Below, in pieces: positions 1-24,000 of a stretch of DNA of 24,000 nt (within the stretch, counting starts at the first letter, position 1; each line of letters starts with the position of its first letter). The DNA is from Georgenia sp. AZ-5. Lineage in GTDB: Bacteria > Actinomycetota > Actinomycetes > Actinomycetales > Actinomycetaceae. The stretch spans positions 2,795,629 through 2,819,628 of the forward strand of contig NZ_JBINOU010000001.1 in the NCBI RefSeq assembly GCF_043952095.1. Direction: 5' to 3'. A program made the position numbers and the translations under genes. The notes under the pieces are model-generated. The model made no database searches and had not been told where the DNA came from. It worked only from the letters and a program-made list of their open reading frames with translations.

Positions 1-1010
<1,010 letters not shown>

Positions 1011-1014
1011 GGGT

Positions 1015-1045
1015 GGCCGGCCGGGCCCCGCGCGGTCAGCCGGCC
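1015..1045. terminator. Candidate bidirectional hairpin between convergent genes
   Basis: GGCCGGC (1015-1021) is the exact reverse complement of GCCGGCC (1039-1045), with a 17-nt loop. It lies between the aglA-like stop (1010) and the OCD-family stop (1036). There is no U/T tract, so support is weak. Confidence 0.3.
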
Positions 1046-1959
1046 CGGTAGACGCGCTCGGCCACGGCCAGGTCCTGCCACGGCATCCCGACGCTCTTGA
1101 ACACCCGCGGGCCGGCCGCGGGCAGCGTCACGCGCCCCGCGACCAGGTCCGCCAGGGGCACGAGCCGCTCGGGCGTCGTCGTGCCGGCCGCCACCGCCTG
1201 GACCACGTCCCCGGCCTCGCGCAGCGCCACGGCCCGCGACTCGACCACCACCGCCGACCGCGCCAGGAGCCCGGCGTCCAGCTCGGCGGCCGCGGGGCTG
1301 TGCGAGCCCATCGCCACGACGACCGCCCCGTCCCGGACCAGGCCGCCGTCGAACAGCGGGCGCTCGGCGCTCGTGCAGCAGCACACGACGTCCGCCGCCG
1401 CGACCGCCGCCGCGCAGTCGTCCAAGCCGTGCGTCGTCACGGGCAGCCCGGTGGCGGCGACCTCCTCGGCGAAGGCCCGCAGGCGCCCCTCGTCCCGGCC
1501 GACCAGGGCCACCTCGGCCACCGGGCGCACCGCCCGCACGGCGGGCACGTGGGCACGGGCCTGCGGCCCGGTGCCGATGACGACGAGGCGGACGGGCCCG
1601 GCGTCGCCGGAGAGGTGGCGCACGGCGAGGGCCGAGAGGGCGGGGGTGCGCAGCGTCGTCAGCGCCGTGCCGTCGAGGACGGCCGCGACGTCCTGGCCGG
1701 GACCGTCGAACAGGACGTAGGCGCCCTGGATGCGGGGGCGGCCGCGGGCGCCGTTGTCCGGCGTCACGCTCAGCACCTTGACGCCGCTCGCGCCGCCAGC
1801 GGTCGAGGGCATGAGGAGCAGCTCGCCCGCGGCCGTGGGGACGCTCGACCGGGGCGGGTCCTCCTCCGGGTCGAAGCCGGCGAGCAGGACGGACTCCAGG
1901 GCGTCGACCGCCTCCCGCACCGGGGTCGCGAGGATGGTCTCGGCGGGGACGACGCGCAT
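1036..1959 (-). CDS. Ornithine cyclodeaminase / mu-crystallin family protein
   Basis: 307-aa ORF starting ATG at 1959. Rossmann-type VVIGTGPQARAH motif. GTALTTLRTPALSALAVRHL block typical of the OCD/mu-crystallin family. Confidence 0.8.
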   Translation of the reverse strand: MRVVPAETILATPVREAVDALESVLLAGFDPEEDPPRSSVPTAAGELLLMPSTAGGASGVKVLSVTPDNGARGRPRIQGAYVLFDGPGQDVAAVLDGTALTTLRTPALSALAVRHLSGDAGPVRLVVIGTGPQARAHVPAVRAVRPVAEVALVGRDEGRLRAFAEEVAATGLPVTTHGLDDCAAAVAAADVVCCCTSAERPLFDGGLVRDGAVVVAMGSHSPAAAELDAGLLARSAVVVESRAVALREAGDVVQAVAAGTTTPERLVPLADLVAGRVTLPAAGPRVFKSVGMPWQDLAVAERVYRAG

Positions 1960-1990
1960 GCCGGCGAGCGTATCGGCCGGCGGGCTCCGC

Positions 1991-3211
1991 TCAGCCGCCG
2001 GAGACGGAGAGCTCGGCCTCGGCGAGCATCGCGTGCAGCTCCGCGTCGACCTCCCGGGAGGTCAGCCAGCCGTCGGGCAGGTGCGGCTGCTTGGGGCTGC
2101 CCGCGCGGCCGCGCGGGCCCTCGGCCCCGGCCCCCGGGTAGGGCTGGTCGAGGTCCAGGGCCGCGAGACGCTCGTCGAGGTCGGCCAGGGAGGAGACCAG
2201 CCCCAGGTCGTGGCGGGCCTCGCCGCCGACGACATAGCCCTTGAGGTACCAGGCCATGTGCTTGCGCATCTCGCGCAGGGCGCGGCCCTCGTCGCCGAAG
2301 TGGTCGACCATGAGCTCGGCGTGACGGCGGATCGTGGCGGCGACCTCGCGCAGTCCGGGGCGGACCCGGACGTCGGAGCCGTGGGCGGCGGCGACCAGGT
2401 CGGTGAACAGCCACGGCCGGCCCTGGCAGCCGCGCCCCACCACGACGCCGTCGCAGCCGGTGCGGGCCATCATCTCGGCGGCGTCCTCGGCGGACCAGAT
2501 GTCACCGTTGCCGAGCACCGGGACGGTGGTCACGGCCTCCTTGAGCCGGGCGACCGCCTCCCACCGGGCCTGGCCCGAGTAGTGCTGCGCGACCGTGCGG
2601 GCGTGGAGGGCGACGGCGGCGACGCCGGCCCGCTCGGCCAGCCGGCCGGCGTCGAGGTAGGTGAGGTGGTCGTCGTCGATGCCCATGCGCATCTTCACCG
2701 TCACCGGCACCTCGTGGTCGCGGTCGCGCGAGGCCTCGCGGGCCGCGGCGACGGCGTCGGTCACGATGGCGTCGAAGAGGTCCCGCTTCCACGGCAGCGC
2801 GCCGCCGCCGCCCTTGCGGGTGACTTTCGGGACGGGGCAGCCGAAGTTGAGGTCGATGTGATCGGCGCGGTCCTCGGCGACGAGGATCCGCACGGCGGCG
2901 GCGATGGTGGTGGGGTCGACGCCGTAGAGCTGGACGGAGCGGACCGGCTCCTCGGGGTCCGGGGTGATCATCCGCATCGTCTCGGGCGTGCGCTCCACCA
3001 GCGCCCGTGAGGTGATCATCTCCGTGACGTACAGGCCCGCGGGCGCGTGCGTGCCGCGGGCGCCGCCGGGCGCCGCACCGCCCGCGGCGGCCAGCCCGGC
3101 GAGGCCCGCCTCGCGGCACAGGCGCCGGAACGGGGGGTTCGTCACGCCGGCCATGGGGGCCAGCACGACGGGGCTCCCCAGGCTCACGGGACCGATCTGC
3201 AGCACAGTCAC
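1991..3211 (-). CDS. dus: tRNA-dihydrouridine synthase
   Basis: Dus motifs: VLAPMAGVTNPPFRRLCRE, DHIDLNFGCPVPKVTRKGGGGAL, VTVKMRMG. I place the start at GTG 3211 (VTVLQIGPV...). It is preceded by GGGGAGA about 8 nt upstream and lies 4 nt after the stop of the upstream gene (3216). The 61 extra N-terminal codons in the track ORF overlap that gene and are Arg/Pro-rich junk. Confidence 0.9.
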   Translation of the reverse strand: MTVLQIGPVSLGSPVVLAPMAGVTNPPFRRLCREAGLAGLAAAGGAAPGGARGTHAPAGLYVTEMITSRALVERTPETMRMITPDPEEPVRSVQLYGVDPTTIAAAVRILVAEDRADHIDLNFGCPVPKVTRKGGGGALPWKRDLFDAIVTDAVAAAREASRDRDHEVPVTVKMRMGIDDDHLTYLDAGRLAERAGVAAVALHARTVAQHYSGQARWEAVARLKEAVTTVPVLGNGDIWSAEDAAEMMARTGCDGVVVGRGCQGRPWLFTDLVAAAHGSDVRVRPGLREVAATIRRHAELMVDHFGDEGRALREMRKHMAWYLKGYVVGGEARHDLGLVSSLADLDERLAALDLDQPYPGAGAEGPRGRAGSPKQPHLPDGWLTSREVDAELHAMLAEAELSVSGG

Positions 3212-3215
3212 CGGG

Positions 3216-4517
3216 TCATTCTCCCCGAGGGGCGTCCCCCGCCCAACCGGGACCGCTGTGAGATGGCACCACCTGCCGCGCGGGCGACGTGCTGCCGGGC
3301 TCTCCCTCGCCGGCGTGGTGGTCGTGCCCGCGCCGGCCGCCCGTGCGGACGAGGAGCGCGGCGATCGCGGTGGTCGCCGGGATCGCCAGGACAAGGCCGA
3401 TCGAGGCGACGAGGGTGCCCACCACCTCCGCGGCGATCTCGCCGGCCATCAGGGTGTCCATGAAGGTGCGGTCGACCAGCGCCACGAGCAGGATCATCGG
3501 CAGCGCGGTGCCGACGTAGGCGAACGCCAGCGTGTACACCGTCGAGGCGATGTGGTCCCGGCCGATGCGCATCCCCTGGCCGAAGAGTCGCCGCCGGGAC
3601 AGCGCAGGGTTGGCGGCGTGCAGCTCCCACACCGCGGACGCCTGCGTGATGGTCACGTCGTTCAGCGCGCCCAGCCCGGCGATGACCATGCCGCACAGCA
3701 GCAGCTCCGAGAGGGTGAGCTCGGGGAACGTCATCGACAGGGTCACGGCCTGCTCCGACCCCCCGCCCGAGAGGTTCGCGGCGTCGGTGCCCCACATCCC
3801 GAGCACCACCGTCACCGCGAGCCCGATGAACGTGCCGAGCAGCGCCGTGGTCGTCCGGATGGAGACGCCGTGCGCCAGGTAGATCGACAGGAACAGCATC
3901 GCCCCGGAGGCGACGAGCGCGACCAGGAGCGGGGGCCGGCCGAGCATGAGGCCCGGCACGACGAACATCAGGAGCACCGCCAGGGACGAGGCGAGCCCGG
4001 CCATCGCCGCCAGGCCGCGCCAGCGCGCGACCGCCAGGACGCACACGGCGTAGACGAGCGCGAGGATGCCGACCGGCGCCTCGCGCTCGAACTCCCAGAA
4101 CACGTAGGGGCTGCCGGTCCCGATGGCCTGCGGCGTCAGCAGCAGCCGCAGGTCGTCCCCGACGTCGACGCTGGGCATGACCTCGGGCGGCACCTGGACG
4201 GGCACCCGGAGCCCGGCGCCGGCGCCGGTGAGCACCTCGACGCGCACCGAGCCCTCGGCCGCCCCGCCCTCGGGAACCTCCACCACCGTGCCGCTCTCCA
4301 GCGTCACGCCCGGACCGGTGAGCGGCACCGACCGGACGGGCGTCTCACCGCGCGGCCAGAGCAGGACCACCCCGGCGACCGTGGCGGCCAGCAGGGGGAT
4401 GACGAGGAGCGCGAGGATCAGACGCGCGCGGCGGGCGTCCGCGGGAGGCAGGCGGGACTCGTCGGTGTGGAGGTGGGAGTGGGACACCACCCCATGCTCG
4501 CCTCCCGCGGGCGGCAC
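3216..4517 (-). CDS. YibE/F family multi-pass membrane protein
   Basis: 433-aa ORF. One N-terminal TM segment, a soluble beta-rich segment (TLESGTVVEVPEG...VEVLTGAG), then about 6 hydrophobic helices, which is the architecture of the YibE/F family. His-rich N-terminus (SHSHLH) and C-terminus (GHDHHAGEGE). A GGGAGG SD favours an in-frame GTG at 4490 or 4487 over the GTG at 4517. Confidence 0.7.
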   Translation of the reverse strand: MPPAGGEHGVVSHSHLHTDESRLPPADARRARLILALLVIPLLAATVAGVVLLWPRGETPVRSVPLTGPGVTLESGTVVEVPEGGAAEGSVRVEVLTGAGAGLRVPVQVPPEVMPSVDVGDDLRLLLTPQAIGTGSPYVFWEFEREAPVGILALVYAVCVLAVARWRGLAAMAGLASSLAVLLMFVVPGLMLGRPPLLVALVASGAMLFLSIYLAHGVSIRTTTALLGTFIGLAVTVVLGMWGTDAANLSGGGSEQAVTLSMTFPELTLSELLLCGMVIAGLGALNDVTITQASAVWELHAANPALSRRRLFGQGMRIGRDHIASTVYTLAFAYVGTALPMILLVALVDRTFMDTLMAGEIAAEVVGTLVASIGLVLAIPATTAIAALLVRTGGRRGHDHHAGEGEPGSTSPARQVVPSHSGPGWAGDAPRGE

Positions 4518-4599
4518 GCGCCGGAGCCCACGCCGAGGGCACGGCCATCGGCGCGGGCGGAGGCCGTCCGGGGGCGACGGACCGCCACCCCCGGCGCCG

Positions 4600-5985
<1,386 letters not shown>

Positions 5986-6206
5986 TTCGTATCACTCCGG
6001 TTCCGGTGCTGGGCCCACACCTGGCGGGTGCGGGCTCTCTCAGACCCGCTCCTGGCTGGCGCGGGCGACGGCGGACGGGGGGCTGAGCCCCCAGGTCCGT
6101 GCCCCAACCTACCCGGGCGCCGCGGCCCCGGGGCTCACGGGCCCTGTCCGCCCGGCTCACGGGCACCCGCCGGCCGGCGGCGGGCACGCCGGTGCCGCGC
6201 CGTATT

Positions 6207-6244
6207 TTGACATCGATTCTCACTTGCGTTGAGAATCGTGCTCA
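6207..6244 (+). promoter_or_regulatory. Candidate znuA promoter with overlapping Zur operator (two Zur-box-like 15-mers / 9-bp inverted repeat)
   Basis: TTGACA (6207-6212), an 18-nt spacer, then GAGAAT (6231-6236). The ATG at 6244 lies 8 nt after the -10 and has no SD, which suggests a leaderless mRNA. CGATTCTCA (6214-6222) and TGAGAATCG (6230-6238) form a perfect inverted repeat with a 7-nt spacer. The 15-mers TGACATCGATTCTCA (6208-6222) and TGAGAATCGTGCTCA (6230-6244) resemble the 7-1-7 AT-rich palindromes of actinobacterial Zur boxes. This is the only AT-rich patch in the intergenic region, and zur is encoded in the same operon. Confidence 0.55.
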
Positions 6245-7245
6245 TGAACAAGTCTGCCTGCCGGGCGGGGGCCACCGCGGCCGCCGCAGCCCTGACCCTC
6301 GCCGCCTGCTCCTCCTCGGGCGGGGGCGGAGCCACCGACGCCGTGCACGTGCTCGCCTCGATCTACCCGTTGCAGTACGTCGCAGAGACGGTCGGCGGCG
6401 ACAACGTCGAGGTGGACTCGCTCACTCCGCCGGGAGTCGACGCCCACGACCTCGAGCTCGCCCCGCGCGACGTCGCCGAGCTCGGTGACGCCGGCGTCGT
6501 GCTGTACCTCTCCGGGTTCCAGGCCGCCGTCGACGACGCCGTCGCCCAGGCGTCCCCCGCGCATGCGCTGGACGTCGCCGGTCTCGCCGGCACCGCGGGT
6601 GCCGCCACGGACGCCCACGCCGAGGACGAGGCCCATACCGAGGAGGGCTCGCACGCCGAGGATGAGGCCCATACCGAGGAGGGCTCGCACGCCGAGGCCG
6701 AGTCACAGGACGCCGACGCCCACGACCATTCCGGCGACCCGCACTTCTGGCTCGACCCGACACGCCTGGCCGCGGTGGCGACCGGCGTCGCCGACGAGCT
6801 GGCCGAGGTCGACCCCGGCAACGCCGACGAGTACCGCGCGAACGCCGAGAAGCTCGCCGGCGAGCTTGCGGCGCTGGACGGCGAGCTCGCCGACGGCCTG
6901 GCCGCGTGCGAGGTCCGCACCATCGTCGTCGCCCACGAGGCGTACGGGTACCTGACCGAGCGCTACGACCTCGAGCAGGTCGGCGTCTCCGGCATCGACC
7001 CCGAGTCCGAGCCCTCCCCCGCCCGGCTGGCAGAGGTGGCGGAGGTCGTCCGCGCCGAGGGCGTGAGCACGATCTTCGCGGAGACGCTGGTGAACCCGGA
7101 GGTCGCGGAGACGCTCGCCGACGACCTCGGCATCGCGGTGAGCATGCTCGACCCGCTGGACTCCCAGCTGAACGAGGACCTCGACTACCAGGAGGTCATG
7201 CGCGCCAACCTCGCGGCGCTGCGCGACGGGCTGCGGTGCGCGTGA
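6244..7245 (+). CDS. znuA: Zinc ABC transporter substrate-binding lipoprotein (ZnuA/TroA family) with His/Asp/Glu-rich loop
   Basis: Start moved to ATG 6244 (MNKSACRAGATAAAAALTLAACSSSGG), giving a signal peptide with lipobox LAAC. The track's TTG at 6229 lies inside the operator. ZnuA blocks: ASIYPLQYV, GVDAHDLELAPRD, DPHFWLDP, VVAHEAYGYL. The acidic/His loop is DAHAEDEAHTEEGSHAEDEAHTEEGSHAEAESQDADAHDHSGDPH. Confidence 0.85.
   Translation: MNKSACRAGATAAAAALTLAACSSSGGGGATDAVHVLASIYPLQYVAETVGGDNVEVDSLTPPGVDAHDLELAPRDVAELGDAGVVLYLSGFQAAVDDAVAQASPAHALDVAGLAGTAGAATDAHAEDEAHTEEGSHAEDEAHTEEGSHAEAESQDADAHDHSGDPHFWLDPTRLAAVATGVADELAEVDPGNADEYRANAEKLAGELAALDGELADGLAACEVRTIVVAHEAYGYLTERYDLEQVGVSGIDPESEPSPARLAEVAEVVRAEGVSTIFAETLVNPEVAETLADDLGIAVSMLDPLDSQLNEDLDYQEVMRANLAALRDGLRCA
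6619..6690 (+). repeat. Tandem 36-bp in-frame duplication inside the znuA His-rich loop
   Basis: 6619-6654 (gccgaggacgaggcccataccgaggagggctcgcac) and 6655-6690 are identical except for C/T at unit position 9 (6627 vs 6663, synonymous GAC/GAT). A partial third start, gccgaggccgag, follows at 6691. The unit encodes AEDEAHTEEGSH twice. Confidence 0.9.
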
Positions 7246-8078
7246 TGACGTCGGGCCATGTCGGGGAGGTGGCCGGGATGGCACCATCGGGAGCCATGGA
7301 CCAAGCCCCGATCGTCACCGAGGACCTGGCCGTGGTCCTCGGCGGGTCGACCATCCTGCGCGGCATCGACCTGACCATCGACCACGGCGAGACCGTCGCG
7401 CTGCTCGGCGCGAACGGGTCCGGCAAGTCGACCCTCGTCAAGGCCCTCGTCGGTGTCGCCCCGGTCGCACGGGGCCACGTCCGGCTCTTCGGGGTCGACG
7501 TCGAGCGATCGCACGGCCAGGTGCCGTGGGGACGCGTCGGTTACGTGCCGCAGCGGGTCGGCGCCGGCGGCGGCGTGCCCGCCACCGCGCTGGAGGTCGT
7601 CGTCGCCGGGCTGCTCGACAACCGGCGCCTGCGGCCCGGCCGGGCCGCGCGCGACCGGGCGATGGCGGCCCTGGAGCAGGTCGGCCTCGCCGACCGCGCC
7701 GGGGACAGCGTCCAGGTCTTCTCCGGCGGTCAGCAGCAACGCGTGCTGATCGCGCGCGCGCTGGTGCGCGGCCCCGACCTGCTGGTGCTGGACGAGCCGT
7801 TGGCCGGCATCGACCGGGGCTCGAAGGAGGCGCTCGCCGCCACGCTGGCTTCGCTGCGCGGGACGGGCACGACGCTGCTCGTCGTGCTGCACGAGCTTGG
7901 CGAGCTCAGCGGGCTCATCGGGCGCAGCGTCGTGCTGCGCCACGGCCGCGTGGTCCACGACGGCGCACCGCCCGCCCCCGTGCACGGCCATGACGAGCCC
8001 GACCACGACCACGTGCACGCGCACCAGGAGGGCGCCGTGCCGAGCGGCCAGGCACCCGACCTGAAGGTGGAGTGGTGA
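7245..8078 (+). CDS. znuC: Zinc ABC transporter ATP-binding protein
   Basis: Walker A GANGSGKST, signature FSGGQQQRVLIARAL, Walker B LLVLDEPLAGID. His-rich C-terminal tail VHGHDEPDHDHVHAH. The start is ambiguous. ATG 7245 overlaps the znuA stop (TGATG). ATG 7278 has GGGGAGG 8 nt upstream. ATG 7296 is also in frame. The track ORF from 6906 is an artefactual extension through znuA. Confidence 0.85.
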   Translation: MTSGHVGEVAGMAPSGAMDQAPIVTEDLAVVLGGSTILRGIDLTIDHGETVALLGANGSGKSTLVKALVGVAPVARGHVRLFGVDVERSHGQVPWGRVGYVPQRVGAGGGVPATALEVVVAGLLDNRRLRPGRAARDRAMAALEQVGLADRAGDSVQVFSGGQQQRVLIARALVRGPDLLVLDEPLAGIDRGSKEALAATLASLRGTGTTLLVVLHELGELSGLIGRSVVLRHGRVVHDGAPPAPVHGHDEPDHDHVHAHQEGAVPSGQAPDLKVEW

Positions 8079-8989
8079 GCGTGCTCGACAGTCTCCTGGG
8101 GATGCTGCAGACCCCGTTGATGCAGCGGGCGCTGGTGGTCGCCGTGCTCGTCGGGCTGTCCGCGCCCGTGATGGGCACCTATCTGGTCCAGCGGCGCCTC
8201 GCGCTGCTGGGGGACGGCATCGGTCACGTCGCGCTGACCGGCGTGGCGGTGGGCTGGCTCGCCGGCGCCGCCTTCGGGCTCACCCCCAACGACCTGCTCG
8301 CCGTGCCGGGTGCCGTGGTCGCCTCGATCATCGGCGCCGTGCTCATCGAGGTCGTCCGGGACCGTGGCAAGACCAGCGGCGACGTCGCCCTCGCGCTGCT
8401 CTTCTACGGCGGCATCGCCGGTGGCGTGCTCCTCATCGGCATCGCCGGCGGCACCACCTCGAACCTCAACGGTTACCTGTTCGGCTCCATCGCCACCGTC
8501 TCGACGCTCGACGTGTGGCTGAGCGCGGGCCTGGCGACCGTCGTCCTCGGCGTCGGCATCGGGCTGCGTCCCGCCCTCTTCGCCCTGAGCCACGACGAGG
8601 AGTTCGCACGGGCGGCCGGCCTGCCGGTGCGAACGCTCAACGTCCTCGTGGCGGTCATGGCGGCGCTCACCGTCTCGGTGTCCATGCGGGTGGTCGGGGT
8701 GCTCCTGGTGTCCGCGCTCATGATCGTGCCGGTGGCCGTGTCGCAGCTGCTCACTCGCTCCTTCGCCAGCACGATGCGGGTGGCGATGCTCGTCGGCGTC
8801 CTGGTGACCGTCGTCGGCCTGACGGTGACGTACTTCTACCCGCTCTCCCCCGGCGCGACCATCGTCGTGCTGGCCATCGCGGTGTACGCCGTAGCATCAC
8901 TCGTGCGTCCGTTGTTCGTCCGGCAGGTCCGCCCCCGGGACCCGCACCTGGACGTCGAGGACGACGTGGCCGTGTCCGAGGAGGCCTGA
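8072..8989 (+). CDS. znuB: Zinc ABC transporter permease (ABC-3 family)
   Basis: 305 aa, about 8 TM helices. Family-typical blocks MQRALVVAVLVGLSAPVMGTYLVQRRLALLGDGIGHVALTG and DEEFARAAGLPV. The start overlaps the znuC stop. GTG codons at 8072, 8075 and 8081 are all in frame, and 8081 has the best spacing to the GGTGGA SD. Confidence 0.85.
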   Translation: MVSVLDSLLGMLQTPLMQRALVVAVLVGLSAPVMGTYLVQRRLALLGDGIGHVALTGVAVGWLAGAAFGLTPNDLLAVPGAVVASIIGAVLIEVVRDRGKTSGDVALALLFYGGIAGGVLLIGIAGGTTSNLNGYLFGSIATVSTLDVWLSAGLATVVLGVGIGLRPALFALSHDEEFARAAGLPVRTLNVLVAVMAALTVSVSMRVVGVLLVSALMIVPVAVSQLLTRSFASTMRVAMLVGVLVTVVGLTVTYFYPLSPGATIVVLAIAVYAVASLVRPLFVRQVRPRDPHLDVEDDVAVSEEA

Positions 8990-9388
8990 ATGTTGCGCAT
9001 GACGAAGCAGCGCTCCGCCGTCAGCGACCTGCTCGGGCAGACCGCGGACTTCCGCAGCGCCCAGCAGCTGCACGAGATGCTGCGCACCGAGGGCCAGTCC
9101 ATAGGCCTGGCGACCGTGTACCGCACGCTGCAGTCGCTCGCCGAGGCCGGCGAGGTCGACGTCCTGCGGACCGACGACGGCGAGAGCCTCTACCGCCGCT
9201 GCGAGCGCCAGGAGCACCACCACCACCTCGTGTGCCGGGAGTGCGGGCGCACCGTGGAGGTCGCCGGCGCGCCGGTGGAGCGGTGGGCGGCGCGGGTCGC
9301 CCAGGAGAACGGGTTCGTGGGGGTGGACCACACCGCCGAGCTGTTCGGCACCTGCGGGCCGTGCGCCGCGGCGCAGTACGGCCCATGA
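8990..9388 (+). CDS. zur: Fur-family zinc uptake regulator
   Basis: 132 aa. Winged-helix block SAQQLHEMLRTEGQSIGLATVYRTLQSLAEAGEV. Metal-site motifs HHHHLVCRECG and CGPC. ATG directly follows the znuB stop (TGAATG), with GAGGAGG 5-6 nt upstream. Last gene of the znuACB operon. Confidence 0.85.
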   Translation: MLRMTKQRSAVSDLLGQTADFRSAQQLHEMLRTEGQSIGLATVYRTLQSLAEAGEVDVLRTDDGESLYRRCERQEHHHHLVCRECGRTVEVAGAPVERWAARVAQENGFVGVDHTAELFGTCGPCAAAQYGP

Positions 9389-9454
9389 GGCCGGTCGGTC
9401 TCACCGGTGCGACGCGGCGACGTACCGCTCCGGTCCCGGCAGAGGGAGCGCCCT

Positions 9455-10030
9455 GTGCCTGACTTCCTGGCGAGCTGGCCGTTCTGGCTCGTCTTCGCGT
9501 TCCTGTACCTCGGCGCCACACTGCGCGGGCAGGCGATCTACTGGCTCGGGCGGGTCGTCACCGAGCAGACGCTGCGCCACTCCCACCCTGCCGCCGGGTG
9601 GCGGCTGCGCGCGTACCGGTGGCTGCAGGGGGAGGGCACCGCGCGCGGCATCGAGGCGCTGCGGCGGTGGGGGCTCGTGGCCGTGCCGTTCGCGTACCTC
9701 ACGGTGGGCTTTCAGTCCATGGTGATGGCCGGCGCCGGCGTGCTCCGCATCGGCTGGGTGCGGTTCTCGGCCGCCCAGGTCCCCGGCGCGCTGGCGTGGG
9801 CGGTCATCTACTCCACGATCGGCTTCGCGGTGTGGGAGGCGGCGCTGGCGGCGGCGGCCGGCTCCCCGCGGGGCATCGCCGGCATCGGTGCGCTCGCCGT
9901 GGTCATCGCCGCAACGGTCGTCGTGCACAGGCGGCGGCACGCCGCGGCGGTCTCGGGCCTGCCGGCCGGCCGGCAGGCCGCGCACGACGGCGCCGCCCGC
10001 ACCACGGGCACGGCCCGCCGCGACGGCTGA
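9455..10030 (+). CDS. DedA / VTT-domain family membrane protein (tentative)
   Basis: Hydrophobic protein with FLYLGATLRGQAIYWLGR, which fits the DedA-type G..R.....Y..GR motif, and about 4 TM segments. I prefer the in-frame GTG at 9455 (AGGGAG 7 nt upstream) over the track's GTG at 9407. The C-terminal about 40 aa are Arg/Ala-rich and low complexity. Confidence 0.5.
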   Translation: MPDFLASWPFWLVFAFLYLGATLRGQAIYWLGRVVTEQTLRHSHPAAGWRLRAYRWLQGEGTARGIEALRRWGLVAVPFAYLTVGFQSMVMAGAGVLRIGWVRFSAAQVPGALAWAVIYSTIGFAVWEAALAAAAGSPRGIAGIGALAVVIAATVVVHRRRHAAAVSGLPAGRQAAHDGAARTTGTARRDG

Positions 10031-10041
10031 CGTCGGCCTGT

Positions 10042-11355
10042 TCAGGCATCCGCGACGCCACAGAAGTCGACGATCGCGACGGCGAGCGTCTTGGTGCAGT
10101 CCAGGAGCCCGTCGATCTCGACGTACTCGTCCGGGGAGTGCGCGCCGCCCCCGGTGGGGCCGAACACCACGGCCGGTGTGTCGGTGTACAGATTGAAGAT
10201 CATCGAGTCGGTGGCGGCGTCCAGGCCGCCGACGGTCGTGGGCCGCCCCGCCCCGGCCGCGAAGGCCTCCAGGAGGCTGTTGACCACCGGATGGTGGGCG
10301 GGAACCTCCACCCCGTCGAACGGGCGCATGAGGGCGCGCTCCAGCCGCGGCGGGTGAGCGGCGAGGAAGGGGTCCGCGGCCACCCGGTCGAGCACGAACC
10401 GCTCGAACCGGGCGAGCATCGCCTCCCGGTCGTCCGCGGGCAGGACGTCCACCCAGAAGTGCAGCTCGGCGCTGGAGGGTGACGCCATCAGATTCGGGTC
10501 CCCCGCCCCCACGTACCAGACGGTGTCCGCCAGGGCCGGGCGCGGGCGCCTCGTCGTGTCGGAGAAGTAGGGGGTGGAGCTCAGCTCCGCCGCCCGGAGT
10601 CGCTCCCACGCGACGAGCGCCTCCTTGACCACGATCGCCTTGTCGAACGCGCTCACCCCCTGCCACCACCAGGCGTGGTGGGCGTTGATGCCGGGGACGG
10701 TCGCCTTGTAGGTCTGGCCGCCCTTCGTCGCGGCGACCACCTCGAGCCCGGTCGGCTCGGTCACGATCGCCGCGTCGGCGAGGTAGCCCTTGGCGCAGCA
10801 CGCGACGGTGCCGTTGTAGCCCCCGAGCTCTTCGTTGACGACACTCTCGACGACGACGTCGCCGCGCGGCCGGAGGCCGAGGTCGGCGAGGACCTCGACA
10901 GCGACGATCATGGCGGCGAGCCCGCCCTTCTGGTCGGCCGCTCCCCTGCCGTAGAGCCGTCCGCCGCTCACGACCCCGCCGTACGGGTCGTCCGCCCACA
11001 GCTGGCGCGGGCCCGCCGGCACGACGTCGCAGTGCCCGTTGAGGATGAGGGACCGCCCCCCGCCCGTCCCGCGGCGCACGCCCACCACGTTGGGCCGGTC
11101 GGTGTACTCCAGGCCCGGCCACCAGCCCGGGTGCTCCTGCACCCCGGGCACCGACCACGGCTCGAAGACGTCGACCTCGAGACCCGCCCGGGCGAGACGC
11201 TCCTCGATGAAGCGCTGCACGGGTCCTTCGTCCCCTCCCGGCGGGTGGGTCTCCGAGGGGATGCGGACGAGATCCGCGGCGAACCGGACGACGGACTCGC
11301 GTCTGCGGTCGACCTCGTCGACGATCTGCCTGACGGTGCGGGCGTCGAGCGCCAT
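10042..11355 (-). CDS. M20 family metallo-hydrolase (ArgE/DapE/ACY1-like amidohydrolase)
   Basis: 437 aa. M20 metal-ligand blocks LILNGHCDVVPAG, YGRGAADQKGGLAAMI, VNEELGG and GGGAHSPDEYVEI. ATG at 11355 lies 4 nt after the stop of the upstream SBP gene. Last gene of the operon. Confidence 0.8.
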   Translation of the reverse strand: MALDARTVRQIVDEVDRRRESVVRFAADLVRIPSETHPPGGDEGPVQRFIEERLARAGLEVDVFEPWSVPGVQEHPGWWPGLEYTDRPNVVGVRRGTGGGRSLILNGHCDVVPAGPRQLWADDPYGGVVSGGRLYGRGAADQKGGLAAMIVAVEVLADLGLRPRGDVVVESVVNEELGGYNGTVACCAKGYLADAAIVTEPTGLEVVAATKGGQTYKATVPGINAHHAWWWQGVSAFDKAIVVKEALVAWERLRAAELSSTPYFSDTTRRPRPALADTVWYVGAGDPNLMASPSSAELHFWVDVLPADDREAMLARFERFVLDRVAADPFLAAHPPRLERALMRPFDGVEVPAHHPVVNSLLEAFAAGAGRPTTVGGLDAATDSMIFNLYTDTPAVVFGPTGGGAHSPDEYVEIDGLLDCTKTLAVAIVDFCGVADA

Positions 11356-11359
11356 GAGG

Positions 11360-12511
11360 TCAGCCGCCTGCCGCGTCCCGGAGATCGGCGGGGAGCTCCT
11401 CGGCGAACTCGGCCTCCCAGCCCTCGGCCAGGTTCTCGGCGGTGGTGGGCACCGGGGCGGTCACCGCCATCTGAGGCGCCTCCTTGCCGAGGACGCCGTA
11501 CGCGGCCATCGTCGCAAGGTCGCGCCCGGTCTGGACGGCCGAGTTGGCGACCACGCCGACGACGTTGCCCCCGCCCACCATGTCGAGGGTCATGGTCTCG
11601 TCGAGATCGTTGGTCACGACGCGCACCTCGGGCCTGCCGGCGGCGCGCAGGGCGGACAGCACGCCGTCGGCGGCCGTCGCCCACGCGACGTAGAGGCCGC
11701 TGAGCTCGGGGTTCTGCGTGAGCATCGCCGAGGCGATGTCCTCGGTGCGCGCCGGATCGCTGAAGCCGGCCTCGGCGACGATCTCGATCTCCGGGTAGAG
11801 ATGGGCCAGCCAGTCCTTGAACGCCTGGTCGCGCTGGTTGGTGAACCAGAAGTCGGCGTCGTGGTAGATCCACCCGACCTCGCCCCGCCCGTCCAGGGCC
11901 TCTCCGAGCATCTCGGCCGCGCCCCTGCCGTACGCCGTGAGCTCGCCCGTGACGATGCCCACGATCTCCTCCCCGGCGGTGTAGCCGGCGGGCGGCGTGG
12001 TCAGCACCACGATGTGGACGCCCTGGTCCACAGCGGGACGGAAGGCCTCGGCGGCCGTGGTGGGGTCGACCGCGATGGTGACGATGATGTCCGGCGCGTT
12101 GGCCATCACGGTCTCGACGTTCGCCGCCTGCTGGGCGGCATCGAACTCGGCACTGGTGCTCGCGACCACCTCGATGCCCAGCTCGTCGAAGGACTCCCGC
12201 ACCCCGGACTCCACGGCCTGGATGAATGCGGAGTTCTCGTGCCAGACGAACGCCGCCGTGTAGCCACCCTCACGGACCTCCGCGACCTCCTCGTCGCTCA
12301 GGGTCAGCTCCGTCGAGGGAACCGGGACCTCACCGTTGGGGCCCCGGAACTCCAGGCTCGGCTCCTCGCCGGGGGCCGCCGTCGTGGCGGTCCCGGGCGG
12401 GCTGGCCTCGGTCGTAGGTGCACCGCCGCCTCCGCCGTCCGCGCAGGCCGCCAGTGCCGCCGCCGCGGCGACGACCAGCGCCGCCGCGCGGGGATTGCGT
12501 GGTCGACTCAT
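11360..12511 (-). CDS. Sugar-type (PBP type I, RbsB-like) ABC transporter substrate-binding lipoprotein, copy 1
   Basis: True start is ATG 12511 (MSRPRNPRAAALVVAAAAALAACADGGGG, lipobox LAAC). It overlaps the ATPase stop as ATGA (12508-12511). The 600-aa track ORF is an upstream read-through artefact. Periplasmic-binding-fold blocks: GIEVVASTSAEFDAAQQAANVE, PDIIVTIAVDP, HDADFWFTNQRDQAF, VRVVTNDL. Paralogous to 15553..16695. Confidence 0.8.
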   Translation of the reverse strand: MSRPRNPRAAALVVAAAAALAACADGGGGGAPTTEASPPGTATTAAPGEEPSLEFRGPNGEVPVPSTELTLSDEEVAEVREGGYTAAFVWHENSAFIQAVESGVRESFDELGIEVVASTSAEFDAAQQAANVETVMANAPDIIVTIAVDPTTAAEAFRPAVDQGVHIVVLTTPPAGYTAGEEIVGIVTGELTAYGRGAAEMLGEALDGRGEVGWIYHDADFWFTNQRDQAFKDWLAHLYPEIEIVAEAGFSDPARTEDIASAMLTQNPELSGLYVAWATAADGVLSALRAAGRPEVRVVTNDLDETMTLDMVGGGNVVGVVANSAVQTGRDLATMAAYGVLGKEAPQMAVTAPVPTTAENLAEGWEAEFAEELPADLRDAAGG

Positions 12512-13341
12512 GATGAGCGCTCCTCTGGTTCGCGTCGGTCCTTGGACCCGATCACGGGCGCGCGGTCGGCGCCCCCGACGATGTGGTCGACCAGCAGCCG
12601 CTCGCTGGTGCTGTCGACCGGGAGGTCGGCGACCTTCCGCCCGTGCCTCAGGACGACGGCCCGGTCGCAGACCTGGACGACGTGCTGCATGTTGTGGCTG
12701 ATCAGGATGACCGCCACCCCCTGGCTCCGCAGCGTGTCGATGAGCTCGAGGACGTGTGCCGACTGCTCCACCCCCAGCGCCGCGGCGGGTTCGTCCAGGA
12801 GCACGATGTGCCGGCCCCAGGCCACCGCCCGGCCGATGGCGATCGCCTGACGCTGCCCGCCCGAGAGGTAGGTGGTCTCGGTACGGGCGCCCGGGATACG
12901 GATCCCGAGCCCGGCGATGATCTCCTCGGACTCCCGGATCATGCGTCGCCTGTCGAGCCACCCCAGCCAGCCCCAGCCGGGCTTGACCAGCTCCCGCTTG
13001 AGGAAGAGGTTCGAGGCGACGTCGAGCGACTCCACCAGCCCCAGGTCCTGGTGGACCGTCTCGATCCCCAGCCGCTGCGCGGTGGCCGGGGAGTCGAGGG
13101 TCGTCTCCTGCCCGTCGACGACGATGCCCCCCGCGTCCGGCTGGTACACGCCGCTCAGGCACTTGACGAGCGTCGACTTGCCGGCGCCGTTGTCACCGAG
13201 CAGCCCGAGCACCTCGCCGGACCGCAGGGTGAGGGACACGTCGACGAGCGCCTGCACGCCACCGAAGGACTTGGACAGGCCCCGGACCTCGAGCACCACC
13301 TCGCCGCGCGTGGCCTTCCGTGCCTCCTGCCGGACGGTCAT
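12508..13341 (-). CDS. ABC transporter ATP-binding protein, single nucleotide-binding domain (FrcA-like half-size sugar ATPase)
   Basis: Start ATG 13341 (MTVRQEARKATRGEVVLEVRGLSKSFGG) overlaps the upstream stop as ATGA (13338-13341). Walker A GDNGAGKST, Q-loop VHQD, signature LSGGQRQAIAIGRA, Walker B IVLLDEPAAALG, H-loop ISHN. 277 aa means one NBD only. Confidence 0.9.
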   Translation of the reverse strand: MTVRQEARKATRGEVVLEVRGLSKSFGGVQALVDVSLTLRSGEVLGLLGDNGAGKSTLVKCLSGVYQPDAGGIVVDGQETTLDSPATAQRLGIETVHQDLGLVESLDVASNLFLKRELVKPGWGWLGWLDRRRMIRESEEIIAGLGIRIPGARTETTYLSGGQRQAIAIGRAVAWGRHIVLLDEPAAALGVEQSAHVLELIDTLRSQGVAVILISHNMQHVVQVCDRAVVLRHGRKVADLPVDSTSERLLVDHIVGGADRAPVIGSKDRREPEERSS

Positions 13342-14543
13342 GGCGCCTCCCCACCTCGTGCGGCGCGCCGCCCGTCGGTGGTCCACACGCCCTCGACGGC
13401 GACCTGCCCACGGGAGACGCCCGAGAGCGGCACCACGAAGGCCCGCGTGACGAACGCCTGGGCGCGGAAGCCGAAGATGACGGTGTCACCGGTGGCGATG
13501 CTCCGCTCCGAGGCGTCGAGCTGGCCGTAGTAGTCGATGGCCGACGGCGGGGGCAGCTGGGCCGCCACCGGGGGCCGGGCGAGGATCTCGTCCGCCGAGC
13601 CGCCCACGAGCGCACGGACCTGGTAGGGCTCGAAGACGGGGTCGATGTAGAGCCCGCCGCCGAACACGTACGCGCGAGAGCCGTAGAGGTGCGACACCTC
13701 GCTCAGGTAGAGCATGGCAGGGACCTCGGGAAGGTCCCGGACCGCGTGGAGCGGTGTCGTGCCGGTGAGGCCGTGCCCGGGCTCGACCTGGGTGGCTCCG
13801 GCGTCGGCCAGCGTGCGCAGCACGTCCGTCGACGTCGTCCCCGGCGCGTTCACCACGGGGCGCTCGTGGCCGGCGGCCTCCAGCTCGAGCCGCGCCCGCT
13901 CGAGGGTGCGCAGGTTCGGCGTGGGCAGCACGGCCTGCTCCCGCGGGTCGAACAGCAGTGCCGGGAAGGTCGTGACGCCGGCGAACCGGGCGTTCGGCGT
14001 CGCCCCGATCGCTCCGGCGACCCCGACGATCTCGTCGGCCGGGAACCCGCCCTCGTGGCCGGGGTAGAAGACGTCGCCTGGCGCGTGGATCCGGGCCACC
14101 AGGTCCTGCGCACGCCCCGCCCGGCCGGCGGCGGCGGCCGCCTCGCGGGCCTTGTCCATGGAGAACACGGTCCACACCGACGGGTGCGCGCGGGCGGCCT
14201 CGTCGGCCTCACCGCGCGGTACCTGCACCAGGTGCCCGAGGTGACCCAGGCGGTGCCCGGCGGCGTGCACGGCTCGGGCGCACGTCATGTCGACGGCCAC
14301 GAACCCGTCGGCGCCACCCCGGACGATCGCGTCGAGGGCGGGGGCGGGGCGACCGAGCTGCTTGGCCATGGCGAGGACCTCGAGGCCGAGCCCGTGAGCG
14401 CTCTGGCAGAAGGTCGCCGTGTTGGCCTCGATGGCGTCGAGGTCGAGCACGTAGCTGTTCGCCGGGATCATCCCGCGGCGGTGCAGGTCCGTCGCGGCCC
14501 GGAGAAGTGCCTGGTTGCGGCGGGACAGCGCCTCGAGGAACAC
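13338..14543 (-). CDS. YhfX-like fold-type III PLP-dependent enzyme (alanine-racemase N-terminal domain family; putative amino-acid racemase)
   Basis: 401 aa. N-terminus MFLEALSRRNQALLRAATDLHRRG, then AMAKQLGRP (candidate PLP-lysine), GHLGHLVQVP, TTFPALLFD, LPTPNLRTL, NAPGTTST, VEPGHGLTGTTP. These match my recollection of E. coli YhfX-type proteins. GTG start at 14543 with GGGGG SD, 11 nt after the permease stop. Confidence 0.7.
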   Translation of the reverse strand: MFLEALSRRNQALLRAATDLHRRGMIPANSYVLDLDAIEANTATFCQSAHGLGLEVLAMAKQLGRPAPALDAIVRGGADGFVAVDMTCARAVHAAGHRLGHLGHLVQVPRGEADEAARAHPSVWTVFSMDKAREAAAAAGRAGRAQDLVARIHAPGDVFYPGHEGGFPADEIVGVAGAIGATPNARFAGVTTFPALLFDPREQAVLPTPNLRTLERARLELEAAGHERPVVNAPGTTSTDVLRTLADAGATQVEPGHGLTGTTPLHAVRDLPEVPAMLYLSEVSHLYGSRAYVFGGGLYIDPVFEPYQVRALVGGSADEILARPPVAAQLPPPSAIDYYGQLDASERSIATGDTVIFGFRAQAFVTRAFVVPLSGVSRGQVAVEGVWTTDGRRAARGGEAP

Positions 14544-14554
14544 GGTTCACCCCC

Positions 14555-15526
14555 TCAGATCCTCTTCGGCTCACGCAGGCTCAGTGCCACCGCCAGCACG
14601 ATGATGGCCCCGCGCGCGATCATCTGGTCGGAGACGTCGAGCCCCATGAGGATCAGGCCGTTGTTGAGCATGCCGAGGATCAGGGAGCCGAAGAGCGCGC
14701 CGATCACGGTGCCGCGCCCGCCGAAGAGGTGCGTGCCCCCCACGACGACGGCGGCGATGACGGTCAGCAGGTCGGCCTCCCCCAGCGTGTAGCGCGCGCC
14801 GTGGAGGCGACCGGCGTAGAGCAGGCCGGCGAGGGCCGCGGTCATGGCGCTGATGACCAGGACCGCGACCCGGATGCGGCCCGTGCGGATGCCGACGTAC
14901 GCGGCCGCCCGGGGGGCGCCTCCCGTCGCCAGCGTGTGACGCCCGAAGCGCGTGTGCTTCAGGAAGACGTGCCCGACGACCACCGCCGCCGCGGTCCAGA
15001 TCAGCAGGCTCGAGATCGGCCCCACCGATCCGGATCCGAACCAGGAGGTGAAGGTGGCGTCCTGGACGGGTACCGCCTGGAGGTCGGTCACCTTGCGCGC
15101 GAGTCCCTGGCCGATCCCGAGGGTCCCGAGCGTGACGAGGAACGAAGGCACCCGGAGCCGGACGGTGACGAGGCCGTTGACCAGGCCCATGACGACCCCC
15201 ACGGCCAGGCCGCCCACGATGCCGGCGGCGAGCCCGTAGTCGCGCAGGGCGATCGCGCCCATGGTCGCGGACAGCGCCACGGTCGAGCCGATGGAGAGGT
15301 CGATCTCGCCGGCGCTGAGGGTGAAGGTCAGGCCGACGGCCATGACCGTGATCGGCGCGGTCTGCCGGACGATGGTGGTGAGGTTCCCGACGGTCAGGAA
15401 GCCGCGGTCGCTGAGGATGATCGCGAAGACCACGAGGATGATCAGGAACGCGAGGTAGACGATGTTGCGACCGAGCAGCGCCCCCACACGCTCGCCCAGC
15501 GTGGCCGGCGGCGACAGCGCGGTCAC
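14555..15526 (-). CDS. Sugar ABC transporter permease (RbsC/AraH-type, BPD_transp_2 family)
   Basis: 323 aa, about 9-10 TM helices. Typical blocks: FLTVGNLTTIVRQTAPITVMAVGLTFTLSAGEIDLSIGS, RFGRHTLATGG, AAYVGI. GTG start at 15526 with GGAGGTGAG SD. Confidence 0.85.
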   Translation of the reverse strand: MTALSPPATLGERVGALLGRNIVYLAFLIILVVFAIILSDRGFLTVGNLTTIVRQTAPITVMAVGLTFTLSAGEIDLSIGSTVALSATMGAIALRDYGLAAGIVGGLAVGVVMGLVNGLVTVRLRVPSFLVTLGTLGIGQGLARKVTDLQAVPVQDATFTSWFGSGSVGPISSLLIWTAAAVVVGHVFLKHTRFGRHTLATGGAPRAAAYVGIRTGRIRVAVLVISAMTAALAGLLYAGRLHGARYTLGEADLLTVIAAVVVGGTHLFGGRGTVIGALFGSLILGMLNNGLILMGLDVSDQMIARGAIIVLAVALSLREPKRI

Positions 15527-15552
15527 TCAGCTCACCTCCGGCGCTGCCGCGC

Positions 15553-16695
15553 TCACTGGTCCAGCGCCTGGCGGACCTCCGGGGGAAGTTCCCGGCTGAG
15601 GGACTCCTCCCAGGCCTCCGCGAGGTTCTCACGGGTCACGGTGATGAACCCGACGGTGCTGAACGGCGGCGCCTCCTTGTCCAGGAGCCCGTAAGCCCCG
15701 AGCGTCGCCATGGCGCGGCCCACCTGGTACGGGAGATCCGCGACGGTGCCGTGAACGGCGCCGCCCTGCGCCATGTCGAGGGCGTTGTTGACGCCGAGGT
15801 CGTGGGTGACGACGGCGATGTCCTCGCGGCCGGAGGCGCGGATGGCCTCGACGACGCCCTCCGCCGCGACGTCCCAGGCAACGTAGATGCCCTCGATGTC
15901 GGGGTGCTGGGAAATCATCGCCGAGGCCACGTCGAACGTCGCCCCTTCCTCGGTGAATCCTTTCGCGTCGACGATCACCAGCTCGGGATGGTTCTGCTCG
16001 ACGGCGGCCCGGAAGGCGTTGTCCCGGTTGTTGGTCACGAAGAAGTCGGCGTCGTGGAAGATCATGCCGACCTGTCCGCTGCCGCCGAGGGCGTCGCTCA
16101 TGAGGTCGGCGGCCGCCGCGCCCATGCCGAAGTGGTTGCCGGTGACGATGCCGACGTACTCCTCGCCGGGCCGGTAGCCCTCGGCGTGGTTGTCGGCGAG
16201 GACCAGCACGGTGCCGGAGTCGACGACCGGTCGGAACCCCTCCGCGCCCGAGACCGGGTCGACGATGAGGCTGAGGACGATGTCGGGCGCGAGGGCCATG
16301 GCCGTCTCGACGTCGTTGGCCTGGGTGGCGGCGTCGAACTGCGCGTCGGCCCTCGCGACGACCTCGATGCCGAGCTCGCTGAACCGGTCCGTCGCGCCGG
16401 CGTCGATGGCGTTGTACCACTCGCCTGCACCGGCCCACAGGTGGGCGGCCGTGTGACCGCCGGCCCGTATCCGCTCGATCTCCTCCTCGCTCAGCTGGAT
16501 CTCGTCGGCGGGAGTCGCCGGATTGCCGTAGGGGTCCATCTCCGTGCCGGACAGGTCGAGGTCGATCGGCTCGTCGAAGAAGGGGGTCGCCCCGCCGGCC
16601 TCGGGCTCGGCGGCGTCCTCGGCGCGGTCGCCGGTCGCGCAACCGGCTACGAGCAGCGCGAGCACGGACAATGCCGACAACCGATGAACCCGCAT
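15553..16695 (-). CDS. Sugar-type (PBP type I) ABC transporter substrate-binding lipoprotein, copy 2
   Basis: 380 aa. Signal peptide with lipobox LVAGC. Blocks collinear with copy 1: GIEVVARADAQFDAATQANDVE, PDIVLSLIVDP, HDADFFVTNNRDNAF, IAVVTHDL, GAYGLLDKEAP. First gene of the operon, with GGGGG SD upstream of ATG 16695. Confidence 0.8.
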   Translation of the reverse strand: MRVHRLSALSVLALLVAGCATGDRAEDAAEPEAGGATPFFDEPIDLDLSGTEMDPYGNPATPADEIQLSEEEIERIRAGGHTAAHLWAGAGEWYNAIDAGATDRFSELGIEVVARADAQFDAATQANDVETAMALAPDIVLSLIVDPVSGAEGFRPVVDSGTVLVLADNHAEGYRPGEEYVGIVTGNHFGMGAAAADLMSDALGGSGQVGMIFHDADFFVTNNRDNAFRAAVEQNHPELVIVDAKGFTEEGATFDVASAMISQHPDIEGIYVAWDVAAEGVVEAIRASGREDIAVVTHDLGVNNALDMAQGGAVHGTVADLPYQVGRAMATLGAYGLLDKEAPPFSTVGFITVTRENLAEAWEESLSRELPPEVRQALDQ

Positions 16696-16790
16696 GGTGA
16701 ACCCCCGACGTCGCAGGCTGGCTCAAGCGTCCTACCGCACCCGGTCACGGGCAAGCCCAGCATCCCGCCGCGAGGGAGCTCTCCGGCGCC

Positions 16791-17654
16791 TCAGGCCCCC
16801 GGCGCCGAGGGCCTGTCCACCGCCCCGCCGTAACGGCGGTCCCGGCGGGCGTAGATCTCGACCGCCCGCCACAGCGTGCGCCGGTCGACGTCGGGCCAGG
16901 CATCCTCGAGGAAGACCATCTCCGCGTACGCGGACTGCCAGAGCAGGAAGTTGCTGGTGCGCTGCTCCCCGCCGGTGCGCAGGAAGAGGTCGACGTCGGG
17001 CAGGTCGGGCTCGTCGAGGTACCGGGCGAGCGTCCTCTCGGAGACCTTCGCCGGGTCCAGGCGGCCGGCGGCGACCTCGCGAGCGATCTGCTGCGCGGCG
17101 TCGGCGATCTCCGCGCGCCCGCCGTAGTTCACGCACATGGTCAGCGTGCACACGGAATTGTGCTTCGTCTGCTCCTCGGCGACCTCCAGCTCGGAGATGA
17201 CCGAGCGCCACAGCCGCGGGCGGCGGCCCGCCCAGCGCACCCGGACCCCCCAGGCGTCCATCTGGTCCCGGCGGCGGTGGATGACGTCGCGGTTGAAGCC
17301 CATGAGGAAGCGCACCTCCTCCGGGGACCGCTTCCAGTTCTCCGTGGAGAAGGCGTAGGCCGACACGTGCGTGATGCCCAGCTCGATCGCGCCCGCCACC
17401 ACCTCGAGGAGGGCGGCCTCGCCGGCCTTGTGCCCCTCGACGCGCGGCAGGCCGCGGGCGTTGGCCCACCGGCCGTTGCCGTCCATGACGACGGCGACGT
17501 GCCGGGGCACGAACCGGCGGTCCATCAGCGGGGCCCGGGCGCCCGAGGGGTGCGGCGGCGGCGGGACGGGCCCGCGGCGCGTGGGGTCGGGCGCGGGGCC
17601 GGCCGGGAACACGGGCACGGCCGCGGCGGCGCGCGCGGCGACGTCGTCGCTCAT
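16791..17654 (-). CDS. uppS: Isoprenyl (cis-prenyl) diphosphate synthase, UppS family
   Basis: [45 protein letters not shown]. Start ATG 17654 ([10 protein letters not shown]...) overlaps the recO stop as ATGA (17651-17654). The 85 extra codons in the track ORF overlap recO. Confidence 0.9.
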
Positions 17655-18382
17655 GCGCGCTCCACCATGCGCAGGGACCGCAGCTGGCGCTCCAGGTGCC
17701 ACTGCAGGTAGGCCGCCACCAGTCCGGAGGCCTCCTTGCGGTGGCGGGGGTCCGAGACGTCCGCCACCGCCCACTCCCCCGACAGCAGCGCCCCGAGCAG
17801 GGCCATGGTCTCCGGCGCCGGTGCCGGAGACCCCGGCGGACGGCACGACGGGCACACCGCGCCGCCCACGGCGGGGTTGAACGCCCGGTGCGGGCCGGCG
17901 GCGCCGCACCGGGCGCAGTCGTAGCAGCTCGGCGCCCAGCCGGCCACGGACAGGGCGCGCAGCAGGTAGGAGTCCAGCACCAGCGACGGCGCGTGGGCGC
18001 GGCTCGCCAGCGCGTGCAGGGCGCCGGCCAGCAGCAGGTACTGCTGCGGCGCGGGCTCGCGCTCGATCTCGGTGAGCCGGGCCGCCGTCTCCACCATGGC
18101 CGTGGCCGTGGTGTAGAGCGAGTAGTCCGCGCCGATGGTGCGCCCGTACGGCGCGACGGTGTCCACCTGGGTCACCGTGTCGAGGTTGCGGCCCAGGTGC
18201 AGCTGGACGTCGACGACGCCGAACGGCTCCAGCCGCGCCCCGAACTTGCTCGACGTGCGGCGCACCCCCTTGGCGACGGCGCGCACCTGCCCGTGCTCGT
18301 GCGTGAGCAGGGTGATGATCCGGTCGGCCTCACCGAGCTTGTGGGTGCGCAGCACCACGGCCTCGTCCCGGTAGAGCTTCAC
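17651..18382 (-). CDS. recO: DNA repair protein RecO
   Basis: 243 aa. [54 protein letters not shown] is a textbook RecO N-terminal OB fold. Zn-finger CxxC...CxxC (CYDCARCG...CPSC). GTG start at 18382. Confidence 0.9.
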
Positions 18383-18443
18383 CGGACCATCATCCCAGGT
18401 GCCCGGGGCGGGTGCCCGCAGCCCGCGCCGGTGAGGCCGGCCC

Positions 18444-20201
18444 TCAGCGCTCCGCGCGGTTGACGGCCGAGACGATCGCCTTGAAGGAGGCCGTCATCGT
18501 GGACGGGTCGATCCCCACGCCCCACAGCACCTGGCCGTCCACCTCGCACTCGAGGTAGGCCGCCGCGGTGGCGTCCCCGCCCTCGGAGAGGGCGTGCTCG
18601 GCGTAGTCGAGCACGTGCACCTGGACGCCCAGCTCGCGCAGCGCGTTGACGAACGCGTCGATCGGGCCGTTGCCCGTGGCCGCGACGACCTTCTCCTCGC
18701 CGCCGTCGACGATGGTCACCGTCAGGACGGCGTCGGTCCCCTCGCCGGCGGTGGTGACGGTGGTGCCCTTGAGGGAGAACCGGCCCCAGGGCTCCAGCCC
18801 CATGGCGGCGGTGTGGGGCAGGTACTCGTCGGCGAAGATCGACCAGAGCTTCTCGGCGTCGATCTCGCCGCCGTAGGCGTCGGTGTGCTTCTGCACGATG
18901 TTGGACAGCTCGATCTGCAACCGGCGCGGCAGGTCCAGGTTCCGGGTGGAGGACAGCAGGTAGGCGACCCCGCCCTTGCCCGACTGGGAGTTGACCCGGA
19001 CGACGGCCTCGTAGCTGCGGCCGACGTCCTTGGGGTCGATCGGCAGGTAGGGCAGCTCCCACACGACGGCGGTCTCGTCGCCGCCGGCCGCGGCGACCTT
19101 CTCGTCGCGCACGGCGAAGCCCTTCTTGATGGCGTCCTGGTGGGAGCCGGAGAAGGACGTGTACACCAGGTCCCCGCCGTAGGGGTGGCGCGGGTGGACG
19201 TCCATCTGCGTGCACGACTCCACGGTGCGGCGGACCGTGTCGATGTCGGAGAAGTCGATCATCGGGTCGATGCCCTGGCTGTACAGGTTCAGCCCCAGGG
19301 TGACCAGGTCGACGTTGCCGGTGCGCTCGCCCTGCCCGAACAGGCAGCCCTCGACGCGGTCGGCGCCGGCGAGCATCGCCAGCTCGGCGGCGGCCACGCC
19401 GGTGCCGCGGTCGTTGTGCGGGTGCACCGACAGGGCGATGTGCTCGCGGCGCGTCAGGTGCCGGCTCATCCACTCGATCTGGTCGGCGTAGACGTTGGGG
19501 GTGGCGCGCTCGACGGTGGCGGGGAGGTTGAGGATGATCTCGCGGGCGCCCTCGGGCTGCCAGACGTCCATGACAGCCTCGCAGACCTCCAGGGCGTAGT
19601 CGAGCTCGGTGTCGACGAAGATCTCCGGCGAGTACTGGTACCCGAAGACGGTGTCGTCCCCGAGCACCTTCTCGGCGTAGGCGACGACCTCGCGGGTGCC
19701 CGACACGGCGAGCTCGCGGGTGGCCTCGCGGTCGTTGTGGAAGACGATCTCCCGGAACACCGGGGCGGTGGCGTTGTACAGGTGCACCGTGGCGCGCGGG
19801 AAGCCGACCAGGGAGTCGATGGTGCGATGGATGAGCTCGGGCCGGGACTGGGTGAGCACGGAGACCGTGACGTCCTCGGGGACGGCGCCGTCCTCCACCA
19901 GGGAGCGGACGAAGTCGAAGTCGGTCTGCGAGGCGGCCGGGAAGCCGATCTCGATCTCCTTGTAGCCCATGCGGACGAGCAGGTCGAACATCCGCCGCTT
20001 GCGGTCCGCGTTCATGGGCTCGATCAGCGCCTGGTTGCCGTCACGCAGGTCGGTCGAGAGCCACCGGGGGGCGCGGGTGGTGCGGCGGGTGGGCCACTGC
20101 CGGTCGGGCAGGTCGACCGGGTTGGTGACCTGGAAGGGCCGGTACTTGGTGATCGGCATCCGGGAGGGCCGCTGTGCGTGGATGTGGTCCTGCGTCTTCA
20201 T
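18444..20201 (-). CDS. leuA: 2-isopropylmalate synthase (long actinobacterial type)
   Basis: 585 aa. [58 protein letters not shown], plus a C-terminal LeuA regulatory domain. ATG 20201 is preceded by GAGGAAG (20208-20214) at 6-nt spacing. Confidence 0.95.
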
Positions 20202-20290
20202 CGGTGTCTTCCTCGTCGCTCGTGCGGTTCACGGCCAGGCACGACAACCGCCGCGACGAGGAGCCGGCCTCAGTGGGCCTCGTCGCGGCT
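20202..20290 (-). promoter_or_regulatory. leuA attenuator: alternative A:B / B:C hairpins, B:C occluding the leuA SD
   Basis: On the minus-strand RNA, segment A is GCCGCGACGAGG (20289-20278), segment B is CCUCGUCGCGGC (20261-20250) and segment C is AGCGACGAGG (20220-20211). A:B is a perfect 12-bp helix with a 16-nt loop. B:C gives 9 bp (CCUCGUCGC/GCGACGAGG) plus an inner 5-bp helix (CGUGC/GCACG or CGGUU/AACCG). Segment C contains the GAGG of the leuA SD. No U-tract follows. Confidence 0.5.
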
Positions 20291-20326
20291 CAGAAGGAGC
20301 AGCAGGTGCTGCTCGGGGCGGGCCAT
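20270..20326 (-). CDS. leuA leader peptide, 18 codons: MARPEQHLLLLLSRDEAH*
   Basis: Not in the ORF track because it is too short. Minus-strand ATG at 20326-20324. Five consecutive Leu codons CTG CTG CTC CTT CTG occupy 20305-20291. TGA at 20272-20270. It lies 68 nt upstream of leuA and immediately upstream of mutually exclusive hairpins. Confidence 0.6.
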   Translation of the reverse strand: MARPEQHLLLLLSRDEAH

Positions 20327-20338
20327 GCGCACGTGGCG

Positions 20339-20367
20339 AGGTTAGCGCGCGGCGTCGGGCGCGTCAC
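20339..20367 (-). promoter_or_regulatory. Candidate promoter for the leuA leader
   Basis: On the minus strand: GTGACG (20367-20362), a 17-nt spacer, then TAACCT (20344-20339, fits the actinobacterial TAnnnT -10). It sits about 12 nt upstream of the leader ATG, implying a very short 5' UTR. Sequence match only. Confidence 0.3.
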
Positions 20368-20414
20368 CTTCCGGACCGGCACGTCTCAGCATCCGGAGCA
20401 CGACGGCGGTGGTC

Positions 20415-20491
20415 ACGTCGCTCCCCCTGCGTGCGACGTAGCCACCGCCGTCGACCCGCCCGCGTTCCGTCGCGCCCCCTGCGTGCGACGG
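20415..20491. repeat. Twin hairpin-forming direct repeats with C5 (or, on the other strand, G5) loops; candidate sRNA or tandem terminators
   Basis: cgtcgcTccccctgcgtgcgacg (20416-20438) and cgtcgcGccccctgcgtgcgacg (20468-20490) are 23-mers with one mismatch and a 52-bp period. Each folds as a 7-bp stem. Copy 1 is ACGTCGC (20415-20421) with GCGACGT (20433-20439). Copy 2 is CCGTCGC (20467-20473) with GCGACGG (20485-20491). Loops are 11 nt. The outermost pair differs (A-T vs C-G) but stays complementary. Confidence 0.6.
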
Positions 20492-20600
20492 CCCACCGGC
20501 CGAGCCCCGGTGCTGCTCTGCCCTCATTCCTACCCGCCCGCACCGGCTCTTGTCGCCCCTCACGCATGGGGACAACTCCCCACCGGGTGCCCGATAGGCG

Positions 20601-22881
20601 TCAGTCCGCGGGGTCGCGCGGCCGGTGGCGCCGGAGCGAGCGGAGGGACAGCCGGGCCCGCCACCAGCGCCGGCGGCCGACCGCCGCCCCGATGGCGCCC
20701 AGCGTGGCGTCGACCGCGCTCCAGTAGCCGCGGGCGGCCGGCTCGCTGGGGTCCGCGGGCCCGAACACGGCGGCGTCGGCGCGCGCGGCGAGCTCGTCCG
20801 CGTCGGCCGCCAGCGCCCGCGCCAGCTCCGCGGCGTTCTCGCGGCGGGTGGCGGCGGGGGTGAGCGCGACACCGACGTCGACGGCGGCGTCCATGACCTC
20901 CGCCCACCCGCCGGCGATGCGCTCGGCGGGTGTGCCGGCCCTGCGGCGGCGCGCCGCCCGCCTGGCCTTGAGCAGCAGGACGGCGAGCAGGGGGGGCCAG
21001 GAGCACCAGCAGGCCACCGGTGACGGCCGCGGCCACCAGGACGGCCCGCGGCCAGGCGGCGTCCTGGTCCTCCTGGTCCTCGGTGTCGACGTCCTGCCGG
21101 TCCGTCGGCGGCACGTCCGGCGGCTCCTGCGCCGGGGGCGGGGGCTGCAGCACCTGGGGCTGGGGCCGGTTCTGCGGCGACGGGGACTCCCCCTGCCAGA
21201 TCCGGTCCTCGTCCGGCGTCGGGAAGAACGACACCCAGCCGTGCCCCTCGAACGGCACCTCGACCCAGGCGGTGACGTCGTCGCCGGTGAGCGCGACGTG
21301 CCCGCCCGCGCCGGGCGGCGCCTCGAGGCCCATCACCACCCGCGACGGGATCCCGACGGCCCGGAGCATCAGCGCCATCGCGGCGGCGTACTGCTCGTCG
21401 TCCCCGATCATCGCCTCCCCGCCGAGCAGCTCGTCCACCCGGGCGGCGCCGTGCCCGGGCAGCGACGGCGTCTCCCCCTCGAGCCCGTGGGAGAAGTACC
21501 CGAGCCGCAGGCCGGACTCGATCGCACGGATCTGGGTGAGCGGCGTGCGCGCCTGGGCCGTCAGCCGCGCGGCCGCGGCGGTGGCCACCTCCGGGAACAG
21601 CGCCTGGGGCTGGGCGACGTCGGCGACCGGGGCGCCCCCGAGCGCGGAGTCCGACGGCTCGGGGGGCAGCGCGGCGAGGAGCTCGTAGGAGTCCCCCGGG
21701 CGCAGGCCGGCGACGGCCAGCCCGGTCCCCGTGGTCCGGTTGACGTAGAGGGAGCCCTGCAGGTCGGCCGCGCGAGCCCCGGTGAAGTCGACGTCGTAGG
21801 GGCGGCCCACCATGGGCACCCACACGTCGGCGTACTCCCCGACCGTCACGGTCATCCGGCGCAGGCCCTCGCGCAGCTCGGGCTCCACCCGCTCGCCGAC
21901 CCGCACGAACCGGCCCGACGTCGCCTCGCCCGAGACGGACCAGGCCGTCCCGTCGTAGGCGTCGAGCACCGCCAGGCGCACCCGGGCGCCGCCGGGCAGC
22001 CCGTCGACGGCGAGCACCGTCTCGTCGCGGTGGTCCTTGACGTAGCCGCGGAACCCCGCCAGCGGGCTGGGGAAGTCCCGCGGGTCGGGCGGGGGCTCGA
22101 CGTGGTCGCGCAGCACGAACCGGGGCGAGGCGGGCGGGGCGAGGGCGACACCCGTCCCGGCGACCGCTCCGGCGAGCAGGAGGGCGACCGCCCCGCGCAG
22201 ACGGCCGGGGTGCATGCGGCCCGTGCGCCAGGTCCCCCACGCGAGCGCGCCGAGCGCCCCGGCGGCGCCGACGGGCACCGCGGCCTGCGCCTCGCTCGTG
22301 CCGAGCAGGATGGCCGCGGCGAGCGCCAGCGCCGGCGGGAGGAGCGCCCACGCGGGCCGGGAGGTGCGCAGGGCGATTGTCACCGCCGCCAGCGTGGCGA
22401 CGAAGGCGAGCAGGTAGGGCGCGGTGAGCACCCCGCCGTGGGCGCCGAGCGGCGGCAGCACGGTGACCAGCTGCTTCCAGGAGGTCACCGCCGCCTGGGC
22501 GACCGCGCCGAGCGTCGCCGGGGTGGGCACCGCTCCCCCGAGCGCGGTCGTCGGCGCGCCGAGGGCGGAGCAGGCCGCCAGCGTGACGACGGCGCCCGCC
22601 GCGACGGTCAGCGCGCCCCAGCCGAGCAGCGCGCCGACCACGGCGAGACCGGCGCCGAGCAGCGCCCCGCCGACGACGGCGGCCACCAGGTGGCCGGTGG
22701 CGAAGACGGGCCACAGCGGGAGGAGGGCCAGGAGCACCAGGGCGGTGAGCACGGCGACGTCGGCGCCGCGGGCGCGAAGCAGCCCGGCGAGCTCGGCGCG
22801 CCACGCGCCGGGCCGGCCGCGCGCGCCCTCGGCGCCCCGGCGCCGCGACCGCCGCCCCGGCTGAGCCGTCCGCCCGCTCAC
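20601..22881 (-). pseudogene. Transglutaminase-like membrane protein (N-terminal multi-TM, TGase-core fold, C-terminal TM plus DUF4129-like tail) interrupted by a frameshift in a C7 tract
   Basis: GTG 22881 overlaps the DUF58 stop as GTGA. The N-terminal part has at least 6 TM helices. TGase-core blocks: GDDEQYAAAMALMLRAVGIPSRVVMG and DVTAWVEVPFEGHGWVSFFPTP. A Pro/Gln/acidic linker follows. The reading frame then changes at CCCCCCC (minus strand; plus-strand G7 at 20990-20996). The upstream frame continues as Arg-rich junk to 20560. The +1 frame (track ORF 20601..21017) encodes a TM helix (LLAVLLL), KARRAARRRR, and a plausible DUF4129-like tail. Removing one C yields a continuous 759-aa protein. 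Confidence 0.75.
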
Positions 22882-24000
22882 CGCACGGCCCTGCGCAGCA
22901 GCCGGGGCAGCCTGTCGAGCTCGGCCACCGTCACCACGGTCAGCCCGCCGACGGACGCGACGCCCTCGTCCTGGACGTGCGCGCGGACGGCGACGGCGCG
23001 CAGGCCCGCGGGCAGGACGGCGCCGGCGGCACGCAGGTCCCGGACGGGGACGCCCGACCCGCAGACCAGGACGACGAGGGAGGCGTGGGGCAGGTCCCGC
23101 GAGACCGCGCGGGCCATCGCGACGAACCCGCGGGGCCCGCCGGCGGTCTCCAGGCGGGTCAGCGCGTCGAGCAGGGCGCCGCGGGAGACCGCCGGCAGGA
23201 CCTCGTGGGTGGTCAGCGCCGTGAGGTCCTTCTCCTCCAGGAACGACTCGAGCCCGAGGGAGGCGGCGGCCGAGACGGCGAGCTCGAGCTCCGCCGGGTC
23301 GCCGTAGTCCGCCTCGTGCCGGCTCAGGGCCACCACCACCTGGCTGCGCCGCGTCTCCTCGAACTGGCGGACCATGAGCGTGCCCGTGCGGGCGGAGCTG
23401 CGCCAGTGGACGTGGCGGCGGTCGTCGCCGGCGATGTACTCGCGCAGGGCGTGGAAGGACAGGTCGGAGGCGGTGATGTCGCTCGACGGGCGGCCCTCGA
23501 GGTCGTGGAGGAGCCCCGCGGCCCCGGAGGCCAGGCCCACGGTGCGCGGGTGGACGTAGAGCTCGTGGACCTGCGTCCACGACACCGCGCGGCGCACCAG
23601 CCCCAGCGGGTCCCCGCGCACCGACCGCACGGGCCCGACCGGGATGACGGCCCGGCGGGCCGTCGGGATCGCGAAGACCTCCTCGTGCTCGCCGCCGCGG
23701 GGCAGGCCGGGCAGGGGGAAGGCGACCTCCGCCGTCCCGACCGGCAGCTCCACGCGGGCCGGGAGGACGGGGCGGGCGGCGGTGTTGCGCACCACCACCG
23801 CGCCCACGGCGCGCTCCCCCACGACCACCCGCGCGGAGGACAGCCGCAGGTCGACGCCGTAGGGCTGGCGCCCCACGGTGAACACCAGGGCGGCCGCCAG
23901 CACGGCGAGGAGCGCCGCCCCAGCGACGACGAGCTCGGCCCAGCCCAGGTGCCGCCCGGCCACGGTCGCCGGCAGCCCGGCGGCGGCCGCCGCCCAGCCG
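22878..24000 (-). CDS. DUF58 domain protein (vWA-like; MoxR-associated), 5' end probably outside window
   Basis: Hallmark DUF58 block FHALREYIAGDDRRHVHWRSSARTGTLMVRQFEE. The frame stays open upstream of the GTG at 23963 to the window edge (GWAAAAAGLPAT-V-AGRHLGWAELVVAGAALL...). That stretch looks like the first of the two N-terminal TM helices typical of the family. TGA at 22880-22878. Confidence 0.85.
   Translation of the reverse strand, partial: GWAAAAAGLPATVAGRHLGWAELVVAGAALLAVLAAALVFTVGRQPYGVDLRLSSARVVVGERAVGAVVVRNTAARPVLPARVELPVGTAEVAFPLPGLPRGGEHEEVFAIPTARRAVIPVGPVRSVRGDPLGLVRRAVSWTQVHELYVHPRTVGLASGAAGLLHDLEGRPSSDITASDLSFHALREYIAGDDRRHVHWRSSARTGTLMVRQFEETRRSQVVVALSRHEADYGDPAELELAVSAAASLGLESFLEEKDLTALTTHEVLPAVSRGALLDALTRLETAGGPRGFVAMARAVSRDLPHASLVVLVCGSGVPVRDLRAAGAVLPAGLRAVAVRAHVQDEGVASVGGLTVVTVAELDRLPRLLRRAVR

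Follow-up and report, generated by a model that had tools for sequence, protein, structure and literature searches.

What would an operon import and process when it combines sugar-type transport with enzymes of amino-acid type? This question is raised by six genes on the minus strand (10042-16695) of the window, the 24,000-nucleotide stretch of Georgenia sp. AZ-5 DNA analysed here.

Layout and genomic setting of the operon

The six open reading frames are intact and run in the order SBP2 (15553-16695), permease (14555-15526), YhfX-family PLP enzyme (13338-14543), single-domain ABC ATPase (12508-13341), SBP1 (11360-12511) and M20 metallo-hydrolase (10042-11355), where SBP1 and SBP2 denote two binding proteins. 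From SBP2 to M20 the junctions are 26 nt, 11 nt, an ATGA overlap (of the ATPase start codon with the YhfX stop codon), a further ATGA overlap and 4 nt. Most start codons are preceded by a Shine-Dalgarno-like GGAGG/GGGGG, catalytic and sequence motifs are preserved throughout the reading frames, and coding GC3 is 0.90-0.96 in five of the genes (all except SBP1). Order and junctions are exactly those given in a first-pass annotation of this DNA, and the junctions support its reading of a single unit: the six genes are one real, tightly packed operon. The domains it had anticipated were all recovered with Pfam, which gave Peripla_BP_4 in the lipoproteins SBP2 (380 aa; E = 1e-31) and SBP1 (383 aa; 6e-38), BPD_transp_2 in the permease (323 aa; E = 1.3e-40), Ala_racemase_N (1e-17) together with YhfX-like_C (8e-23) in the fold-type III PLP enzyme (401 aa), ABC_tran in the ATPase (277 aa; 7.8e-29), and Peptidase_M20 (1.3e-31) plus M20_dimer in the hydrolase (437 aa). 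As it had also stated, no regulator, kinase, isomerase, dehydrogenase or glycosidase occurs among the genes of the block.

The block is flanked by a convergent dedA/VTT gene, which ends at 10030, and by uppS, with its stop codon at 16791; these neighbouring genes were confirmed with Pfam. LeuA as encoded in the window shows 100% identity to the Georgenia sp. AZ-5 protein. We compared the region with G. yuyongxinii (two assemblies), G. soli and Georgenia sp. TF02-10, in which uppS directly adjoins the convergent VTT gene, followed by Fur, ABC-3, ABC_tran and ZnuA genes. Since these three other Georgenia species have uppS beside dedA without the block, the segment 10031-16790 is a lineage-specific insertion. 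The 3' end of uppS can be aligned to G. yuyongxinii up to the intergenic junction at 16696-16790, beyond which similarity is lost, and a search around the inserted segment revealed neither repeats nor IS remnants. The operon is one that Georgenia sp. AZ-5 acquired horizontally, in a recent insertion. The 95-nt upstream junction (16696-16790, minus strand), between the uppS stop and the SBP2 start, is the presumed promoter region. It gave no Rfam match, and a consensus scan detected neither a terminator nor a sigma-70-type promoter there, the promoter scan covering sigma-70 consensus sites only and returning 0 matches anywhere in this 74% GC region.

A cluster family with a conserved core

A scan of species-representative genomes identified 578 loci encoding a YhfX relative, and neighbourhood counts were taken from the best 80 of the 578. 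The first-pass annotation had named co-localisation in other genomes beforehand as the test that could refute it, and the genes proved to be strongly co-localised. In 53 of the best 80 loci the YhfX gene has the permease gene immediately on one side and the ATPase gene on the other, a recurrence that places the arrangement far beyond chance, and the 80 loci encode a permease in 60 cases, an ATPase in 61, a binding protein in 56, a ROK regulator in 48 and M20 in 47. The loci span at least six phyla (Chloroflexota, Alphaproteobacteria, Actinomycetota, Acidobacteriota, Spirochaetota and Bacillota). The operon thus belongs to a widespread, uncharacterised cluster family built on the core SBP - permease - YhfX-type PLP enzyme - ATPase; our literature search found no published characterisation of the cluster. 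The annotation's statement that no regulator is encoded holds for the block but not for the family, where ROK is usual and, in the closest relatives, lies beside the permease gene (gene orders ROK-perm-YhfX-ATPase-SBP-M20 and SBP-ROK-perm-YhfX).

The family also varies in a regular way. All two-SBP clusters carry M20 (17/17), while clusters lacking M20 always have a single SBP (Fisher p = 0.02, shared ancestry ignored), and the ATPase-SBP-M20 tail seen here is found again on the P0006 contig and in L014. The cluster therefore looks modular, with a core unit and an SBP-M20 add-on. Variants without any amidase (L005, L007, L009, L012, L026 and L047) keep YhfX, which argues that YhfX acts on the imported compound and not on the M20 product only. 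Both this modularity and the recent insertion had been missed in the first-pass annotation.

Additional partners bear on the substrate. Of the 80 loci, 15 carry a NagB-like gene and 14 a 2xSIS NagB-II/GlmS-like gene, with both together in 0; by NCBIfam the NagB-like proteins reach 252 bits against an equivalog cut-off of 326 and the SIS proteins 266 against 430, both below. In six Acidimicrobiia loci the ATPase gene is separated from NagB by a gene for a short ROK protein that lacks a DNA-binding domain and is likely a kinase, and L009 has a BadF/GlcNAc-kinase-family kinase within the operon. Anaerolineae YhfX orthologues (63-64% identity) neighbour a LacI regulator, a CUT1 transporter, GH9, GH3, GH4, a GH123-like protein and a BadF-type kinase. 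The ROK regulator, the mutually exclusive NagB and NagB-II-like genes and the sugar kinases of related clusters favour an amino-sugar class of substrate. Against this reading count the presence of a deaminase gene in only 29 of the 80 loci, the sub-cut-off scores of the NagB-like and SIS proteins, the lack of a kinase, a deaminase and a regulator in the window itself, and the non-sugar genes (MFS transporter, asparaginase II, aminotransferase) that adjoin some YhfX orthologues of about 60% identity, as does a hydantoinase/oxoprolinase-type gene, assigned by eye from sequence.

Importer, hydrolase and PLP enzyme

The first-pass annotation had placed the transporter in the carbohydrate class, and NCBIfam bears this out as CUT2, RbsC/AraH-like. 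The best matches of the permease are AraH, GguB and RbsC (164-169 bits, short of the equivalog cut-off in each case), and it is 52-71% identical to its counterparts in related loci; being encoded by one gene only, it presumably acts as a homodimer. The ATPase aligns only with the first half of YtfR, RbsA and AraG, has Walker A, LSGG and Walker B, and as a single-domain protein is likewise presumed to act as a homodimer.

SBP2, of the CUT2 / periplasmic-binding-protein type I class, and SBP1 carry the lipoboxes VAGC and LAAC, respectively, and are paralogues with 48% identity. The annotation had named the ligand-contact residues of a characterised ribose, xylose or fructose binder, together with binding of that sugar alone, as evidence that would refute it; just 3 of 10 ribose-contact positions hold the same or a similar residue, with a fourth changed from Q to N/D. 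Scores against the NCBIfam equivalogs for ribose, allose and xylose binders are at most 53 bits (cut-offs above 330), and the best PDB E-values are 2.5e-17 for SBP1 and 4.7e-14 for SBP2, the latter protein being distant from all solved binding proteins. Together these observations show that neither protein copies a known binder of ribose, allose or xylose. SBP1 also has a weak Pfam match to Peripla_BP_6. SBP2 is 72% identical to the protein encoded beside the permease gene in the Anaerolineae locus L030, and we propose it as the core binding protein; SBP1 is proposed to be the add-on paired with the M20 gene, serving an N-acylated form of the substrate.

The M20 protein scores 222.5 bits against TIGR01910 DapE-ArgE (cut-off 217.6), every specific NCBIfam equivalog remaining below its own cut-off, and its closest PDB entry is 3PFO, a putative acetylornithine deacetylase (6.6e-47). 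Its metal-binding and catalytic motifs (HxD, GRGxxDxKG, NEE, EPT, AHSPDE) are intact, and orthologues with 56-61% identity occur in clusters L010, L014, L043 and L048. We propose this member of the ArgE/DapE deacylase subfamily as the N-deacylase of the operon. To our knowledge, the substrates of characterised M20 ArgE/DapE enzymes are N-acyl alpha-amino acids and not N-acyl sugars, which counts against an amino-sugar substrate.

For the PLP enzyme, the closest structure is E. coli YhfX (PDB 4KBX; E = 5e-73), with which its AlphaFold2 model (pLDDT 93) superposes at TM 0.91; K61, the putative PLP lysine, does not vary among family members. The annotation held that YhfX has no established substrate, and no published function was found for it in the literature. 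Public annotations label the enzyme "alanine racemase" or "predicted amino acid racemase", and the first-pass annotation read it as racemase-like, acting by stereo-inversion. That reaction stands as one option, but after E. coli YhfX the nearest characterised relatives by profile and fold are D-threonine aldolases, hydroxyaspartate aldolase and hydroxyaspartate dehydratases, with alanine racemases ranking below this clade in both searches, and no NCBIfam model matches the protein, racemase models included. The fold is nearest to metal-dependent enzymes whose amino-acid substrates bear a hydroxyl adjacent to the amine carbon; that the characterised relatives act on alpha-amino acids counts against an amino-sugar substrate. 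The Arg of the D-threonine aldolase QGRCG motif aligns with His163 (GHEGG) of YhfX. We take this Arg to bind the substrate carboxylate, and if so its replacement suggests that the YhfX substrate may lack an alpha-carboxylate.

Substrate class and competing explanations

The account we favour, tentatively and at somewhat less than an even chance, is that the operon imports an amino-sugar-type compound, both free and N-acylated, which M20 deacylates and YhfX converts at the amine-bearing carbon, the product entering glucosamine-6-phosphate catabolism. Under this account the two lipoproteins would capture the small compound outside the cell, SBP2 its free-amine form and SBP1 its N-acylated form, and a CUT2-type transporter made of a permease homodimer and an ATPase homodimer would import it. 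M20 would strip the N-acyl group to expose a primary amine, with which the PLP of YhfX would form a Schiff base. The simplest reaction would then be 2-epimerisation of a hexosamine, for example from a mannosamine-type to a glucosamine-type sugar; metal-assisted beta-elimination or replacement of the 3-substituent would be an alternative. Phosphorylation and glucosamine-6-phosphate deaminase would finally yield fructose-6-phosphate and ammonia, the kinase, deaminase and ROK regulator genes, clustered in many relatives, necessarily residing elsewhere in the Georgenia sp. AZ-5 genome. A less common substrate has to be assumed, because YhfX would be needless for glucosamine itself.

Sugar acids and conjugates would each reconcile the transporter with the enzymes in another way. 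We regard as unlikely a route parallel to the oxidative chitin pathway, in which the importer takes a 2-acylamino-2-deoxy-aldonate (e.g. N-acetylglucosaminate) and its free form, M20 deacylates what is chemically an N-acyl alpha-amino acid, and YhfX acts as ammonia-lyase or aldolase on a beta-hydroxy amino acid to give, for example, 2-keto-3-deoxygluconate. Such substrates suit ArgE/DapE chemistry, D-threonine aldolase and D-hydroxyaspartate dehydratase are nearest to the YhfX fold, only common central enzymes would be required beyond the block, and the OngB deacetylase with the fold-type III deaminase OngC does exactly this for GlcNAc1A (PMC9537276). However, kdgK, eda and RidA were not noticed in the clusters (no targeted search), the partners that do recur, NagB or NagB-II-like genes and sugar kinases, have aldose phosphates as their substrates, and YhfX lacks the Arg of the QGRCG motif. 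M20 enzymes are, moreover, generally L-specific, whereas C2 of glucosaminate has the D configuration. Distinctly unlikely, in our judgement, is a sugar-amino acid conjugate (an N-aminoacyl-hexosamine, Heyns/Amadori product, opine or muramyl-amino acid), whose amide M20 would split, the sugar half passing to a kinase and NagB while YhfX racemises, aldol-cleaves or dehydrates the freed amino acid. The mixed composition of the cluster fits this idea, as do the amidohydrolase or amidase genes paired with YhfX in the E. coli-type yhf operon, the location of E. coli yhfX in an operon adjoining the fructoselysine locus, and the asparaginase II or hydantoinase/oxoprolinase-type genes beside some orthologues. 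The SIS proteins are weakly similar to the FrlB deglycase, but far closer to NagB-II/GlmS (31 vs 266 bits); neither fructosamine kinase nor fructosamine oxidase is present, YhfX is retained in the amidase-free variants, and ligands of CUT2 binding proteins are normally monosaccharide-sized.

An incomplete, recently acquired fragment, silent or functionless in Georgenia sp. AZ-5 after loss of the ROK regulator and downstream genes, is improbable. It would explain the missing ROK gene, the absence of the block from three other Georgenia species and the undetected promoter and terminator, but the promoter scan could register only sigma-70 consensus sites, loss of a repressor would cause constitutive expression and not silence, and the intact reading frames, preserved catalytic motifs, host-like GC3 of the five genes scored, tight start/stop coupling and ribosome-binding sites speak for a working operon. 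Least probable of all would be a non-sugar system importing D-amino acids or N-acyl amino acids, with M20 as aminoacylase and YhfX as a true amino acid racemase: the racemase names in public annotations, the Ala_racemase_N domain and the Peripla_BP_6 match of SBP1 are outweighed by the missing NCBIfam racemase match, the low rank of alanine racemases, the clearly CUT2 sugar-type permease and ATPase, and the ROK, NagB or SIS and sugar kinase partners.

Uptake of an amino-sugar-type compound hence remains our preferred reading; from the candidate substrates listed in the first-pass annotation, genomic context retains the amino-sugar class and leaves the others less favoured. The proposed sequence of steps has a counterpart in OngB and OngC, where a fold-type III PLP enzyme acts on an amino-sugar derivative after its N-deacetylation (PMC9537276).

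The six-gene block and its chromosomal site

Because the window has a GC content of ~74%, raw lists of its open reading frames are full of spurious frames, and the six genes of the block were therefore picked out by a GC3 filter combined with translation. All six lie on the minus strand, in the order SBP2 (15553-16695, 380 aa), permease (14555-15526, 323 aa), YhfX-type PLP enzyme (13338-14543, 401 aa), ATPase (12508-13341, 277 aa), SBP1 (11360-12511, 383 aa) and M20 hydrolase (10042-11355, 437 aa). The junctions between them are, in this order, 26 nt, 11 nt, ATGA, ATGA and 4 nt, and most of the start codons are preceded by purine-rich ribosome-binding sites. Pfam searches returned two Peripla_BP_4 domains, BPD_transp_2, Ala_racemase_N with YhfX-like_C, ABC_tran, and Peptidase_M20 with M20_dimer. 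These include all of the domains that the first-pass annotation had expected, and its description of a six-gene minus-strand block was confirmed in full with respect to coordinates, junctions and domains. The lipoboxes of SBP1 and SBP2, which are paralogues sharing 48% identity, are both intact, the ATPase carries Walker A, LSGG and Walker B motifs, and the GC3 of the block is host-like.

The block stands between housekeeping genes, with glyS, znuA, znuC, znuB, a Fur-family regulator (zur) and a DedA/VTT protein on one side, and uppS, recO and leuA on the other. In G. yuyongxinii (two assemblies), G. soli and Georgenia sp. TF02-10, uppS is directly followed by the convergent VTT gene, and the block is absent from the uppS/dedA junction at the corresponding loci of three other Georgenia species (L084 13177-14737, L086 14294-15671 and L087 12614-13994). 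Since the same neighbourhood occurs without the block in other members of the genus, comparison of these sequences identifies the six genes as a lineage-specific insertion of ~6.8 kb (window 10031-16790). The LeuA proteins of other Georgenia species are 82-92% identical to that of the window (18444-20201); the nearest homologues of individual block genes, found in an Anaerolineae genome and in unassigned metagenome contigs, are just 71-72% identical, with 71% for the best protein-collection match of the PLP enzyme. Neither direct nor inverted repeats were found at the flanks of the island, the matches of the repeat search reflecting SBP1/SBP2 paralogy only, and no IS remnants or other mobile-element traces were found at the insertion. 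There was no Rfam match to a structured RNA in the window, and consensus scans of the window, which are weak for an actinobacterium of 74% GC, yielded no promoter or terminator.

Georgenia sp. AZ-5, which has the island, and G. yuyongxinii, which lacks it, form a natural experimental pair at the same chromosomal site. The empty G. yuyongxinii site, in the spacer between uppS and dedA (L084 ~14065-14125), holds several copies of the short motif GAGATGTCAACTC / GAGACGTCAAC, and in the window a GACGTCA element lies just past the M20 stop codon. Elsewhere in the window, and unrelated to the block, a TgpA-like transglutaminase membrane protein is encoded beside a DUF58 protein on the minus strand (20560-23963, 77-81% GC).

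The importer and the two enzymes

Taken together, the type I binding proteins, the BPD_transp_2 permease and the sugar-type ATPase identify the transporter as a CUT2-type ABC importer, with AraH, GguB and RbsC as the best NCBIfam matches of the permease and YtfR, RbsA and AraG as those of the ATPase. The 277 aa ATPase matches only positions 1-240 of these ~500-residue models. Single-domain ATPases of this kind occur in the cluster variants of Actinomycetota (the window included) and Alphaproteobacteria, and fused double-domain proteins of ~550 aa in those of Chloroflexota, Bacillota and Acidobacteriota (loci L005, L007, L009, L012, L026, L047 and L071).

Neither binding protein is close to any binder with a solved structure or a curated model, the two scoring 28-53 bits against the ribose, allose and rhizopine equivalogs, whose cut-offs are 335-420. 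Alignment with RbsB using hhalign (probability 97%; the ten contact residues of the RbsB sequence used agree with the published numbering) showed that R141 and D215 are kept, that F15 is still aromatic and that Q235 is changed to N or D, while six of the ten ribose-contact positions (N13, F16, D89, R90, F164 and N190) are replaced. The binding proteins are thus not copies of characterised ribose- or xylose-type binders, whereas the opposite outcome would have undermined the first-pass annotation, and a plain ribose, allose or xylose importer was rejected. Rhizopine uptake (45 bits against a cut-off of 420) was also rejected, as was a vitamin B6 transporter, whose NCBIfam model matched no better than those of other sugar ATPases and far under its cut-off.

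By sequence and by structural model, the PLP enzyme is a clear member of the YhfX family. It scored 81.3 bits against PF21279 (cut-off 27) and 64.9 bits against PF01168 (cut-off 24.1), and matched E. coli YhfX (PDB 4KBX) over residues 1-389 at 38-39% identity (phmmer E = 5.4e-73). Its predicted structure (pLDDT 93) superimposed on 4KBX in Foldseek with TM scores of 0.91/0.94 and an rmsd of 2.2 Å. K61, within AMAKQLGR, is invariant among 25 sequences, and its counterparts in the alignment are the lysine of E. coli YhfX and that of the HAK motif of D-threonine aldolase, which we take to be the PLP lysine of the latter.

The first-pass annotation had described this protein as racemase-like and had proposed stereo-inversion as its reaction; its nearest characterised relatives do not bear out the former, and the latter is one option only. 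Beyond YhfX, profile and fold searches agree on the nearest solved structures, namely D-threonine aldolases, beta-hydroxyaspartate aldolase and D-threo-3-hydroxyaspartate dehydratase, with 4V15 in the profile search (E = 3.9e-5) and, in the fold search, 7YQA (2e-18) together with 7DIB, 4V15 and 6QKB (TM ~0.66). A family-profile search of the PDB recovered aldolases and no racemase at E up to 10, alanine racemases ranked below aldolases in the fold search, and no NCBIfam model, including the racemase ones, matched the enzyme; these searches do not support an alanine racemase. The arginine of the QGRCG motif of D-threonine aldolase, presumably the counterpart of the carboxylate-binding arginine of racemases, aligns with His163 in YhfX. 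With aldolases and a dehydratase as nearest relatives and racemases lower down, the label "racemase" is unjustified. The EPGH motif of the enzyme appears to resemble the EPGR motif of decarboxylases, and the COG3457 label may cover ornithine and lysine racemases as well as YhfX. The reaction of the enzyme may be an epimerisation, an elimination or an aldol cleavage. Our literature search found no characterisation of YhfX, of yhfS-W, of this cluster or of PLP-dependent amino-sugar epimerases.

Sequence comparison also assigns the M20 hydrolase to the ArgE/DapE deacylase subfamily, though to no specific equivalog. It scored 222.5 against TIGR01910 (cut-off 217.6), and its two-metal-site and catalytic motifs are intact (H108-x-D, GRGAAD141QKG, NEE175/176, E200 and H406). 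The putative acetylornithine deacetylase of PDB 3PFO matched it with E = 6.6e-47. While it thus shares TIGR01910 and the metal-site motifs with ArgE and DapE, all of its scores against the ArgE and DapE equivalogs are below the cut-offs (115 against 298 in one case and 138 against 374 in another). A housekeeping ArgE/DapE role was rejected, given these scores and the position of the gene in a transporter operon rather than in an arginine or lysine biosynthesis context. Depending on the phylum, the cluster carries one of two divergent M20 lineages, between which identity is 25-33%.

Conservation of the cluster and a tentative amino-sugar reading

Homologues of the PLP enzyme number in the thousands, and a scan of one genome per species located YhfX relatives at 578 loci, of which the best 80 were mapped with tblastn for homologues of the six proteins and for recurrent neighbours. 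Among these best 80, a permease gene was present at 60, an ATPase gene at 61, a binding-protein gene at 56, a ROK-family regulator at 48 and an M20 hydrolase gene at 47. The order permease-YhfX-ATPase, with the PLP gene immediately in between, occurred at 53/80 loci, and the co-localisation that had been postulated for these genes therefore holds across genomes. Such a placement of an enzyme gene inside a set of transporter genes is unusual, and invites the idea of import-coupled conversion.

Carriers belong to Chloroflexota, Alphaproteobacteria (Mesorhizobium, Inquilinus, Hoeflea, Thalassospira and Ruegeria), Actinomycetota (Acidimicrobiia, Solirubrobacterales and Streptosporangium), Acidobacteriota, Spirochaetota and Bacillota, and annotated examples of the cluster lie on the megaplasmid of Ruegeria sp. 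TM1040 and on a Rhizobium plasmid. The most frequent order is ROK, M20, one or two binding proteins, permease, YhfX and ATPase. For the two enzymes most similar to the window's YhfX, the gene orders are SBP-ROK-permease-YhfX and ROK-permease-YhfX-ATPase-SBP-M20, and the window has the closest-relative arrangement minus the ROK gene. Clusters lacking M20 always had a single binding protein, and all those with two binding proteins (17/17) had M20 (Fisher p = 0.02, uncorrected for phylogeny); furthermore, the cluster of the window, like those of a close relative (contig P0006) and of locus L014, has beyond its ATPase gene a 3' tail made up of the second binding protein and M20. This tail and this co-occurrence suggest two modules, a core for a compound that bears a free amine and an add-on of SBP and M20 for capture and deacylation of its N-acyl form. 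The ROK regulator of one related cluster (L035 5401-6615) keeps, by eye, the DxGGT and GTGIGxG nucleotide-binding motifs, with ExGF instead of ExGH and the cysteine-rich zinc motif apparently missing; judged from these motifs, the ROK protein of the cluster may be atypical, possibly with kinase activity.

Genes that accompany the cluster in other genomes provide clues to its substrate. A NagB-like gene lies 3' of the ATPase gene at 15/80 loci and a gene for a protein with two SIS domains at 14/80, and no locus has both. The best models for the SIS protein are NagB-II glucosamine-6-phosphate deaminase, followed by the isomerase half of GlmS, and both the NagB-like and the SIS proteins score under the NCBIfam equivalog cut-offs. 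Glucosamine-6-phosphate deaminase activity is shared by two unrelated families, and the apparent replacement of one by the other at a single operon position, as read from these family matches, is the strongest clue to the substrate. Between the ATPase and NagB genes, six Acidimicrobiia loci encode a short ROK protein that lacks a DNA-binding domain and is probably a sugar kinase, and a Thermoanaerobacterales locus has a kinase of the BadF/N-acetylglucosamine-kinase family within the operon. A second, independent context is seen in Anaerolineae, where YhfX orthologues 63-64% identical to the window's are encoded without a CUT2 importer in glycan-degradation loci (L001 3028-14079, L002 3623-18546, L003 8942-15326 and L006) comprising a LacI regulator, a CUT1 oligosaccharide transporter, GH9, GH3, GH4, a GH123-like protein and a BadF-type kinase. 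The window itself encodes no NagA, NagB, kinase or NagC-type regulator detectable with Pfam, and no NagA was seen in the related clusters.

Considering these neighbours, we favour an amino-sugar reading of the cluster, although tentatively and as a proposal somewhat more open to doubt than to acceptance. In this scheme, the compound would be imported by the CUT2-type transporter with its two binding proteins, its N-acyl group would be removed by M20, the freed amine would form a Schiff base with PLP on YhfX such that the amine-bearing carbon is converted, and the product would pass to a kinase and the glucosamine-6-phosphate deaminase route. No gene of the cluster is better conserved than that of YhfX, an enzyme that glucosamine would not require, so the imported amine is probably a compound other than glucosamine. 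By PLP chemistry, glucosamine would arise most simply through 2-epimerisation of a mannosamine-type sugar, and a chemically attractive alternative is the elimination of a 3-O-substituent, or its replacement, with muramic acid as an example. The broader proposition, that the enzymes of the YhfX family use PLP to convert free amino sugars, acting for instance as a hexosamine 2-epimerase or as a lyase of 3-O-substituents such as the muramic acid lactyl ether, we regard as rather unlikely. If true, it would reveal a previously unrecognised entry into hexosamine catabolism ahead of phosphorylation, it would give the near-universal permease-YhfX-ATPase placement a meaning in import-coupled conversion, with the enzyme possibly docked on the transporter, and it would supply a function for an orphan E. 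coli protein family.

The amino-sugar reading leaves one set of loci unexplained. In uncultured Alphaproteobacteria, YhfX orthologues ~60% identical to that of the window (L011 8643-12217; further loci near position 10001 of L024, L027, L031, L037, L041 and L054) have as neighbours an MFS transporter, a hydantoinase/oxoprolinase-type gene (by eye), asparaginase II, an aminotransferase or a thiamine-diphosphate enzyme, a non-sugar context that counts against a single simple answer. The rivals to the amino-sugar reading, all less likely, are a pure amino acid system, a route for a sugar-amino acid conjugate, a silent fragment and an amino-aldonate route by analogy with OngB and OngC. In the Pseudoalteromonas GlcNAc1A pathway, import and N-deacetylation are followed by the action of a fold-type III PLP enzyme on the freed amine (PMC9537276), and the scheme proposed for the window cluster shares this logic of import, deacylation and a PLP enzyme on a sugar-derived amine, but only the logic. 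OngB is a D-aminoacylase, the transporter is a sodium-solute symporter, and KdgK and a RidA protein are encoded in the Ong cluster (PMC9537276). OngB is thus not an M20 protein, OngC falls in a separate clade, and where the Ong partners are KdgK and RidA, our cluster family has NagB or SIS genes together with ROK or BadF kinases; Pfam searches of the window found no OngB-type D-aminoacylase, OngC, KdgK, RidA or SSS transporter, and no such family stood out among the conserved neighbours in the mapped loci. Of the first-pass interpretation, in which a hybrid amino compound is taken up, deacylated and then stereo-inverted, the co-localisation and the amino-compound idea survive these comparisons, with an amino sugar as the favoured candidate, whereas the racemase-like enzyme does not and the stereo-inversion step stays a conjecture.

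Relation to known systems

With the CUT2 importers RbsABC, AlsBAC, AraFGH and FrcBCA, the block shares a Peripla_BP_4 binding protein, BPD_transp_2 and a sugar-type ATPase, but it differs from them in having two paralogous binding proteins for one permease and an enzyme gene embedded between the permease and ATPase genes. RbsA is moreover a fused double-domain ATPase, whereas the ATPase of the window has a single nucleotide-binding domain. The canonical Nag/Nan routes (NagC, NagA, NagB and NagK; NanK/NanE) have in common with the related clusters a NagC-like ROK regulator, a ROK or BadF kinase and a NagB or NagB-II-like deaminase. However, the cluster is without NanE and without NagA, a deacetylase of the amidohydrolase superfamily, such that deacylation would here fall to M20 and act on an unphosphorylated compound, and its PLP enzyme is without a counterpart in the known routes.

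The nearest characterised relatives of YhfX, the D-threonine and D-3-hydroxyaspartate aldolases and D-threo-3-hydroxyaspartate dehydratase, have an aligned PLP lysine, and the substrates of these metal-dependent enzymes, like amino sugars, carry a hydroxyl on the carbon adjoining the amine carbon. YhfX nevertheless shares only 15-21% identity with them, its C-terminal domain is unalignable with theirs by sequence, and the QGRCG arginine is a histidine. E. coli YhfX is of the same family as the window enzyme (PF21279 with PF01168), and both settings pair YhfX with a transporter and an amide hydrolase, metal-dependent or other. The E. coli-type yhfSTUVWX operon, in contrast, has a YhfT/DUF2620 membrane system, a PRD protein, a phosphotriesterase-homology protein, a class-V-fold PLP enzyme and a phosphopentomutase-like protein, and it is without an ABC importer, a ROK regulator or an M20 gene. 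It is conserved in Bacillota and Fusobacteriota, as on plasmids of B. thuringiensis (L088 3840-9158) and Cetobacterium somerae (L089 1994-10357), where the PRD protein, DUF2620, YhfT, the phosphotriesterase homologue, the class-V-fold PLP enzyme and YhfX are all encoded, the latter plasmid adding a YhfZ regulator, the phosphopentomutase-like protein and an additional amidase. As this operon is itself of no known function, it permits no functional transfer to the window cluster.

Set beside these systems, the importer and the catabolic operon are of ordinary kinds, and what is new is their combination and a central enzyme of solved structure with no known function. For the YhfX family, which has thousands of members including that of E. 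coli, the cluster gives a specific and testable setting that consists of a sugar-type importer with an embedded enzyme gene, a deacylase and, in relatives, a glucosamine-6-phosphate branch. If the proposal holds, it would add a PLP-dependent step to amino-sugar catabolism, and would point to a nutrient of bacteria from at least six phyla, among them soil, marine, sponge-associated and anaerobic ones. The cluster is a well-defined lead to the function of this orphan enzyme family.
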